DNA of 64,000 bases from Polyangiales bacterium. GTDB taxonomy: Bacteria > Myxococcota_A > Polyangia > Polyangiales > Ga0077539. A program made the translations under genes and the position numbers. The notes under the pieces are model-generated. The model had not been told where the DNA came from and searched no databases. It worked only from the letters and a program-made list of their open reading frames with translations. Position 1 is the stretch's first letter; each line of letters starts with the position of its first letter. This document shows positions 1 through 64,000 of the stretch, one piece after another. The DNA lies in assembly GCA_044229975.1 (NCBI GenBank), contig JBGARZ010000006.1, positions 347,525 to 411,524 on the forward strand. The letters run 5' to 3'.

Positions 1-138
1 CGCGTTTCGTCGCAGGTCGGCCACCAGCACGCGACCCGCGACCCCCAGCCGCTGCAACGCCGCCTGGAACTCCTTCACCAGCGCCACGCGCCGCCCGCCG
101 CTGGTGAGCAGCACCGTGTAGCCGTGGTCGGCCGTCAC
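1..138 (-). CDS. N-terminal fragment of an ATP-grasp-like protein (continues off the left edge)
   Basis: Minus-strand translation from GTG at 138 reads VTADHGYTVLLTSGGRRVALVKEFQAALQRLGVAGRVLVADL. This resembles the N-terminus of ATP-grasp/carbamoyl-phosphate-synthase-like enzymes found in polysaccharide clusters. The start overlaps the upstream stop (GTGA, 135-138). Only 46 codons are visible. Confidence 0.35.
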   Translation of the reverse strand, partial: MTADHGYTVLLTSGGRRVALVKEFQAALQRLGVAGRVLVADLRRNA

Positions 139-2339
139 GCGCTCGCCTCCGCCTCCACCGCCGCCGCGCTCGTCTCCTCCGCCGTCGTCGCCTCGGTCGC
201 CATCTCGGTCAGCGTCACCGGCAGGCCCTCGCGCAAGCTACGAACGGCCATCAGCGTCGCGAGCGCCGTCCCGTAGGTCTCCTCCCACGAGATGGGCCAC
301 GCGCCGCCGTTGCGCACCGCCTCGACGAAGGCCTTGAAGCCCGCGCCGTGCCCCTTGTCCTTGTGGGCGTTTTCGTCGGTGCGGCGCTCACCCTTCCAGA
401 GCGCGATGGTGTCCCACTCGTCGATCACCGCCGTGCGACCACCACCGAACACTTCTACCCGCTCGACCGGTCCCGCGCGGTCACCACCCGCCTGGTACGA
501 GATGTTCGACACCCCACCATTCGCGTGACGAACCGTGATGAACACCTGGTCGTCCGTGGTCTCCAACCCCGGGTTCATCGCCACCGATTCCGCGTAGACC
601 TTCACGGGCCCGCTGCCCTGGAGCGCCACGCACGCGTCGATCGCATGGCACGCCTCGCCCACGATGCGACCGCCGCCCACGTCTTCATCCTGCGGCCACG
701 CGTTGGCGGGGATGCTCCCCGGCGCGAAGCGGAAGCTCACCGTGCGCGCCCCCACATCACGGAAGAACCCGCGCACCCGATCGAGCCCCGGCGCGAACCG
801 CCGGTTGAAGCCGACCATCACCACCGGGCAGTCCTTGCCGAGCTCGTCGACCGTCGCCTTCACGCGCGCGAGCTCGTCCTCGGTGATGCACAGCGGCTTC
901 TCCACGAAGACGTGCTTGCCCGCCTTCAGCGCGCGAATCACGAGGTCGGCGTGCAGGTCGTGCCGCGTCGCCACGAACACCGCGCGCGTCCCCGGATCGC
1001 GGAAGATCTCCTCGACGTCGGTGGTGGCGAAGTCGAAGTCCATCTTGCGGCCCGAGTGCTCGGCGTTGAGGCCGCGCGCCGTCCCGAGGCCGCGCCAACG
1101 AACGGGACCCAGCTTCGCAAACGCCGGCATCATCACCAGCCGCGCGTAGTTGCCCGCGCCGATGAGCGACACACCCAGCTCCGATGATCCCTGACCGCGC
1201 GCCGACCGCAGCTCCACCCGCCGCGACGGAACACCCTGCAACGCTGGATAGGTCAGCACCGCGCCGAGCACCGGGGCGTTGCTGGTGATGAGGTCGTAGG
1301 CCTCGGCCGCGCGGTCGATGGCGAAGCGGTGCGTGGTGAGCTTCTCCACCGGCAGCTTGCCCTGCGCGATGAGGTCGAGGATCGACTCCATGTTGCGCTG
1401 CGCCGTCCACCGGACATGCCCGAAGGGGTAGTCGATGCCCTTCTCCTCGTACGACGGGTCCATGCGGCCCGGGCCGAGCGAGGAAGAGACGGTGAACTCC
1501 AACTCCTTCATGAAGAAGGGAGCGCGCGGGAGGTTGAGACCCACCACGCCGACCAGCACGATGCGGCCCTTCGCGCGCGTCACTTCGGCCGCGAACTCGA
1601 TGGGCTCGTTGCTCTGCGTGGCCGCCGTGATGACCACCGCGTCGACGCCCTGCGCGCCCGCGAAGTCCCGCACGGCCTGCCGCGGCGACCCGATGCCCAC
1701 CGCGTCGGCGCCGAAGGTCTTGGCGAGCTCCAGCTTGGCCGGGTCGATGTCCGTTCCGAAGACGCGGCACCCTTGGGCCTTCAAGAGCGCCACGCAGATC
1801 TGCCCGATGAGCCCGAGGCCGATGACCAGCACGCGCTCGCCGAGCGTGGCCCGCGCGAGACGAACGCCTTCGAGGCCGATGCTGGCGACGCTGGTGTACG
1901 CGGCCTGCTCGAAGGTGACGTTCTCCGGGATGCGCGCCACGAGGTTGCGCCCGACGCTCACCACGCCCGCGTGCGGACCGGCTGTCGCGACGCGGTCGCC
2001 GGGCTTGTACTCCTGCACGCCGCGGCCGCACTCGACGATGACGCCCGCCGACGAGTAGCCGAGGGGCATGGGCTCGTCGAGCTTGGCCATCACCTGCTGC
2101 GCGGTGGTGACGAGGCCCTCCTGCTTGAGCTTCTGGAGCACGCGTCGAACGTGGTCGGGCCGCTCGCGGGCCTTGCCGATGAGGCTCTTGCGCGCGAGCT
2201 CGACGACGTAGCGCTCGGTGCCCGCGGAGACCAGCGACGCCGACGTGGCCACCACGACCTGCCCCGCAGACGCGACCGGAGCCGGAATCTCCCGCACGCC
2301 CGTCTTGCCCGAACGCACCTCCTGAACCACCTGCTTCAT
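135..2339 (-). CDS. bi-domain oxidoreductase (Zn-type alcohol dehydrogenase-like N-half plus Gfo/Idh/MocA-like C-half)
   Basis: 734-aa ORF with GC-rich third positions. The N-half has the MDR/ADH Rossmann motif VLVIGLGLIGQ. The C-half has LIGAGNYARLV plus the Gfo/Idh/MocA EKP motif (KHVFVEKPLC). All overlapping ORFs are Arg/Pro-rich shadows. Confidence 0.85.
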   Translation of the reverse strand: MKQVVQEVRSGKTGVREIPAPVASAGQVVVATSASLVSAGTERYVVELARKSLIGKARERPDHVRRVLQKLKQEGLVTTAQQVMAKLDEPMPLGYSSAGVIVECGRGVQEYKPGDRVATAGPHAGVVSVGRNLVARIPENVTFEQAAYTSVASIGLEGVRLARATLGERVLVIGLGLIGQICVALLKAQGCRVFGTDIDPAKLELAKTFGADAVGIGSPRQAVRDFAGAQGVDAVVITAATQSNEPIEFAAEVTRAKGRIVLVGVVGLNLPRAPFFMKELEFTVSSSLGPGRMDPSYEEKGIDYPFGHVRWTAQRNMESILDLIAQGKLPVEKLTTHRFAIDRAAEAYDLITSNAPVLGAVLTYPALQGVPSRRVELRSARGQGSSELGVSLIGAGNYARLVMMPAFAKLGPVRWRGLGTARGLNAEHSGRKMDFDFATTDVEEIFRDPGTRAVFVATRHDLHADLVIRALKAGKHVFVEKPLCITEDELARVKATVDELGKDCPVVMVGFNRRFAPGLDRVRGFFRDVGARTVSFRFAPGSIPANAWPQDEDVGGGRIVGEACHAIDACVALQGSGPVKVYAESVAMNPGLETTDDQVFITVRHANGGVSNISYQAGGDRAGPVERVEVFGGGRTAVIDEWDTIALWKGERRTDENAHKDKGHGAGFKAFVEAVRNGGAWPISWEETYGTALATLMAVRSLREGLPVTLTEMATEATTAEETSAAAVEAEASA

Positions 2340-2528
2340 CGACGTCTCCTCGTTGGAACCGACCGCGGGTTAGTCCATCCGCGGGTGACCATCAAGCGTT
2401 GCCCATCCGTCGCCGGACGTTCGATCAGCGAGGAAGAATGGGTCGCACGTCGGGACGAACTCTCGCGCTGTCAGGCTATGTCAACAGTGGGTTGATGGGC
2501 GCTTGCCATCCGTGCCAGACCGGCGCCG

Positions 2529-3488
2529 ATGCAGAAGCCATACGACTTGATGGCGAAGGGGCTGCTCGAAGGAGCCCTCCAGGGGCCTTGCGAGGTGCGC
2601 GTCGAGGAGCAGGTGGTCGCCGACGCCCGCGCCATCGACACGGTGGTGGTGCCCGACCCGAGGCGGCGCGGTGAGCTCACATCGCGTGGTGTCCTGGGCG
2701 ACATCGCGGCGGACTTCTGTGTGATCGAGGCGTTTCATGACGCCCCCGGCGTCAATGAGGTCGACGAATGCCAGTTGAAGACCCTGGCGCTGCACGCCCG
2801 ACAGCGCGCCGCGTGGCAGGCGTTGCCCACGACCGAGCGAGGCCCGGTGCCTCCGCGACCGCGCCTGTGGATCCTGAGCGCGGGCGACCCGGAAACACTG
2901 CGTGAGGCGTGGGCGATGGTCCCAATGCCGTCGTGGCCATCGGGATGTTTCTGGACGGGTAGTGCACTGGCGCCGCATGTCGTCGTGATCCGTTCGTTGC
3001 CACGAATTCGTGACACGCTGCTGCTCCGACTGCTCGGAGCGGGCGACACACTGCGCGCCGCGTACGACGACCTGCGCGCGTTGCCCGACGACGCGTGGGA
3101 GCGAGGGATGTTGACGCCGCTCCTCACGTTGCTGCGACTGGAGCTGCCGCGCATGGGAATCGGGGAGTACGATCCGAAGGAGGAAGCGATGCGATACCAG
3201 GAAGCCGTCGAGATCTATCAGCGCGAGAAGGCCGAGACCCGCGCAGAAGGGCTGCGCGAAGGGCTGCGCGAAGGGCTGCGCGAAGGGCTGCGCGAAGGGC
3301 TGCGCGAAGGCATGGCGCCGTTGCAGAGGCTCTATCAACGCAAGCTCGGTCGCGAACTCACTTCGGCCGAACAGGAGACGTTGTTCGCTCGACTCGCGAC
3401 CGTGGGCGCTGTTCGTCTGGGCGATGTGGTGCTCGACCTCGATGGGCCCGCACTCGACCGCTGGCTCAACGATCCGAACGCGGCCTGA
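2529..3488 (+). CDS. DUF4351-type protein (Rpn/YhgA-like PD-(D/E)XK family, expanded in myxobacteria and cyanobacteria)
   Basis: 319 aa. The N-terminus PYDLMAKGLLEGAL...VVADARAIDTVVVPD...VIEAFH resembles the Rpn-like nuclease core. The C-terminal ~60 aa (LFARLATVGAVRLGDVVLDLDGPALDRWL) resembles DUF4351. Contains an (EGLR)5 repeat. Confidence 0.55.
   Translation: MQKPYDLMAKGLLEGALQGPCEVRVEEQVVADARAIDTVVVPDPRRRGELTSRGVLGDIAADFCVIEAFHDAPGVNEVDECQLKTLALHARQRAAWQALPTTERGPVPPRPRLWILSAGDPETLREAWAMVPMPSWPSGCFWTGSALAPHVVVIRSLPRIRDTLLLRLLGAGDTLRAAYDDLRALPDDAWERGMLTPLLTLLRLELPRMGIGEYDPKEEAMRYQEAVEIYQREKAETRAEGLREGLREGLREGLREGLREGMAPLQRLYQRKLGRELTSAEQETLFARLATVGAVRLGDVVLDLDGPALDRWLNDPNAA
3246..3305 (+). 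repeat. perfect 12-bp tandem repeat x5 (gaagggctgcgc), in frame, encoding (EGLR)5
   Basis: Read directly from the sequence: five identical consecutive 12-mers at 3246-3305, then a partial sixth copy (gaaggc). The antisense ORF 2481..3548 shows the mirror FAQP repeat. Confidence 0.97.
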
Positions 3489-3507
3489 GTCTCTGCGCTG
3501 ATCTTGA

Positions 3508-4716
3508 TCAGCGGACGGTCGTTGGCGTTGCGCTGTCGGTCGCCGCACCGTCCCCGAGCTGCCCCACGCTGCTGCTGCCCCAACAGCGGACCGTGCGGTC
3601 GGTGCGTCGGGCGCAGCTCGTGTCGAGCGCGAGAGCCAGCTCCGCCACGGAGGTCAACGCCACGACCGCCACCCGTGTGAGCCTCGTCTCGCGCGTTCCG
3701 TCCCCGAGCTGTCCGGCGGTGTTGTCGCCCCAGCAGCGAACGGCGCCGTCATCAAGCAGCGCGCACGAGTGCCGCCCACCGAGCGAGATGCTCGTGACGT
3801 GCGAGAGCCCGACCACCGTCACTGGCGTAGCCCGGTCGTCGCGGGTGCCGTCTCCGAGCTGTCCCGCAGAGTTGTCGCCCCAGCAGCGAACGGCACCATC
3901 GGCGAGAACCGCGCACGCGTGGGTGGCGCCGCATGCGATGCGCGTCGCGCCGGTGAGTCCGATGACCGCTGCGGGCGTCGCGAGCATCCCGACCGTCCCG
4001 ACGCCCGCTTCCCCTTCTGAGTTGTAACCCCAGCAGCGCACCGTTCGGTCGGCGAGGCGGGCGCAGGGTGTGGCGCCGCCCAGCGCGAGCTCCACCGCGG
4101 GAGATACACCCGGCACCGTCGTCGGTTGATTGGTGGCGCGGAGCGTCCCGGTTCCGAGCTGTCCGAGTCGCCCGTCGCCGAGGCACTGCACGGTGCCGTC
4201 GGCAATCAATGCGCAGGTGAGGTTGGAGCCCGAGGCCACGGTCACCACGTCGCGCAAACCAGGAACGACGTCGGGAAGATCGTGACGCCCGGGACTGCCG
4301 AGCTCACCGAGGAAGTTGTAGCCCCAGCAGCGGACGGTGCCGCCTGCGAGGCGCGCGCAGCCGTGCGATTCGAGCGACACCTGCGTCGCGCCGTCGAGCT
4401 CGGGGAAGGGGCGCGGTGAGGTCACGCGCTCGACCGTTCCGGAGGGGAAGTGCGCGCCGTTGCCGCCCCAGCAACGGACACCGCCAGCGGACGCGCGCGC
4501 ACAGAACGCCTGGGTGCGCGATCCCGACCAGAGGGTGTCCGCGAGGAAGGGCGGCAGCGCGGCGTCCGGCGAGTCGTCGACCGCGGGCGCGTCGACCGTC
4601 GGGACGTCGAGGGTCGCTCCCGCGTCCGTGATCGTGTTGGTGACCGACGCCCCGCAGCCGGTCGCCAGGAGCGCGAGGACGACGTGATGGAGCATGGGCG
4701 TGGTGGCGCGGCGCAT
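3508..4716 (-). CDS. RCC1-repeat (beta-propeller) lipoprotein
   Basis: Repeated RCC1 signatures: VRCWGYNFLGELG, VQCLGDGRLGQLGTG, VRCWGYNSEGEAGVG, VRCWGDNSAGQLGDGT (twice), VRCWGSSSVGQLGDG. Start chosen at MRRATTPMLHHVVLALLATGC (lipobox LLATGC). The track ORF extends to 4905, but that extension is Arg-rich and non-coding-like. Confidence 0.85.
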   Translation of the reverse strand: MRRATTPMLHHVVLALLATGCGASVTNTITDAGATLDVPTVDAPAVDDSPDAALPPFLADTLWSGSRTQAFCARASAGGVRCWGGNGAHFPSGTVERVTSPRPFPELDGATQVSLESHGCARLAGGTVRCWGYNFLGELGSPGRHDLPDVVPGLRDVVTVASGSNLTCALIADGTVQCLGDGRLGQLGTGTLRATNQPTTVPGVSPAVELALGGATPCARLADRTVRCWGYNSEGEAGVGTVGMLATPAAVIGLTGATRIACGATHACAVLADGAVRCWGDNSAGQLGDGTRDDRATPVTVVGLSHVTSISLGGRHSCALLDDGAVRCWGDNTAGQLGDGTRETRLTRVAVVALTSVAELALALDTSCARRTDRTVRCWGSSSVGQLGDGAATDSATPTTVR

Positions 4717-4739
4717 CAGATGGAGGGAAGTGCCGCTGG

Positions 4740-5735
4740 TCACTCGCAGGCGCCGCGCACGTTCCCGCTCGAATCCGACGAGGGCACACACCGCTGGGCG
4801 CCGACGTCGGAGCAGGTGATCTCGTGGGAGGTGTTGCCGAGGCAGAAGCGGATGCGGGTGCCGTCGACGCACTGCGAGGCGCTCGCCCGCGCGGGGTCGG
4901 CGCACGGGTCACCCTGCGGACGGTCGGTGTCCCTCAACGCGACCGGGGCGAGCGACGCGCCCTCGCGCGCGCTCAAGCGCTCCCACCCGCCGCAATGCCG
5001 GGAGCCGTCGAGGCCCACGACGCACACCGTCCCCTGCGGCTCGCAGGAGCCGTTGGTGCTCGACGCCGTGCCGTCGGCGGAGCAGCGCCCGCCCGCACCG
5101 CAATCGATCCGCGCGAGCCCCGGCGCGACGAGGGTGTTGCCTTCGCAGGTGATGGCGCCCTCTCCGTTCGCAAAGATGCAACGTGTGATGTCCGAGGAGA
5201 CGCCGCAGGTTGCGCCTTGGGCCGCGCAGTCCTCGACGGTGCCGTAGCCGCTGGGCGGGCAGTACACGGCGCGGTTGCCGTCGCAGTAGTCCCTCCCCGT
5301 TGGGCAGGACGCACGCCCAACGCATCGCGCGACGGCGGAGCAGCTCGTCGCGGCCAGCGCGCAAGCCGCCTGTGAGCGCACGGCGGCGGGCGACCAGCGG
5401 CTGCCCTGCGTGTTGGAGGTGGTCATTCCCCCGATGCTGCTCCGGCTCGCGCGGAAGACCTGCCCAGCCGCGCGGGAGCCGAGGGCGAGCCTGCAGTCAC
5501 CGTACCCGGCCTGACCGTCGTTGAGTCGCGGCGCCACGCCGCACGCGAGGAGGCGGGTGCACACCTCGTCGATGGCGCGCAGGTCGAGCGTGAGGTTGCC
5601 GTCGGCGCTCGGCGCGAGGAGGGGGCCGGTCGTGGCGCTCCCTCCTCCGTCGACGGCGGTGGTCTCGCCAGTGCCGTTGACCGCGTTGCAAGCGAGGACC
5701 GGAACGACGATCAGACAGAGACGCAGGGCGTTCAT
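4740..5735 (-). CDS. Cys-rich secreted lipoprotein, function unknown
   Basis: Start chosen at MNALRLCLIVVPVLAC (signal plus lipobox). The mature part has many paired Cys and GC-rich third positions. It lies directly upstream of the RCC1 gene on the same strand. Confidence 0.6.
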   Translation of the reverse strand: MNALRLCLIVVPVLACNAVNGTGETTAVDGGGSATTGPLLAPSADGNLTLDLRAIDEVCTRLLACGVAPRLNDGQAGYGDCRLALGSRAAGQVFRASRSSIGGMTTSNTQGSRWSPAAVRSQAACALAATSCSAVARCVGRASCPTGRDYCDGNRAVYCPPSGYGTVEDCAAQGATCGVSSDITRCIFANGEGAITCEGNTLVAPGLARIDCGAGGRCSADGTASSTNGSCEPQGTVCVVGLDGSRHCGGWERLSAREGASLAPVALRDTDRPQGDPCADPARASASQCVDGTRIRFCLGNTSHEITCSDVGAQRCVPSSDSSGNVRGACE

Positions 5736-5826
5736 CGTCGGCGTTATCGCGCGGGCGACGATGCCTGACAACGGAACGCGCCGGGCCTTTTCCCCTCCGC
5801 TCAGCATTGGCGTAGCGTCCGACGCC

Positions 5827-7617
5827 ATGCGACGCGCGCTCCCGCTGTGGTTGATCCCGTGCTGCCTCGTGCTGACCACCTGCGCGGCGGACGAGGCCAC
5901 CGACGACGACGCCATCGACCCCGGGCCCTACGGCGCGGGCGCGGACTCGCTCGTGGCGCGGGGCGCCTACACGACCTCGACCACCAACCTCTGCGGCGGA
6001 CTGCCGCGTGTGGAAGGACTCCGCACGCCCGCGGGCGTGTGCGTGGGCCTTGTCGCGCGCGGGATGAAGTTCCCGCGTGGCGTGGCCGAGCGCGCCACCG
6101 GTGACCTCATCGTCGTCGACATGGGCGGCTGGGCGCCCAACAACGGCAACGTCCGGTACCTCCGCCGCGCCGCCAACGGCACCTTCCGCGAAGAGTCCGT
6201 GGTGCAGAACGGCGCCACGGGATCGCTGCTGCGCCGCATCGACCGGCCCAGCGGCGTCGCCATCGGCCCCGACGGCTTCGTCTACGTCGCGACCCCATCG
6301 GACATCTTCCGCTTCGACCCCGACGAGCGCCCTCGCCCCGTGTTGGAACAGGTGGTCCGCTTCGCTCAGGCGCCCGCCGGGGCGCGGCACCCGCTCACGC
6401 ACTTCGTGTTCACGCCGGAGTCGTTTACGCGGCCGCAGGGGCCGTGGCAGCTCTTCGTCAACGTCGGCTCCGCGTCGGACGTCTGCGAGACCGCGCAGGG
6501 AACGTACCCCACGCCCTGCGCCGAGACGGAAGACACCGAGAACCCGCGTGGGGCCGTTCGTCGGGTGACCCTCGCGGGGCCGCGACCGGCGGGGCCGAGG
6601 CCCGCTGGCGGCTGGCCGCTGCGCGCGACGTCGGAGGTGTTCGCGCGGGGGCTGCGCAACTCCATGGCGCTCGCGGTGCACCCCACCTCGGGGCTGGTGT
6701 TTCAAGCGGAGAACTCGCGCGACGCGATTCACACCAACGCGCCCGCGCTGCGTGCTCGCGAGGCCGACCTGCCGCACGAGGAGATCAACGTCCTCGAAGC
6801 GAACGGCCACTACGGCTGGCCCTACTGCTACGACCTCAACAGCCCGAACCCCGAGTACCCGAACGCGCAGTGCGGTCGGTACAAGTCGCCGACGATGCTG
6901 CTGCCGGGGCACGCCTCACCGCTGGCGATGCGCTTCTACACGGGCACGATGATGCCCGCGGCGTGGCGCAACGGAATGCTCGTGACCTTCCACGGCGGTC
7001 GCGCCTACGGGCACCGCCTGGTGCTGCTGCCGACGCGCGAAGACGGGACACCCACCGGCTCGATCTTCGACATCGTGTCGGGCTGGGACGATCGACCGCA
7101 GGCGCCGTCGCACCCGCGCGGGCGACCCGTCGATGTGACGGTGAGCCGCGACGGCTCGCTCTTCCTCACCGAAGATCACAACGGGACGGTGCTGCGGGTG
7201 TTCTTCGATGCAGCGCGCGGGGATGGGGCGCCGCTGACGCCGGAGGTCACCATGGCGCCCGCTCCGTTGGATCGTAACAGCGCGGCGTGCCGGGCCCTCG
7301 CGACGCGCACCGACGCCTTCGCGCGCATCCAGCGCGATGTTCTCGATCGGAGCTGCGTCGAGGGCTGCCACAGCGGCCAGGACGGCGCCCAGGGTGGCCT
7401 GCTGCTCGACCTGTGCGACGACGCCGGCAACGCGCGGCGGCTGCGGACGGAGAGCGGGCCCGGCGGGCGTCCGTGGATCGTCGCGGGCAACCCCGATGGG
7501 AGTCGGTTGATGGACAGCCTGCGCGGCGTCAACGGCGCCCCGCGGATGCCGTCAGCGGGATTGCCCGCCGCGCAGATCGACCTCATCGCGCAGTGGATTC
7601 GCGAGGGCGCGCGGTAG
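5827..7617 (+). CDS. PQQ-dependent sugar (glucose/sorbosone) dehydrogenase-like beta-propeller lipoprotein with a C-terminal cytochrome-c-like domain
   Basis: Start at MRRALPLWLIPCCLVLTTC (lipobox). Propeller motifs include GLRNSMALAVHP, NGHYGWPYCY and FGHRLVLLP-type blades. The C-terminal ~110 aa resemble planctomycete-type cytochrome c domains but carry CVEGCH (CX3CH) in place of CXXCH. Confidence 0.7.
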   Translation: MRRALPLWLIPCCLVLTTCAADEATDDDAIDPGPYGAGADSLVARGAYTTSTTNLCGGLPRVEGLRTPAGVCVGLVARGMKFPRGVAERATGDLIVVDMGGWAPNNGNVRYLRRAANGTFREESVVQNGATGSLLRRIDRPSGVAIGPDGFVYVATPSDIFRFDPDERPRPVLEQVVRFAQAPAGARHPLTHFVFTPESFTRPQGPWQLFVNVGSASDVCETAQGTYPTPCAETEDTENPRGAVRRVTLAGPRPAGPRPAGGWPLRATSEVFARGLRNSMALAVHPTSGLVFQAENSRDAIHTNAPALRAREADLPHEEINVLEANGHYGWPYCYDLNSPNPEYPNAQCGRYKSPTMLLPGHASPLAMRFYTGTMMPAAWRNGMLVTFHGGRAYGHRLVLLPTREDGTPTGSIFDIVSGWDDRPQAPSHPRGRPVDVTVSRDGSLFLTEDHNGTVLRVFFDAARGDGAPLTPEVTMAPAPLDRNSAACRALATRTDAFARIQRDVLDRSCVEGCHSGQDGAQGGLLLDLCDDAGNARRLRTESGPGGRPWIVAGNPDGSRLMDSLRGVNGAPRMPSAGLPAAQIDLIAQWIREGAR

Positions 7618-7688
7618 GGGCGTCGCAGCGCCAGCGCTCTCGACGCTCACAGCGCATCGCGTCGGCGACGATGCTATGCGTTCGCCCG

Positions 7689-8258
7689 ATGAGGTTCGGA
7701 GACATCCTCTTGTTGGCGGTCGGACTTGCGATGGACGCGACCGCCGCGGCTGCCACGCGAGGGATGGGCGTGGCCCGTCTGCGATGGCATCACGCGCTGC
7801 GGGTGGCGTTGTTGTTCGGCGGCTTTCAGGCGCTGATGCCTCTGCTTGGTTGGTACCTCGGGCGCCGCATTGGTCCGCTCGTCGAGGCGTGGGACCACTG
7901 GATCGCGTTTGTTCTGCTCGGTGGCATCGGAGGGAAGATGCTGTGGGAAGCGCGCTCGTCGGATGACGACGGCGAGCGCCCCGCGGGCGACCCCTTCGGC
8001 ACGCGCCTGCTGCTCACGCTGGCGGTCGCGACGAGCATCGATGCGCTCGCGGTGGGCGTGACGCTGCCGATGCTCCACGCGCCGCTGGCGATGTCCATCG
8101 TGACCATCGGCGTGACGACGGCGGCGCTCAGCGTGCTGGGTCTATGGCTGGGTCACCGCGCGGGCGCGACGCTCGGTCGCAGGCTCGACGTCTTCGGCGG
8201 GCTGGTGCTCATCGCGCTCGGCACGAAGATCCTCGTCGAGCACCTGCACCGGGGCTGA
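7689..8258 (+). CDS. mntP: manganese efflux pump MntP
   Basis: 189 aa. Matches MntP/YebN throughout: MRFGDILLLAVGLAMDATAAA...LLFGGFQALMPLLGW...LAVATSIDALAVGV...LVLIALGTKIL. An alternative in-frame ATG lies at 7671. Confidence 0.85.
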   Translation: MRFGDILLLAVGLAMDATAAAATRGMGVARLRWHHALRVALLFGGFQALMPLLGWYLGRRIGPLVEAWDHWIAFVLLGGIGGKMLWEARSSDDDGERPAGDPFGTRLLLTLAVATSIDALAVGVTLPMLHAPLAMSIVTIGVTTAALSVLGLWLGHRAGATLGRRLDVFGGLVLIALGTKILVEHLHRG

Positions 8259-8261
8259 ACG

Positions 8262-8699
8262 CTACCGGCAACGGTCGAAGGTGAAGCTGCCGCTGAAGGT
8301 GTGCGGGTTGGGGTCGCTGGTGCCCGTGTTGCTGCACTCGATGGTCGCGGTTCCGCTGACGGGGTAGACGGTGTTCTGCATGTAGTCCTCGCGGGAGAAG
8401 GTCATCGGCCCGCACCCCGCGATGACGTTGCGGCGCTGAAGCGGAATCGGAATCCCGAAGGGCGTCGCGAGCCCGGAGACCAGGTACGAGATCTCCGCCT
8501 GACCGTCGTCCGTGCGCGTGAAACGGAACGTCCCCGCGCTCGTCTCGAGCTCCACCGAGTTGGGAGCGCGCGCGTGTTCGCCGCTCGCGCAGTCGTTGAT
8601 CTGCACGGGCTGACCGTCGATCACCAGCGTGCCGGTCGCGCCACCGCCGCATCCGACCGTCAGCAGAAACCCAAGCGCCAGGGAGAGTTGCATCTTCAT
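8262..8699 (-). CDS. small lipoprotein, function unknown
   Basis: MKMQLSLALGFLLTVGCGG is a classical signal plus lipobox. 145 aa with high GC3. Confidence 0.6.
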   Translation of the reverse strand: MKMQLSLALGFLLTVGCGGGATGTLVIDGQPVQINDCASGEHARAPNSVELETSAGTFRFTRTDDGQAEISYLVSGLATPFGIPIPLQRRNVIAGCGPMTFSREDYMQNTVYPVSGTATIECSNTGTSDPNPHTFSGSFTFDRCR

Positions 8700-9024
8700 C
8701 GGGACCTCGCGCGGCGCCCTTCAAGATGAGGCACGCCGTGATGGTTCGTTGAGCAACGCGCATGCCCTCCGCGACCGCTCGGACAACGCTCGAAAGTGAT
8801 GGTCTCCGAGCGTGGCACCGCCGCCCCGTGAGCGTGGCGCACGCGCGCCGGTTCGACCTCGCGACGACGCAGATCAGACTGTTTTCTCGCGGCACGGGCG
8901 TTGGAGACCGGCCCCCTGCGCGCGGGTCTTCACCCCACGCGGAGGAGACCATGAACAGACCCATCATCCGAACCACCCACCTCGGATCTGCAACGGCGGC
9001 GAGGTCAGGCCGCGCACCTCCGAC

Positions 9025-9378
9025 ATGGGCTGCGCGGCGGGCGACTACGCGGCGACCAGCTTCTTCGCGGCGGCGGTGAGCGGCACCGGCTGCGGCATCT
9101 GCGCGCTGCGGTCGAGCGCGGGCACGACCAACTGCAACACCGTCTCGTGCCAGATGAACTGCCGCGAGGACGGCAACCTCAACAACGACTTCTTCGGCTG
9201 CGGCACCGTCGGCTCGACCGGCATCATGGGGGCATGCGACGGCCTCAACCGCTTCTCGGAGGACCAGTGCATGGCGCTCCCGGCGGGCTGGAACTGCCCG
9301 AGCATGGGCGGCGAGAGCCGCACCGTGACCAAGACCACCGCCACCACCGGCGGCGGCGTGCTCTGCTGCCGCGACTGA
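9025..9378 (+). CDS. small Cys-rich protein (12 Cys in 117 aa), function unknown; 5' end unresolved
   Basis: Third positions are nearly all G/C from about 8985 to the stop at 9378, so the frame is clearly coding. The first in-frame ATG is 9025, with no SD. An SD-preceded ATG at 8951 sits in the adjacent frame (see findings). Confidence 0.5.
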   Translation: MGCAAGDYAATSFFAAAVSGTGCGICALRSSAGTTNCNTVSCQMNCREDGNLNNDFFGCGTVGSTGIMGACDGLNRFSEDQCMALPAGWNCPSMGGESRTVTKTTATTGGGVLCCRD

Positions 9379-9514
9379 CCCGAACCCCTCCGCCTTGCTG
9401 AACGCCTCTCCCTCCTCCCGCAACAATCCCGGCATCACCGAGAGCGCACACGGCTTCCCTTCACGTCATTCGGACGGCGGAGGCAGTGCGCTCCATCGTT
9501 GGGAGGAATGTTCC

Positions 9515-9946
9515 GTGAAGCCCTACTACTTCACCGCGCGCGCCCTTGCGCTCGGCTGCCTGCTCGCCCCGCTCGTCGTCGCCGGTCGCGATCGTCCGCG
9601 TCGCGTCGCCAGCGTCTCACCACGCGCCACCACCATCGCCACCGTCGTCCCCACGGCCACCGACGATGACCGCCGTCAGCGCGTGCTCACCTCGTTTTCC
9701 CGCGGCGCGCAGGTGCGCCGTTGTTGGGACCGCGCGGTGATCCAGCACCCGACCATCACCGACCGCAGCCTCGCGGTGACCCTCCACGTCGACACGACGG
9801 GCCGCACCGTGCGCGTCGACGTGCGCGACCGCGAGGCGCCCGACCTCGCGCAGTGCCTCGTGCGCGCGGGCCTGTGGCTCCCGTGGGTCGGCGCCGGCGG
9901 TGCCTTCGAGGCGAGCACCACCGTGACCTTCAACCGCGGCGGGTGA
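9515..9946 (+). CDS. secreted protein with an AgmX/PglI-type (TonB-C-like) C-terminal domain
   Basis: GTG start gives VKPYYFTARALALGCLLAPLVVA (signal). The C-terminus (RRCWDRAV...SLAVTLHVDTTGRTVRVDV...LAQCLVRAG...TTVTF) resembles the myxobacterial AgmX/PglI C-terminal domain. Confidence 0.5.
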   Translation: MKPYYFTARALALGCLLAPLVVAGRDRPRRVASVSPRATTIATVVPTATDDDRRQRVLTSFSRGAQVRRCWDRAVIQHPTITDRSLAVTLHVDTTGRTVRVDVRDREAPDLAQCLVRAGLWLPWVGAGGAFEASTTVTFNRGG

Positions 9947-9992
9947 CCGATCGCTCGCCTCGCCGTGGGCGTTGCGTTAGCGTGCGCGCCCG

Positions 9993-11351
9993 ATGACGGC
10001 GGCGGGTGACATCCTCGGAGGCAAGTACCAGCTCCTGCGCCTGCTCGGCGAAGGCGGCATGGGCCAGGTCTTCGAGGCCATCAACCAGAACACCGACCGC
10101 CGCGTCGCCATCAAGACCCTCCACCCCGAGTGGACCCGCGAGCCCGCCGTCGTGCAGCGCTTCCTCCGCGAAGCCCGCGCGGCCACGAAGATCAACCACC
10201 CCAACGTGGTCGACGTGCTCGACCTCGACACCGACGCCGCCACCGGCGCGCCGTACATCGTGCAGGAGTTTCTCGCGGGCGAGAGCCTCGAAAGCCACCT
10301 CGCGGCGCGACCCGACAAGCGCCTCCCCGTCGCCGACGCGCTGCGCATCCTCGTGCCGGTGATGGAGGCCCTCGTCGCCGCCCACAAGCTCGGCATCGTC
10401 CACCGCGACCTGAAGCCCGCCAACCTCTTCCTCTCCATCGATCGCGGCGCCACGCCCACGCCCAAGGTCATCGACTTCGGCATCGCCAAGCTCATGGAGA
10501 CCAAGGCCGACGCCGTCCGCCAGACCGCCGCCGGCACCCTCGTCGGAACCCCCAGCTACATGTCCCCCGAGCAGGCCGCCGGCGCCGCCGACATCGACGC
10601 CCGCACGGACGTCTGGTCCCTCGGCGTGGTGCTCTACGAGCTGCTCTCGGGCGCGCTCCCCTACGACGCCCCCAACTACAACCTCCTCGTCGCCAAGATC
10701 GTCTACGAGGCCCCCGTCCCCGTGCTGCAACAGGCCCCGTCGCTGCCGCGCGACGTCGCCGCCATCGTCGATCGCGCCCTCCTGAAAGACCGCGACGCGC
10801 GCTATCCGTCGATGCAGGCCATGCTCGACGCCACCCTCGCGTGCGCCGCCTGGGCCGCCACCAGCCCCACCCCTTCGTCCGCGCCTTCCATCAACCCGAC
10901 GGTCGCGCCTGGCGTCCCGGCGCAACGCCTCAGCGCACCGCCGTCGTCGCCGCCGTCGCTCGCCGCGTGGTCGGCGCAACCACCGTCGCCTCCGCGTCGC
11001 ACCGCGCTCACCGCGCTCGCGGCCCTCGTCGTCGCGGCCCTCGTTGGTGTGGCCAGCTTCCTCAGCTTCCGCGACAAGCCCGTCGCCACCGTGGTCGCCG
11101 CCCCCGCGTCGCGGCCCGCTCCGTTGCCCGTCACGGCCGTCATCGTCGCCCCGCCGCAGCCCGTCGCCGCACCACCGCAGCCCGTCGCCGCGCCGCCCGC
11201 GGTCGAGCCCGTGGCCGAGCCCGTGGTCGCGCCCGCTCCGACGCCGCCACCCGCCGCCGTGCGTCGCTCCGTTGTCCCAGCGCGCCCGCGTCCGCCGCGC
11301 GCGCCTCGCCCGCCCAGCAGCCACGACTTCGACCGAGGCTACCCCGAATGA
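9993..11351 (+). CDS. Hanks-type Ser/Thr protein kinase with Pro-rich tail and TM segment
   Basis: Kinase motifs: GEGGMGQVF, VAIKTL, HRDLKPANLF, DFGIAKL, GTPSYMSPEQ. A TM helix (LTALAALVVAALVGVASF) and a Pro-rich C-terminus follow. Confidence 0.92.
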   Translation: MTAAGDILGGKYQLLRLLGEGGMGQVFEAINQNTDRRVAIKTLHPEWTREPAVVQRFLREARAATKINHPNVVDVLDLDTDAATGAPYIVQEFLAGESLESHLAARPDKRLPVADALRILVPVMEALVAAHKLGIVHRDLKPANLFLSIDRGATPTPKVIDFGIAKLMETKADAVRQTAAGTLVGTPSYMSPEQAAGAADIDARTDVWSLGVVLYELLSGALPYDAPNYNLLVAKIVYEAPVPVLQQAPSLPRDVAAIVDRALLKDRDARYPSMQAMLDATLACAAWAATSPTPSSAPSINPTVAPGVPAQRLSAPPSSPPSLAAWSAQPPSPPRRTALTALAALVVAALVGVASFLSFRDKPVATVVAAPASRPAPLPVTAVIVAPPQPVAAPPQPVAAPPAVEPVAEPVVAPAPTPPPAAVRRSVVPARPRPPRAPRPPSSHDFDRGYPE

Positions 11352-12163
11352 AACTCCACGCTCCCGTCTTCGCGCTCGCGCTCGCGCTCACCCCGGCCGT
11401 CTCCTTCGCGCAGCCCGCCAACCCCGAGGTGCAGGCCCGCACCGCCTTCGAGCGCGGCATCGCCGAGGTCGACGCCGGTCGCTTCGCCAGCGCCGTCGCC
11501 GCCTTCGAGGAGTCCTACCGGCTGCGCCCCGTCGCCGTGGTGCTCTTCAACCTCGCCGGGGCGTACTCGCGCATGGGCCGCCACCAGCAGTCCATCGCCA
11601 CCTACGAGCGCTACCTCACCGAGGGGACGCGCCTGCCGCCCGACCGTGTTCAGTCGGTGCGCGATCGCATCGCCGAGCTGCGCCGCGAGATGCCCGTGGT
11701 GGTGCTCCATGTGCGTCCGGCTCCCTTCACGCTCACTGTCGACGGGCGCCCGCAGGCCGTCACCGGCGACGAGCTCGCCCTCGACCCTGGCAGCCACCTG
11801 CTCGTGGTGTCCGCGGCCTCGCGCGCCTCGCAACAGCGCGAGGTGCAGCTCTCCCCTGGCGCGCGCATCACCTGGGACGCCGAGCTCGTCGCCGACAACG
11901 CCGCCGCGCCGACCGCCCCCGTCGTCGCGGTCGCGGCCACGCCCACTGCGCCCGTCGTGACCACGCCGCACCCCGCGGGAGAGACCCCGGTGACGCCGCG
12001 CGAGAGCTCGCCGGGCATCACGTCGCGATGGTGGTTCTGGACGGGCCTTGGTGTCGTCGTCGCGGGCGGCACCGCGCTCGCCCTCGGCCTCAGCGGAACC
12101 TTCGACACCACGCAGGCCCCCGTCGCGGGCACGGCCTACAATCTGTCGGCGGTTCGCTGGTAG
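11348..12163 (+). CDS. secreted TPR-like/PEGA-domain protein with C-terminal TM anchor
   Basis: ATG overlaps the kinase stop (ATGA, 11348-11351). Signal MKLHAPVFALALALTPAVSFAQ, a TPR-like helix pair, a PEGA-like beta domain (VVVLHVRPAPFTLTVDGRP) and a TM (WWFWTGLGVVVAGGTALALGL). Confidence 0.7.
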   Translation: MKLHAPVFALALALTPAVSFAQPANPEVQARTAFERGIAEVDAGRFASAVAAFEESYRLRPVAVVLFNLAGAYSRMGRHQQSIATYERYLTEGTRLPPDRVQSVRDRIAELRREMPVVVLHVRPAPFTLTVDGRPQAVTGDELALDPGSHLLVVSAASRASQQREVQLSPGARITWDAELVADNAAAPTAPVVAVAATPTAPVVTTPHPAGETPVTPRESSPGITSRWWFWTGLGVVVAGGTALALGLSGTFDTTQAPVAGTAYNLSAVRW

Positions 12164-12291
12164 GCGGGTCACCCCTCGTCGACCATCTGTCGTAGGTGCC
12201 GCGCTTCCTCACCGGTACCCATCAATCCAGAAGCATTGACCCCTTGCGCGCCTGGCGGCCATTGAGCACGCCCCGCCGCCAACGTCGCCCG

Positions 12292-13362
12292 CTACCCCGC
12301 GAGCTCGCCCATCCCCGGCGCTCCGCTGCACAGCGCCATCGCGAACTCCTCCAGCACGCGAAACTCCCCGATGGGCCGCGTGCCCATGGCTGATCCCTTC
12401 GATCCCTTGAGCGCCGCGTCCGTCGCCGCCAGCACCCGCATCGCGCGGTGCAACTGCGGAACCGTCCACCGCCGCGTGGCATTGGCGAGCCACCCTGGTG
12501 GTTTGCCGTGCATGTACACGGCGCGCGAGACGTTGGCCGACGGATCGACCGAGAGCATCTGCTTGGCGCGCGCGAGCAACCGCAGCGAGTAGCCCAGCGA
12601 GCCGAGTATCATCAGCGCCTCGCCGCGCTGGGTCTTGAGCTGCGCGATGTTGGCGAGGGCCGTCGGCAGGTCGCGCATCAGGATGGCGTCTGACAGATCG
12701 AAGCCACCGATCTCGCGCACGGGCGTGACGAGCTCTTCGACGGAGGCGAGGGTGACGGTCTTTCCGCCGGCGTAGAGCGAGAGGCGTTCGAGGGCGTCGG
12801 CGATGACGCCGAGCTCGGGGCCGATCCACTCGACGAGTCGCTCGACCACACCGTTCTCCGCGGTGATCTTGCGCGCGGCCATCTCCGCGGTGATCCAGCG
12901 GGTGAGCCACGGATCGACCTCGTCATCCTTGGTCGGAACGCTGCACGTCACCATCCACCCGAGCTTCTCGGCTTCCTTCACCCAGGTGCGGCGCGCGTCG
13001 AACTTCGTCGCGACCATCAGCAGCACCGTCGTCGGCTCCGGGTTGGCGAGGTACCCGAAAAACTCCTTCATCTCCTTGTCGCTGAGCTTCTGGGCGAAGT
13101 CCTCGGCGGAGCGCACGACGACGAGCCGCCGCTTGGCCATCATCGGGAGCGTGCGGCACGCGCCGATGAGGTTGGAGCAGGAGACGTGGTCGCCGTCGAA
13201 GACGTCCTCGGCGAAGCCGCGGGGGCCGGGGCCGACGACGGCGAGTCGCACGGCGTTCATGCAGCGGGTGACCAGCAGCCACTCGTTGCCGCCCAGAACG
13301 TAGACGGGCTTGATGGTTCCCTTGGCCAGCGCGTCGAGGGTGGCCCGCATGTCGTCGCTCAC
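12292..13362 (-). CDS. holA: DNA polymerase III subunit delta
   Basis: 356 aa. The N-terminus IKPVYVLGGNEWLL matches the HolA signature, and length and overall layout match HolA. Confidence 0.8.
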   Translation of the reverse strand: MSDDMRATLDALAKGTIKPVYVLGGNEWLLVTRCMNAVRLAVVGPGPRGFAEDVFDGDHVSCSNLIGACRTLPMMAKRRLVVVRSAEDFAQKLSDKEMKEFFGYLANPEPTTVLLMVATKFDARRTWVKEAEKLGWMVTCSVPTKDDEVDPWLTRWITAEMAARKITAENGVVERLVEWIGPELGVIADALERLSLYAGGKTVTLASVEELVTPVREIGGFDLSDAILMRDLPTALANIAQLKTQRGEALMILGSLGYSLRLLARAKQMLSVDPSANVSRAVYMHGKPPGWLANATRRWTVPQLHRAMRVLAATDAALKGSKGSAMGTRPIGEFRVLEEFAMALCSGAPGMGELAG

Positions 13363-13413
13363 GCCGGCGACGCTACCGCACCTCGCCCGCGAACCTCACG
13401 TCTCCGACAACGC

Positions 13414-14517
13414 TCAGGTCTCGATCGCGAGCGTCTCCAGCCCCGCGACCGTCCCGCAGCGCGTGCGCCCGACGATGAAGATGCGAATCTGCACCTCGCC
13501 CACGCGATACACCGTCACGCCCGTGAGCTCGCGGTTGACCACCTGAACCAGTTGCCGGAAGCGCGCCGCCCGGTGCTGGTCTTCGAGCCCGGCGCCCTCG
13601 TCCGCCACCACCGCGTTGCGCATCAACCGATCGAGCGTGATCTGCTCCACGCGCGTCGTCGCAGGCAAGCCCAGCAGCCCCAGCATCGCCGCGCCCGTCG
13701 GCACCGTGCGCAACCCGCTCGGCGCGTACCACGTCAGCGGCGCGTCGCTCTCCGACGTGAACAACAGCCGCTCCGTCGCGTCGGCAAACGTCGCCTGGAG
13801 CTCGCTCCCGCAGTGCCGCGCCGCCGTCGGCGCCTCCACCCGCACGAACACCTGCGTCGCCCGCAGCACCGGAACCCGCTCCGTCGACGGATTGCCCGGC
13901 GCCGTCGTCCGCACGCCCGCGACCAGCACGCCCTCATCACGCGTTGCTGCGCCGAGCACCGTGTCGCGCGCGGTGTCGCTGAGCGTGGTGAGCCGCGAGA
14001 GGTCGACGCCCGTCACGGGCAGCGGCCGCGCGGTGCTGTTGACCCGCTGCATGTTGAGCGTCGCGCACGGAATGAAGGTGCACATGGTCCCGGTGGTGGA
14101 GACGCGCGAGACGCTGGCGGTGGGCGCCGCGCCGGTGGCCGAGCGCCACGCCTCGCTGGCGACGAAGCGCCCGTAGGTGTTGCCCGTCGCGGCGGCGATG
14201 CGCCCGCGGTACACGACGGCGCCGTCGAGGGAGGTGGCGCCGATGCCGAGGCCCGCGAGGTCGAGCGCGCCGACGTAGCAGCGGTCGGCGGTGGTGCCGT
14301 CGACGCAGCGCAGGGACGACGCGTTGACGGGCGACACCCAGTAGCCGCCGCAGATGGGCGAGACGCAGCGTCGCGTGTCGTGGGCGAGGGTGAAGTACCC
14401 GTCTCCGCGCACCACGACGGAGTCGGTCGAGGTGTCGTCCTCGGCGAGCTCGGCGCCCACCTGACAGCCCGACAAGAGAAGCCCGAGGGCGAGCGAACGG
14501 ACGGCGGTGAACTTCAT
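13414..14517 (-). CDS. lipoprotein with C-terminal nuclease-A-inhibitor (NuiA)-like domain
   Basis: Start at MKFTAVRSLALGLLLSGC (lipobox). The C-terminus (LLFTSESDAPLTWY...ARFRQLVQVVNRELTGVTVYRVGEVQIRIFIVGRT..GTVAGLETLAIET) matches the NuiA-like pattern as I recall it. The N-half is Cys-containing (DUF6748-like). Confidence 0.55.
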   Translation of the reverse strand: MKFTAVRSLALGLLLSGCQVGAELAEDDTSTDSVVVRGDGYFTLAHDTRRCVSPICGGYWVSPVNASSLRCVDGTTADRCYVGALDLAGLGIGATSLDGAVVYRGRIAAATGNTYGRFVASEAWRSATGAAPTASVSRVSTTGTMCTFIPCATLNMQRVNSTARPLPVTGVDLSRLTTLSDTARDTVLGAATRDEGVLVAGVRTTAPGNPSTERVPVLRATQVFVRVEAPTAARHCGSELQATFADATERLLFTSESDAPLTWYAPSGLRTVPTGAAMLGLLGLPATTRVEQITLDRLMRNAVVADEGAGLEDQHRAARFRQLVQVVNRELTGVTVYRVGEVQIRIFIVGRTRCGTVAGLETLAIET

Positions 14518-14584
14518 GGCGGCGCCCATGTACGACACGGTCCCACATCCGTCCAGCGCGACGACGGTGATAGAAGCCCTGCCT

Positions 14585-15619
14585 GTGACGACGCACCCCG
14601 CCCGCTTCGCTCTCCTCGCCGCCCTGTTCGGGTGCTCCTCCACCCCGACCGTTGCTTCCGACGCCTCCGTCTCATCGGACATCGCCCATATCGCCGTCGA
14701 CATTCCTTCGGCCGATGTCCCTTCGAGCGATATTCCTTCTGTCGACGCTCCGTCGATAGCCGATATTTCTCCCATGACCGATGACGCGCCCGCCCAGGGT
14801 TGTGGCGTGTGCGCGACCCGACCCGAGCCCGAGACCTCCGGCTTCCTCACCGACAACGACCTCGACGAGCTCTCTGGCATCGTCGAGAGCCGCGCCCAGC
14901 CCGGCATCTTCTTTGTTCACAACGACTCTGGCGACTCGGCCCGCTTCTTCGCCATCGACCGCACCGGAACCCGCCGCGCCACCTTCGTCCTCCGCGGCGC
15001 CACTGCTGTCGACTGGGAGGACATCGCCATCGGCCCGTGCCCCGCCGGAACCTGCCTCTACCTCGGCGACATTGGTGACAACGACCTCGTACGCCCTGGC
15101 TACTCCCTCTATCGTGTCGCGCAGCCCACCGTCCCGGACGGAACCTCCGCCAACCGTGATGTCCCCTGGGAGCGCTTCACCTTCACGTATCCCGACGGCC
15201 GCCACAACTCCGAGGCGCTGGCCATCCGTCCCGACACGGGTGACGTCTATGTCTTCACCAAGGTCACCACGCTGCCCTCGGTGATCTATCGCTTCCCGCA
15301 GCCGTTGCGTGTCGACGCATCGATGACCCTCACGCGCGTTGGCGAGCTCGCTCTTCCGGCTGGGAGTTCGGGCCTGGTCACGGGCGCCGACATCCACCCG
15401 TGCGCGGCGCGCTTGTTGGTTCGCACCTACGATCGCCTGTGGGAGTTCGGCAATGCGAGCGCTTCGTGGGAAGACCTCTTCCGCGCCGCTCCCGCGCGCA
15501 TGCTGGTGCAGACCGAAAACCAGGGCGAGGCTGTTGGATGGCACTCCGACGGCCGCGGCTATGTGACCATCTCCGAAGGGCGGGGGCAGGGCCTCCACGA
15601 CGCGCACTGCCCGCGCTGA
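14585..15619 (+). CDS. lipoprotein, SdiA-regulated/phytase-like beta-propeller candidate
   Basis: GTG start gives VTTHPARFALLAALFGCSS (lipobox). A D(I/V)PS repeat linker follows. The core (LSGIVESRAQPGIFFVHNDSGD...AVDWEDIAIGP...LYLGDIGDN) is propeller-like. Divergent from 13414..14517. Confidence 0.55.
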   Translation: MTTHPARFALLAALFGCSSTPTVASDASVSSDIAHIAVDIPSADVPSSDIPSVDAPSIADISPMTDDAPAQGCGVCATRPEPETSGFLTDNDLDELSGIVESRAQPGIFFVHNDSGDSARFFAIDRTGTRRATFVLRGATAVDWEDIAIGPCPAGTCLYLGDIGDNDLVRPGYSLYRVAQPTVPDGTSANRDVPWERFTFTYPDGRHNSEALAIRPDTGDVYVFTKVTTLPSVIYRFPQPLRVDASMTLTRVGELALPAGSSGLVTGADIHPCAARLLVRTYDRLWEFGNASASWEDLFRAAPARMLVQTENQGEAVGWHSDGRGYVTISEGRGQGLHDAHCPR

Positions 15620-15809
15620 TTCCCCTCTCCCGCCGCATCTTCGCCCTCGCCCTCGCCCTCATTGGGCCTACGCCGCGGCGTCAGCCCATTCGTGAGACCG
15701 GTCGGTCGCGCGCTGTCGCTGCGCGTGGCAGTCCCTCGGACCTACGCCGCGGCATCAGCGCGGCGCGCACCGGTCAGGCCTGCAACGATCGCTCTCCGTC
15801 CCTCACCCG

Positions 15810-16289
15810 TCATTCCCTGATCGAGAAGGCACCGACTGCGTGGTCGCGCACGGTCCCCTCGACGACAACCACAGCCGGGGACGCCCCAATGTGTACGATC
15901 AGATAGCGGGTCAACGAGTGCGGACCGAAGTGCGTACAGCACACGAAGAAAAACGCGACGTCGTCGATGGTCTCATCGGCGTGCGACGTGGTCATGACGT
16001 GTTCGTCGTCCGACCAGCCATCGGGGGAGTCCTCGAAGCCCATGATGAACTCGGTATCGAATGAAGACTCCCACGCCTGACATTGCATGCCGCCGCAGAC
16101 GGCATAGCGACAGCCCGCATCGAGGAGCGCCCTCGCCACGGCTGCCCTTCGCTCGCCGTCAAAGGAACCATCGTGGTCCCACACGAGGCACGGGAAGGTG
16201 ACCCCTTCGAACGGGACCACGAGGTCATCGGGCGCGGCGATGGACACCGCGTCGAGCCGTCGGTCGCCGATCTCCAGGAGAGTGGTCAA
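15810..16289 (-). CDS. hypothetical protein (159 aa)
   Basis: Clean ORF with GC-rich third positions and no recognised motif. Lies just beyond the distal end of the cassette array. Confidence 0.45.
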   Translation of the reverse strand: MTTLLEIGDRRLDAVSIAAPDDLVVPFEGVTFPCLVWDHDGSFDGERRAAVARALLDAGCRYAVCGGMQCQAWESSFDTEFIMGFEDSPDGWSDDEHVMTTSHADETIDDVAFFFVCCTHFGPHSLTRYLIVHIGASPAVVVVEGTVRDHAVGAFSIRE

Positions 16290-16339
16290 TGGTCTCTACT
16301 CGTCAACGCGTGGTCGATGTACCACCACGGGCGCTGCCA

Positions 16340-16690
16340 TCAGCTCTGGTGCGGGGCGGCGGGGCTCTGCACGAAGAGCCGCGTCTGCGCTTCGTTCGAG
16401 TCGCCGCGGTTCGTCGTGACGACGACGGCGCCCGCCGCGATGCCAGCGGCGGATCGGGTCACCACCCAGCTCCAGCGCGTGAGCACCGCGAGGGGCTCGT
16501 GCAGTGCCCGCGGGTCGCGACCCAGCGGCCCCCACAGCGACGGGTCACAATACAGGATGCCCGTGGTGCGATCGAGCACGAGCGCGGACTCGCCAGTGGC
16601 GTCCGGGGAGCTCTTCAACCAGGCGACGAGCACCTCGTGTCCACGCGGGACGGCTGCGACGAACGGGAGTTCTAGAACTTGTGCGTCCAT
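16340..16690 (-). CDS. hypothetical protein (116 aa)
   Basis: ORF on the same strand as the cassettes, immediately distal to the last attC-like site. No recognised motif. Confidence 0.4.
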   Translation of the reverse strand: MDAQVLELPFVAAVPRGHEVLVAWLKSSPDATGESALVLDRTTGILYCDPSLWGPLGRDPRALHEPLAVLTRWSWVVTRSAAGIAAGAVVVTTNRGDSNEAQTRLFVQSPAAPHQS

Positions 16691-16772
16691 TGTGAGTTTC
16701 CTTGTATCTCGGCGGCCGTACGCATTCGGTGCAGAGCCGCCTGTACCGGAGTCATCGGATCAGACCTCGCCT

Positions 16773-16863
16773 GTCCAACGGATGGCCGATATGCCACCGC
16801 AGCGAGCCGAGTGGGTGTTCGTTGAGGTGAGTGGGGGCGGTCGGCACCATCGGCTTGTTGGAC
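16773..16863 (-). other. attC-like site a (distal; belongs to the TA cassette)
   Basis: Plus strand reads GTCCAAC-ggatggccgatatgccaccgc...ggcggtcggcaccatcggctt-GTTGGAC. The cores fit RYYYAAC and GTTRRRY. Confidence 0.65.
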
Positions 16864-16869
16864 ACGCCG

Positions 16870-17157
16870 TCACCTGCCCTGCCAGTAGCCTGGTTGCCGC
16901 TTGGCGTGAGTAATGGCTACCACGAGGATACGTGTCGGCTCATCACGGTAGAGGATGGCATAGGGAAATCTGGACAGGAGTGCCCGACGCACATCGAGGT
17001 AGATTGGCCAGCGATCCGGCGCCTCGACGATGAGCCCAAGAGTCACGTCGAGTTCTTCAACAAAACGCGCCGCCACTCGCGGATCGCGTTCCGCATACCA
17101 TGCCGCGGCGTCCTCGCTTTCAACGAGGGCGCGCGGGTGCAGCTCAAGGGGTTTCAC
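16870..17157 (-). CDS. type II toxin, ParE/RelE family (cassette 5)
   Basis: 95 aa. Typical ParE/RelE plasmid-stabilisation-type sequence: LHPRALVESEDAAAWYAERDPRVAARFVEEL...FPYAILYRDEPTRILVVAITHAKRQPGYW. The stop lies 6 nt from attC a. Confidence 0.8.
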   Translation of the reverse strand: MKPLELHPRALVESEDAAAWYAERDPRVAARFVEELDVTLGLIVEAPDRWPIYLDVRRALLSRFPYAILYRDEPTRILVVAITHAKRQPGYWQGR

Positions 17158-17395
17158 GTCGACCGTTCGCCGCGGCGAGAATGCGGCGCCGGGCCTCGGC
17201 CCACGGGATTGGCGTCACCGCTCCCGAGTCCACCTCCGCTAGCCGTCGTTGGGCTTCCTCAGCCCATGCCCGTTCGACCCCTTCGTCAGCCGGACCGAGA
17301 TCGTCGAGGCTATCAAGCAACTCAGCGACGACCGCCGCGCGCTCGGTGGCCGGCAGTTGCAGCGCAGCAGCCAAAACATGTTCAACGTCGTTCAT
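17144..17395 (-). CDS. antitoxin, putative addiction-module component (TIGR02574-like) (cassette 5)
   Basis: 83 aa. LQLPATERAAVVAELLDSLD...VERAWAEEAQRRLAEVDSGAVTPIPWAEARRRI is typical of this antitoxin family. Overlaps the toxin start by 14 nt. GAGGAGGAG lies upstream. Confidence 0.75.
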   Translation of the reverse strand: MNDVEHVLAAALQLPATERAAVVAELLDSLDDLGPADEGVERAWAEEAQRRLAEVDSGAVTPIPWAEARRRILAAANGRRETP

Positions 17396-17463
17396 GGGTT
17401 GGTTCTACTCCTCCTCACGCGGGGTCGCGAGTTCGCTCGGCCAACACGCCGCTCGCCGAGGCT

Positions 17464-17555
17464 GCCCAACGGCTGGCCGATGTGCCGTCGCAGCAAGCGG
17501 GGGCGACGATCCTCGGGGATGGGTAGAGGCGGTCGGCACCATCGGCTTGTTGGGA
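17464..17555 (-). other. attC-like site b
   Basis: GCCCAAC-ggctggccgatgtgccgtcgc...ggcggtcggcaccatcggctt-GTTGGGA. The last core base is A instead of Y. Confidence 0.65.
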
Positions 17556-17569
17556 GGCTACGCCACGAC

Positions 17570-17932
17570 TCACTTCCTGCGTGGGTTGGGAGGCTCAGTC
17601 GTGAACAGCCGTCGGAGCCATGACCCATACGCCCACTTGCGCCACCTTGCCATCGTCGCGGCGTACCGAACGAACGCTACCTCGTCGGTAAAGACCTCGG
17701 CTTCGTGCTCGCCCACGGTGTCGGTCAGAGACACCTCCGCAAAAGGAAATGCTCGCAACAGATCGTCCTTCGTCGCGATGGCCGCTTCACGAGTCGCGAA
17801 CGTCGGCCGAAAGGACACCGCACCGGAACAACGGTCTCCATGCGAGTCCAAGATGATACCCGTCTCGACCTCGGCGAGAAGCAGGGTGTAGCGCCCGTCA
17901 CCCATCGCACCCCAGGCAGTCGTCGGGGCCAC
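17570..17932 (-). CDS. hypothetical protein (cassette 4, 111-120 aa)
   Basis: The only sizeable minus-strand ORF between attC c and attC b. The track start at 17932 is GTG; an alternative ATG at 17905 gives MGDGRYTLLLAEVETG. No recognised motif. Confidence 0.45.
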   Translation of the reverse strand: MAPTTAWGAMGDGRYTLLLAEVETGIILDSHGDRCSGAVSFRPTFATREAAIATKDDLLRAFPFAEVSLTDTVGEHEAEVFTDEVAFVRYAATMARWRKWAYGSWLRRLFTTEPPNPRRK

Positions 17933-17957
17933 CGCCCCGCGGGCCCGATGGGTGTCC

Positions 17958-18048
17958 GCCCAACGGCTGGCCGATGTGCCGCCGCAACGGACGCGGCGGG
18001 TTGACGACGCGTGAAGCGGTAGCGGTCGGCAGCATCGGCTTGTTGGGC
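17958..18048 (-). other. attC-like site c
   Basis: GCCCAAC-ggctggccgatgtgccgccgc...agcggtcggcagcatcggctt-GTTGGGC. Confidence 0.7.
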
Positions 18049-18138
18049 ACGCCGCCCGCTGCCCTGTCGATGCGTATGTGCGCCGTCACGCCGTTGCCCT
18101 CCGTGAACTCCGTAGTACCGGACTCAAGACGATCGACA

Positions 18139-18690
18139 TCAGTCGCGCTTCCATAACGAGAGGAATTCCGCGGCTACCACCAACGATCGGCCGCTGTCGG
18201 AGAACCCGAATGCCCGTAGTTCGGGCCAATCCTTGACCAACAGGAACTCCCTGTCCGGTTCGCTGGATGGGTCGTCGTAGGGGACTTTGAGCACCAAGCT
18301 TTCACAAGGCCAGTTGGGCGCGACTCGACGGACATTCCATCCGTCTGGGGTGAAGGCCTTGAGCCCTCCCCCCCACAAGCCAGCAACGGGGATGCGCTGC
18401 CCGGCGAGCGGCCCGATGCCGACAACCGACACGGGGTAAGGGTCGCGCTCGCCCTCCGCGCTGCCGCTGTGGCCGGGTTCGTCGGCCAAGGTGTCGCCCG
18501 TCTTGGCGTCGACCACGGTCAGTCCGTTGTGGGTCAGCACAACCAGCCACTCAGTGCCCGGCGCGAAACCCATTGCGACGGGCATCTCGAAGAACTCCTC
18601 CACGGGCACCACCACCCAAGGGGGCGGCGAACTGACCCTCTGTCGACTTCGCCACTCCGCACGAATCTTTCGGATGTGTCGATTGGTCAT
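18139..18690 (-). CDS. hypothetical protein (cassette 3, 183 aa)
   Basis: Start chosen at ATG 18690 (MTNRHIRKIRAEW); the track start at 18738 is GTG. Beta-rich sequence with no recognised motif. Confidence 0.5.
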   Translation of the reverse strand: MTNRHIRKIRAEWRSRQRVSSPPPWVVVPVEEFFEMPVAMGFAPGTEWLVVLTHNGLTVVDAKTGDTLADEPGHSGSAEGERDPYPVSVVGIGPLAGQRIPVAGLWGGGLKAFTPDGWNVRRVAPNWPCESLVLKVPYDDPSSEPDREFLLVKDWPELRAFGFSDSGRSLVVAAEFLSLWKRD

Positions 18691-18767
18691 TGAATCTTCG
18701 ATCCTGATCGAAGGGCACTGTCGTGGTTGTCGTCGCACTCACGCTGCCAACCCGTAGGACCGAGGCT

Positions 18768-18858
18768 GCCCAACGGCTGGCCGATGTGCCGCCGCACTGG
18801 GTGAAGCGGATTGGCGGCGGGTGCATTGTGCGCGGTCGGCACCATCGGCTTGTTGGGC
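18768..18858 (-). other. attC-like site d
   Basis: GCCCAAC-ggctggccgatgtgccgccgc...gcgcggtcggcaccatcggctt-GTTGGGC. Confidence 0.7.
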
Positions 18859-18864
18859 GGCCCC

Positions 18865-19614
18865 TCAATAGCAAGCGTCGTGAGTGGCATCTTGATCGAG
18901 TTCCAGATCAATCACAGGCAGTCGTCGATCGAGCCAGAGTCCCGCTGGTGTGAAGGCAATCGCAGCCTTCGTGCCTCCCACGGACTGAACGCGACCGGCC
19001 GCCGTCAGGGTTTGAGCCACTATATCAACAGCCAACTCATTGAATGAAACTCGGTCATCTAGTGACTTAAATGGCCACGAAAGCCCCAGAGCTTTCAGGT
19101 TCATGGCGTAATTTTCAAGGCCCGGAATGAGCGTGTTGTAAAATGGATGGTATCCGTTACGAAGCACTGCACGCTCTGCAATGCAAGGATTGTCCTTGTG
19201 CAGTGCGTGCTGCGACGGTGTCGCTCCGTGATGCCCAGTGTGCACATGATAGAGCACGGGGTTGCCGTCTTCGTATCCAGCGACATGAACCCCTCCCCGC
19301 AATTTCTCCCAACTCCGCCCGTCTGCATTCCCCGCTTCTGCGAGAAGACTGGCGAGTTTTGCCCCAGCCGTAGATGGCGTATCACTGCCAGTGAGTTGGT
19401 CGCTGAACTCTTTCACTAATTGATCGCACTGTCTGGAACCAAAGCGAGCGTTTCCCCAAACGGCAAATCCAATATTTGAATCCGCAGAATAATGTATCTT
19501 GGAGGCCCCGAATCGAATCTCGATTGGCCTGTCTGGCCTCGTCACCGTGATAGCTGAGTCACCCACAAGCACGCAGCCGAACGCGGCCGAAACCTCAGAT
19601 ACTACGAGTGTCAT
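18865..19614 (-). CDS. proteasome-beta/HslV-like Ntn-hydrolase candidate (cassette 2, 249 aa)
   Basis: The ATG lies 13 nt after the attC e core and is preceded by GGAAGGAAG. The N-terminus MTLVVSEVSAAFGCVLVGDSAIT...ASKIHYSADSNIGFAVWGNA parallels HslV/proteasome beta (Thr1, G-D about position 17, K-I-x-x about position 33, aG.a.D). The stop lies 6 nt from attC d. AT-richer than the flanks. Confidence 0.55.
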   Translation of the reverse strand: MTLVVSEVSAAFGCVLVGDSAITVTRPDRPIEIRFGASKIHYSADSNIGFAVWGNARFGSRQCDQLVKEFSDQLTGSDTPSTAGAKLASLLAEAGNADGRSWEKLRGGVHVAGYEDGNPVLYHVHTGHHGATPSQHALHKDNPCIAERAVLRNGYHPFYNTLIPGLENYAMNLKALGLSWPFKSLDDRVSFNELAVDIVAQTLTAAGRVQSVGGTKAAIAFTPAGLWLDRRLPVIDLELDQDATHDACY

Positions 19615-19627
19615 GGTTCTTCCTTCC

Positions 19628-19713
19628 GCCCAACGGCTAGCCTATGTGTCGCCGCAACGGGCGTGATGATTTGATAGTTGGTGACGGCGGTCGGCCACAT
19701 CGGCTTGTTGGGC
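19628..19713 (-). other. attC-like site e (belongs to the DUF262 cassette)
   Basis: GCCCAAC-ggctagcctatgtgtcgccgc...ggcggtcggccacatcggctt-GTTGGGC. The arms carry compensated substitutions. Confidence 0.65.
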
Positions 19714-19727
19714 GGTTGCTCGCTTCG

Positions 19728-21506
19728 CTATGTGAAAAGGGCCATCAGCGCTTTTGTCTGCTTAAGTCCTTCCACCTTCACGGTATCGGATCCCCGCCGC
19801 GCATAAACGATGTCGCCCACATCAGAAAGAGATTTTTGGGACGGAATCCAAATGCAAACGACTGACAAGCCGCGGTAAACGATGCAGTCAACACTGCTAA
19901 GCACAGCAGTCTTAAGAGGTTCGCTCAGTTTCGAGTTTTCGATGTGGCGGATGATCTCTCGATTGTAATTCTCAAGGGATACCGCAAGGGCCGATGCTTC
20001 ACGATCGATCCCTACGCAGAACCGTTCTCCAACATGAACGGCCTTGATACCATAGAGCGATTCGATGCGGTCTTTGTCTGTAGCTTTGTCCGCCACGCCC
20101 ACGAAAATCGCACCGCTAGAGGTCGGGCCGAGATTAGCGATACCACAGATGGTGTTGACAATCTTCTCGAGGATATTCGGATCCTTGGTGTGTCCTTCGT
20201 CGAGACGGAGCATGCCCTGTTTGCACTCGAATGCGTTGGTTTCGATCCGCGATCGCCTCAATGCGTTTTCGAACGCAATCGCTGCGCCTGCGCCATGACT
20301 CAATACAGGTGGGTCCTTGTCCTCGAATTGATCTTGGATCAGCCCTTTGATCGTGTTGATGTTTTGGAGGCGAGGCTCGCTGCGAATTTGCCCTGCAGCG
20401 ATGTTTAGTTTGTCGTGTGCTCCTTGGAGAGATCGGACAATCGCGGTCTTGTCCTTTGGACTTCGACGCTGTCTCACGCACAAATCGAAGAACGCCATGA
20501 AGACTGCAAAAAACGCCGTCTTTGCAGGATTCGGGTTCCCTGGACTCACGATCCGCCGAAATGCCGTAGCTGAGTCGTCCACACTCTCAATCACGTCACG
20601 AATGATAGCAATCGTGGAAAGAATCTCGTGCTTCAGGCGGGTGCCTCCGTACGTCGCCAGTTGGGCGTTGAGTTCCCGATATTCAGAGGTCGTCGCATTG
20701 TAGATCCCATCCAAGGCTCCGCCGGAGAACGCAAACGGCTTCCCTTGAAGGACTGAAATTGCGAGATCCGCCACCATCTGCTCATCCTCGCTTTCGCGCA
20801 ACTGGCTGCGACGTAAGATACCCTGCTTACACCAGAAGGTATCGTCAGCCTTGATTCGGTAGGAGGGCATGTCGCCGCCAGCGTCCACACTGATCTCTGG
20901 CATCTGTGCGAGGTCAAGCGACTCGCTCGAGACATCCCCACGAATTTCTGCTGAAAGCTCACGAACGGCCGTCGCAAAGGGCGTGATGACACCAGCCTGC
21001 CGGCGCTCTTGGTCACTAAGTTGCCGCCCATAGGCGTTGATTCTCCCGAAGACCTCCGTCACTGACTGTTCGTTGTTCGCCGGGAATTCAGTCACGGCGA
21101 GAGTGTACTCCAGAAACCTGGCACACTCATCGGCACTAAAGAGGGCGCTCTCCTTAGGTACTGGAGGGATTTTACCTTCGTCCGCGAGTGACCGCGCTCG
21201 CGCCAACTGCGAGACGTCGAAGTACCTCCCATTGACTGGAAACGCATCCTCGATGAATGAAAATATAGCGTTGAGTCTCTGCATTCCATCCAGAATCTCG
21301 AAGCTCTTGTTTCCGTCCTCCCGAAGTGTGTATGCCAACAGCAGCAGAGGAATAGGGAACCCCTGGAGGATAGAGTCAACCAGCTTCTGTTTCTCTTCGA
21401 TGCTCCACACCAGCTTCCGCTGGTACCTTCGATTCACTCGGAAGTTCCCGTCCCGAAACTCTCGATATGCCTCTTGGACACTCATTCCGCGCGGCGTAAC
21501 ACTCAT
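19728..21506 (-). CDS. DUF262 (ParB/Srx-like) N-terminal domain fused to a Schlafen/AlbA_2-like C-terminal domain (cassette 1, 592 aa)
   Basis: Start at ATG 21506 (MSVTPRG), with GAGGG 5 nt upstream. DUF262 motifs: NRRYQRKLVW, LVDSILQGFPIPLLLL, EILDGMQRL (DGQQR-type). The C-terminus (ETNAFECKQG...ILEKIVNTICGIANLGPTSSGAIFVGVADK...IVYARRGSDTVKV) fits the AlbA_2 pattern (E.EfK...i.ktI.AfaN..GG.i.iGV.D...yvR.gs.t). The stop lies 14 nt from attC e. Confidence 0.8.
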   Translation of the reverse strand: MSVTPRGMSVQEAYREFRDGNFRVNRRYQRKLVWSIEEKQKLVDSILQGFPIPLLLLAYTLREDGNKSFEILDGMQRLNAIFSFIEDAFPVNGRYFDVSQLARARSLADEGKIPPVPKESALFSADECARFLEYTLAVTEFPANNEQSVTEVFGRINAYGRQLSDQERRQAGVITPFATAVRELSAEIRGDVSSESLDLAQMPEISVDAGGDMPSYRIKADDTFWCKQGILRRSQLRESEDEQMVADLAISVLQGKPFAFSGGALDGIYNATTSEYRELNAQLATYGGTRLKHEILSTIAIIRDVIESVDDSATAFRRIVSPGNPNPAKTAFFAVFMAFFDLCVRQRRSPKDKTAIVRSLQGAHDKLNIAAGQIRSEPRLQNINTIKGLIQDQFEDKDPPVLSHGAGAAIAFENALRRSRIETNAFECKQGMLRLDEGHTKDPNILEKIVNTICGIANLGPTSSGAIFVGVADKATDKDRIESLYGIKAVHVGERFCVGIDREASALAVSLENYNREIIRHIENSKLSEPLKTAVLSSVDCIVYRGLSVVCIWIPSQKSLSDVGDIVYARRGSDTVKVEGLKQTKALMALFT

Positions 21507-21730
21507 CTTGCCCTCTTTTCTATCCTCTCTCTGTCGCAGGGTCGGATCAAGGTTTGCTTGGCAAGGGAGTGCCATGTCGAAGACTCAAGCTCGCCCGGCC
21601 GATTCTGGCGTACTGGAGTCGTGTTGTCATTGAGTATCGACGCACTGCCGGAGAGGATTGTAGATCGCTGCGACGCCCGCCCAACATCTCATTCACCCGC
21701 GCGCCCACTACCGAATCCCGCCCTGGCGCT

Positions 21731-21830
21731 GCTCGCCCGCTTGCTGCCCAAATCCATATCCCCGTTCGCGTTGTTCGCCCGCTCGCTGCCGAGTTCCACA
21801 ACCCCATTCGCGCGTCGTTCGCCTATGCCC
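21731..21830. repeat. ~41-bp tandem repeat, about 2.5 copies, adjacent to the proximal array junction
   Basis: Copy 1 (21731-21770): gctcgcccgcttgctgcccaaatccatatccccgttcgcg. Copy 2 (21771-21812): ttgttcgcccgctcgctgccgagttccacaaccccattcgcg. A partial third copy (cgtcgttcgcctatgccc...) follows. Confidence 0.6.
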
Positions 21831-21846
21831 ATCCCCCCCACGCCCA

Positions 21847-24171
21847 TCACCCCCGCCGCCGTCGCCTCCTCGCCATCCCCGCTGCCATCCCCACTACTGC
21901 CAACACCCCGAGCCCGCCGCTCTTCCCACTTCCATTCCCACTACCGACCACCCCGCATCCGCAGCCCGACCCGCCTGCGTCCGTCGTCGCGCCGCCGCGA
22001 ATCAGCTCCACTGGCCTCGGCAGTTCCACGCCCCCATCCACGCTCACCGCGCGCCCCATCACCACCTCCAGCACCGCCGGCTCCGCGTCCGCGCTCTCCG
22101 GCTCATCCACCACGCGCGCCCGCACCTCCACCCGATGCTCACCCGCCAGCTCGAACGTCGGCGCCGTCACATCCACCCACGGTCCTGCCGCCCACCGCGA
22201 CCACGTCATCCCGTCCACCCGCCACGAGTACTCGTGCGGCCGATCGCTCACCGCCGACGCGCCCGGCGCCACCCGCACCCGCACCCGCGCGCTCGTCCCC
22301 ACCGGGTCGACGCCCAGCACGCTCGCGTCCGTCTCCGCCGCCGCGATGCTCGGCATCGTCGCGCGCCGATACCGCAGGTCCATGAACAACCCGAGATACC
22401 GCGACCCGCCCTGCTCCATTCCCACCAAGCCGTTGTCGGGAAGCTCCAGGTTCACCGTCCCCACCGGCATCCCCATCGCTCCCGGAACCGGAATCGACGG
22501 AATCGCGATCGCCGGAATGCTCCCACCCAACATCCCGATGGCCGTTCCCAACAACCCGTCAAAGGACATCGCCAGCCGCGCCGGCGCATCACTCACCAGC
22601 GTCGACCCCGTCACCACCGTACCGCTCGTGCGCACCGTCCCGAGCGACGGCCGCAACCCACCCGCGTCGCGCATCAGCGTGAGCGGCGCCGTCACGTCGG
22701 TGGTCACCGTGAGCGCCCGCACGTAGCGCTCCTCCGACCACACCATGAGGTCGAGCGCGAGCCGCTCGAAGCGCAGCGTGAGCGTCGGCGACGGGCCCGA
22801 CGACATCGCCACCGTCGGCGGACGCTGCGGCCGTAGCACCAGCGCCACCGGCCCCGACAGCGACGGAAACAGCACGTTGCGCAGCGACGGAACGATGATC
22901 GAAAAGGTCCCCGACGTGAGCTGCTGCGAGAGCGAGCTCGTCACGCCAAGGCAGAACGTCCCCGAGTCCCACAATTGATACAGCGCGTGGTTGAGGAAGG
23001 TCTCCGACAACCCCACGCCGAGATCCATCGAGCGCATTCCCCCCGGAACATCGTTGCGCCGCAGCGCCGTCCACTCGGGGATCTCTGGCACCGTCGGCTC
23101 CGCCACGCGCGGCACGCAGTTGTTGTGTCCGCGCGACTGCGCCACCCCGAACACGTTGAGCGTCATCCCCTGCGTCGACACCTCGGCGTCGTGCGCGTGG
23201 TCGCCCGCCGCAATCACGATGGCCGACTCGCCGCGCACACCCGGGCTCACCGACGCCAGCAGCGCCCCGACGTTGCCCGCCATCTCGACACCCAGCAGCG
23301 ACGGAACCGTCTGCCCGTCTTCATACCGACACCGCGCTCCCTGCGCGACGCTCCCCAGCGGACACCCCGGCGGATCAGGCATCGACGCCTGGCTCAACGC
23401 ATCTTGAATGGGCCCCAGCGCACCACCGATGGCGCCACCAAACGCGCCCGAGATGGTTCCTCGCAGCACCGGGAGCAGCCCACAGAGTCCGCCGCCCGAG
23501 CAGCCCACCCACGCGTCGTCGAAGCCCTCTCCCGGCGTCTGCTCGATGACCTCCGTCGCCCCCATCGCGGGCACAAGCTCCGCCCGGAAGTAGTCACGCC
23601 GCGACGGGTGCGTGTCCCGCCGGATCACGATGGCCGTCCGCAGCCCGATGTACGACCGCGCGCCGCGCGCCGTGTCGATGGTGAGCCGCGTGTCGATGCC
23701 GTCCGCGCAACCGCCGCACATGCTGTTGCAGAACAGCGTGCACGTCCGCAGCGGAATCTCTCCGCGGAAGCCCACGCGCAGCCGCACCTCGATGCGATCG
23801 GGCGCCACGAAGAACAGCTCCAGCGGAGGCGGACTCGTCGGCAGCACCAGGTCGAGCCCGCAGCTCCCATCGCGGCACACCACGTAGCGCCCGACGCCGA
23901 AGTTACCCGTCACCAGCGGGATGGGCAGCCGTCCACCGGTCACGCCCAGCAGCAGGTCGGCGCCGAGCTGCGACACGTTGCGCAGCCCCTGATCGCTCAC
24001 CCGCACCTGCATCGCCCGCGGCACCCGCGTCTCCGGCGTCACCGGATACCCCCGCGGAATCGGCCCCAGCGCACCGCCCGCGCACGATGAGCAGCCCCCG
24101 CCGCTGCACCCCGCCACCGCGATCGCCACGACCATCATCCGAACCAGCGCGACGACGTCCCTGAGGTGCAT
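21847..24171 (-). CDS. large secreted lipoprotein with C-terminal MYXO-CTERM sorting domain
   Basis: Start at MHLRDVVALVRMMVVAIAVAGC (lipobox). The C-terminus GGSGCGCGVVGSG...LGVLAVVGMAAGMARRRRRRG is the Cys-containing, hydrophobic, Arg-cluster tail typical of MYXO-CTERM. The track ORF extends to 25293, but that part is shadow-like. Confidence 0.75.
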   Translation of the reverse strand: MHLRDVVALVRMMVVAIAVAGCSGGGCSSCAGGALGPIPRGYPVTPETRVPRAMQVRVSDQGLRNVSQLGADLLLGVTGGRLPIPLVTGNFGVGRYVVCRDGSCGLDLVLPTSPPPLELFFVAPDRIEVRLRVGFRGEIPLRTCTLFCNSMCGGCADGIDTRLTIDTARGARSYIGLRTAIVIRRDTHPSRRDYFRAELVPAMGATEVIEQTPGEGFDDAWVGCSGGGLCGLLPVLRGTISGAFGGAIGGALGPIQDALSQASMPDPPGCPLGSVAQGARCRYEDGQTVPSLLGVEMAGNVGALLASVSPGVRGESAIVIAAGDHAHDAEVSTQGMTLNVFGVAQSRGHNNCVPRVAEPTVPEIPEWTALRRNDVPGGMRSMDLGVGLSETFLNHALYQLWDSGTFCLGVTSSLSQQLTSGTFSIIVPSLRNVLFPSLSGPVALVLRPQRPPTVAMSSGPSPTLTLRFERLALDLMVWSEERYVRALTVTTDVTAPLTLMRDAGGLRPSLGTVRTSGTVVTGSTLVSDAPARLAMSFDGLLGTAIGMLGGSIPAIAIPSIPVPGAMGMPVGTVNLELPDNGLVGMEQGGSRYLGLFMDLRYRRATMPSIAAAETDASVLGVDPVGTSARVRVRVAPGASAVSDRPHEYSWRVDGMTWSRWAAGPWVDVTAPTFELAGEHRVEVRARVVDEPESADAEPAVLEVVMGRAVSVDGGVELPRPVELIRGGATTDAGGSGCGCGVVGSGNGSGKSGGLGVLAVVGMAAGMARRRRRRG

Positions 24172-24234
24172 GACCTCAACGCGTATCACGAACGCCACGC
24201 CCGTCGGTGACGTCCCTCCGCCCATCTGATACCC

Positions 24235-25269
24235 GTGTCTGCGATGCAGCACCCGACGCGCTTCGACTCTCTGCTCGACCTCGCGAAACTCCCTTGGTTC
24301 GAGGTCCGCGACGGCCGCCTCGTCGTGAGCGACCCCTCGGTCGGCACCGCCATCGACGTCCACACGCACCTCGCGCTCTCCTTCGTGCGGCCCAACCAGC
24401 TCGACCTCCAGCGCGGTCACCCCAAGGCAGAGCACTACCTCCCCGACCACCGCCCCTTCGACCTCGACGTCTACGTCAACAAGAACATCATCCCCGAAGA
24501 CATGCACCGCATGGAGCGCGACCTCTCCATCGGGTCGTTCACCTCCGGCGGCATGCGCGCGACGCACACGGTCCCCAACCTCGCCCGCGAGATGGGCGAG
24601 CTCCAGGTCGCGCAGTCCGTGCTGCTCCCCATCGACTGGCCCGCGCTCTCCGACAACGCCACCACCTGGCTCACCACCGTCCGCGGCGACAGGCGCTTCA
24701 TCGGCTTCGGCTCCGTCCACCCCTACGCCCGCGACGTCGCCCGCAAGCTCGATCGCCAGATCGCCCTCGGCGCTCGCGGCATCAAGGTCCACCCCGCGGT
24801 GCAGCTCGTTCACCCCGCCGCGTCGCGCGCGCTCGAGCTCTACCGACTCTGCGCCGAGCGCGACCTCCCGGTGTTCTGGCACTGTGGCCCGGTGGACATC
24901 GAGCCGCCGCTCGGTCGCTACCTCTCGCAGGTGCGCCACTACGAGAAGGCCATCGCCGAAAACCCCGGCACCACCTTCGTGCTCGGCCACTCCGGCGCGC
25001 TCCAGATGGACACCGCCATCGGCTACGCGCGCCGCTACCCCAACGTGTGGCTGGAGATCGCCTCGCAGTCCCTCTCCAACGTCCGCCGCCTCGTCGACGA
25101 GGCCCCGCCCGGCCGCCTCATGTTCGGAACCGACTGGCCCTTCTATCACCAGGCCGTCGGGCTCGCGAAGGTGTTCATGGCCACCGAGGGCAACGACGCC
25201 GCACGCCACGCGATGCTGCGCGGCAACGCCGAGCGCCTCCTCAAGCTCGCTCCCGACAACACCCCGTAG
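24235..25269 (+). CDS. amidohydrolase-2 family (TIM-barrel metal-dependent hydrolase)
   Basis: Motifs AIDVHTHLA, GIKVHPAVQ, LPVFWHCG, FVLGHSG and MFGTDWPF are typical of PF04909-type amidohydrolases. Confidence 0.8.
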   Translation: MSAMQHPTRFDSLLDLAKLPWFEVRDGRLVVSDPSVGTAIDVHTHLALSFVRPNQLDLQRGHPKAEHYLPDHRPFDLDVYVNKNIIPEDMHRMERDLSIGSFTSGGMRATHTVPNLAREMGELQVAQSVLLPIDWPALSDNATTWLTTVRGDRRFIGFGSVHPYARDVARKLDRQIALGARGIKVHPAVQLVHPAASRALELYRLCAERDLPVFWHCGPVDIEPPLGRYLSQVRHYEKAIAENPGTTFVLGHSGALQMDTAIGYARRYPNVWLEIASQSLSNVRRLVDEAPPGRLMFGTDWPFYHQAVGLAKVFMATEGNDAARHAMLRGNAERLLKLAPDNTP

Positions 25270-25337
25270 CTGGCAATCTGGTACGAGCGTCAACGATCTG
25301 TCACCCCCCCCGACGGGGTGGTAGTGTCGTCGCCGGA

Positions 25338-27269
25338 ATGGCTACCGATCCCGTGCGAAACGCGGCAAACCCGGGGGTGCGACGGCTCGGCCGTTACACG
25401 CTGCGGTACCGCATCGCGCAGGGCGGCATGGCCTCGGTCTACCTCGCCCAGCTCGCCGGCACTGCGGGCTTCGAGAAGTGGATCGCCGTCAAGACCATCC
25501 ATCCGCACATCGCCACGAGCAACCGCTTCGTGAACATGTTCCTCGACGAGGCGCAGCTCGCGTCGAGGCTCGACCACCCCAACCTCTGCTCGGTCTTCGA
25601 CTTCGGCGAAGAGCGCGGCACGTGGTTCATCGCGATGGAGTACCTCCACGGCGAGACCTTCGGCGTGGTCGCCCGCACCGGCTGGAGCGCCCAGCAGCCG
25701 CCGCCGTACGTCATCATCGCGCGCATCCTGGCCGACGCCGCGCGCGGCCTGCACGCCGCCCACGAGCTGCGCCTCCCGTCGGGCGAACACGCCGGCGTGG
25801 TGCACCGCGACGTCTCCCCCGAGAACATCTTCGTCACCTACGCGGGCCCCACGAAGGTCGTCGACTTCGGCGTCGCGCGGTGGAAGTCGCAGTCGCAAGA
25901 CCGCACCGTCGCGGGCGAGCTCAAGGGCAAGATCGCGTACATGTGCCCGGAGCAGCTCCGCGAGGAGGTCGTCGACCGCCGCGCCGACATCTGGTCGCTC
26001 GGCGTGGTGCTCTGGGAGGTCACCGTCGGCCGCCGCCTCTTCCGCCGCAAGACCGACGCGGGCACCGTCTACGCCGTCCTCAACGATCGCGTCCCGCGTC
26101 CCGCGCGCTTCCGTCCCGACTATCCGCCCGCCCTCGCGGCCATCGTGGCGAAGGCCCTCGCGCGCGACCGCGACCACCGCTACCAGACGGCGCTGGAGTT
26201 CGCCCGCGCGCTGGAGCAATGGCTCGCGAGCACGGGCGAGCCCACCGGAACGGGCGAGGTCGGCGAGTACATGCACTCGCTCTTCGGTGAGCAGATCGCC
26301 TTCCGCGAGAAGCTCTTGCGAACGACCCACATCGAGGCCCCGGTGGAGGAGGTCTCGCAGATGTGGCGCAGCTCGCCCATCGACGTGTCGGAGGTCGAGT
26401 CGTCGCAGGACGGCATCCCCGAGGCGCGTCCCTCGTCGCCGGTCGACATGAGCGAAGAGGCCACGATCCTCAACCCGCAGCGCTACGTCAGCACCCTCCC
26501 CGAGTCTCTCGCGCTCTCTGCTCCTCCTCCTCGCTCATTGCCAGCGGTCTCCGACCCGTCGCCCGCCATCCCGCTGACCTCCGTCCGTCCACACGGCGCC
26601 TATCAGCTCGGCCCCGCGCCTGCGGCCCCGCTGTCGAGCGGCGCCCACCGCGCCATCAACACGTCGAAGCTCCCCGCGTGGCGCCGCCGCGGCATCCCCA
26701 GCCTCGTCGGCGGCATCCTGCTGTCGCTCGTGAGCGCCGCGGTGATCGTCTACTTCTTCAGCCAGAACTCGCGCCCGGACGTCCCACCGCCGCGCTTGCC
26801 TGATCCCCACCGCGAACCGCCGCCCGTGGTCTCCGTGTCGACCCCGCCCGTGGTCCCTCCGACCATCGTCCCTCCGGCCATCGTCCCTCCGCCGTCGCTC
26901 CCCATCATCCCTCCGCCGGTCGCGCCCTTGTCGCACCCCGCGGTTGCGCCCCGCGTTCCGCGCCACGGCGTGGCGCACCCGGTGGTGCGCTCGACGCCTC
27001 CTCGCACCACCGACGCTGGCGCCGCGACCGAGTCCGCCGCGGCTGCCCGTCCGGGCTATCTCACCTTCATCGCGACGCCCGACGCCGAGGTCTATGAGGG
27101 CAACCGCGCGCTCGGCCGCACCCCGCTGACCGACCGCGCCATCCCGTCGGGCCACCACACGTTCCGCTTCGTGCCGGGCGGCGACCTCGCGTCGCAGACG
27201 GTGCAGGTCGACGTGCAACCCGGCGGCAGCTCCGTCGTCGAGATGCGCTGGGACCCGGCCAACCCCTGA
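25338..27269 (+). CDS. Hanks-type Ser/Thr protein kinase with TM segment and C-terminal PEGA domain
   Basis: Kinase motifs: IAQGGMASVY, IAVKTI, HRDVSPENIF, DFGVARW, GKIAYMCPEQ. TM helix SLVGGILLSLVSAAVIVYFF, a Pro-rich linker, and a PEGA-like end (GYLTFIATPDAEVYEGNRALGRTPL). Confidence 0.92.
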   Translation: MATDPVRNAANPGVRRLGRYTLRYRIAQGGMASVYLAQLAGTAGFEKWIAVKTIHPHIATSNRFVNMFLDEAQLASRLDHPNLCSVFDFGEERGTWFIAMEYLHGETFGVVARTGWSAQQPPPYVIIARILADAARGLHAAHELRLPSGEHAGVVHRDVSPENIFVTYAGPTKVVDFGVARWKSQSQDRTVAGELKGKIAYMCPEQLREEVVDRRADIWSLGVVLWEVTVGRRLFRRKTDAGTVYAVLNDRVPRPARFRPDYPPALAAIVAKALARDRDHRYQTALEFARALEQWLASTGEPTGTGEVGEYMHSLFGEQIAFREKLLRTTHIEAPVEEVSQMWRSSPIDVSEVESSQDGIPEARPSSPVDMSEEATILNPQRYVSTLPESLALSAPPPRSLPAVSDPSPAIPLTSVRPHGAYQLGPAPAAPLSSGAHRAINTSKLPAWRRRGIPSLVGGILLSLVSAAVIVYFFSQNSRPDVPPPRLPDPHREPPPVVSVSTPPVVPPTIVPPAIVPPPSLPIIPPPVAPLSHPAVAPRVPRHGVAHPVVRSTPPRTTDAGAATESAAAARPGYLTFIATPDAEVYEGNRALGRTPLTDRAIPSGHHTFRFVPGGDLASQTVQVDVQPGGSSVVEMRWDPANP

Positions 27270-27337
27270 CCTCGCCGCTCCCCTCCCACGTCATCAGTCC
27301 CCGGCCTTACCCGGTAGGGACGTGACCTCCCACGCCG

Positions 27338-28738
27338 TCAGTGTGCGGCCGCGCGCGGCTGCGGTCGCGCGTTCCAGACCCGCGAGCACAGCGCGAGCCC
27401 GACCGCGGCCATCACGATCATCGCGCCGGGCCACATCTTCCACGACGCCGCCTGGTGCGACGCCGCGCTCCCGGTCTCGGGCAACAGGTGCCCGTACAGG
27501 TACGCCTGCGTCGCGGTGCCCAGGTAGACGAAGCCGTCGATGACGCCGGTGACGAGCCCGGCGCTCTTGCTGCCGCCGAAGTCCATGCTCGCGGTGCCCG
27601 AGAGCATCCCGTGCACGCCGATCACGCACAGCGACATGAACAGCATCGACCACCCGAGCACCGGCGACCCCAGCGTCGTGAACGCCACCAGCGATCCGAG
27701 CAGCAGGCCCGCGTAGAGCACGGCCGCGACGGGTCCGCGCCGCGAGTCGAAGACGTGGTCGGAGATGAAGCCCGCGAACACGCCGCCGAGGATGCCCGCC
27801 ACGCAGAGCACCATGCCCCAGTTCTGGTAGACGAAGCTGTGGTCGTCGTGGATCGCCTTGGCGAACACCCGGTACCACTTCATCACGCCCTGCCGCAGAA
27901 ACCCCGAGCAGAACTCGATCGCCACGATGAGCAGCACCGCGGGCTGCGAGAGCATCCGCTTCACCACCTCCATCGGCGGCGGCGCCACGGTGTCACCGCT
28001 GGTCGCGTCGCCCGTGTCGAAGTCCGCGAGGCCCGCCTTCGACGGCGTGTCGCGGATCACCGCAAACGCCACCACCCAGCACGCCGCGAGCACCGCGGCG
28101 GGCGCCCAGAACGCGGCGGCGAGGCCGAAGTTCTCGGCGATCGCCTTCGCCCAGTCGTACGCGAAGTACAGCCCGAGCGAGATGAGGATGCCGAACATCC
28201 CGCCCAGCACTCCGCGCTCTCTCACGTGAAACCACGGCGCGTTGACCTTCACGATGGAGACCGCGCCGAAGCTCTGGAAGTACATGTTGACCGCGTTGGC
28301 GATCATCATGGTGTTGTAGAAGCGCGCCGGGTCTTCGTGCGCGTGCCCCACGGCGACGGCCATCGCGACGTTGGCCAGCGCGGAGCCGCCCGCCGCGAGC
28401 AGCAGCGTGACGCGGCCGCCGAACTTGTCGGTGAGCGGCCCGTTGAGCAGAAACGCCACCCCGTAGGTGAGGGCTCCGACGGCGTCGATGTCGCCGAACT
28501 GCGCCTTGGTGAGCAGGTGCGCGTGCTCGAACTTGTCGAGAATCGCCGACAGGTTGTACCGCCCGAAATACAAGAACGCGTAGGTCAGCCCGAGCGGCAG
28601 CCAGTTCATCACGCGGCGCTTCTTGAAGGCCGCGGAGTGCCCGACGTCGACCTTGGGCAGGCGGGCGAGCACCACCCCGATGGCCGCGAGCAGGACGAAG
28701 ATCGGGAGCGCGTTGGAGAGCCACGTCGGGAGGTGCAT
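27338..28738 (-). CDS. MFS transporter (sugar-phosphate/organophosphate permease-like)
   Basis: 466 aa with about 12 hydrophobic segments. The N-terminal region (LGLTYAFLYFGRYNLS...GPLTDKFGGR) is MFS-like. Confidence 0.8.
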   Translation of the reverse strand: MHLPTWLSNALPIFVLLAAIGVVLARLPKVDVGHSAAFKKRRVMNWLPLGLTYAFLYFGRYNLSAILDKFEHAHLLTKAQFGDIDAVGALTYGVAFLLNGPLTDKFGGRVTLLLAAGGSALANVAMAVAVGHAHEDPARFYNTMMIANAVNMYFQSFGAVSIVKVNAPWFHVRERGVLGGMFGILISLGLYFAYDWAKAIAENFGLAAAFWAPAAVLAACWVVAFAVIRDTPSKAGLADFDTGDATSGDTVAPPPMEVVKRMLSQPAVLLIVAIEFCSGFLRQGVMKWYRVFAKAIHDDHSFVYQNWGMVLCVAGILGGVFAGFISDHVFDSRRGPVAAVLYAGLLLGSLVAFTTLGSPVLGWSMLFMSLCVIGVHGMLSGTASMDFGGSKSAGLVTGVIDGFVYLGTATQAYLYGHLLPETGSAASHQAASWKMWPGAMIVMAAVGLALCSRVWNARPQPRAAAH

Positions 28739-28904
28739 TGCGCGCGGAGATTCTCACGCTGCCTCCCTCTGGGTCCACGCTGCCTCTCGTGGGGTCCACG
28801 CTGCCTCCCTTCGGGTCCCACGCCGCAGCGTGAGCGCGCGCGCAACGGCCACGCCCACAGTTCCCTTGCGCCACCCGTTCGGGTGTATGGTCCGGCGCAG
28901 CCGT

Positions 28905-29381
28905 ATGGGGACCGAGATCGAACGAAAGTTCCTCGTGGATGTTTCACGCCTGCCGCGCGAGGCGCTGCGCGAGGGTTCGCGCTTCGTGCAGGGGTACCTC
29001 TCGCTGTCGCCGACGGTGCGCGTCCGGGTGAGCGAGCGCCCCGGCATGCCCACCGAGGCGTGGCTCACGGTGAAGGGCCCTGGTGGCCTCATGCGCGCGG
29101 AGTACGAGTACGCCGTCCCGGTGGACGACGCGCGGGCGATGGTTCCGCTGTGCGTGGCGTCGTTGCGCAAGACGCGCTTCCGCGTGCTGGTGGGCGACCA
29201 CGTGTGGGACCTCGACCAGTACCACGACCGCTACGAGGGCCTCTGGATCGCCGAGATCGAGCTCGACGAGCCCGACGAGGACTTCACCCGCCCGCAGTGG
29301 GTCACCGAGGAGGTCACCGACGACCCGGCGTACACCAACGCCGCCATCGCGCTCGGCTCGCTCCCGACGCCTCCCCGCTGA
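28905..29381 (+). CDS. CYTH-domain protein (triphosphate tunnel metalloenzyme)
   Basis: MGTEIERKFLV carries the ExExK signature. Followed by QGYL...VRVR...LTVKG...EYEY...WIAEIEL. Confidence 0.8.
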   Translation: MGTEIERKFLVDVSRLPREALREGSRFVQGYLSLSPTVRVRVSERPGMPTEAWLTVKGPGGLMRAEYEYAVPVDDARAMVPLCVASLRKTRFRVLVGDHVWDLDQYHDRYEGLWIAEIELDEPDEDFTRPQWVTEEVTDDPAYTNAAIALGSLPTPPR

Positions 29382-29434
29382 TACGCGCCACCTCCCCTTG
29401 GAACGCTCCATCGACCCGTGTACACCCCCCGCGC

Positions 29435-30145
29435 GTGAGCCCCATCCTCCAGACGATCCTCGACGAGATTGACGCCCGCCACCGCGCCGAAGAGCGCCCC
29501 GTGGTCATCTTCGACCTCGACGGAACCCTCTTCGACAACCGCCCCCGCACCCTCCGCATCGCCCACGCATTGGCGGCCTCCCTCGGCCCCGAGCACGACT
29601 CCGACGCGGCGCTCATCCACGCGATGACCGTCTCCGACATCCGCTACCGCCTGGAAGACGCGCTGCGTGAACGCGGCGTCTCCGAGGACGTGATCGTCAT
29701 GGCGAAGAAGCGCTGGTTCAGCCGCTTCTTCACCGACGCGGCGTGCTCCGACGACGTGCCCGTGCGGGGCGCTGCGTTGTACGTGCAGCGCTGCTTCAAC
29801 CGCGGCGCGACGGTGGTGTACCTCACGGGTCGCGACACTCCGGGCATGCTCGTCGGGACGGTCCGCACGCTGCGCGATGACGGTTTCCCCATCGGTTTGC
29901 CCCGCGTCGAGCTGGTGTTGAAGCCCACCTTCGAGGAGGACGACACGGCCTTCAAGCGCCGCATGCTCGACCCGATGGACGAGCTCGGCACGGTGGTCGC
30001 GACCTTCGAAAACGAGCCCGGCAACTGCAACCTCTTCCACCAGCGCTGGCCTCACAGCCACGCGGTGCTCATCGAGACGCAGCACGCCCCCGGCGCCCCC
30101 GCGCTCGAACCCGGTTGCATCCGCCGCCCCGACTTCTCGCTCTGA
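29435..30145 (+). CDS. HAD-superfamily hydrolase
   Basis: GTG start. VVIFDLDGTLFDN is HAD motif I (DxDxT). Also VVYLTGR. Confidence 0.65.
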   Translation: MSPILQTILDEIDARHRAEERPVVIFDLDGTLFDNRPRTLRIAHALAASLGPEHDSDAALIHAMTVSDIRYRLEDALRERGVSEDVIVMAKKRWFSRFFTDAACSDDVPVRGAALYVQRCFNRGATVVYLTGRDTPGMLVGTVRTLRDDGFPIGLPRVELVLKPTFEEDDTAFKRRMLDPMDELGTVVATFENEPGNCNLFHQRWPHSHAVLIETQHAPGAPALEPGCIRRPDFSL

Positions 30146-30148
30146 CCG

Positions 30149-30919
30149 ATGAGCGCCGCGGTCCGCCTCCAGTCCCTCCGCAAGGTCTTCCCGGACGGAA
30201 CCATCGGCCTCGACGACGTCACCCTCGAAGTCCCGGCGGGAGAGTTCGTCGCCATCCTGGGGCGCTCGGGCGCGGGCAAGAGCACTCTCCTCCGTTGCGC
30301 GAGCAGGCTCATCGAACCCACGTCGGGACGCGCGTTCATTGGTGACCTTGAGGTGACCGGCGCGAAGGGCCGCGCGCTCGCTCGCGCCCGTGCGCGGGTG
30401 GGCTTCGTCTTCCAGCAGTTCAACCTCATCCGCTCGTACACCTCATTGGACAACGTGCTGGTGGCGCGCATCTCCCATCAATCATGGCTGCGCGGCCTCA
30501 TCGGACTCTGGTCCCCCGCCGACCGCGCCGTCGCCCTCCGTTGCCTGGAGGAGGTCGGCCTCGCCGCGAAGGTCGACACCCCCGTCCGCTCGCTCTCCGG
30601 CGGCCAGCAGCAGCGCGTGGCGGTCGCGCGCGCCTTCGCGCAGGAGCCCGCCGCCATCTTCGCCGACGAGCCCACGGCCTCGCTCGACCCCAACCTGGCG
30701 GCGACGGTGCTGGCGATGTTGAAGGACTACGGCAGATCCCGCGGCGTCCCGGTGCTGGTCAACGTCCACACCATCGAGCACGCGCGCCGCTACGCCGACC
30801 GCATCATCGGCCTCTCCGCCGGCCGCATCGTCCACGACGGCCCGGCGAGCGCGTTGTCCGATGAGGCCGTCGAGGCCATCTACGCGGCTCCACCCGCGGT
30901 CGCCGCGGAGGCGCCGTGA
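30149..30919 (+). CDS. phnC: phosphonate/phosphite ABC transporter ATP-binding protein
   Basis: Walker A GRSGAGKST, signature LSGGQQQRVAVARA, Walker B IFADEPTASLD. The PhnC-like context continues with the PhnD/E gene that follows. Confidence 0.85.
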   Translation: MSAAVRLQSLRKVFPDGTIGLDDVTLEVPAGEFVAILGRSGAGKSTLLRCASRLIEPTSGRAFIGDLEVTGAKGRALARARARVGFVFQQFNLIRSYTSLDNVLVARISHQSWLRGLIGLWSPADRAVALRCLEEVGLAAKVDTPVRSLSGGQQQRVAVARAFAQEPAAIFADEPTASLDPNLAATVLAMLKDYGRSRGVPVLVNVHTIEHARRYADRIIGLSAGRIVHDGPASALSDEAVEAIYAAPPAVAAEAP

Positions 30920-32661
30920 ACCTCCGCCGCGCGCTCCCCATCGCCCTCCTGGCGATGGCGCTTCCCGGCATCGCGTCGGCGCAGGAGAGCATCCCCACCG
31001 AGATCGTCCTCGGCTTCAACCCGGCTGAAAACGCGCAGACCCTCCAGCGCTCGGCCGACGAGCTCGCGCGCGACCTCTCGCAGCGCATCCACCTGCCGGT
31101 GCGCGCCACGGTGACGCTCGACTACACCACGCTGGTCGAGTCGATGCGCTCGGGCCACGTGCACTTCGCGTGGCTCACGCCCTCCCCGCTGGTGCTCGCC
31201 GAGCGCCTCTTCGGGGTGCGGGTGCTGCTCACCCAGGTGCGCCGCGGACAGCCCACCTACTACTCGGCCGTGGTCGTCCGCGAGGACTCGCGCTTCCACA
31301 CCCTCAACGACCTCCAGGGCGGCAGCATCGCGTGGATCGACCCCACCTCCACCAGCGGCTACGTCATCCCGCGCTACCTGCTGCTCCAGCGCGGCTTCAA
31401 CCCGTCGAGCTTCTTCGCGCGGCAGGTGTTCGCGGGTCAGCACGACGCCGCGGTCATCGCGGTGCAGCGCGGCCAGATCGACGCTGCCGCCGTGTGGGCC
31501 GATCCGCCCGGTGAGCACACCGGCGCGTGGACCCGTTACCTCGCCAACCGCACTGGTCCGCGGTTGCGTCCGTTGATGTACTCGCCGCCGGTTCCGAGCG
31601 ACGCCATCGCGACGACCGAGGTCTTCGCGCGCGAGCACCCGTTGCTGGTTCGATCGGTGTCGTCATCGTTGATGGCAATCGGTCAATCCGAGGAGGGCCG
31701 CGCCATCCTCCGTCGGTTGAACAGCACCGACGGCTTCGTCGCCTCGGACATCAATCAGTACGACCTGGTGCGTCGCGCCTTCCGCGCGACCCGCGACGAG
31801 CAGGCGCAGCGGCGCTCGGGCCGCTTCGACGACCCGCGCTCGATGCAGATCTTCGCCGTGCTCCTGCTCGGCGCCGCGCTGTTGGGGGCGGGTGTCCTCT
31901 CCCGTCGACCGCGGGCGCAGCGCTGGGCGGCCTTTGGCTTGTTCGGGGTGGCGCTGGCGTGGGCGGCGGTGGCGGCCCGCATCCCGATGGCCGACTTCCT
32001 CAAAGGCTGGAGCGACATCGGTCAGTTCTTGCGGGGAATGTTTCCGCCCGACAAGCGTGTGATGGCCGAGGTCGCCGAAGCGACGGTGCTCACCATCCGC
32101 CTCGCCCTGGTCGGAACCGTCACTGGCATTCCCCTCGCTCTGCTCCTGGGGCTGTTGTCCGCGGAAAACGTCACCCCATCGGGCATCGTCCGCCGGGCGG
32201 CTCGCTTCGCGTGCAACCTCAACCGCTCCATCGACCTGCTCATCATCGGGCTCATCCTGGTGAGCGCCTACGGGCCGGGGGCGTTCCCTGGTGTGGGCGC
32301 CCTGGCGATTCACACGGTGGGCTCGCTGGGCAAGCAGTTCTACGAGACGCTGGAGACGATGGACCCTGGTCCCGTCGAGGCGATGCGCAGCGTCGGGGCG
32401 ACGCGCCTGCAGGTGCTGCGCTGGGGCATCTGGCCGCAGTTCACGCCGCACTTCGTGTCGCAGGCGTTGTTCCGCTTCGAGCTCAACGTGCGCGGCGCGG
32501 TGGTGCTCGGCCTGGTGGGCGCGCAGGGCATCGGCTTCCTGCTGCAAACGTATATGCGCGGGGCGGAGTACGCGAAGGTCACCGTGGTGATCGCCGCGGT
32601 GGTGACGCTGGTGATGTGCCTTGACGCGGTTTCTTCTCGACTGCGAAAGAACACGGCATAG
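30916..32661 (+). CDS. fused phosphonate ABC transporter: PhnD-like substrate-binding domain plus PhnE-like permease
   Basis: GTG start overlaps the phnC stop (GTGA). Signal ALLAMALPGIASAQE. PhnD-like region: VLGFNPAENAQ...FAWLTP...YYSAVVVRED...IAWIDPTSTSGY. After about residue 300 there are multiple TM helices and a permease EAA loop (VEAMRSVGATRLQVLRWGIWPQ). One uninterrupted 581-codon frame. Confidence 0.8.
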   Translation: MNLRRALPIALLAMALPGIASAQESIPTEIVLGFNPAENAQTLQRSADELARDLSQRIHLPVRATVTLDYTTLVESMRSGHVHFAWLTPSPLVLAERLFGVRVLLTQVRRGQPTYYSAVVVREDSRFHTLNDLQGGSIAWIDPTSTSGYVIPRYLLLQRGFNPSSFFARQVFAGQHDAAVIAVQRGQIDAAAVWADPPGEHTGAWTRYLANRTGPRLRPLMYSPPVPSDAIATTEVFAREHPLLVRSVSSSLMAIGQSEEGRAILRRLNSTDGFVASDINQYDLVRRAFRATRDEQAQRRSGRFDDPRSMQIFAVLLLGAALLGAGVLSRRPRAQRWAAFGLFGVALAWAAVAARIPMADFLKGWSDIGQFLRGMFPPDKRVMAEVAEATVLTIRLALVGTVTGIPLALLLGLLSAENVTPSGIVRRAARFACNLNRSIDLLIIGLILVSAYGPGAFPGVGALAIHTVGSLGKQFYETLETMDPGPVEAMRSVGATRLQVLRWGIWPQFTPHFVSQALFRFELNVRGAVVLGLVGAQGIGFLLQTYMRGAEYAKVTVVIAAVVTLVMCLDAVSSRLRKNTA

Positions 32662-32668
32662 AAGTCGG

Positions 32669-33355
32669 CTATAAACCGGCAATCATGTCGATAATAAAGT
32701 CGATTGACTTCTCATTCGACATCAATATCGAATGAGGATTTTCTTTTCGTGGTATCGGGCCGAGCACGAGCTCCCCAGGCCACAGCGCGCGAAGCTCATC
32801 ACAATGCGGAAGCGACACCCGATCGGGAGCGGCCACCGCATTGAGAACAACGGCGAGCACGGGAATCTTGCGCGATTTCGCCGCTTCGAGCGTGAGGGAG
32901 GTGTGGTTGAGCGTCCCGAGCGCATCGCGGGCCACGACGATGAGCGAGGCGCCAATGGCCACGGCCAGGTCGGCGTAGCTCTTCCCCTCCGCGATCGGAA
33001 CCAGCAGTCCCCCAGCCCCCTCGACGACTACGAGGTCATGGTCGCGCTGCACGGCGCGGACGTGATCGACGAGTCCTTCGAAGGAGTGCTTCGATCCTTC
33101 GAGGCGCGCGGCGGTCCAGGGTGACGCAGGGGTCTGGTAGCGAACGGGACACACCGTCGCGAGGTCGACATCACCGGCGGCTGCGCTCAGTGCGATGGCG
33201 TCTTCGGGGCGCTGAAGGTCGTCGCACCCGGTCTCCACGGGCTTGAGGGGAAAGGGGTGGACTCCACATTGGAGTAGTCCGCGAAGGATCGCGCAGGTCA
33301 CGACGGTCTTACCGACACCAGTGTCTGTGCCGGTGACGAGGATGGTTTGTTTCAT
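32669..33355 (-). CDS. bioD: dethiobiotin synthetase
   Basis: ILVTGTDTGVGKTVVTCAIL P-loop, 228 aa. Follows bioF with an ATGA overlap. Confidence 0.85.
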   Translation of the reverse strand: MKQTILVTGTDTGVGKTVVTCAILRGLLQCGVHPFPLKPVETGCDDLQRPEDAIALSAAAGDVDLATVCPVRYQTPASPWTAARLEGSKHSFEGLVDHVRAVQRDHDLVVVEGAGGLLVPIAEGKSYADLAVAIGASLIVVARDALGTLNHTSLTLEAAKSRKIPVLAVVLNAVAAPDRVSLPHCDELRALWPGELVLGPIPRKENPHSILMSNEKSIDFIIDMIAGL

Positions 33356-34527
33356 GGGAGCACCTCGGCGAGGGCGGAGGCAAAGGCGATGAGTTCGTCG
33401 GGGTCGTGCGCGGCGCTGACGGTCAATCGCAGCCGAGCCGTCCCCACCGGAACCGTGGGTGGTCGGATGGGATGCACGAAGAACCCGCGTTCGAGGAGAG
33501 CGCGTCCGACGCGTAGCGCGACGGCGTCATCACCGATGAGCACGGGGAGGATGGGCACTTCGGGGTGGGTCGCGAGCGTCGCGATGCCGCGATGGGCTAA
33601 CGCCAGCTGGAGCGTGGTGATGTTGGCGCGCAACCGTCCCAGGAGCGAGGGGTCGTCGACGATGAGTTCGGTGGCACGTCGTGCGGCGGCGATGGGAGCG
33701 GGCGAGATGCCGGTGGAGAAGATAAAACTGCGGCTGTGGTTCCAGAGCCAGGGACGCAGAGGGGTAGGGCCGGCGAGCAGGGCGCCGCTAGACCCGAGGG
33801 CCTTGCCGAAGCCGACCATCCGGACGTCGGGCTTGTCATCGATGCCATGGCAGGACCCACGGCCTTGCGCGCCGATGACGCCGACCGCGTGGGCTTCGTC
33901 GACGAAGCGGTGGCAGCCGTACTCCCGCGCCAGTTGGCTGAGGTCGTCCATGGGACTCAGGTCGCCATCCATGCTGAAGAGAGACTCGGTCACGATCCAG
34001 GCGCGTCGCCTCGGGCTTCGGGCCTGGAGAGCGATACGCAGCGCGTCGGGGTCGTTGTGAGCGACGACGTGAACGCGGGCGCGCGAGAGCCGGATGCCAT
34101 CGATGAGGCTCGCGTGGTTGAGCGCGTCGGAGAAGACTTCGTCGTCGTTGGAGAGCAGCGCGGCGAGGGCACCGACGTTGGCGCTGTACCCGGACGAGCA
34201 GAGCAGCGTCGAACCCGCACCGAGGTAGCGGGCGAAGTGCTCTTCGACCTCCTGGTGGACAGTGAGATGCCCGGACACCAGACGAGACGCTCCCGCCCCG
34301 CTGCCATGGTCGTTCGTGGCATCGTTGGCGGCGTGAAGGAGCGCAGGATGATGACGCAGCCCGAGGTAGTCGTTTCCGCAGAGCACGGTCACGTCACGTC
34401 CCTCGGAGGTGGCGTGGGTGGCGTCGCGGTACCGCAGGTGGGAGGGGGTTCGCAGCCGGTCGCGTCGCTCAAGCGCGCGGAGGTCGTCGTCCATCCAGTC
34501 CATGTCGCGACTCGCTCCATAGCCCAT
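33352..34527 (-). CDS. bioF: 8-amino-7-oxononanoate synthase
   Basis: 391 aa, class-II aminotransferase-like alpha-oxoamine synthase (NDYLGL, SRLVSG, FSMDGD). Sits upstream of bioD. Confidence 0.85.
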
Positions 34528-34575
34528 TCCTCACGGCGCCCGGCCGGTGTTGCACGTGAAACACTCCGCCTCGCC

Positions 34576-36375
34576 ATGGTCCTGGCCGCGCTAGGTGCCT
34601 GCCAGCGAGCGCAGCCCACGCCCGTCCTACCGCCGCCCACGCCCATCGACGTCCCACCGTCTCCGACCGTTCAGCCCCCCGCACCCCCTCCCGCCCCAAC
34701 GCCCGCGACCACCACCAACCCATGGTCGCGCGCCTACAACAACGACCCCCTCAGCGCCGACGCACTTCGCGCCCTGATGGCCGAGGCCACTCAGCCCGAC
34801 AGCGAGGCCGCCGCCCTCGCCCTCGGACGGCACATTCCCATCGACACCCTGCAAGCCACTGTCGGAATCCTCCCGCTCGGCAACCAGGACGCCTTCCTTC
34901 GCGGGTTCACTCGCCGCTCCGTCGGCGCGACACCCATTCCCGCACCATGGGGTCTCCGTTGGAATCAGGACCCGCCCTCAGCAGCGCTCGCAACCCTGCT
35001 GGGCGAGAGCACCAGCCGCCTCGACCCGGCCATCGCAGCGCGTCTGCACTCGCTGCTCCTCGATGGCGACCTCGATCACCAGGTCGCTGGAGCCCGCGCT
35101 CTACGAAACACCAGCGTTCCACTGCCGCCCGTGACGAGTCTCACAGCGATGCACCCGGCCGCCCTCGCGCTAGCGCTCCACGCCCTTCACCAACGCGGCG
35201 ACACCACCGTCGGCCACTGGACCGCTCTCATCACGACGCTCAGCGCCCGTGTCGCACCCAACCCCCGCAGTTGGGCCAATCCGTGGATCACCTTGATGAC
35301 CGAGGTTCCCGATGGTGACCCCACGGTGCGGGCGGCTCTCCTGGCTGCCGAACCTGTTGTCACCCAGGTGGAGTTTGCGCCTGCGGGAGCGCTCGCCTGG
35401 TACCGCTGTGCCGTCGCCCTCAAGTACGACCTCCTCGACCTGGGCCACCGCACCGAGACCTGCGCGACCGGACCAGAACAGTGGCGATCGCTCGCAACCC
35501 TCGCCGCGCGGGCCCGTCCCCCGATGACCCCGACTCTGGTCGCGCAGACCCTCACCACGCTCATCGCACAAGGTCAGAGCGACCCTCGCGTGCTCGAACC
35601 CATCGCAGACGCCACGCTCGCGCTGCCAGGCTCGTACGCTCGACCACTCCTTCAACGCCTCGCCGATAGCCACGACCCGGGGGTGTTGGCGCAACTCCTC
35701 GAAGGGCTCGTCACCCACCTCGACCACGCCCGACTGCTCCGCCCGCCCGCCCTCGAGCGACTCCTTCAGGCGCCCTTTGACCTCCCCGAAGCCTCCGCCT
35801 TCGAAGCCCGCCTCCAGGCCATCGCTCTTCGCCGCGCCCTCGGACTTCCCGCACCCGCCACCCCTGGAACCGCACGCGCCATCCAACTCGCCGTCGCCCC
35901 CGACGCCGCTGTCGATCCACTGTCGACCAGCACCACACCCTCTCGCCCCGCCGAGACCTGGGTCATCGAGACCACCGCAGGAACCATCCGAGTGGCTCTT
36001 CGTAGCGACACCGCCCCCGAAGCCGTCGCCCTCCTCCTCGAAACCACTCGCGCCGGAACCTATCGCCAGACCACCTTCCACCGGGTCGTACCCGGATTCG
36101 TCGCGCAGGGCGGTGACCCTCGCGGCGACGGCTACGGCGGCGCCTCTCGCATCGTCCCCACCGAGCTCTCGGGCGGACGCTTCGAGCGCGGCGCCGTCGG
36201 CATCGCCCTCGCGGGCCTCGACACCGGCGGAACCCAGTTCTTCATCACGCTGACCGACTCACCCCACCTCGATGCGCGCTACCCCTACGTGGGTCGCGTC
36301 GTGTCGGGTATGGACGTCGCCGATCGCCTCCTCATCGGAGACCAGATCATCAACGCCAGCGTCGTTGCCCCATAG
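34576..36375 (+). CDS. lipoprotein with helical-repeat N-region and C-terminal cyclophilin-type peptidyl-prolyl isomerase
   Basis: MVLAALGAC lipobox (start uncertain). The C-terminal 170 aa (FHRVVPGFVAQGGDP.GDGYGG...GTQFFITL) are cyclophilin motifs. Confidence 0.78.
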   Translation: MVLAALGACQRAQPTPVLPPPTPIDVPPSPTVQPPAPPPAPTPATTTNPWSRAYNNDPLSADALRALMAEATQPDSEAAALALGRHIPIDTLQATVGILPLGNQDAFLRGFTRRSVGATPIPAPWGLRWNQDPPSAALATLLGESTSRLDPAIAARLHSLLLDGDLDHQVAGARALRNTSVPLPPVTSLTAMHPAALALALHALHQRGDTTVGHWTALITTLSARVAPNPRSWANPWITLMTEVPDGDPTVRAALLAAEPVVTQVEFAPAGALAWYRCAVALKYDLLDLGHRTETCATGPEQWRSLATLAARARPPMTPTLVAQTLTTLIAQGQSDPRVLEPIADATLALPGSYARPLLQRLADSHDPGVLAQLLEGLVTHLDHARLLRPPALERLLQAPFDLPEASAFEARLQAIALRRALGLPAPATPGTARAIQLAVAPDAAVDPLSTSTTPSRPAETWVIETTAGTIRVALRSDTAPEAVALLLETTRAGTYRQTTFHRVVPGFVAQGGDPRGDGYGGASRIVPTELSGGRFERGAVGIALAGLDTGGTQFFITLTDSPHLDARYPYVGRVVSGMDVADRLLIGDQIINASVVAP

Positions 36376-36384
36376 CGAACGCGG

Positions 36385-37332
36385 TCAAAAGCGCAGGTCG
36401 TCTCGCGACGCCGCCGGCTGAACCGACTCAAGCACCTTCATCGCCTCTTCCGTCTCAGGGGTCTCGGGAAGCGCCACCACCTCGATGTGAACCATCAGGT
36501 CACTCGCCTCACGCCGAGATGTCCCCGGAATGCCCTTACCCCGCAGTCGAAGCTTCGCCCCGTGTGCCGTGTGCGGAGGAACCCTCAGCGTCACCTCACC
36601 GCCCGGAGTCGGGATGGTCACCTTCGTACCGCGCCACGCCTCGACCAACGCCACGGGCAAGCGCACGTGAAGATCATCGTCCTCGATCCAGAACCACGGG
36701 TGCGCGTCGACCTTCACTTCCAACACCAGGTCACCGGGCTTGCCACCCGGTGCCGGCATTCCCTTGCCCGCGATCCTCAGCCGAGTGCCAGCCTTGGCCC
36801 CGGGCGGGATACGCACCCGAACACTCTCTCCCTGGACCTTGAGCGACAGCTCACCACCACGCACCGCCAACGGCAGGTCGATGGTGACCTCGCTCTCCAG
36901 GTCACGCCCGCGCGGCGGGCCTCGTCGACCCGACGGTCCAAAGGGAGAACCCCGACCGCCACCCGAGAACATCTGTCCAAAGAGGTCGGACATGTCGGGC
37001 CCACCGGCGCCCCCGCCGAAGATGTCCTCAAAGCCACCCGCGCCCGGACCGCCACCACCACCACCCGCCGACTGCCATTGGCGATAGGCGTCTGCGTTGA
37101 AGCCCTCACGCAATCCCATCTCACCGAAGTCGTCGTAGAGCTTTCGCTTCTTCGGGTCGCTCAACACCTCGTTGGCGTGATTGACCGCCTTGAACGACTC
37201 CTCCGCCTTCTTGTCGCCTGGGTTGCGATCGGGGTGGTACTTCAACGCCAACGCCCGAAACGCCTTCTTGATCGTCTCGGCGTCCGCCCCCCGGGGGATT
37301 CCCAACACTGCATACAGGTCTTGTTCCGCCAT
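36385..37332 (-). CDS. J-domain co-chaperone (DnaJ class II/CbpA-like, no zinc finger)
   Basis: [33 protein letters not shown] carries the HPD motif. A G-rich linker and C-terminal DnaJ substrate-binding repeats follow. No CxxCxGxG motif. Confidence 0.85.
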
Positions 37333-37455
37333 GTTCGCCGCCCGAAGCTAAGGCGCGACCGTTCACCCGGCAATCACGACCCTCCATCCCGGCGCACATT
37401 GCGACCCCCGACGAGCGCGTAGTAACTACCGCGACGCCCGCCGCGCAAAACACGC

Positions 37456-38220
37456 ATGAACACCATCGAACTCCACAACCTCCCGCTCCGCATCGCCATC
37501 ACCATGGATGGCAACGGCCGCTGGGCTGAGCTCCGTGGCAAACCCCGCATCGTCGGCCACCGCGCCGGGAGCCACACCGTCCGCCGCATCGTCCGCGCCT
37601 GTCGCCGACTCGGCGTCCAGGAACTCACCCTCTACGCCTTCTCCGAACAGAACTGGGGTCGTCCCACCGGCGAGGTCGACGGCCTCATGACCCTCCTCGA
37701 AGAGTATCTCCTCGGCGAACGCGACGAGATCCTCCAGAACCGCATCCGCCTCCGAGGCATCGGCAACCTCGACCGCCTCCCACCCCACGTCCGCGACTCC
37801 CTGGAGTTCATCTCCAACGCCTCGCGCGATCACCAGGGAATGACCCTCTCCCTCGCGCTCTCCTATGGTGGCCGCGAAGAGATCGTCGACGCCGCCCGCT
37901 CCCTCGCCCAACAGGTCGCGGCCGGAGCGCTACGCCCCGACGACATCACTGAAGACCGCCTCGCGGCGCTGCTCCCCTCCATGGCCCACGGTGCGCCCGA
38001 CCTGATGATTCGGACGGGTGGCGAGCTTCGCGTCTCAAACTTCCTTCTCTGGGGAGCGGCCTACAGCGAGCTCTTCTTTTCCGATATCCTGTGGCCCGAC
38101 TTCCAGGTCGATCACCTCTATCAAGCCATCGCGGCGTACCAACGCCGACAGCGACGGTTTGGGCTGGTCTCCACCACCAACACCCTCGGGCCATGTCCAA
38201 CCTTGTTGTCCGGTTCCTGA
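37456..38220 (+). CDS. uppS: isoprenyl transferase (undecaprenyl-diphosphate synthase)
   Basis: Motifs IAITMDGNGRWA, LTLYAFSEQNW, RTGGELRVSNFLLW. Confidence 0.92.
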   Translation: MNTIELHNLPLRIAITMDGNGRWAELRGKPRIVGHRAGSHTVRRIVRACRRLGVQELTLYAFSEQNWGRPTGEVDGLMTLLEEYLLGERDEILQNRIRLRGIGNLDRLPPHVRDSLEFISNASRDHQGMTLSLALSYGGREEIVDAARSLAQQVAAGALRPDDITEDRLAALLPSMAHGAPDLMIRTGGELRVSNFLLWGAAYSELFFSDILWPDFQVDHLYQAIAAYQRRQRRFGLVSTTNTLGPCPTLLSGS

Positions 38221-39047
38221 CCGCCGTCGTCGGCATCCCCGTCATCCTCGGCATCCTCTACGTCGGCCCTCCCGTCGGCTGGTTTGGCCTCTGCGCCGTC
38301 GCCATGCTCATCGCCGCCTGGGAGTTTCTCGCCATGACCCACCCCGACGACCCGCCCGGTCGCTGGATCGGCATGGCCCTCACCCTCGCCACCTTCTGCC
38401 TCTTCGTCTCCACCCGCTTCGGCGCCATCCACGGAACCACCCTCGGTCTCGGCATGGCCGCCCTCGCTCCCATCACCCTCCTCGCGGCCCTCGCCCGCCC
38501 AGCCCACATCCCCACGGCTCTTCCGCGCGGTTCTGGTCTCGTGATGGCGCCGCTCTACCTCGGGGTCCCCATGGCGGCCCTCGCCCTCGTCCACACCTAC
38601 GGGACACGCTTCCAGGGCGGCAGCCTCTGCCTCCTCGCCATGATGTTCTCGTGGATGAGCGACACCGCCGGGTACTTCGCGGGCAAAGGCATCGGCGGCC
38701 CCAAGCTCTACGCCGCCGTCTCTCCCAACAAGACCTGGAGTGGTGCCATCGGCGGACTCGGTGGCTCCATCCTCGGGAGCGTCATCGCGCACTTCACCTT
38801 CCTGCCCGCCCTCTCGCTCGGACAAGGCATCGCCCTCGCCGCGGTCGCCGGCGCTCTTGGTCAGGTGGGTGATCTGTGTGAGTCGATCTTGAAGCGCAGC
38901 GCCGGGGTGAAGGACTCCGGGGCCCTGCTCCCGGGCCACGGCGGAATCCTCGACCGCATCGATGCGCTGTTGTTCTGTGGGCTGACGATGTTCGCCGCCC
39001 TCCAGTCAGGCTGGTTGGAAGGCTTCGTTCAGCGCGGGCGCTTGTAG
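38193..39047 (+). CDS. cdsA: phosphatidate cytidylyltransferase
   Basis: Polytopic. SDTAGYFAGKGIGGPKL and PGHGGILDRID signatures. Follows uppS as in many bacteria. Confidence 0.88.
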   Translation: MSNLVVRFLTAVVGIPVILGILYVGPPVGWFGLCAVAMLIAAWEFLAMTHPDDPPGRWIGMALTLATFCLFVSTRFGAIHGTTLGLGMAALAPITLLAALARPAHIPTALPRGSGLVMAPLYLGVPMAALALVHTYGTRFQGGSLCLLAMMFSWMSDTAGYFAGKGIGGPKLYAAVSPNKTWSGAIGGLGGSILGSVIAHFTFLPALSLGQGIALAAVAGALGQVGDLCESILKRSAGVKDSGALLPGHGGILDRIDALLFCGLTMFAALQSGWLEGFVQRGRL

Positions 39048-40141
39048 AAGACCTTCTTCGCGACCACCGCGTTGCCGATGCGACCGCGCTCCGGGTCGCG
39101 CAGCCGCAACGCCGTCCCGACAGCGGTGAGAGCAGTCGGGACGTAGGCGAGACCGATGTTCTTGCCGACCGTGGGGCCGGGCGAACCGCTGGCCACATAG
39201 CCGACCTTCTTGTCGGACTCGTCGATCACTTCCCAGTGATCACGGGCGATGGCCTTGTCGGTCATCTCGAAGCCGATGAGCTTGCGAGAGAGACCCGCGG
39301 CCTTCGCCGCCACGAGAGCGGCCTTGCCCACGAAGTCGGCCTTGTCGAGCTGAACCACCCACGAGAGGTCGGCCTCCAGGGGGTTGGTCGTCTCGTCGAT
39401 GTCATTGCCGTAGAGCGCCATGCCGCACTCCAGGCGAAGCGTGTTGCGCGCGCCGAGACCCGTCGGACGCAGCCCCGCCTCCTCGCCCGCTCCCAGCAGC
39501 GAGCGCCAGAGGCGCGCTGCCTCGTTGGGCGGACAGAAGATCTCCACCCCGTCCTCACCCGTGTACCCGGTGCGAGACACCGTGCACGGAACGTTGAACA
39601 CCGGGACATCGCCGAAGTGGTAGGCGGGCAGCTCGTGGGCGCGACCGTCGCTCACCCCCGCCCGCAGGATCTCCATCGCGCGCGGACCCTGGAGCGCGAT
39701 GAGGGCCGTGTCGTCCGAGATGTCCCGAACGTCGTGCGTCGCCTTCAGCCGCTCGGTGAAGTGACCGACGATCTTCTCGCGGTTGGACGCATTGCACACG
39801 ATCAGCACGTTGTCGGCTGACACCCGGTAGATGATGAGGTCGTCGAGGATGGTCCCTTCCTCGTTGCAGCAGACCGTGTAGCGGGCCTGGGCGTCGAGCA
39901 TGCCCTGCACCTCGCGGGTGATCAGGCCATCCACCGCGCGAATCGCGTTGGGGCCGGTGATGACCAGCTCGCCCATGTGCGACACGTCGAAGAGGCCGGC
40001 CGCGCGCCGCACCGTGTGGTGCTCGTCGACCAGCCCCGTGTACTGAACCGGCATCGAATACCCCGTAAACGGGATCATCCGGGCCTTCGCCTTGATGTGC
40101 TCTTCGTAGATGGGCGTGCGCTTCAACTCGGTGGTTTCCAT
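39029..40141 (-). CDS. gcvT: glycine cleavage system aminomethyltransferase T
   Basis: Start at METTELKRTPIYEEH. Motifs GLFDVSHMGEL and ARNTLRLE. 370 aa. The track ORF upstream of this start is shadow. Confidence 0.9.
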   Translation of the reverse strand: METTELKRTPIYEEHIKAKARMIPFTGYSMPVQYTGLVDEHHTVRRAAGLFDVSHMGELVITGPNAIRAVDGLITREVQGMLDAQARYTVCCNEEGTILDDLIIYRVSADNVLIVCNASNREKIVGHFTERLKATHDVRDISDDTALIALQGPRAMEILRAGVSDGRAHELPAYHFGDVPVFNVPCTVSRTGYTGEDGVEIFCPPNEAARLWRSLLGAGEEAGLRPTGLGARNTLRLECGMALYGNDIDETTNPLEADLSWVVQLDKADFVGKAALVAAKAAGLSRKLIGFEMTDKAIARDHWEVIDESDKKVGYVASGSPGPTVGKNIGLAYVPTALTAVGTALRLRDPERGRIGNAVVAKKVFYKRPR

Positions 40142-40207
40142 GACGGCCGCGGACCGTATCAGACAACCACCGATGGTTGTATCGTCGGGCGCCCCCACGT
40201 GCGCTCG

Positions 40208-41269
40208 CCCGCCCTCTACCTCGGTGCGCTCCTCGCCCTCGGCTGCTCGTCCGCCGAGATGGCCTCCATTGAGGACATCCATGACAGCGGCGCGCCCACC
40301 TTCGACCTCGCCGCTCCTCCCGACCTCGGAGACGACGACACCCCCGCCGTCGACGCCGGAAGCCCGGCCCCGCTCGATGTACCCGCCCTCCCCGAAGCGG
40401 GAACCGTGCAACGTGGGCCCTTCCCCATCGTCCTTGTCCATGGCTTCGCCGGCTTTCAGAGCGTCGGGCCGCTGACCTACTACTTCCGTGTCGCCGAAGA
40501 CCTGCGCCGTCGCGGTGAGACCGTCTCCGAACCCGAGCTCCCGCCCTTCGCCCCTCCCTCCACCCGCGCGCCCGTGCTCGCGGCCGCCATCAACCGCGCC
40601 CTCGCCGAGAGCGGTCAGCCCAAGGTCGTGCTCATCGCCCACTCCCAGGGGGGACTCGACGCGCGCTACCTCATCTCCACCCTTGGCTACGCCAACCGCG
40701 TCGCCGCCCTCGTCACCGTCTCCACCCCCCACCGCGGAACCCGCCTCGGTGACGCCTTCGCGGGTCTCATCCCCGGTGTGAGCGACGGACTCCTCGACGC
40801 CGTCGCTACCGGCCTGGGCGCCGTCTACAACGGTGCCCCCGGCCGCGCCGCCATCCGCTCGACCCTCGTCGCCCTCTCCGAGCGCGAAGCCACCCGTTTC
40901 AACGAACAAAACCCCGATGACCCGCGCGTCAGGTACTACTCCGTCGCGGGGCGCTCCAACCGACGCGACGGACGCGCGGTGTGCGGTGACGCCCTGGTCG
41001 CCAACGACCCTTCCATGGTCGATATCCCCAATCCGCTCATCGCTGTGCTCATGCCCTTCCTCGAAGGAAACGACCCGACCAACCTCGTCAACGATGGCCT
41101 CGTGACCGTGCGAAGCGCCCGCTGGGGGAGGTTCATCGGGTGCGTTCCTGCGGATCACTTCGATGAGGTCGGGCAGATCGCCCACCAGGGAGCCGATCGC
41201 TTCTCGGGCTTCGACCACGTCGTGCTCTATCGCGACCTCGTCCGACGCCTCCGCGATGACGGGTTCTGA
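40208..41269 (+). CDS. secreted alpha/beta-hydrolase lipase (lipoprotein)
   Basis: GTG start gives VRSPALYLGALLALGCSS. PIVLVHGFAGF and the nucleophile elbow AHSQGG. Family I lipase-like. Confidence 0.75.
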   Translation, partial: PALYLGALLALGCSSAEMASIEDIHDSGAPTFDLAAPPDLGDDDTPAVDAGSPAPLDVPALPEAGTVQRGPFPIVLVHGFAGFQSVGPLTYYFRVAEDLRRRGETVSEPELPPFAPPSTRAPVLAAAINRALAESGQPKVVLIAHSQGGLDARYLISTLGYANRVAALVTVSTPHRGTRLGDAFAGLIPGVSDGLLDAVATGLGAVYNGAPGRAAIRSTLVALSEREATRFNEQNPDDPRVRYYSVAGRSNRRDGRAVCGDALVANDPSMVDIPNPLIAVLMPFLEGNDPTNLVNDGLVTVRSARWGRFIGCVPADHFDEVGQIAHQGADRFSGFDHVVLYRDLVRRLRDDGF

Positions 41270-41273
41270 TGCC

Positions 41274-42110
41274 ATGGAGACGACTGACGACAGCACCGCG
41301 CTCGTCATCGCCGGCAGCGACTCGTCCGGGTGCGCTGGACTCCAGGCCGACCTGCGCGCCCTCGATGCGCTGGGCGTTCATGGCTTGAGCGTCGTCACGC
41401 TCGTCACCGCGCGGGGAAAGCGCGGCATGAAGAAGGTCGACCCGCTGCGGAGTGAGCTCGTCCGCGCGCAGCTCGCCGCCGCCACCGAGACGGGTTTACC
41501 CAATGCGGTAAAGGTCGGCGCGCTGGGCAACGCCGCCGTCGTCGAGATCGTCGCCGATGCCCTCCGGCAGATGGGAGCCGTCCCCGTGGTGCTCGACCCC
41601 GTCATCACTCCGGTGCAAGGGAGGGTGTTGCTCGATGAGTCGGGCTTCGCGGCGCTGCTGCGGGAGCTGGTTCCGCTGGCGGGGCTGTTGGTGCCCAACC
41701 GTGAAGAGGCGGGGCGGCTCGTCGGGAAGACCGTCTCCACGCAACGACAGGCGCGCTCGGCCTGCCAGGCGCTCGTGGGAATGGGCGCGCAGGCCGTGCT
41801 GCTCAAGGGCGGACACTTCGACGACAATGATTGTATCGATCTGCTTTATGATGGCAGCGACTTCGTAGAGCTGCGCGTTGCACGAAGAGCCCTCCCCCCG
41901 ATGCTGGGACTCGGGTGTGCGCTGTCGTCGCTGGTCACCGGCGCGCTCGCGCTCGGGAGCCCGCTCGTCGATGCGGTGGTGCGTGCCCACGCCATCGTGC
42001 AACGGGCCGTCGAGCATCCGCGCAAGCTCGCCGATGGGGTGTCGCGGCTGAGCGATCTGCGCGCGGCCGTCGCCGCGGTGGACGGTCAGGGAGCCGACGC
42101 GTCGGGCTGA
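41274..42110 (+). CDS. thiD: hydroxymethylpyrimidine/phosphomethylpyrimidine kinase-like (ribokinase fold)
   Basis: ALVIAGSDSSGCAGLQADLRAL...VKVGAL...VLDPV...PNREEA...VLLKGGH is ThiD/PdxK-like. An alternative ATG lies about 21 nt upstream. Confidence 0.65.
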   Translation: METTDDSTALVIAGSDSSGCAGLQADLRALDALGVHGLSVVTLVTARGKRGMKKVDPLRSELVRAQLAAATETGLPNAVKVGALGNAAVVEIVADALRQMGAVPVVLDPVITPVQGRVLLDESGFAALLRELVPLAGLLVPNREEAGRLVGKTVSTQRQARSACQALVGMGAQAVLLKGGHFDDNDCIDLLYDGSDFVELRVARRALPPMLGLGCALSSLVTGALALGSPLVDAVVRAHAIVQRAVEHPRKLADGVSRLSDLRAAVAAVDGQGADASG

Positions 42111-42556
42111 GGAGAGCGGCCGCCGCCCGCGCGGATGGCCTCCACCGTGGGAAACACCAGGTCGATGCGCCAACGGCCGCCCTCGCGGACGAGAGGGACG
42201 TCCGCCACGCCGCCGCCCGTTCCACGGACGGTGACCACCGCGCGCTGGTCGGTGATGCGAGAGGCCATCGCCGACGGGTCGAAGTCGAGGCGCAGTCGAA
42301 CGCGGCCAGGGGCGATCATTTCCCAGGGCTGGAGTTCCCACCCGGAGAGCTGGGAGGCCTGCTGGGCGCGCTCGGTGAGGGCGTCCTGCGCGCGCTGCGA
42401 GAGCAGGTCGTACATGCGATGGCGGGCCGTGTTGTCCGTGCGCGCGGACTGCACCGCGCGGGCAAAGGCCTCAACCGTGGACTCAGGGGTCTCGCCGGGC
42501 GCGCGACTGCACGCCGAGACGATGAGCGCGAGGGCGAGGAGACGCCGCACGCTCAT
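42086..42556 (-). CDS. small lipoprotein, function unknown
   Basis: MSVRRLLALALIVSAC lipobox. 156 aa. ATGA overlap with the upstream gene. Confidence 0.55.
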   Translation of the reverse strand: MSVRRLLALALIVSACSRAPGETPESTVEAFARAVQSARTDNTARHRMYDLLSQRAQDALTERAQQASQLSGWELQPWEMIAPGRVRLRLDFDPSAMASRITDQRAVVTVRGTGGGVADVPLVREGGRWRIDLVFPTVEAIRAGGGRSPQPDASAP

Positions 42557-43158
42557 CGCGCTCGAACGAGGCCCGCGTTGACCGTGGCGCGAAACACCAG
42601 GCCCGCCAGGATCTCGATGGCGCTGTCGTCGCGGCCCGTACCCTGGGCGAACCAGGGCTTCGCCGCGATGTAGCGGGTGGCGAGGCGGAGCGACCAGAGC
42701 GTGGTGGTTCCGACGTAGAGGGGGAGGTCGGCGCCGCCGCCCAGCACGAAGCCGAAGCCGCTGGCGTCGGAGGAGCCGGGGCGCAGCCACGCCGCGCCGA
42801 GCTCGATGCCGATGGAGTCGACGAAGAGGTCGAGCCAGCGTGAGCCGCGCTCGTAGTCGTAGGACCAGCGCGCGAAGAAGGCCGGGCGGAAGTCCACCGC
42901 GGCGAACAGCAAGTCGTAGCGGGCGCCCGTGAACGCGCGGTCGTAGCCGACGACGGCGCCCACCATGTCGAGCGATCGCGCTCGCACCGCGACGGAGCCA
43001 GCGCCCGACCAGGCGCCGGTGTCGGCGGCGCCGCCGAGCACCTCGACGGAGAGCGAGAGGTCGCCGCGCAGACGACCGTAGACGCCGTCCGCGGTCTGCG
43101 CGGACGCCGAGGAGGACGCGGTCAGGAATACAAGGGCAGGTAAGAGGGCGGGGCGCAT
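42553..43158 (-). CDS. secreted beta-barrel-like protein, function unknown
   Basis: Signal MRPALLPALVFLTASSSASAQ. Alternating beta-strand pattern. 201 aa. Confidence 0.5.
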   Translation of the reverse strand: MRPALLPALVFLTASSSASAQTADGVYGRLRGDLSLSVEVLGGAADTGAWSGAGSVAVRARSLDMVGAVVGYDRAFTGARYDLLFAAVDFRPAFFARWSYDYERGSRWLDLFVDSIGIELGAAWLRPGSSDASGFGFVLGGGADLPLYVGTTTLWSLRLATRYIAAKPWFAQGTGRDDSAIEILAGLVFRATVNAGLVRAR

Positions 43159-43313
43159 CGGAGAGAGGATGGGGACGGCGCGGACCGTATCACAGGGGCC
43201 GAGTGTGCCGTATCCGCACGGGGCTGACGGGGGAGTCGCGTCGCAAACGGCACGGTATTTCCCGATGAAACGCGAAGGAGCGCGTGGCCTGCTTCGTGCG
43301 ATGGGCGCCTCGC

Positions 43314-44981
43314 ATGAGACAACTGATCTTGTCGGCAGCGGGGCTGCTGGTGGCCTCGTGGGCGATCGCGGCCTGTGGGAGCGACTCGGCCACGGCGCCA
43401 AACAGCCCGGGTGGGCCGTGGTTGAACACCGACGCGGGGAGCACGGCGACGGACATCGGGTCGAGGCCGCAGCCGGCCGTGGACGCGGGGCTGCCGCCGG
43501 AGGTGGAGGAGCGGCGGGCCTTCGAGACGCCGCAGGCGGGCGCGCGCTTCGTGTACGTGGCCAACCCGAGGCGGGACAACGTCGCGGTCATCGACTCGCA
43601 GACGCTCGCCATCACGTCGATCGAGGCGGGGGATGGGCCGACGTATCTGGCGACGGTTCCGGGGAGGGACGAGGCGCTGGTCATCAACGTCAACGCGTCG
43701 ACGGCGACCCTGCTGCGCACGACGACCGCGGGAACGACCACGGTGCAGATGCCCGTGGTCGGAGGCGCCAACGCCATCGCCATCGCGCCGGGCGGGCATT
43801 ACGCGGTGGTGTATCTCGACACCACGCAGCCCAACAGCGGGGTACCGGCGGGGAGCTTTCAGGAGATCGCCGTGCTGCGGCTCGACGCCGGCATGGAGCG
43901 GGGGTTGCTGCTCTCGGTGGGCTTCAGGCCCGTCGACGTGACCTTCAGCGCGGACGGCGAGACGGGCTTCGTCATCACCGAAGACGGAGTGTCCATCCTG
44001 CGATTTGCGTCGCTCACGGGGCCGGCGCTGGTGCCGACGGTGTCGTTCTATGACGACAGCATCGTCGCGCCGACGGACGGGGGCGTGGCGGATGGCGGAG
44101 TCGTGGGGATTCCGAGGGACGCGCGCGCCGAGGACGTGTCGGTCACGCGTGATGGTCGGTATGCGATCGCGCGCTTCGCGGCGAGCTCGCTGGTGCGGGT
44201 GGTGGATCTCGTCGCGCGAACGGTGCAGACGGTGGACCTCGGCTCGCAGGTGACCGACCTCGACGTGTCGCCCGATGGGACCTTCGCGCTCGCGGCGCTG
44301 AGGGATCAGTCGCGGGTGTTGCGAGTGCCCATCCCAGCGGGGTTTGCGGATGCTTCGGCGCGGCGGGCGATCGATCTGCCGGGCGAGGTGGTGGGGTCGA
44401 TCACGCTGACGCCCGATGGGACGCGGGCGCTGGTGTACAGCACGGCGGCGATGACCGAGCGCGCGACGCTGCTCGACCTCGCGGGGGGAGCGGCGCCGTC
44501 GGTGCTGCGGCTGCGGAAGACCGTGCGCGCGGTGGCGTTTGCGCCCGATGGGCGGTCGGCGCTTATCGTTCATGGGAGGACGGAGGGCGACCCGATGGCG
44601 GCGGGGCTGGACCTCGAAGCGCAGATCGATCGCTCGTACGGGTATTCGTTGTTGGATGTGGGCGAGCGCTTCATCCGACTTCAGTTGACATCGGCGGAGG
44701 TGGGGCCGTTTGCGCTGGTTCCGGGTGGGACGCACGCGTTCGTGCTGCTGCGGGACGATGCGCGGGGTGTGTCGAAGGTGCAGCGCATCACGCTGGGGAG
44801 CTTCACCGTGCAAGACCTCGCATTGGGTTCACCGCCGCGCTCGGTGGGGGCGGTGCCGACGACGGAGCGGGCCTTCATCGGGCAAGAGCACCCGGAGGGG
44901 CGCATCACCTTCATCGACTGGAACACCGGGGCCCAGCAGTCGATCACGGGCTTTGAGCTCAACAGCAGGATCGTGGAGTGA
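43314..44981 (+). CDS. beta-propeller (YVTN-like) lipoprotein
   Basis: MRQLILSAAGLLVASWAIAAC lipobox. Repeated motifs of the type ...DG..A.V.......V.V(ID/DL).. Confidence 0.7.
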   Translation: MRQLILSAAGLLVASWAIAACGSDSATAPNSPGGPWLNTDAGSTATDIGSRPQPAVDAGLPPEVEERRAFETPQAGARFVYVANPRRDNVAVIDSQTLAITSIEAGDGPTYLATVPGRDEALVINVNASTATLLRTTTAGTTTVQMPVVGGANAIAIAPGGHYAVVYLDTTQPNSGVPAGSFQEIAVLRLDAGMERGLLLSVGFRPVDVTFSADGETGFVITEDGVSILRFASLTGPALVPTVSFYDDSIVAPTDGGVADGGVVGIPRDARAEDVSVTRDGRYAIARFAASSLVRVVDLVARTVQTVDLGSQVTDLDVSPDGTFALAALRDQSRVLRVPIPAGFADASARRAIDLPGEVVGSITLTPDGTRALVYSTAAMTERATLLDLAGGAAPSVLRLRKTVRAVAFAPDGRSALIVHGRTEGDPMAAGLDLEAQIDRSYGYSLLDVGERFIRLQLTSAEVGPFALVPGGTHAFVLLRDDARGVSKVQRITLGSFTVQDLALGSPPRSVGAVPTTERAFIGQEHPEGRITFIDWNTGAQQSITGFELNSRIVE

Positions 44982-45066
44982 GCACCGTCATGAAGACTCT
45001 CAATACAGTACGGATTCCGGCGTCCTCACGGCCGCCGGTTCCTCGAAGCGGGCGGGACGGGCGGGG

Positions 45067-46674
45067 GTGGCGGTGGGAGCGATGGCGCTCGCGGTGGTGA
45101 TCGCGGGGTGTGACGATCGGGACACGCGGTACACGCGCTCGATGGCGTCGCTGGCGCCAGTCGCTGCGGGTGGGGCGGTCGTCTATGTGCAGCCCGCGCT
45201 CAATCGCGCCGTGGTCGTCGACCTCACGCCGGATACGCCTTCGGTGCGGTCGGTCCCGGTCGGGGATGATCCGGTGGTGGTGACGCCTCGGGCAGCGGCG
45301 GCAGGAGCGGTAGGGACGGAGTCGGAGGCGTTGGTGTTGTCGCGTGGACAGCGAGGTGCGCTCGGGGTCGCGCCGACGCCGGGGTCGCTCACGGCGGTGA
45401 CCGCGGCGGGTGTGGCACGGCGATGGAGCCTCGGCTCTCCCTTCAACGCGCTCGCCCAGACCGACGATGGTCGGTATGCGATGGCGTACTTCAGCAGCCG
45501 AAATGCGAGCGCGGGGCGGTTGTTGTTCAACCCCAATGAGGTGGCCATCGTCGACCTCAGGGCGACCGCGGCGACGCCCACCGTGGCGCCCGTCATCAGG
45601 ACGGTGCGGAGCTTCGGGGGTGTTCCGAATGGGGTTGTCTTCTCGCCGCAGATGACCGTCGCGGGTGAGCCGCGGACGCTCGCGGTGGTGCTGTCGGACG
45701 CGTACGTCACGGTGATCGACCTCAACCACCCCGATCGTAGCGAGATCACCGTGCGCCTCACGTTGCCCGAAGACGCCCGCGCCGTCGCGCCCGCCCAGGT
45801 GCTCTTCGATGCCGACAACGCCACGATGTACCTGCGGGCCGATCAGTCCAATGACCTCTATGTGCTGAAGCTCTTGCCGGTGACGCCGGACTCGGCGACG
45901 GGCAACGACTTCCGGCCGTCGCTCAATCAGCTCGCGGCAGGCGTTCGACCCGCGGACATCGCGCTCTTCGGGGCGACCACCGGGCGCAAGCTGCTGGTGG
46001 TGTCACCGGGCAGCCGCGACGCGCGGGTCATCGATACGGTGGCCAATACCACCACGGTGATTCCGCTCGATGCGGTGGCCAATCGGATCCTGTTGTTCGA
46101 TGGGGCGCCCGCGGGGTCGACGACGCCGATTCCGCGCGCGCTGCTGTACGCCACGCAGGGCGTGTCCAATGCGGTGAGCTTTCTGGAACTCGCGGAGATC
46201 GAGTCGCGGCGCTCGCAGAACGTCGAGGCGCTCCAGCTCGGGCGAACCATCAACCAGGCGCTCGCGCTTCCTGAGCGAGGCGTCGTGATGTTTGGTCATC
46301 CGACGAGCTCGATGGGGAGCCTGTCGCTGCTCAACCTGACCACGCGAACGGCGTCGCCGATCTTCTCCGAAGTGGCCCTGGAGAACGCGCGCTTCGACGA
46401 CGATCGACGGGCGCTGTGGGTGGCGCCGCCGACGGGGCAACGCCTCGGCTTCATCGAGCTGCAGAACTTCCGACCAGGGGAGATCAGGCTCGATGCGACG
46501 GTGACGGAGGTGATCCCGGTGTCGCGCGGAACCGAGCGGCGCGTGGTGGCGCTGCACGACGCCGAGGACGGCTGGATCACGGTGGTGGACGGCAACGAGC
46601 CCACGCGGGCGACGGCGCGGTCGATGCGGGGCTTCCTGTTGACGGGTCTGTTGGACGAAGGCGAGGCGCAGTGA
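45067..46674 (+). CDS. beta-propeller-like lipoprotein, paralogous in style to 43314..44981
   Basis: Lipobox ALAVVIAGC. Start uncertain: GTG 45067, ATG 45082, or the ATG at 44990 in an adjacent frame. Confidence 0.62.
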   Translation: MAVGAMALAVVIAGCDDRDTRYTRSMASLAPVAAGGAVVYVQPALNRAVVVDLTPDTPSVRSVPVGDDPVVVTPRAAAAGAVGTESEALVLSRGQRGALGVAPTPGSLTAVTAAGVARRWSLGSPFNALAQTDDGRYAMAYFSSRNASAGRLLFNPNEVAIVDLRATAATPTVAPVIRTVRSFGGVPNGVVFSPQMTVAGEPRTLAVVLSDAYVTVIDLNHPDRSEITVRLTLPEDARAVAPAQVLFDADNATMYLRADQSNDLYVLKLLPVTPDSATGNDFRPSLNQLAAGVRPADIALFGATTGRKLLVVSPGSRDARVIDTVANTTTVIPLDAVANRILLFDGAPAGSTTPIPRALLYATQGVSNAVSFLELAEIESRRSQNVEALQLGRTINQALALPERGVVMFGHPTSSMGSLSLLNLTTRTASPIFSEVALENARFDDDRRALWVAPPTGQRLGFIELQNFRPGEIRLDATVTEVIPVSRGTERRVVALHDAEDGWITVVDGNEPTRATARSMRGFLLTGLLDEGEAQ

Positions 46675-47372
46675 TGATGACGCGCGTGGCGGTGGTGCTG
46701 GGTGCGCTGGCGGTGATGGCTGCGGCGACGAGCGCCGAGGCGCAGATGCGCCCGGTGGATGCGCCGTGGCGGGTGAGCCTGGAGGTCGGCGGGCGGTGGC
46801 ATCGGGACCAGGCCCTGGATGCCTTCAGCACGACGAGATCGCCGGCGGCGTTCGGGCTCTCGGTGTCGCGGGACGTTGCACGGTTTGGCGACCGGACGGC
46901 GTTGGCCGTGGACCTCAACTGGAACAACGCCGTGCTCGAAGGGCAGTTGCGGGAGGCGTTGCAGGCGCGGATGACCGTTCACTCGATGAGCGCGGGACTG
47001 ACGGTGCGGTGGCGGCTGCTGTGGTGGCTGGAGCCGTACGGGCGGCTCGCCGCGGGGGCGATGTACTCGGACCTCACGCTGACGCCCGAGCAGAGCACGT
47101 CGGGGGCGCTGACCGGGGATGCGTGGGCGTTCATGGCGTCGGCGGGGGCGGGCGTGCAGGTGACGACGGGGAGGTTTCTCGGGCCGCTGCGATTGGTGAT
47201 CGGGCTGGAGGGCGGGTACCAGATGGCGCTCGATCAGGGGATGAGCGTGCGGCAGCAGCGGTTGTTGGACGACGCAGCGGAGGCCGATCGGTTGCCCGCG
47301 GCGGAGACCAACCTTGGCAGCGTGAACCTGAGCGGCGGATACCTGCGGTGGATGCTGGGGTTCAGGTTCTGA
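46674..47372 (+). CDS. outer-membrane beta-barrel-like protein
   Basis: Signal MMTRVAVVLGALAVMAAATSAEAQ. Alternating strands and a C-terminal aromatic end (LGFRF). The start overlaps the upstream stop (TGATG). Confidence 0.6.
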   Translation: MMTRVAVVLGALAVMAAATSAEAQMRPVDAPWRVSLEVGGRWHRDQALDAFSTTRSPAAFGLSVSRDVARFGDRTALAVDLNWNNAVLEGQLREALQARMTVHSMSAGLTVRWRLLWWLEPYGRLAAGAMYSDLTLTPEQSTSGALTGDAWAFMASAGAGVQVTTGRFLGPLRLVIGLEGGYQMALDQGMSVRQQRLLDDAAEADRLPAAETNLGSVNLSGGYLRWMLGFRF

Positions 47373-47397
47373 CGAAGGAGAGAGCACCTCAAGTGGC

Positions 47398-49752
47398 ATG
47401 AGAGGTGCGATGGTCGGCCGCATGAGCGGGACGACGGGACCCTTCGGAGGAGTGCTTTCCCTCGACAATGGTGTCACCCGAGAGGTGCTGACGGAGGCGC
47501 TGGCGGCAGCCCTCGTGGCCACACAGGGGCGCGCGTACACGTTGCCGGTCGAGGCGGCGGATGCCGAGATGGCGCGGGTGGTGTTCTTCCGCTTCGAGGC
47601 GGAGGGCGTGCGCTACGAGGGTGACGTCTCGCGCTTGCAGCCGTGGCGGCTGGAGTCGCCATCGACGGCAGAGGCGCTCGCGGCGCTGGCGAGCGTCGGG
47701 CGGTGTCTCGGGCGGCTCCATGAGCGCGGCATCGTCCACGGTGACCTGCGCGCGGAGATGCTCCGCGTCGATGAAGCGGGGAAGGTGACGGTGCTGGTTC
47801 CGGCGCACGCGAGCGCGCCGGGGGCGGTGTTGAAGGCGCGGCTGCACCCGGGTGGAGCACCGGCGATCGCGGTGGGTTTTGCGGCGCCCGAAGCGGTGGA
47901 AGGCGCGGAGGTGACGGCGGCGACGGACGTGTACGGGCTCGCGGCCATCGCCTACGCGACGCTCACCGGGCAAGCGCCGCTGGGACAGGTGGAGCGCACG
48001 GCGGCGCGAAGTCTCAGCGGGTCTGGCGCGTTGGTCGATGGGGCGCTCAGGCAGGTTCCGCCGATGCGGCCGAGCATGGAGACGCTCGTCAACGGGCTCG
48101 CGAAGGGGGCGGCGTCGTGGAACTCCGAGGAGGCACTGCACAGCAGCGCGTACCGCACGGCTCCGCATGGGCAGGCCGCGACGCCAGGGGTGGTCGGAGC
48201 GGGCGCGCCGGACATCTCGCCGGTGTTGGTGCTGGTGCTGGTGATTGGTGGGCTCTGCGCCTTCGTGGGCGCGGTGCTGCTCGTGGTCGCGGTCGGGGAC
48301 GCGGTCGGTGCGGCCGGGCGTGTGGCGACGCTGCTCGGGGTCGCGGCGCTGTCGTGGGGCGCCGGGGCGCTCGCGGGGCGCTACCGCATCGACGCGGGGG
48401 TGACCGTGGGGCGCGGGCTCGCCGGGCTCTTTGCGACGGTCGCGGTGGCGTATGCGTTCTCGCAGCTCGACGAGGTGGGGCGCCTCGGGCTGCTCATCGG
48501 ACTCACGACGGGGGCCTTCGTCGGCGGCGCGATGGCCGGGAAGCGCGGTGCGCCGTTGGGTGGCGTGGTGTTGCTCGCGCTGGGGAGTCAGCTCCTCTGG
48601 GTCGTCGGCGCGCAGATCATCAGCATGAGCCATGTGGGCGACGGTCCGGGCGTCATCGCGGTGCTCGCGGCGGTGGTCTCGCTCGTGACGTACGGACTCG
48701 CGCTGCTGCGACGAACGGGGCCCTTCGGCGTGCTCGCGGCGATGGACGTCGCGGTGCTGTGCGCGTCGCTCGGGGCGTACCTGCGGACGGGGACGGTGAT
48801 GGGGCCGGCGACGTTTGCGCTGGGCGTGGCCGGGCTGTACGCGCTGCTCGCGCAGCTCGCGGCGTGGCGTGAGGCGAAGAGCACAGCACTGCCGATGACA
48901 CTGGGGGCGGCCGGTGCGGCGGGGCTGAGCGCGCTCGCGGGCGGTGTGGTGATGGTCGATCACTGGGACACGCACGGGCTGCTGGGCGCGGCGTGGCCCT
49001 TCGTGGTGGCGGCAGCGGCCGCGGTGGCGGTGGTGGCGAAGGCGTCGTCGCCGCTGAAGGACGCGGCGGCCTTCGTGGTGGGGGCGATCGTGGTGCTCGC
49101 GCCGACGAGCGAGGCGATGCTGCGCGACGAGCTGGGGTTCACGCTCTTCGCGGTGGGCGTCGGCGGTGCGGTGCTGGCGGCGGCGCTGTGGCGGCCGGAG
49201 CTGAAGGAGCGCGGGGAGGTTCGCGCGGAGGCGCTGCTGGCGGGGTTGTTCGGGGTGATGGCGTCGCCGGACGCGCGGCTGTTGCACGCCATCGGGGAAG
49301 GCCGCGGTGAGTGGTTGGCGGGAGACAGCGGCGGGCGCTGGGTGGTGATGGGGGCCGTGTCAGTGGGATTGCTGGTGATGTCGTACGCGGTGACGACGCG
49401 GGTGAGCCGCGCGCGCTACCGGCTGCTGGAGGTGGCGGCGCTGGTGCAGTGGTTTGGGGTGCTGACGCTGCAGGTGCTGGCGGCGCATCGGGAGGCGGCG
49501 CCCGCAGCGCTCGTGCTGGGGTCGGCGGGGGGACTGGTGGCGCTGGCGGTGGGGACGCGGCGCGCGGCGGTGCTGTTGATCTCGGTGGCCGCGCTGATCG
49601 TGAACCTGTGGGTGCAGTACTTCGCGCGGCTGGAAGGGGTGTTTCCGTTGTCGGTGAGGCTGGTGGGGTTCGGCGTCGGGCTGCTGGTGGGCGGCGTGCT
49701 GTACGAACAGCAGGTGAAGCAGCGGCTCTCGCGGCTGAAGGACTGGGGATAG
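47398..49752 (+). CDS. degenerate protein-kinase-like domain fused to a polytopic (at least 12 TM) membrane domain
   Basis: C-lobe-like HERGIVHGDLRAEMLRVDEAGKV...GFAAPEAVEG...TDVYGLAAIAYATLTGQAPL. No GxGxxG/VAIK, and DFG is absent. About 550 aa of consecutive hydrophobic helices follow. Confidence 0.7.
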   Translation: MRGAMVGRMSGTTGPFGGVLSLDNGVTREVLTEALAAALVATQGRAYTLPVEAADAEMARVVFFRFEAEGVRYEGDVSRLQPWRLESPSTAEALAALASVGRCLGRLHERGIVHGDLRAEMLRVDEAGKVTVLVPAHASAPGAVLKARLHPGGAPAIAVGFAAPEAVEGAEVTAATDVYGLAAIAYATLTGQAPLGQVERTAARSLSGSGALVDGALRQVPPMRPSMETLVNGLAKGAASWNSEEALHSSAYRTAPHGQAATPGVVGAGAPDISPVLVLVLVIGGLCAFVGAVLLVVAVGDAVGAAGRVATLLGVAALSWGAGALAGRYRIDAGVTVGRGLAGLFATVAVAYAFSQLDEVGRLGLLIGLTTGAFVGGAMAGKRGAPLGGVVLLALGSQLLWVVGAQIISMSHVGDGPGVIAVLAAVVSLVTYGLALLRRTGPFGVLAAMDVAVLCASLGAYLRTGTVMGPATFALGVAGLYALLAQLAAWREAKSTALPMTLGAAGAAGLSALAGGVVMVDHWDTHGLLGAAWPFVVAAAAAVAVVAKASSPLKDAAAFVVGAIVVLAPTSEAMLRDELGFTLFAVGVGGAVLAAALWRPELKERGEVRAEALLAGLFGVMASPDARLLHAIGEGRGEWLAGDSGGRWVVMGAVSVGLLVMSYAVTTRVSRARYRLLEVAALVQWFGVLTLQVLAAHREAAPAALVLGSAGGLVALAVGTRRAAVLLISVAALIVNLWVQYFARLEGVFPLSVRLVGFGVGLLVGGVLYEQQVKQRLSRLKDWG

Positions 49753-49767
49753 GCGAGGGCGGGAATA

Positions 49768-49838
49768 CCCTATCGGGTAAGGCCGGGTGCTGGGGCGTGG
49801 GCGGACGCGTCCCTATCGGGTAAGGCCGGGTGCTGGGG
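49768..49838. repeat. perfect 28-bp direct repeat (ccctatcgggtaaggccgggtgctgggg), two copies 43 bp apart
   Basis: Copies at 49768-49795 and 49811-49838. The second copy is the last 8 codons plus stop of the MFS gene 49813..51033. Confidence 0.95.
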
Positions 49839-51033
49839 ACGTGAGCGGGGGCTCGTCTCGGCGCGAGCGGGCCATCATTCCGAGCGCGGCGAGCGACGCG
49901 AAGAGGGCGCCGACCCCGAAGGCCACCCGCGGGCCGTGCCACCGCAGCAGCTTCCCGAACATCACGCTCGCCGGGAGCACCATCAATCCCGCCACCAGGT
50001 TGAACGCCCCGTACGCCCGACCCAACGAGCGCTCGCCCGCCAGCGTCGCGACCAGGGCCCGCTCGGTCCCCTCGGTGAGCCCGTAGTAGGCGCCGTAGAC
50101 CAGCAGCGCGATGGCTGCCATCCAGGGCTTCGTCGACAGCCCGAAGCCCAGCCACGCCACCGCGTACAGACACCAGCCCAGCGTCAACGCCCGCGCCCGC
50201 CCGATGCGGTCGGCTACCCAACCGCCCGGAACCGTCGACGCCGCGCGCAGCAGCGACAGCGCGCCCCAAGCCAGAGGAATCCACCGCGTCGCGACCCCGA
50301 GCTGGTGCGCCCGCAGCACGAGAAACCCATCGCTCGCGTTGCCCAGCGAAAATACACCGACCAGTAAGAGAAAGCGCTTGAGCGCGCCCGGCAGCGGCGC
50401 CCGCGCGTCGTCGGCCGCGGCCTTCTTCGTCTCCGCGGTCTCGACCACCGGCGTCTCGCGCACGAAGAACACCACCGCCAGCAGCGCGAGCGTCCCCGGC
50501 ACGATGGTCGCCGCGAACACCATCCGCAGGTCGTCGTGCGTCGCCGTGAGCACCGCCAGCGCCACGAGCGGGCCGAACACCGCGCCCAGATTGTCCATCC
50601 CGCGGTGGAACCCGAACGCGTACGCCCGGTGCTTCTCGGGCGTCTCGCGCGCGATGAGCACGTCGCGCGGCGCCGTGCGGATGCCTTTGCCCACGCGGTC
50701 GACGAAGCGCACCGCGAGCACCTGCCACGGCGCCGCGGCCAGCGAGAGCAGCGGCCGCACCAGGTTGGCCACGCCGTACCCGAGCAGCACCACGGGCTTC
50801 TTGCGCGGCATCCGGTCGGACACCTTGCCCGAGATGAACTTCACCACCGCCGCGGTCGCCTCCGCGACGCCCTCGACGAGGCCCACCCAGTCGGCCGACG
50901 CGTGCAGCGTCACCGTCAAGAACAGCGGCAGGTACGGCACCACCATGTCGGCCGCCACGTCGGTGAGGAAGCTCACCGCCGACAGCGCCACCACCGCGCG
51001 CGCCAGCTTCGGGCGCGTGTCGCCCGCGCTCAC
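49813..51033 (-). CDS. MFS transporter
   Basis: GTG start at 51033 overlaps the upstream stop (GTGA). LSAVSFLTDVAADMVVPYLPLFL...GKVSDRMPRKKP is the MFS loop motif. About 12 TM segments. Confidence 0.8.
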   Translation of the reverse strand: MSAGDTRPKLARAVVALSAVSFLTDVAADMVVPYLPLFLTVTLHASADWVGLVEGVAEATAAVVKFISGKVSDRMPRKKPVVLLGYGVANLVRPLLSLAAAPWQVLAVRFVDRVGKGIRTAPRDVLIARETPEKHRAYAFGFHRGMDNLGAVFGPLVALAVLTATHDDLRMVFAATIVPGTLALLAVVFFVRETPVVETAETKKAAADDARAPLPGALKRFLLLVGVFSLGNASDGFLVLRAHQLGVATRWIPLAWGALSLLRAASTVPGGWVADRIGRARALTLGWCLYAVAWLGFGLSTKPWMAAIALLVYGAYYGLTEGTERALVATLAGERSLGRAYGAFNLVAGLMVLPASVMFGKLLRWHGPRVAFGVGALFASLAALGMMARSRRDEPPLTSPAPGLTR

Positions 51034-52556
51034 TCGTCGACGATGGGCGTGACCATCTCCTCGGGTCCGAAGAGCGAGAGCTGTAGCCACTTCGCGAGGC
51101 CCTTGCCCTCCATGCGAGCCACGAGCTGCTGGGCCGCGCGGTTCATCTTCTGGAGCTCACGCAGGCGCAGGTTGCGCTCGGTAGGCAGCGCGTCGGCGAA
51201 GCGCCACGCCGTCTTGCCCTCCGGGTGCGACACGATGCGAAGCCACGTGCGCCACTCGTGCGCCGCCGCCTCGGACATCACCCGCCGCGTCAGGTCGTGC
51301 AGCGCCGGGGTCGCCTGCTCGTTGCCGTGCGTGCTCTCCAACAGCATCCCCGTGGTGAGCGACTGCGCCCCGCGCGTGAGGCACGCGCACGCCTCGGTGA
51401 GCACCACGCGCGCCACGTCGTGCAGCTTCGAGGTCTCGCGGAAGTTGCCGCGCTCAGCCGCTACCGGGAGCGCCAACTGGAGCAGCGGCTCGGGGGCGAT
51501 GAGGTCGTCTCGCACGTCCGCGTTGACGTGGTACTGGAGCGCCGACAGCACGCGGATGGCCGTGGACGCGGGGGTGCGCGCGCCGAGCTCCAGCGAGAGA
51601 CCTTCGCGGTCGACGGTGAAGAGCGCCGCGCGGCCCACGTCGAGGTCGACGGCGCGGATCTGGAAGCTCTCCGCGCCCGTCTGCTCGGGGATGCCCCACA
51701 GGCGGAAGGGCTCGGTGCCCGAGAACATCCGACCGACTCCATACGCCAGGTCGTCGAGGGTCCAGCGCACCGGGATCATCACGCGCCGTGGGGTCTTCTG
51801 CGCCGCCTCCAGCGCCGTCACCAGCGTGTCGTGCTCGGCCAGCAGCGCCTGCACCAGGCGCTCGTGGTCGGCGAAGGAGGTCCCGATCGCGGTGATCTTC
51901 CCGGTGTGGAACACCTCTGCCAGGCAGTACTTCTCGTCGTCGCCGAGGCGGACGCGCACGCTGTACACGCTCGTCGCCATCGGCAGCACGTCGCTGTGCC
52001 GCAGCTTGTCGAGGGTCTCCTTGGCGCGTGGTCCCCAGAAGCGCAGCGTCACCGAGTCGATGCCCGCGGGGTCGGGCGTCCTTCGCAGCGGTCGACGGTC
52101 GTGCCGCAGCGAGAACAGAACCATCTTCGCCTCCTGGCTCTTGGCCAGGGTCTCGAGCGCGCGCGGCGGCAGCCATACACACTCCAGTAAGCCCGAACCC
52201 GACACCAGCATCTCGTGGACGCGGTCGGCGTCCTTGGCGGTTCCGACCGTGTAGAGGCGGTGGATGCGGACGCCGGAGGTGTCGAGCCAGAGCTGCACCT
52301 CCTCGCCGAGCCACAGCGCCACGAGGTGGGCGTCGTCGGTGCGCTCGACGGTGATGCCGAGCGGGCCGCACAGCTCCTGGAGGGCGCCGTAGGGGTCCGA
52401 GCGCATGCGCCCGTGAGCTTCCAGCAGGAAGGTCTTGAGGGCGGTGCGGGCTTCGATGTCTTCGTCGATCGCGGGGCCGCCGGCGCGCGTGGACGCTGCG
52501 GTCATCTGCCGCTCCAACAGCAGCGAGAGGTCGCGCCGCGAACGGATCGTGAACAT
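51030..52556 (-). CDS. hypothetical protein (508 aa), no recognised domain
   Basis: Uninterrupted ORF with strong GC3 bias and normal (non-shadow) amino-acid composition. Translationally coupled to the MFS gene. Confidence 0.65.
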   Translation of the reverse strand: MFTIRSRRDLSLLLERQMTAASTRAGGPAIDEDIEARTALKTFLLEAHGRMRSDPYGALQELCGPLGITVERTDDAHLVALWLGEEVQLWLDTSGVRIHRLYTVGTAKDADRVHEMLVSGSGLLECVWLPPRALETLAKSQEAKMVLFSLRHDRRPLRRTPDPAGIDSVTLRFWGPRAKETLDKLRHSDVLPMATSVYSVRVRLGDDEKYCLAEVFHTGKITAIGTSFADHERLVQALLAEHDTLVTALEAAQKTPRRVMIPVRWTLDDLAYGVGRMFSGTEPFRLWGIPEQTGAESFQIRAVDLDVGRAALFTVDREGLSLELGARTPASTAIRVLSALQYHVNADVRDDLIAPEPLLQLALPVAAERGNFRETSKLHDVARVVLTEACACLTRGAQSLTTGMLLESTHGNEQATPALHDLTRRVMSEAAAHEWRTWLRIVSHPEGKTAWRFADALPTERNLRLRELQKMNRAAQQLVARMEGKGLAKWLQLSLFGPEEMVTPIVDE

Positions 52557-52617
52557 GGCGGAGGACGCTACGCTGCGCGGCGGCGGGGGCGGTAATTTCC
52601 GGGCAACCGGGGGAGTG

Positions 52618-54756
52618 TCAGCGCACCCAGATGGCGTACGCCGCGCCGGGGTTGGGGTAGTAGATCAGCCCGGTGCTGTAGCTGCTGTACATCCAGTTGG
52701 AGGCGTTGGCGCCGCACAGCGTGAGGCCGTTGTTGGTCCCCGCGTTGCCGAAGTCCCAGCCGTCGCCGAGGCTCCCGTGGCCCTTGCAGTCGGCGGGCGC
52801 GCCCGCGGGCTGGTTCACCTGCCCGGAGCCCCCGTCGGTGTAGCTCGCCGGGCCGCCGCACCAGTAGAAGCCGTCGTTGTTGTAGAGGTAGTAGCCCGGC
52901 TGCCCGAAGCGGATGCGCAGGCTCGTGCGCTGGATGTCGGTGCTCAGGTACGTGCGCGCCCCCGCCCCGTAGGCCGCCAGCCGCATCGTCGTGTACGGGA
53001 ACGCGTTGAGGTCGACCCAACCCGCGACGCCCGTCGTGCTCGATGAGGCCATCGCAGGGTTGGTCGCGAGCGCCGCCACGTTGGTGTACGCCGCGCCGAA
53101 ATCACCGTAGTTGCCGCGGTGCGCGGAGTTCTTGAGGAAGGTGAGCGTCCAGCCGCCGCCGCTCGTCTCCATGTCGCACACCACGCTGAACGCCGCGACG
53201 CCGCCCGCCCCGTCAGGGTCGATGGAGTACACCCCCGACGGCAGCGCAGGTAGCGCCGCGTGGATCGCCGCGCAGCTCGCCAGCGCCGTGCACGCCCCCG
53301 CCGCGCACCCCTGGCCCGTCGCGCAGACGCGACCGCACGCCCCGCAGTTGAGCACGTCGGCGCGCACGTCGCGCTCGCACCCGGTCGACGCCATCCCGTC
53401 GCAGTTGTCGAAGCCCGTCGCGCACGTCGTGACGGAGCACGCGCTCGCCGCGCACGTCGCCGTCGCGACGTTGGCCGTCACGCAGCTCCGACCGCAGCCG
53501 CCGCAGTTGGTCGCGCTCGTCGCGAGGTTGGTCTCGCACCCGTCGCTCGCGTCGCCGTTGCACTCGCCGTAGCCCGCCACGCACACGCTCGAACACGCGC
53601 TCCCCGTACACGCCGGAACCGCGTTGGGACGCGTCGCGCACGCCGTCCCGCACACCCCGCAGTGCGTCGCGTTGGTGCGCGTGTCGACCTCGCAGCCGTT
53701 GCTCGCGTTGAGGTCGCAGTCGCCGAAGCCCGTCGTGCAGGAGGCCACGGTGCACACGCTCGCCACGCACGCGCCGGCGGCGTTGGGCGGGGCGCAGCCG
53801 CGGTTGCACGCGCCGCAGTGGGCGGCGCTGGTGCGGGTGTCGACCTCGCAGCCGTTGCTCGCGTCGCCGTCGCAGTCGGCGAAGCCGGTGAGGCAGGTCG
53901 AGCCGCAGACGCCCGCCGCGCAGGACGCGGTCGAGTTGGCGGGGACGGGGCATGCGTTCATGCACGCGCCGCAGTGCGCGAGGTCGGACTGGGTGTTGGT
54001 CTCGCAGCCGTTGGTCGCGTTGCCGTCGCAGTTGGCGTTGGGCGCGGTGCAGGTGCCGACGGCGCAGGTGCCGTTCATGCACAGCGAGGTGCCGTTGGTG
54101 ATGGTGCACCGCGCATCGCACGCGCCGCAGTGGGCGACGTTGGACTGCGGGTCGACGCACGCGCCCGCGCAGCACTGCTGCGACGACGGACACGGCCGCG
54201 ACGGGTTGCACCCGGCGACGCAGACGGCGCCGACGCAGAGCGTTCCGGAGGGGCAGTGGGCGTCGGTCACGCAGTCGACGCAGGCGTGGGTCGCCACGTC
54301 GCAGCGCCGCGTGGACACGCCGCCGTCGCCGCTCGTCGCGCAGCCCTCGTCGTTGCGACAGCCCGCGGTGCAGGTGTTCGTCCCGGCGACGCAGTACTGA
54401 CCCGCGGGGCAGGTGTCGGCGCTCGCCACGCACTGCACGCACCGACCCGAGACGGTGTCGCACGTCGCACCGCCCGCGTTGCCCGCGCACGACGCGTTGT
54501 CGGTGCAGCGAAACGGGACGTCCACGGCGGGGGCGTCCCCCGCGTCGATGCCCGGCACGTCGGGCGCGACCTGCACGTCGACCACGTCCATGCCTTGCAC
54601 GTCGGGCCTGTCGATGGCGGGAACATCCACCGGGTTGGAGCCCGTGTCCGAGCTGGCGTCGACGTCGGCGTCGTTGCCGCCCACGACGGTCTGGTTGTCG
54701 CTGCACGCCACGGCCAGCGAGCACAGGGCACAGGCGGTCCACCATCGAAGTGTCAT
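52618..54756 (-). CDS. secreted lipoprotein: tandem Cys-rich repeats plus C-terminal fibrinogen-like YCDxxxxGGGW domain
   Basis: Lipobox CSLAVAC. About 5.5 repeats of HCGACxxxC...C..G.C....C..GF.DCDG...NGCE.(D/N). The C-terminus SCAAIHAALPALPSGVYSIDPDG....FSVVCDMETSGGGWTL matches the fibrinogen-related subdomain A signature. Confidence 0.8.
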   Translation of the reverse strand: MTLRWWTACALCSLAVACSDNQTVVGGNDADVDASSDTGSNPVDVPAIDRPDVQGMDVVDVQVAPDVPGIDAGDAPAVDVPFRCTDNASCAGNAGGATCDTVSGRCVQCVASADTCPAGQYCVAGTNTCTAGCRNDEGCATSGDGGVSTRRCDVATHACVDCVTDAHCPSGTLCVGAVCVAGCNPSRPCPSSQQCCAGACVDPQSNVAHCGACDARCTITNGTSLCMNGTCAVGTCTAPNANCDGNATNGCETNTQSDLAHCGACMNACPVPANSTASCAAGVCGSTCLTGFADCDGDASNGCEVDTRTSAAHCGACNRGCAPPNAAGACVASVCTVASCTTGFGDCDLNASNGCEVDTRTNATHCGVCGTACATRPNAVPACTGSACSSVCVAGYGECNGDASDGCETNLATSATNCGGCGRSCVTANVATATCAASACSVTTCATGFDNCDGMASTGCERDVRADVLNCGACGRVCATGQGCAAGACTALASCAAIHAALPALPSGVYSIDPDGAGGVAAFSVVCDMETSGGGWTLTFLKNSAHRGNYGDFGAAYTNVAALATNPAMASSSTTGVAGWVDLNAFPYTTMRLAAYGAGARTYLSTDIQRTSLRIRFGQPGYYLYNNDGFYWCGGPASYTDGGSGQVNQPAGAPADCKGHGSLGDGWDFGNAGTNNGLTLCGANASNWMYSSYSTGLIYYPNPGAAYAIWVR
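53302..54144 (-). repeat. in-gene tandem repeat region (~140-bp period, about 5.5 Cys-rich modules)
   Basis: Protein residues about 205-485 of 52618..54756. The modules are divergent at DNA level but keep invariant Cys spacing. Confidence 0.75.
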
Positions 54757-54790
54757 TGCGTGCGAAGCCTCCGAAGCGCGACGCTAACAG

Positions 54791-56476
54791 ATGTCTCGCG
54801 GCGACCGCGACGACGACGTCACCGGGCCTACACCGCCGTCACCATCGGGTAGTCTCCCGCTGCCCGCCATGTACCGCGAACCCTCGTACGCCCAGGCTGC
54901 CGACACGCTCACGCCCTTCGTCCGCCTCGCGGCCGGATCAGCGGGCGTCCCCGAGCTCCGCTTCGCGCCCGACATCCCCGCGAAGCAGCTCCAGGGGTGC
55001 CTCACCTTCGCGCAGGTCGCGCCCCACGAGCAGCCCGTGGCGCTCGTCGACACCACGGTGCTCCAGTCGGGCAAGGGCGGCGTGCTCGTCACCAACCTCG
55101 CCGTGCACATCGACTCGCCGCGCATGCGCATCCCGTTGGAGCTCGTTCAGTACGAGCCGACCTTTCCGCGCGGGCTCACCGAGGCCGGCGCGCTGCACAC
55201 CACGCAGGGCGCGACGATGCTCCCGCGCATGCCGTCGCGCGAGGTCTCCATCGCCCTCGCGCGGCTCTTGAGCGCCGTCGCCCAGTGGGTGCGAAGCGGC
55301 GGTCGCGCGACCGTGGGCGCAGGCGCCGTCGCGGGGCCCGTCGGCGCGCTCGCGTCGCAGTGGCTGCGCGGCGAGGGCATCCTGTCGCGGCCGGTGATCG
55401 CGGCGCCGAAACTCCACGTCGTGGCGGGGTGCATGCCCGACTGGGTGGGCCCCGACACCGACGAGGAGCTCATCGCCCTCGTCGACGAGACCGTGAGCGG
55501 GGACGGCACGCGCGCCATCGTGTTCACCGACCGGCGCATCATCACCAACGCCGACACGCGGCCGATGCAGATCGCGTACGGCGCGATGCAGTCGGTCGAG
55601 GTCTTCAAGGGCATGGTCAACAGCTCGCTGCGCATCGCCGTCAATGGCTCGCGCATGGAGCTCAACACCGTCGCGACGCGCGAGTCGGCGCAGGCCATGG
55701 GCGCGTTTCTGCACAACCTCCTGGCGCTGCCGCCGGACTATCGACGCGCGGCGCCTGCCGAGGCGCCGGGGGCCGATGATCCGACGGGGGCGATGGCCTC
55801 GCTGCGCGCGCAGCCGTGGCCCGACCCGCGGGTGTCGGCGCTGTTCGAGCTCATCCACGCGGCGCACGCGAAGGGGGAGGTTCCGCTGGAGGCGGCGGGC
55901 GACCTCGTGGTGCGAACGCGGTTGCTCCAGCGCGCGGTGGGCTCGGGGCACGGGCGCTACAACGGCGCGTGCGTGTCGCCGTTGTCAGTGGTCGACCTCG
56001 ACTTCCTGCTCTTTCAGAGCCTGGGGCAACCCTTTCGGCAGCAGGTGGTGCCGGGCGGCAAGGTGCTGGAGTTCGACCTGCGAACGGGCGGCAACGCGGC
56101 GGGGATGATCGCCTCCAACGTGGTCGGCCTCGCGATGCTCGCGGTGGTCGGCATCGGCTGGGTGGGCGGCGGCGGCAACCGCTCGCAGCAGGTGTTCGCG
56201 CGCATCTACGAGGCGCCGGTGGGGTCGTACTTCTCGCTCACTGACGCGTCGGGCAAGAGCCTCGCGGAGTCGGAGCCGAAGCTCTACGGCACGCTCTCGT
56301 CGGCCTTCGCGGACGCCGCCGCCGACACGCTGCTGCGACGCGTTCTGTTTGGGTGGAACCATCCCCCGCACACGCTCCACGCGCTCCCGGTGGCGACCAT
56401 CGAGCAGCGCGTCGTGGCGTTGTTGGGACGCGGTGATGCGGGGGTGTTTCTGCGACGCGACGGGCTCGGCGGCTGA
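54791..56476 (+). CDS. hypothetical protein with two bacterial PH-like (GRAM/YokE-like) modules and a C-terminal TM segment
   Basis: Modules VALVDTTVLQSGKGGVLVTNLAVHI and LIALVDETVSGDGTRAIVFTDRRIIT. TM helix VVGLAMLAVVGIGWVGGG. An alternative start at 54869 gives MYREPSY. Confidence 0.55.
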   Translation: MSRGDRDDDVTGPTPPSPSGSLPLPAMYREPSYAQAADTLTPFVRLAAGSAGVPELRFAPDIPAKQLQGCLTFAQVAPHEQPVALVDTTVLQSGKGGVLVTNLAVHIDSPRMRIPLELVQYEPTFPRGLTEAGALHTTQGATMLPRMPSREVSIALARLLSAVAQWVRSGGRATVGAGAVAGPVGALASQWLRGEGILSRPVIAAPKLHVVAGCMPDWVGPDTDEELIALVDETVSGDGTRAIVFTDRRIITNADTRPMQIAYGAMQSVEVFKGMVNSSLRIAVNGSRMELNTVATRESAQAMGAFLHNLLALPPDYRRAAPAEAPGADDPTGAMASLRAQPWPDPRVSALFELIHAAHAKGEVPLEAAGDLVVRTRLLQRAVGSGHGRYNGACVSPLSVVDLDFLLFQSLGQPFRQQVVPGGKVLEFDLRTGGNAAGMIASNVVGLAMLAVVGIGWVGGGGNRSQQVFARIYEAPVGSYFSLTDASGKSLAESEPKLYGTLSSAFADAAADTLLRRVLFGWNHPPHTLHALPVATIEQRVVALLGRGDAGVFLRRDGLGG

Positions 56477-56479
56477 CGG

Positions 56480-57808
56480 CTACGCCTGGCGCTTGATGGC
56501 CGCCGCGAGCGTTCCGACGAGCTCGTCGATGTGCGACTGCTCGACGATGTACGGCGGGCACAACACCAGGTTTTCGCCCGCGGCGCGCACCAGCGTCCCG
56601 TGGTGGAAGCAGTCCAGAAACACCTCGTACGCCCGCTTGCCCGGCGCGCCCGCGATGCCGCTCAGCTCCACCGCGCCCGCAAGACCCAGCGTGCGGATGC
56701 CCACCACGTTGGGCAGTCCCTTGAGCGCCGCGTGCATCGCGTCGCCCAGCGCCTTGCCCATCACGCCCGCGCGGGCGATGAGGCCCTCTTCCTTCATCAG
56801 GTCGAGCGTCGCGACGGCCGCGGCGCACGCCACCGGGTGACCCGAGTACGTGTACCCGTGGAGAAACTCCACCGCGTGCTCGGGGCCGGTCATCATCGCG
56901 TCGTAGAGGTGGTCGCGACACACCACGCCGCCCAGCGGAATCACCCCGTTGGTCACACACTTGGCGAAGTTGAGCATGTCGGGAACGACCCCGAAGTAGT
57001 CCGCGCCGAAGCCCGTCCCGAGTCGGCCGAAGCCCGTGATGACCTCGTCGAAGATGAGCAGGATGCCGTGCTTGTCGCAGATCTCGCGCAGGCGCTTCAG
57101 GTACCCCTTCGGCGGGATGTACCAGCCCGCGCTCCCCGCGATGGGCTCCACGATGATGGCCGCGACGTTGCTCGGGTCGTGCAGCGGCAGGATGCGCGTC
57201 TCCAGCTCGACGAGCGGGTCTTCCGCCCAGACGGGTTCTTCGTTGTGGATGTACGCGTGATTGACCGGGTCGTGCATGAAGCGCAGGTGGTCGACGCGCG
57301 GCAGCAGCGCGGCCCCGAACGCCTTGCGGTTGGCGGGAATGCCACCGACGCTCATGCCGCCAAAACCGACGCCGTGATAGCCGCGCTCGCGGCCGATGAA
57401 GACGGTGCGGTGGCCTTCGCCGCGCGCCCGGTGGTAGGCGAGCGCGACCTTCAATGAGGTGTCGGCGGCCTCCGAGCCGGAGTTGCAGAACAGCACCTTG
57501 TTGAGGTCGCCCGGCGCCATGGAGGCGATGCGCTCGGCCGCGAGGAAGGCCTGGTCGTTGCCGATCTGGAACGCCGTCGCGTAGTCGAGCGTGTCGAGCT
57601 GCCGCTTGATGGCCTCGTTGATGGGGCGGCGGTTGTGGCCCGCGCCGACGCACCAGAGGCTCGACACGCCGTCGATGACCTTGCGGCCGTCGTGCGTGGT
57701 GAAGTGCATGCCCTCGGCGGCGACGAAGACCCGCGGGTCCTTGCGGAAGTGACGGTTGGACGTGAAGGGCAACCAGTGGTTGTCCATCGTGAACTCGGGA
57801 GTCGTCAT
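56480..57808 (-). CDS. class-III aminotransferase (omega-amino acid/beta-alanine--pyruvate transaminase-like)
   Basis: Start at MTTPEFTMDNHWLPFT. Motifs LWCVGAGHNR, NSGSEA, LIFDEVITGFGRLG and a YTYSGHP-type region. Confidence 0.9.
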   Translation of the reverse strand: MTTPEFTMDNHWLPFTSNRHFRKDPRVFVAAEGMHFTTHDGRKVIDGVSSLWCVGAGHNRRPINEAIKRQLDTLDYATAFQIGNDQAFLAAERIASMAPGDLNKVLFCNSGSEAADTSLKVALAYHRARGEGHRTVFIGRERGYHGVGFGGMSVGGIPANRKAFGAALLPRVDHLRFMHDPVNHAYIHNEEPVWAEDPLVELETRILPLHDPSNVAAIIVEPIAGSAGWYIPPKGYLKRLREICDKHGILLIFDEVITGFGRLGTGFGADYFGVVPDMLNFAKCVTNGVIPLGGVVCRDHLYDAMMTGPEHAVEFLHGYTYSGHPVACAAAVATLDLMKEEGLIARAGVMGKALGDAMHAALKGLPNVVGIRTLGLAGAVELSGIAGAPGKRAYEVFLDCFHHGTLVRAAGENLVLCPPYIVEQSHIDELVGTLAAAIKRQA

Positions 57809-57824
57809 GGGAGTGATGTCCTCT

Positions 57825-58877
57825 CTACGGCCAGGGGAACACCGCCGCCTCGCCGTGGCGCTCCACCTGTCGGCGGAGGTTGGCGAGCAGCGCCTGTCGG
57901 CGGAGCTCATACCCGGTATAGGCCCGCGACGCGACGAGGTGCACCGTGCTCGCCATCGGGTCGTGCGACACCGACTCGCGCAGCACCTCCGGCGTCACGC
58001 GCTGCACCGACTCGTACAGGTAGCGCGGCACGCGGCGCACCACGTTGGGATCACCCAGGCGGTTGATGACGTCGGGAAACCACCCGGCGTCGTTGTCGCG
58101 GAACACCAGGTCGTCGTGCTCGTCGGCGGTGATGTTGCAGCAGTTCCAGCGGTCGTAGTTGGCGGCGAGGTAGTCGAAGACGAGCACCTCGGACACCTGC
58201 CGCGCGCGCTCTCGCAACGCGCCTTCGGGGAGCGGCCGCGCGGGGTTGACCCACGACGACCATTCGCGACGCGCCGGGGGCAGGTGCATGTTCACGCGGT
58301 TGAGCGTGGGCATCCACACGCTGGCTGAGCCGAGCACCATCCCGCGGCGGTCGACCACGAGGTTGACGCCGCGCGCGAAGCGGCCAAACGCCGCCAGCGG
58401 AACGCGCTTGCCCACCGTCGGCGGCACGCGGTTGTCGATGCCGAGCAGCCGCGCCAGGTGATACGAGGTCACCTCGCGACGCCAGAAGGTCTCCTGCCCG
58501 GGGCGCTCGGGCTGGAAGCTGATCTCCACGCCGTCGCCGAGGTCCATGTGGAAGACGAAGAGCGTGCTGTGGAAGCGCTCCATCGTCCGCACCACCGGGC
58601 GCTCGGACATCTGCCGCAGCCACTCGTCCTCGCTGCGACCGCGAAACATCCGCACGCGCTCGCCCGTCGGCGCTGCTGCGACCACCGCAGCGTCGGGCGG
58701 AGGGCCCGCGTCGGGCACCGCGGCGTCGACCACCACCGTCGGCGCGACCGGGACATCCGCGGGCGCCTCGACGACCCTGGGCGACGTCGCCGGGGTGACG
58801 GGTGGCGCCGACGGCGAGGCGCACGCGGCGAGAGCGACCATCGCGCCAACGAGAGAAGAGAGACGACGAGAGCTCAT
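57825..58877 (-). CDS. lipoprotein with FAM20/Golgi-casein-kinase-like domain
   Basis: Lipobox MVALAAC. EVTSYHLARLLGIDNRVPPTVGKRV compares with FAM20 AFHLDRiLgf.RvPPvvGR. VFDYLAANYDRWN compares with fDfLiGNmDRHH. LVFRDNDAGW compares with hLDNg.gF. Confidence 0.6.
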   Translation of the reverse strand: MSSRRLSSLVGAMVALAACASPSAPPVTPATSPRVVEAPADVPVAPTVVVDAAVPDAGPPPDAAVVAAAPTGERVRMFRGRSEDEWLRQMSERPVVRTMERFHSTLFVFHMDLGDGVEISFQPERPGQETFWRREVTSYHLARLLGIDNRVPPTVGKRVPLAAFGRFARGVNLVVDRRGMVLGSASVWMPTLNRVNMHLPPARREWSSWVNPARPLPEGALRERARQVSEVLVFDYLAANYDRWNCCNITADEHDDLVFRDNDAGWFPDVINRLGDPNVVRRVPRYLYESVQRVTPEVLRESVSHDPMASTVHLVASRAYTGYELRRQALLANLRRQVERHGEAAVFPWP

Positions 58878-58931
58878 GCGGTGGGTCGTTAGGTTCTGTC
58901 AGGGCGTCGGGTCGAAGCAAGAAAGTCCGCG

Positions 58932-59495
58932 TCACCGCGCCCGGCGCCAGCGCCACGCGGCCACCATCGCCCCGAAAACCAGCGCGCCCAGCAGCACCAC
59001 CCGCGCCGACACCCCGTGCCGCAGCACCACGTCCACCCGCTGCTCGATGCGCCTGCCGTCGCGCCCGCCAGCGTGGCCGTCGATCGAGAAGCGCTCGTCG
59101 TGCTCCCTCACCACCGGCACCCAGCGCACCGTCGCGCCGCGCGCTCGCACCCTCGTCGCCACGTCGTCGAGCAGTCCCGTCGAACGCGTTTCGACGTCGG
59201 CGCTCACCAGCGCAAACGCTCCCGCCACCGTCGCTCCGGGCGGCGCCTGCGTCGCGTGGTGCAACGTCAGCGACAGCTCCATCGATGGGCATCGGTACGT
59301 CGCCCGAACCGTCGCTCCCTCCACGCTTGCGCCCGCGAGACGACACCCGCCGTGCAGCACATCGCGACCGCCCAGCATCGCCAGCACCGCGCGCTCCTGG
59401 CCGGGCGGAATCACGCACTCGTCGCACTCCTCGGGCGGCAGCGACCGCGCCTCACACGCAGCAAGCAACAGCAGCAACCACCAGGGGCGCGTCAC
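58932..59495 (-). CDS. hypothetical exported/membrane-anchored protein
   Basis: GTG start (GTGA overlap with the upstream gene). VTRPWWLLLLLAAC and a C-terminal TM (VVLLGALVFGAMVAAW). Confidence 0.5.
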   Translation of the reverse strand: MTRPWWLLLLLAACEARSLPPEECDECVIPPGQERAVLAMLGGRDVLHGGCRLAGASVEGATVRATYRCPSMELSLTLHHATQAPPGATVAGAFALVSADVETRSTGLLDDVATRVRARGATVRWVPVVREHDERFSIDGHAGGRDGRRIEQRVDVVLRHGVSARVVLLGALVFGAMVAAWRWRRAR

Positions 59496-61174
59496 GGGCG
59501 GTCCCACCGGAGAACGGCGATGGTCACCGACGGATCGAAGCTCGGGATGTCGTGCGACGGGTTCGTCGAGCGGCGGATCACCCGCGACGCCACGGTGCGC
59601 CACGGCAGCGCGTCGAGCGCATCGGCGCACGCGGGGATCATCCGCCCGAACGGCGTCACGCGGCTCTCCGTGAGGGTGAGCGCCGACGCGTCACCGCAGC
59701 CGCGCGGGCCGGGAGTGATGCAGAGCGGGTTCACGAAGCACACGCGGTCGAGCAGCAGGTACACGGGTCCTGCGACGGTGGACGACGCCACCCGCGGGAG
59801 CATCGACGCGCGGATGAAGCGCCAGCGCGGGTGCTGCGCGGTGACCCAGGTTCCGCCGACGTGCGGCAGCGGATCGTCGGGGAGGTACACCACCGCTCCG
59901 CGCTCGGGGAGCGCGCGGAGTGCGTCGTGGAAGAAGCGGTACTCCTGCACATGGGGCGTCGCGATGCGATAGCCGTCGGGACGCCGCCACAACGAGACCG
60001 CCGCGAGCGCCACCACGGCCCACGGCGCGACGAGTCGCAGCCGCGTCGGCAACCGCTTCGCCAGCGTCGCGACGAGCCAGCCCACCGGGATCAACAGCGC
60101 CGCCATCGACAGGAGCTGGTGACGCAGTCCGGTGGGAAACCACCCCGTCCGCACGAGGCCGCCTTGCGCCAGCGCGATGAGCGGAACCACCCCAACACCC
60201 AGCGCGAGGCGAACGTCCCTCCGTCGCACGCAGCCCACCGCGAGCGCGACGAGTGAGAGCGCCATGCACCAGCCCTCCCAGCGCGGGATGTACGGCTCCA
60301 TCCACCCCACCCACCCAGGGTTGCGGTGCAGGTCGCTCAGCCACGGGAGGTTGGGCGCCCCCATGTAGCCGGGCGTCGCAGGCAGCGCGCGCCACGCCGA
60401 GACGATCCGCGCGGCCTGCACGATGAGCAACGCCGTCATGGCCGCGACTACGCCCACCGTCGCGCGCCACGCAACGCGCCCATCCGACGTACGCGCCGAG
60501 AGCAACGCCGGGACAGCGAGCGCCGCGAGGGGCAGCGTGATCTCGCGCGACGCGGCCGCGAGGCTGAGGGACAGCGCGCCGAGCGCGAGGGTGGCGCGGA
60601 GTCGTTGTGCAGCGCCGACGTGGAGCAGCGCGATGCCCGCGAGTCCGAGGCCCGACGCGGATACGAGAAACTCTTCCGTCGTCGCCATCGCGATGGCGAG
60701 CGGTTGGAGCGCGAGCAACGCGCCCGCGGTGTAGCCCGCGGTCACCGATCGGGTGACGAGGGACGTGTACGCGGTGAGTCCAACAACGGCGACGGAGGAG
60801 AGCACCGCGCCGAGGACGAACGCCCCGTGATCGCCGCCGCCTGCGAGACGAACGAGGAGGAGGTGCGCGGACGGGACGCCGTGGGCTTCGGCAAGCGCGT
60901 TGAGACCAGGGGTCCAGGCGAGGTAGCGGTAGCCGTGGTGGTTCTCGTGGATGAGCGAGTGCGAGCCGAGCGTGAGGCGCAGCGCGAGGGCCGCGGCGAA
61001 GAGCGCCAACGCGAGCGCGAGATCACGGCGGCGGTGCGTCCAAGAGAGGCGCGAGAGCTCGACGAGCGCGGAGGGCGCGATGGCCACAGCGGCGAGCACC
61101 ACGAGCAGGAGGAGTGTGATGGGGAGCGAGGTCGCGGTCGGTCGCAGCAGGTCGAGGTCGATGGTGGGGATCAC
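59492..61174 (-). CDS. polytopic membrane protein, possibly a GT-C-type (ArnT/PMT-like) glycosyltransferase
   Basis: 560 aa, about 11 TM helices in the first 400 aa, then a soluble C-terminal domain. The family call rests on architecture only. Confidence 0.45.
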   Translation of the reverse strand: MIPTIDLDLLRPTATSLPITLLLLVVLAAVAIAPSALVELSRLSWTHRRRDLALALALFAAALALRLTLGSHSLIHENHHGYRYLAWTPGLNALAEAHGVPSAHLLLVRLAGGGDHGAFVLGAVLSSVAVVGLTAYTSLVTRSVTAGYTAGALLALQPLAIAMATTEEFLVSASGLGLAGIALLHVGAAQRLRATLALGALSLSLAAASREITLPLAALAVPALLSARTSDGRVAWRATVGVVAAMTALLIVQAARIVSAWRALPATPGYMGAPNLPWLSDLHRNPGWVGWMEPYIPRWEGWCMALSLVALAVGCVRRRDVRLALGVGVVPLIALAQGGLVRTGWFPTGLRHQLLSMAALLIPVGWLVATLAKRLPTRLRLVAPWAVVALAAVSLWRRPDGYRIATPHVQEYRFFHDALRALPERGAVVYLPDDPLPHVGGTWVTAQHPRWRFIRASMLPRVASSTVAGPVYLLLDRVCFVNPLCITPGPRGCGDASALTLTESRVTPFGRMIPACADALDALPWRTVASRVIRRSTNPSHDIPSFDPSVTIAVLRWDRP

Positions 61175-61184
61175 GGAGCCGCGA

Positions 61185-62648
61185 TCACCCGTCGACGCAG
61201 CGGATCTCGGTGGTCTCGAAGGCGCGGGTCTTGAGCAGGCCGCGGCCGAGGAGGAGCCGCGCGCACTCCTGCACGCCTTCGGTGATGGCGGGATGGGGAT
61301 GCACGCAGTAGTCGATGTCTTCGAGCGCGGCGCCCTGGTCGATGAGGAAGGCGACGCCCTGGATGCAGCTCGACGCCTCGGGGCCGACGACGCGCAGGCC
61401 GAGCACCTTGTGCGGCGGGTCGCGCGAGGCGAGCAGCTTCACGAAGCCGTCGACGCGGCGCATGGCGACGTAGCGGCTGATGAGCCGACCCGAGAGCACG
61501 GCGCAACGGTAGGGGATGCCCTGCTTGCGGCACTGCTGTTCGTTGAGCCCCACCGAGGCGACCTCGGGCTCAAGAAACATGATTGCTGACAGCGCTTCGT
61601 AGTGGATGTCGCGCGGTGTCTTTCCGCACGCGAGCTCGGCGGCGTGGCGGCCTTCGAGCTCGCCGACGTTGACGAGGGCGACGTCCATGGTGACGTCGCC
61701 GACGGCGTAGATGTGCGGGACGGAGGTGACGGTCCCGCTGACCTCGACGCTGCCGTTGGGGAGCAGCTTGACGCCCGCGAGGTCGAGTCCGAGGCCGTCG
61801 GTGTTGGGGACGCGGCCGATGCTGACGAGGGCGCGCTCGACGCGGATGGTCTCGCGTCCGCGGGGCGAATCGATGACGTACTCGACGTGGTCGCCGACCG
61901 GAGTGAGCGAGACGAGCTTCGACTCGCGGTGGATGACGATGCCCATGCGCTCGAAGTTGCGCGCGACGCACTCGGCGACGTCCTCGTCCTCGAAGGGCAG
62001 GATGCGGGGCTGGCGGTCGATGATGTGGATCTTCGTCTTGCCGAAGTGCGCGAACATGGTCGCGTACTCGCAGCCGACGACGCCGGCGCCGACGATGACG
62101 ACGCTCTCGGGGAAGCGTTCCCAGCGCTCGATGTGGTCGCTGGTGACGACGCGAACGCCGTCGATGGTGACGCCGTCGAGCTGCCGCGGTCGCGACCCCG
62201 TCGCGAGGACGAAGTGGGAGGAGTGTTGGAGGGAGACGGTTCCGTCGGGGGCGGTGACCTCGATGGTGTGCGCGTCGACGAAGCGGGCGGCGCCGCGGAG
62301 CAGCGTGACGGAGCCGCCTTCGGGCGAGGGGACGGCGAGGCGGGCGAGCTGTTGTTCGAGGAGGGCGCGGCGCTCGTCGACGGCGCAGCGGACGGTGGCC
62401 ATGACGTCGGCGTAGTCGACGCGGAGGTTGTCGGCGCGGTAGCCGCGGTCGGTGCGCGCGGCCGTGGCGTAGTCGTTGGACAGGTGCCACAGGGTCTTGG
62501 AGGAGAGGGCGCCGTCGTGGATGCCGGTTCCGCCGACGCGGCCGCGCTCGACGAGGAGCACGCGGCGGCCGAGGTCGTAGGCGCGCATCGCGGCGGCGAA
62601 CCCAGCGGGCCCGGCGCCGAGGACACAGAAGTCGTAGGTGGCATCCAT
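61185..62648 (-). CDS. pyridine-nucleotide-disulfide oxidoreductase family flavoprotein (dihydrolipoamide dehydrogenase-like, redox Cys pair absent)
   Basis: Start at MDATYDFCVLGAGPAGFAAA (FAD GxGxxG), a second Rossmann VVIVGAGVVGCEYA, and the C-terminal dimerisation HPHPAITEG. The active-site position reads GGTGIHDGALSSK instead of GGTCxxxGCxPSK. Confidence 0.85.
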   Translation of the reverse strand: MDATYDFCVLGAGPAGFAAAMRAYDLGRRVLLVERGRVGGTGIHDGALSSKTLWHLSNDYATAARTDRGYRADNLRVDYADVMATVRCAVDERRALLEQQLARLAVPSPEGGSVTLLRGAARFVDAHTIEVTAPDGTVSLQHSSHFVLATGSRPRQLDGVTIDGVRVVTSDHIERWERFPESVVIVGAGVVGCEYATMFAHFGKTKIHIIDRQPRILPFEDEDVAECVARNFERMGIVIHRESKLVSLTPVGDHVEYVIDSPRGRETIRVERALVSIGRVPNTDGLGLDLAGVKLLPNGSVEVSGTVTSVPHIYAVGDVTMDVALVNVGELEGRHAAELACGKTPRDIHYEALSAIMFLEPEVASVGLNEQQCRKQGIPYRCAVLSGRLISRYVAMRRVDGFVKLLASRDPPHKVLGLRVVGPEASSCIQGVAFLIDQGAALEDIDYCVHPHPAITEGVQECARLLLGRGLLKTRAFETTEIRCVDG

Positions 62649-62718
62649 CGATCGCGAGCGTACCGGAGGAACGGCGACGGGCGGGAACTCTCCGCCGTCC
62701 CCGCTGTCACTCCATCCC

Positions 62719-63681
62719 ATGTCTACCGAGCAGCCCGCACGCGACGTCCTCCTCACCGCCCGCGGGCCCAATGCCTCCGTGCTCGCCTTCGCCGTGACCG
62801 CCCTCGTGGTGGGCGCACTGGTTCATGTGTGGACGATCTGGTTCAGCACAGACCAGCAACTACTCGTGAGTGCCGCCACCTTCGCGACCGCGTGTGGAGC
62901 CATCGTCGCCGTCGCCGCCCGCATCCGACACCGTGTCGGCGCTCTCCTCGCGCTAATGTCCGGCTGCGTTGCGTTGATCGCGGTCACCGCTTCGGAGTGG
63001 ACCTGTGCCGCTGTGACCTATGCGCTGGGCGGCTACTGCTTCCAACGGGCGGGATACTGGGTCCTGGCCGAGCACCACTGGGTCTGGTTTCCCATCGCGG
63101 TGTCCTCGCTCGCCGCGACCCTGACGCCCGTGCTGCTCGTCGCCCAGAGCGCGCGTCGCAAGCCCACGATCGACGCGCGCGCTCGGGTCGCCTTCGGCCT
63201 CGGCGCGTGCCTGGTCGTCGCGGCCGCGGTCGGTGCGCTGCTCTCCGTCGCGAGTCTCGCGTCGCTGTTGGCGCTGACCATCGTCGGTGCGCTGATGCTC
63301 GGGGCCTCGCTCCTCGATGCGAGGCGTCGCGCCCACGCGCTCTCGGGCCTCGCCGACGACCGCGAGTCGTACGTGACGCCCGCGCAAGAAGACGACCCCG
63401 TCGACCTGCCGTCGTTGGCGATCTTCCCCTCGCGGCTATCTCTCGGCGTCGTCCGTGTGGACGAGCCCGTTCGTCGAGATGCCTATCGTGCGCCCCGCCT
63501 GAGCGTCGCCGTCGCGCGCTGCCCTGTCGACGTCCGCGCAGCAGCGCAGTGCCTCAACCGGCAGGTGCGCGTCCGATGGGCGTGGCTCGTGGCCTCGCTG
63601 CTCGTGGCCGTGTTCATCGATCAGGCCGATCGGACCATGCGGAGTCGAGAAGTCGCGCCGATCATCATCGAACTGCATTGA
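62719..63681 (+). CDS. integral membrane protein, function unknown
   Basis: Start at MSTEQPARD. About 6 hydrophobic helices, then a soluble tail. Confidence 0.5.
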   Translation: MSTEQPARDVLLTARGPNASVLAFAVTALVVGALVHVWTIWFSTDQQLLVSAATFATACGAIVAVAARIRHRVGALLALMSGCVALIAVTASEWTCAAVTYALGGYCFQRAGYWVLAEHHWVWFPIAVSSLAATLTPVLLVAQSARRKPTIDARARVAFGLGACLVVAAAVGALLSVASLASLLALTIVGALMLGASLLDARRRAHALSGLADDRESYVTPAQEDDPVDLPSLAIFPSRLSLGVVRVDEPVRRDAYRAPRLSVAVARCPVDVRAAAQCLNRQVRVRWAWLVASLLVAVFIDQADRTMRSREVAPIIIELH

Positions 63682-63754
63682 GACCATGACGGCGTTGCCC
63701 GTTGGGCCGGGGTTTGGCGTTCGCCTGCACCCCGGCCCATCGGGTCACACGAGA

Positions 63755-64000
63755 TCAGAGCCCCTGGGCGAACGCTTCGAGCTGCGTGATGCAGGTGTTC
63801 CACCCTTCGTGGAAGCCCATCTCCTCGTGCTTCTTCCGGTCGGCCTCGTCGCGGTGCAGCACGCGCACGTCGTAGCGGGTGCCGGCGCCCTCATCCTTCA
63901 ACGAGAAGAACGCCGTCATCCCAAGCCACGGCGTCGCCGGGCACCAGCCGCCGGTGAGCATCGACGTGAACACGATGCGCTCCTGCTCGACGACCTCGAT
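63755..64000 (-). CDS. SRPBCC/AHSA1-like protein, 5'-truncated by the window edge
   Basis: The frame stays open to base 64000 (IEVVEQERIVFTSMLTGGW...). The C-terminus RYDVRVLHRDEADRKKHEEMGFHEGWNTCITQLEAFA is typical of Aha1-domain SRPBCC proteins. Confidence 0.7.
   Translation of the reverse strand: MEVVEQERIVFTSMLTGGWCPATPWLGMTAFFSLKDEGAGTRYDVRVLHRDEADRKKHEEMGFHEGWNTCITQLEAFAQGL

Follow-up and report, generated by a model that had tools for sequence, protein, structure and literature searches.

Cassette arrays without an integrase (CALINs, clusters of attC sites lacking an integron integrase) are a common and already described kind of element; with about 5-6 attC sites, they are found about as often as complete integrons (PMC4889954, PMC9024848). 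Our analysis of a 64-kb stretch of a Myxococcota chromosome (the window, taken at its full length) indicates that it very probably carries such an array, the remainder of a chromosomal integron that lost its integrase, most likely created when intI and the greater part of attI were lost. Integron surveys of complete genomes include few members of this phylum. The array begins at a truncated attI junction (21679-21700) and ends at the last attC (16773), with each cassette followed by its own attC. Its predicted features are as follows, starting from the attI side.

21674-21700, plus strand: truncated attI junction, with core GCCCAA/C (slash, crossover) at 21679-21685, then 15 nt of attI-side sequence ATCTCATTCACCCGC
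19634-21684, minus strand: cassette 1, 2051 nt, 54.6% GC; ORF 19728-21575 (615 aa); own attC, e
19628-19713, plus strand: attC e, 86 nt; family covariance model 76.6 bits (E = 1e-21), DNA fold
18774-19633, minus strand: cassette 2, 860 nt, 56.2% GC; ORF 18865-19614 (249 aa); own attC, d
18768-18858, plus strand: attC d, 91 nt; covariance model 103.8 bits, DNA fold
17964-18773, minus strand: cassette 3, 810 nt, 64.4% GC; ORF 18139-18690/18738 (183-199 aa); own attC, c
17958-18048, plus strand: attC c, 91 nt; covariance model 103.3 bits, fold -35.3 kcal/mol (z = -5.4)
17470-17963, minus strand: cassette 4, 494 nt, 65.6% GC; ORF 17570-17932 (120 aa); own attC, b
17464-17555, plus strand: attC b, 92 nt; covariance model 79.9 bits, DNA fold
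16779-17469, minus strand: cassette 5, 691 nt, 65.0% GC; antitoxin 17144-17395 and ParE toxin 16870-17157; own attC, a
16773-16863, plus strand: attC a, 91 nt, final site at the distal end; covariance model 91.7 bits, DNA fold
16290-16772, minus strand: distal sequence of uncertain nature past the last attC; ORF 16340-16690 (116 aa, no family) directly after attC a

Five repeats of 86-92 nt, all on the plus strand and at the positions given by a first-pass annotation, span 16773-19713. Their heads read G(C/T)CCAAC and their tails GTTGG(G/A)(C/A), which agrees with the RYYYAAC...GTTRRRY ends claimed for them, including the single deviating base in attC b (tail GTTGGGA). DNA folding of the plus strand reproduced the structure that had been drawn by hand: an R helix of 7 bp with an additional G-T pair, an internal loop of 5 versus 2 nt and a 7+5+4 bp stem (16 bp), with a single C and a single T bulged on the 3' arm, and z-scores of -2.8 to -5.4 for the five repeats. 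The covariance model, which describes the repeat's own family and is not IntegronFinder's generic attC model, gave 77-104 bits on the plus strand versus 11-25 bits on the opposite strand; Rfam holds no attC family. The arms are conserved, as had been proposed, and the centres vary, but these are not simply different in every copy, since they follow a G-rich consensus across the family. A search with arm patterns (up to three mismatches) found no further copies in the 64 kb, with none expected from shuffles, and a position-weight-matrix scan found no orphan arms in the window.

The repeat family is well represented in related genomes, with about 126 full-length copies at 46 loci in Myxococcota metagenome-assembled genomes (MAGs), the only kind of related genome recovered, which carry arrays on several contigs apiece. 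The element is 91 nt long in 101 of the 126 copies, and within any locus copies always share one orientation and lie 300-2800 nt apart. Base pairing holds in 92.7% of cells, with compensatory changes in 15 pairs (149 aligned matches); none of 500 shuffles scored as high, and slid controls were 19-49% paired. In 118 of 126 copies the model strand folds more stably (mean gain 3.2 kcal/mol), and its GC skew is +0.20. Bottom strands of attC sites are likewise more stable and G-rich (PMC5027507). The 7-mers at either side of one cassette are complementary with a mean of 0.53 mismatches, compared with 1.37 for an element's own two ends and 1.46 for random pairs, the cassette-flanking pair matching better in 46 cases and worse in nine. 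Core sequences across arrays are thus of the hybrid pattern that would be expected from integrase-mediated exchange.

In five relatives (L053, L014, L042, L066 and L086) an integron integrase adjoins the start of the array. Against TIGR02249 (cutoff 265), those of L053, L014 and L042 reach 391-409 bits; L066 (GCA_041389825.1 JAWKRC010000047.1) has a 316-aa tyrosine recombinase adjoining attI, and the L086 integrase is 76% identical to that of L053. In all five, intI is divergent from the array, the canonical geometry, and lies 175-260 nt from the crossover (~190 nt in L086), with the full attI-intI spacer kept; the model matches the strand that is sense for intI. At a further locus, L022, an attC is accompanied by a degraded intI pseudogene. 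Since the model strand is sense for intI in every complete relative and folds more stably in most copies, the plus strand is supported as the recombinogenic bottom strand of the five sites.

Copies of cassettes 3, 4 and 5 are also present in other arrays, beside different neighbours. Cassette 3 aligns over 816 nt, at 81% identity, with the cassette that comes first in the complete L066 integron. On one side the homology stops exactly after AAC, and on the other where the cassette's own attC ends; past the AAC breakpoint the window runs into attC d and L066 into attI. In L052 a protein 80% identical to that of cassette 4 is encoded between two attC sites, and cassette 5 has ~80% nucleotide identity to copies in arrays L031, L004 and L061, whose neighbours differ. 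Judged by these alignments, cassettes have been exchanged between arrays at the AA/C crossover. Because the family adjoins integron integrases in relatives and cassette homology breaks exactly at this point, we identify the repeats as attC sites.

Searches of the window with tblastn and phmmer, using three TIGR02249-checked integrases as queries, found no tyrosine recombinase, as the first-pass annotation had stated (best E = 0.014, noise), and no intI gene or pseudogene is present in the 64 kb. What adjoins the core at the array start, ATCTCATTCACC, matches attI: positions 21674-21700 are identical to the L086 attI junction at 27 of 27 nt and the junction to L066 attI at 19 of 19 nt, and the 12 nt past the core are identical in L014 as well (chance match about 6e-8). 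Past about 21700-21712 no significant similarity to the relatives' attI-intI spacers was found, and these spacers resemble one another (score 67, against 20 on average for shuffles). We found no syntenic relative in which the same chromosomal site carries an intact intI. The array starts at a truncated attI. The earlier description of an integrase-free CALIN-like structure stands, with one correction: with no integrase present the locus falls under the definition of a CALIN, but the truncated attI at its start makes it a decayed integron and not a free-standing cluster.

Cassette ORFs all lie on the minus strand, which had been proposed as the cassette sense strand, and form four single-ORF cassettes and one toxin-antitoxin pair. 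Stop codons and the next element are separated by 14, 6, 90, 14 and 6 nt, in line with the 6-14 nt claimed for four of the five, and the cassette 2 gene has its ATG at 19614, 13 nt past the core, preceded by GGAAGGAAG, where a Shine-Dalgarno sequence had been noted. The product of cassette 1, which has an identical copy on Logan contig L065, is a candidate DUF262/NsnA-like defence protein (Pfam PF03235, DUF262/GmrSD_N, 1.2e-19; PADLOC model NsnA, 1.1e-26), with a weak AlbA_2-like match (PF04326) at its C-terminus. Cassette 2 has no family match in Pfam, NCBIfam or PADLOC; its AlphaFold2 model (pLDDT 91.9) matches 20S beta subunits and Anbu in Foldseek with probability 1.0, and T2, D19, K39 and G49 are invariant. 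Its product is predicted to be a proteasome-beta-like Ntn (Thr1) hydrolase, previously unannotated. A WD40-like beta-sheet fold is weakly suggested for cassette 3, the same three databases gave no family match for cassette 4, and the pair in cassette 5 matches PF09720 (9.5e-17) and PF05016 (1.9e-9). The distal 16290-16772 may be a sixth cassette minus its attC or the original flank; the covariance model with filters off and the matrix scan found no attC there, and 16301-16328, tried as a 5' arm remnant, matched at 19 of 28 positions, not above background.

In the history that we propose, the cassettes in the window would have been gathered by an integron integrase, which cuts between A and C of AAC, releases cassettes in circular form (attC x attC) and inserts them at attI. 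Recombination of an attC takes place on a single, folded strand. In the window this recombinogenic strand is the plus or bottom strand, ordered as 5'-RYYYAAC (R'), unpaired spacer, paired L box, variable loop and GTTRRRY (R'') end, with the extrahelical T and C placed on the L'' arm. As the two attI-proximal cassettes have ~55% GC in a 69% GC genome (window 69.4%), they are probably the newest captures. A later deletion or rearrangement, its breakpoint suggested by the remnant to lie ~15-34 nt inside attI, would then have removed the remaining attI and intI, leaving a CALIN. The five attC sites look intact, so cassettes could still be excised by an integrase in trans. The array promoter Pc is absent, and most cassettes are thus probably silent; exceptions would be those transcribed from promoters of their own, as with the toxin-antitoxin pair.

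An intact intI elsewhere in the genome could serve the array in trans, the locus being half of a split, functionally complete integron whose array was separated from its integrase gene by a rearrangement. This is a variant of the integrase-loss explanation and no alternative to the attC reading, and we regard it as a tentative but serious possibility. It would fit with five attC scores within the range of complete-integron sites, compositionally young attI-proximal cassettes, several array-bearing contigs per related MAG and the report that half of all CALINs lie on replicons also encoding IntI (Cury et al., PMC4889954). Against it, most of attI is gone, which would impair new insertions at the locus, and the degraded intI of L022 shows integrase decay in this lineage.

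That an integrase inserted the cassettes at a secondary chromosomal site, with no attI or intI there at any time, is very unlikely: such sites require little beyond GTT/AAC, but the 15 nt past the crossover are identical to attI of the complete integrons L086, L066 and L014, including the 12-nt portion hardly attributable to chance. Such an origin of CALINs is documented (discussed in PMC4889954). The absence of intI could also reflect a chimeric join at repeats near attI in a metagenome-derived contig; the related genomes recovered are all MAGs, and an independent Logan contig ends at 21738, within a 42-nt tandem repeat. We consider this highly improbable, as the source contig spans 555,889 bp and Logan contig L065, which may come from the same reads, is 100% identical over 18767-21738 and therefore covers the attI junction and the end of attI homology (about 21700). 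Lying between genes, GC-rich and imperfectly palindromic, the repeats might also be read as dispersed REP- or MITE-like elements or as hairpins of terminators, with no relation to integrons. This reading is effectively refuted by uniform orientation with one copy per cassette, linkage of the family to integrases and the hybrid-core signature with its exact cassette breakpoints; moreover, no T-runs follow the hairpins and no copies lie elsewhere in the 64 kb. The first-pass annotation had named scattered copies and invariant cassettes as evidence that would count against it; copies in mixed, scattered arrangement were never seen in the 64 kb or at the family loci, and cassette content differs between genomes.

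Compared with mobile-integron sites such as attCaadA7 (Nivina et al. 2016, PMC5027507), the window's sites share the bottom-strand 5'-RYYYAAC (R') and GTTRRRY (R'') with crossover in AAC, the L box, the unpaired central spacer, the variable terminal structure, a pair of extrahelical bases located on the L'' arm and a more stable, G-rich bottom strand. They differ in length (86-92 versus 57-70 nt), in having C and not the usual G as the extrahelical base nearest the R box, in a 5-versus-2 nt spacer that is roughly symmetric in mobile sites, and in a semi-conserved family centre. The locus resembles sedentary chromosomal integrons (the VCR-bearing superintegron of Vibrio cholerae, the integrons of Xanthomonas) in being chromosomal, with highly homogeneous attC sites longer than in mobile integrons, a toxin-antitoxin cassette and cassettes of unknown or defence-like function. 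In contrast to these, it lacks an integrase, its cassettes number only five, and its 91-nt attC type is common to many MAGs and not to one genus.

The complete Myxococcota integrons (L066, L014, L053, L042 and L086) share the attC family with the window; the attI junction is common to the window, L066, L014 and L086, and one cassette is common with L066. These integrons keep intI and the full attI-intI spacer, both of which are missing here. The closest counterpart is the CALIN (Cury et al. 2016, PMC4889954; IntegronFinder 2.0, PMC9024848), which the window matches in having no intI gene or pseudogene nearby, in five attC sites against a reported average of about 5-6, and in cassettes mostly of unknown function. 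Unlike the 95% of CALINs without such a trace of a former integrase (PMC4889954, PMC9024848), the window retains a recognisable truncated attI, which would pin its origin on the loss of intI.

We conclude with high confidence that the locus is an integron cassette array that lacks an integrase. The array is built on five repeats in one orientation, whose coordinates in the first-pass annotation proved correct, with start-to-start spacings of 691, 494, 810 and 860 nt.

The five attC-type repeats in the window
16773-16863, + strand: attC a, most distal site of the array
17464-17555, + strand: attC b, tail ending in A, outside GTTRRRY
17958-18048, + strand: attC c
18768-18858, + strand: attC d
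19628-19713, + strand: attC e

All five heads read G(C/T)CCAAC and fit RYYYAAC, and the tails read GTTGG(G/A)(C/A), fitting GTTRRRY in every copy except b. The arms, each about 27 nt long, are near-identical among copies and mutually complementary, and the centres are unlike one another, as had been described from the raw sequence. The earlier hand fold of the + strand was reproduced by single-stranded DNA folding of each copy: a terminal helix of 7 bp, an internal loop with 5 nt (5' side) versus 2 nt (3' side), and a stem of 7+5+4 bp whose 3' arm carries one bulged C and one bulged T in 5/5 copies. With both strands folded, the + strand was more stable than the - strand by 3.7-6.3 kcal/mol. 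Each repeat therefore displays attC anatomy (R box, unpaired central spacer, L box and stem, variable terminal structure), and one co-oriented site lies 3' of each cassette ORF. One extrahelical base is a C here, whereas G is the common case in attC sites.

One alternative was a dispersed repeat of the REP or MITE kind, which the first-pass annotation had named as the finding that would speak against an array. Copies are confined to the array within the 64 kb and are co-oriented there, and each related locus likewise shows a single orientation, so this explanation was rejected. A search of the whole window with either arm at up to three mismatches returned no copies beyond these five (shuffles gave 0), and a position-weight-matrix scan of the window found no orphan arms. 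Rfam scans, permissive on the region and at gathering threshold on the window, gave no meaningful match; the attC family is absent from Rfam.

The same element is widespread in related bacteria. An exact-pattern scan with the 3' arm, using one genome per species, returned 64 loci, about 45 of which hold the whole element; these are nearly all Myxococcota MAGs (their labels are Polyangiales, Myxococcales, Myxococcaceae or Deltaproteobacteria). Alphaproteobacterial and most other non-Myxococcota matches to the 3' arm have no 5' arm and were set aside as coincidences. A covariance model made from 60 copies and the hand-derived structure recovered about 126 full-length copies in 46 loci, co-oriented within every locus and spaced 300-2800 nt apart, and scored the window at 77-104 bits on the + strand versus 11-25 bits on the opposite strand. 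Across 149 aligned family matches, pairing holds in 92.7% of cells, versus 19-49% in register-shifted controls. Compensatory changes occur at 15/23 pairs, a result matched by 0/500 shuffles, and AAC/GTT is retained in at least 127 of the 149.

Element length in the family is nearly constant at 91 nt, and the centre has a G-rich consensus with an imperfect internal direct repeat (GGGTGAAGYGGG twice). A conserved CGAGGCTG often lies just 5' of the RYYYAAC head (for example at window 17455-17463 and 18759-18767, and also at the attI junction in both L053 and L066, two complete Myxococcota integrons), and conservation thus reaches a few bases into the cassette 5' end. L066 has two 91-nt-type sites only, together with weak same-strand matches of about 80 nt (13-14 bits) at 11763-11842, 14296-14375 and 16665-16744 (- strand); this array probably holds a second type of attC as well. 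Single MAGs carry family arrays on three to four separate contigs: STL-MYX7 (loci L002, L005, L016, L048 and L064), GW715_bin.15 (L003, L011, L018, L054 and L063) and AalW (L004, L039, L050 and L059). Several arrays or CALINs (clusters of attC sites lacking an integron integrase) per genome seem common in the lineage, and assembly breaks at repeats may inflate this count.

Some relatives retain integrases. In a tblastn search with an IntI1 query, serving as a lead only, full-length ORFs were found in L053, L014 and L042, and fragments in four other loci; the three full-length integrases match TIGR02249 (NCBIfam) at 391-409 bits (cutoff 265). Additionally, a 316-aa Phage_integrase-family protein adjoins the array of L066 in a Polyangiales genome (GCA_041389825.1), and the metagenome contig L086 encodes an integrase sharing 76% identity with the L053 enzyme. 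In all five complete integrons, intI is divergent from the array and the covariance-model strand is the intI sense strand, which in a canonical integron is the attC bottom strand.

The bottom strand carries 5'-RYYYAAC in R', has extrahelical bases near L'' on the arm facing AAC, and is the stabler, G-rich strand, its loop often with GAA (PMC5027507, Nivina et al.). The window + strand agrees with every one of these properties. Among family copies, the model strand is stabler in 118 of 126 (by a mean of 3.2 kcal/mol), its GC skew is +0.20, and GAA occurs in 58 centres. Thus, the + strand is the attC bottom strand and cassettes are read on the - strand. Every cassette ORF does lie on the - strand, as had been anticipated, and the last-ORF stop falls 6-14 nt from the attC in four of the five cassettes and 90 nt from it in the other.

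Cassettes of the array, numbered from the attI end, each with its own attC
19634-21684, - strand, GC 54.6%: cassette 1 (attC e), 615 aa at 19728-21575, DUF262/GmrSD_N with a weak AlbA_2-like C-terminus
18774-19633, - strand, GC 56.2%: cassette 2 (attC d), 249 aa at 18865-19614
17964-18773, - strand, GC 64.4%: cassette 3 (attC c), 183-199 aa, weakly WD40-like
17470-17963, - strand, GC 65.6%: cassette 4 (attC b), 120-aa protein with no assigned function
16779-17469, - strand, GC 65.0%: cassette 5 (attC a), antitoxin (PF09720) and ParE toxin

Cassette boundaries provide a record of exchange. Crossover falls within the core (AA|C), and a site's final six core bases thus come from the neighbouring cassette, which predicts that the 7-mers flanking one cassette are complementary and that the two ends of one attC are free to differ. 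Over 79 adjacent pairs, cassette-flanking 7-mers had a mean of 0.53 mismatches, against 1.37 for an element's own two ends and 1.46 for random pairs; the flanking pair matched better in 46 cases and less well in 9 (for example, GTTCGGC/GCCGAAC, GTTAGAT/ATCTAAC and GTTAGAA/TTCTAAC). Cassette 3 and the first L066 cassette share 81% identity over 816 nt. This likeness covers the ORF and its own attC, centre included, and ends exactly at GCCCAAC|, past which the window goes on into attC d and L066 into attI. The breakpoint settles both where crossover occurs and the rule that the attC 3' of an ORF belongs to that ORF's cassette. In L052, a protein set between two attC sites shares 80% identity with the cassette 4 product, and cassette 5 recurs beside other neighbours in three loci (L031, L004 and L061) at about 80% nucleotide identity, keeping its own R'' (GTCCAAC) next to a variable R'. 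This evidence, specific though indirect, argues that the sites have been recombined by an integron integrase at the A|C step of AAC.

At the integrase-proximal end, the first-pass annotation had closed the feature at 21685. A + strand GCCCAAC is indeed present at 21679-21685, but it is an attI core and not part of an attC. ATCTCATTCACC directly follows it, the same 12 nt follow the intI-side core in L014 and L066, and window 21674-21700 is identical to L086 at 27/27 positions. In relatives with a matching attI junction, intI begins after a further 175-260 nt, and the spacers between attI and intI are alike among them (score 67 versus a shuffle mean of 20). The window beyond about 21700-21712 has no likeness to these spacers: local alignments of 21701-21900 to L066, L014 and L086 were no better than shuffles, which leaves an apparent CAYAACCCCAT motif unsupported. 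Past the stub lies a 42-nt tandem repeat (21726-21809, about 2.5 copies, 79% identical), and the 3' end of a lipoprotein gene (stop 21847) is 147 nt past the attI remnant. A scan of metagenomes for the attI junction gave 64 matches, 63 of them unrelated low-GC sequence; L086 alone is real.

An independently assembled Logan contig (L065, 2.97 kb) is identical to window 18767-21738; the breakpoint is thus spanned by an independent assembly. The contig ends inside the 42-nt repeat, which suggests that assembly is broken by this repeat or by another copy of it elsewhere. The lipoprotein-like gene (21847 to about 24150, - strand) has an internal Met followed by ...VAIAVAGCSGGGC, and the 1148-aa ORF-tool call is probably over-extended at its 5' end. 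Its C-terminus (GCGC, a hydrophobic stretch, then RRRRRRG) resembles a MYXO-CTERM sorting tail, which fits a Myxococcota host.

The array had been described as lacking a tyrosine recombinase, and neither an intI gene nor a pseudogene was found in six frames of the whole 64 kb; tblastn and phmmer searches of the window with three TIGR02249-checked integrases returned nothing below E = 0.014. No flanking genes are shared with intI-bearing relatives; the recurring hits are limited to paralogous families and to a homologue of DUF7684 next to the L015 array. Integrase loss, rearrangement and secondary-site insertion have all been proposed as origins of CALINs. Here the surviving attI stub points to integrase loss, and the simplest reading, a deletion history that we consider likely from the sequence, is a complete integron that would have lost intI and most of attI. 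Elsewhere, at L022 4890-5468, a degraded intI fragment (62 residues at 38% identity to the N-terminal region of IntI1, in scrambled surroundings) lies beside a same-family attC, indicating that integrase decay occurs in the lineage.

Cassette GC climbs with distance from attI in a window of 69.4% GC, a gradient that fits insertion of new cassettes at attI. The region is foreign in composition: window GC, about 70%, drops to 53-55% at 19-21 kb. A promoter scan of the array found nothing above chance, and most cassettes are probably silent, the promoter region being lost.

The 615-aa cassette 1 protein has NsnA as its best PADLOC match (1e-26) and has no counterpart of the nuclease domain at the GmrSD C-terminus. 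No family match was obtained for the cassette 2 protein, which is one of about 73 hypothetical proteins forming an unannotated family. Its structural model, a confident one (pLDDT 91.9), matches 20S proteasome beta subunits and Anbu, and Thr2, Asp19, Lys39 and Gly49 are invariant, as in an N-terminal-threonine hydrolase, which suggests a stand-alone Thr1 Ntn hydrolase. Two cassette 2 homologues (P0040 and P0022) stand alone in ordinary chromosomal settings, without a conserved partner gene. The cassette 3 protein is 91% identical to P0074 from a sister genome; its fold-search matches are WD40-like and weak, a basis for no functional call.

Beyond the last attC, at the distal end, are a 116-aa ORF and a DUF7684 gene (15810-16289, - strand), neither with an attC detectable by covariance model or matrix scan. 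At 16301-16328, 19/28 positions match the 5' arm; this was considered as a sixth or decayed attC beyond 16773, and was rejected: the covariance model missed it with filters off, the matrix scan left it unranked, and its fold is unconvincing. A 52% identical DUF7684 homologue is found at the equivalent place next to the L015 array (2618-3076), and the other flanking genes differ between the two loci. The DUF7684 gene may be an old cassette with a decayed attC.

The attC architecture and strand polarity were recognisable from raw sequence at first reading. The biological gain is modest, one more typical CALIN. The wider value lies in an integron lineage of largely uncultured Myxococcota (Polyangiales-type MAGs) with very homogeneous 91-nt attC sites, the attI junction AAC|ATCTCATTCACC and its own integrases. 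For a phylum with notably large accessory genomes, this provides a model with which cassettes can be mined. The cassettes of the locus are compact mobile genes and test candidates: the DUF262/NsnA-like protein, the proteasome-like Ntn hydrolase and two proteins without assigned function. Phage defence is often encoded by chromosomal integron cassettes (bioRxiv 10.1101/2024.07.02.601686). We regard as speculative, and rather unlikely, a broader scenario in which the 91-nt attC would mark a cassette pool that many Myxococcota lineages share and that has an integrase clade of its own, the CALIN being a trans-serviced active reservoir and the recently captured low-GC cassettes 1 and 2 new anti-phage or conflict genes. 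If so, cassette 1 would be a DUF262-AlbA_2-like NsnA relative and cassette 2 a stand-alone Thr1 proteasome-like hydrolase of an unannotated family.

A CALIN is defined as two or more attC sites that share a strand, with gaps under 4 kb and no integrase (PMC4889954). The five sites lie on the same strand within that spacing, and neither intI nor a pseudogene lies within 10 kb (64 kb searched). The locus is not a complete integron, as the window is without intI beside attI and the array. Sedentary chromosomal integrons occur in all genomes of a species or have >19 attC sites (PMC4889954); the locus has five. RefSeq holds 2961 CALINs versus 2760 complete integrons, with CALINs averaging almost six attC sites (PMC9024848), and attC sites in Myxococcota integrons were reported earlier (PMC9668308). 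The locus is thus an already-known kind of element, distinguished by its attI stub, homogeneous 91-nt attC, C extrahelical base and cargo.
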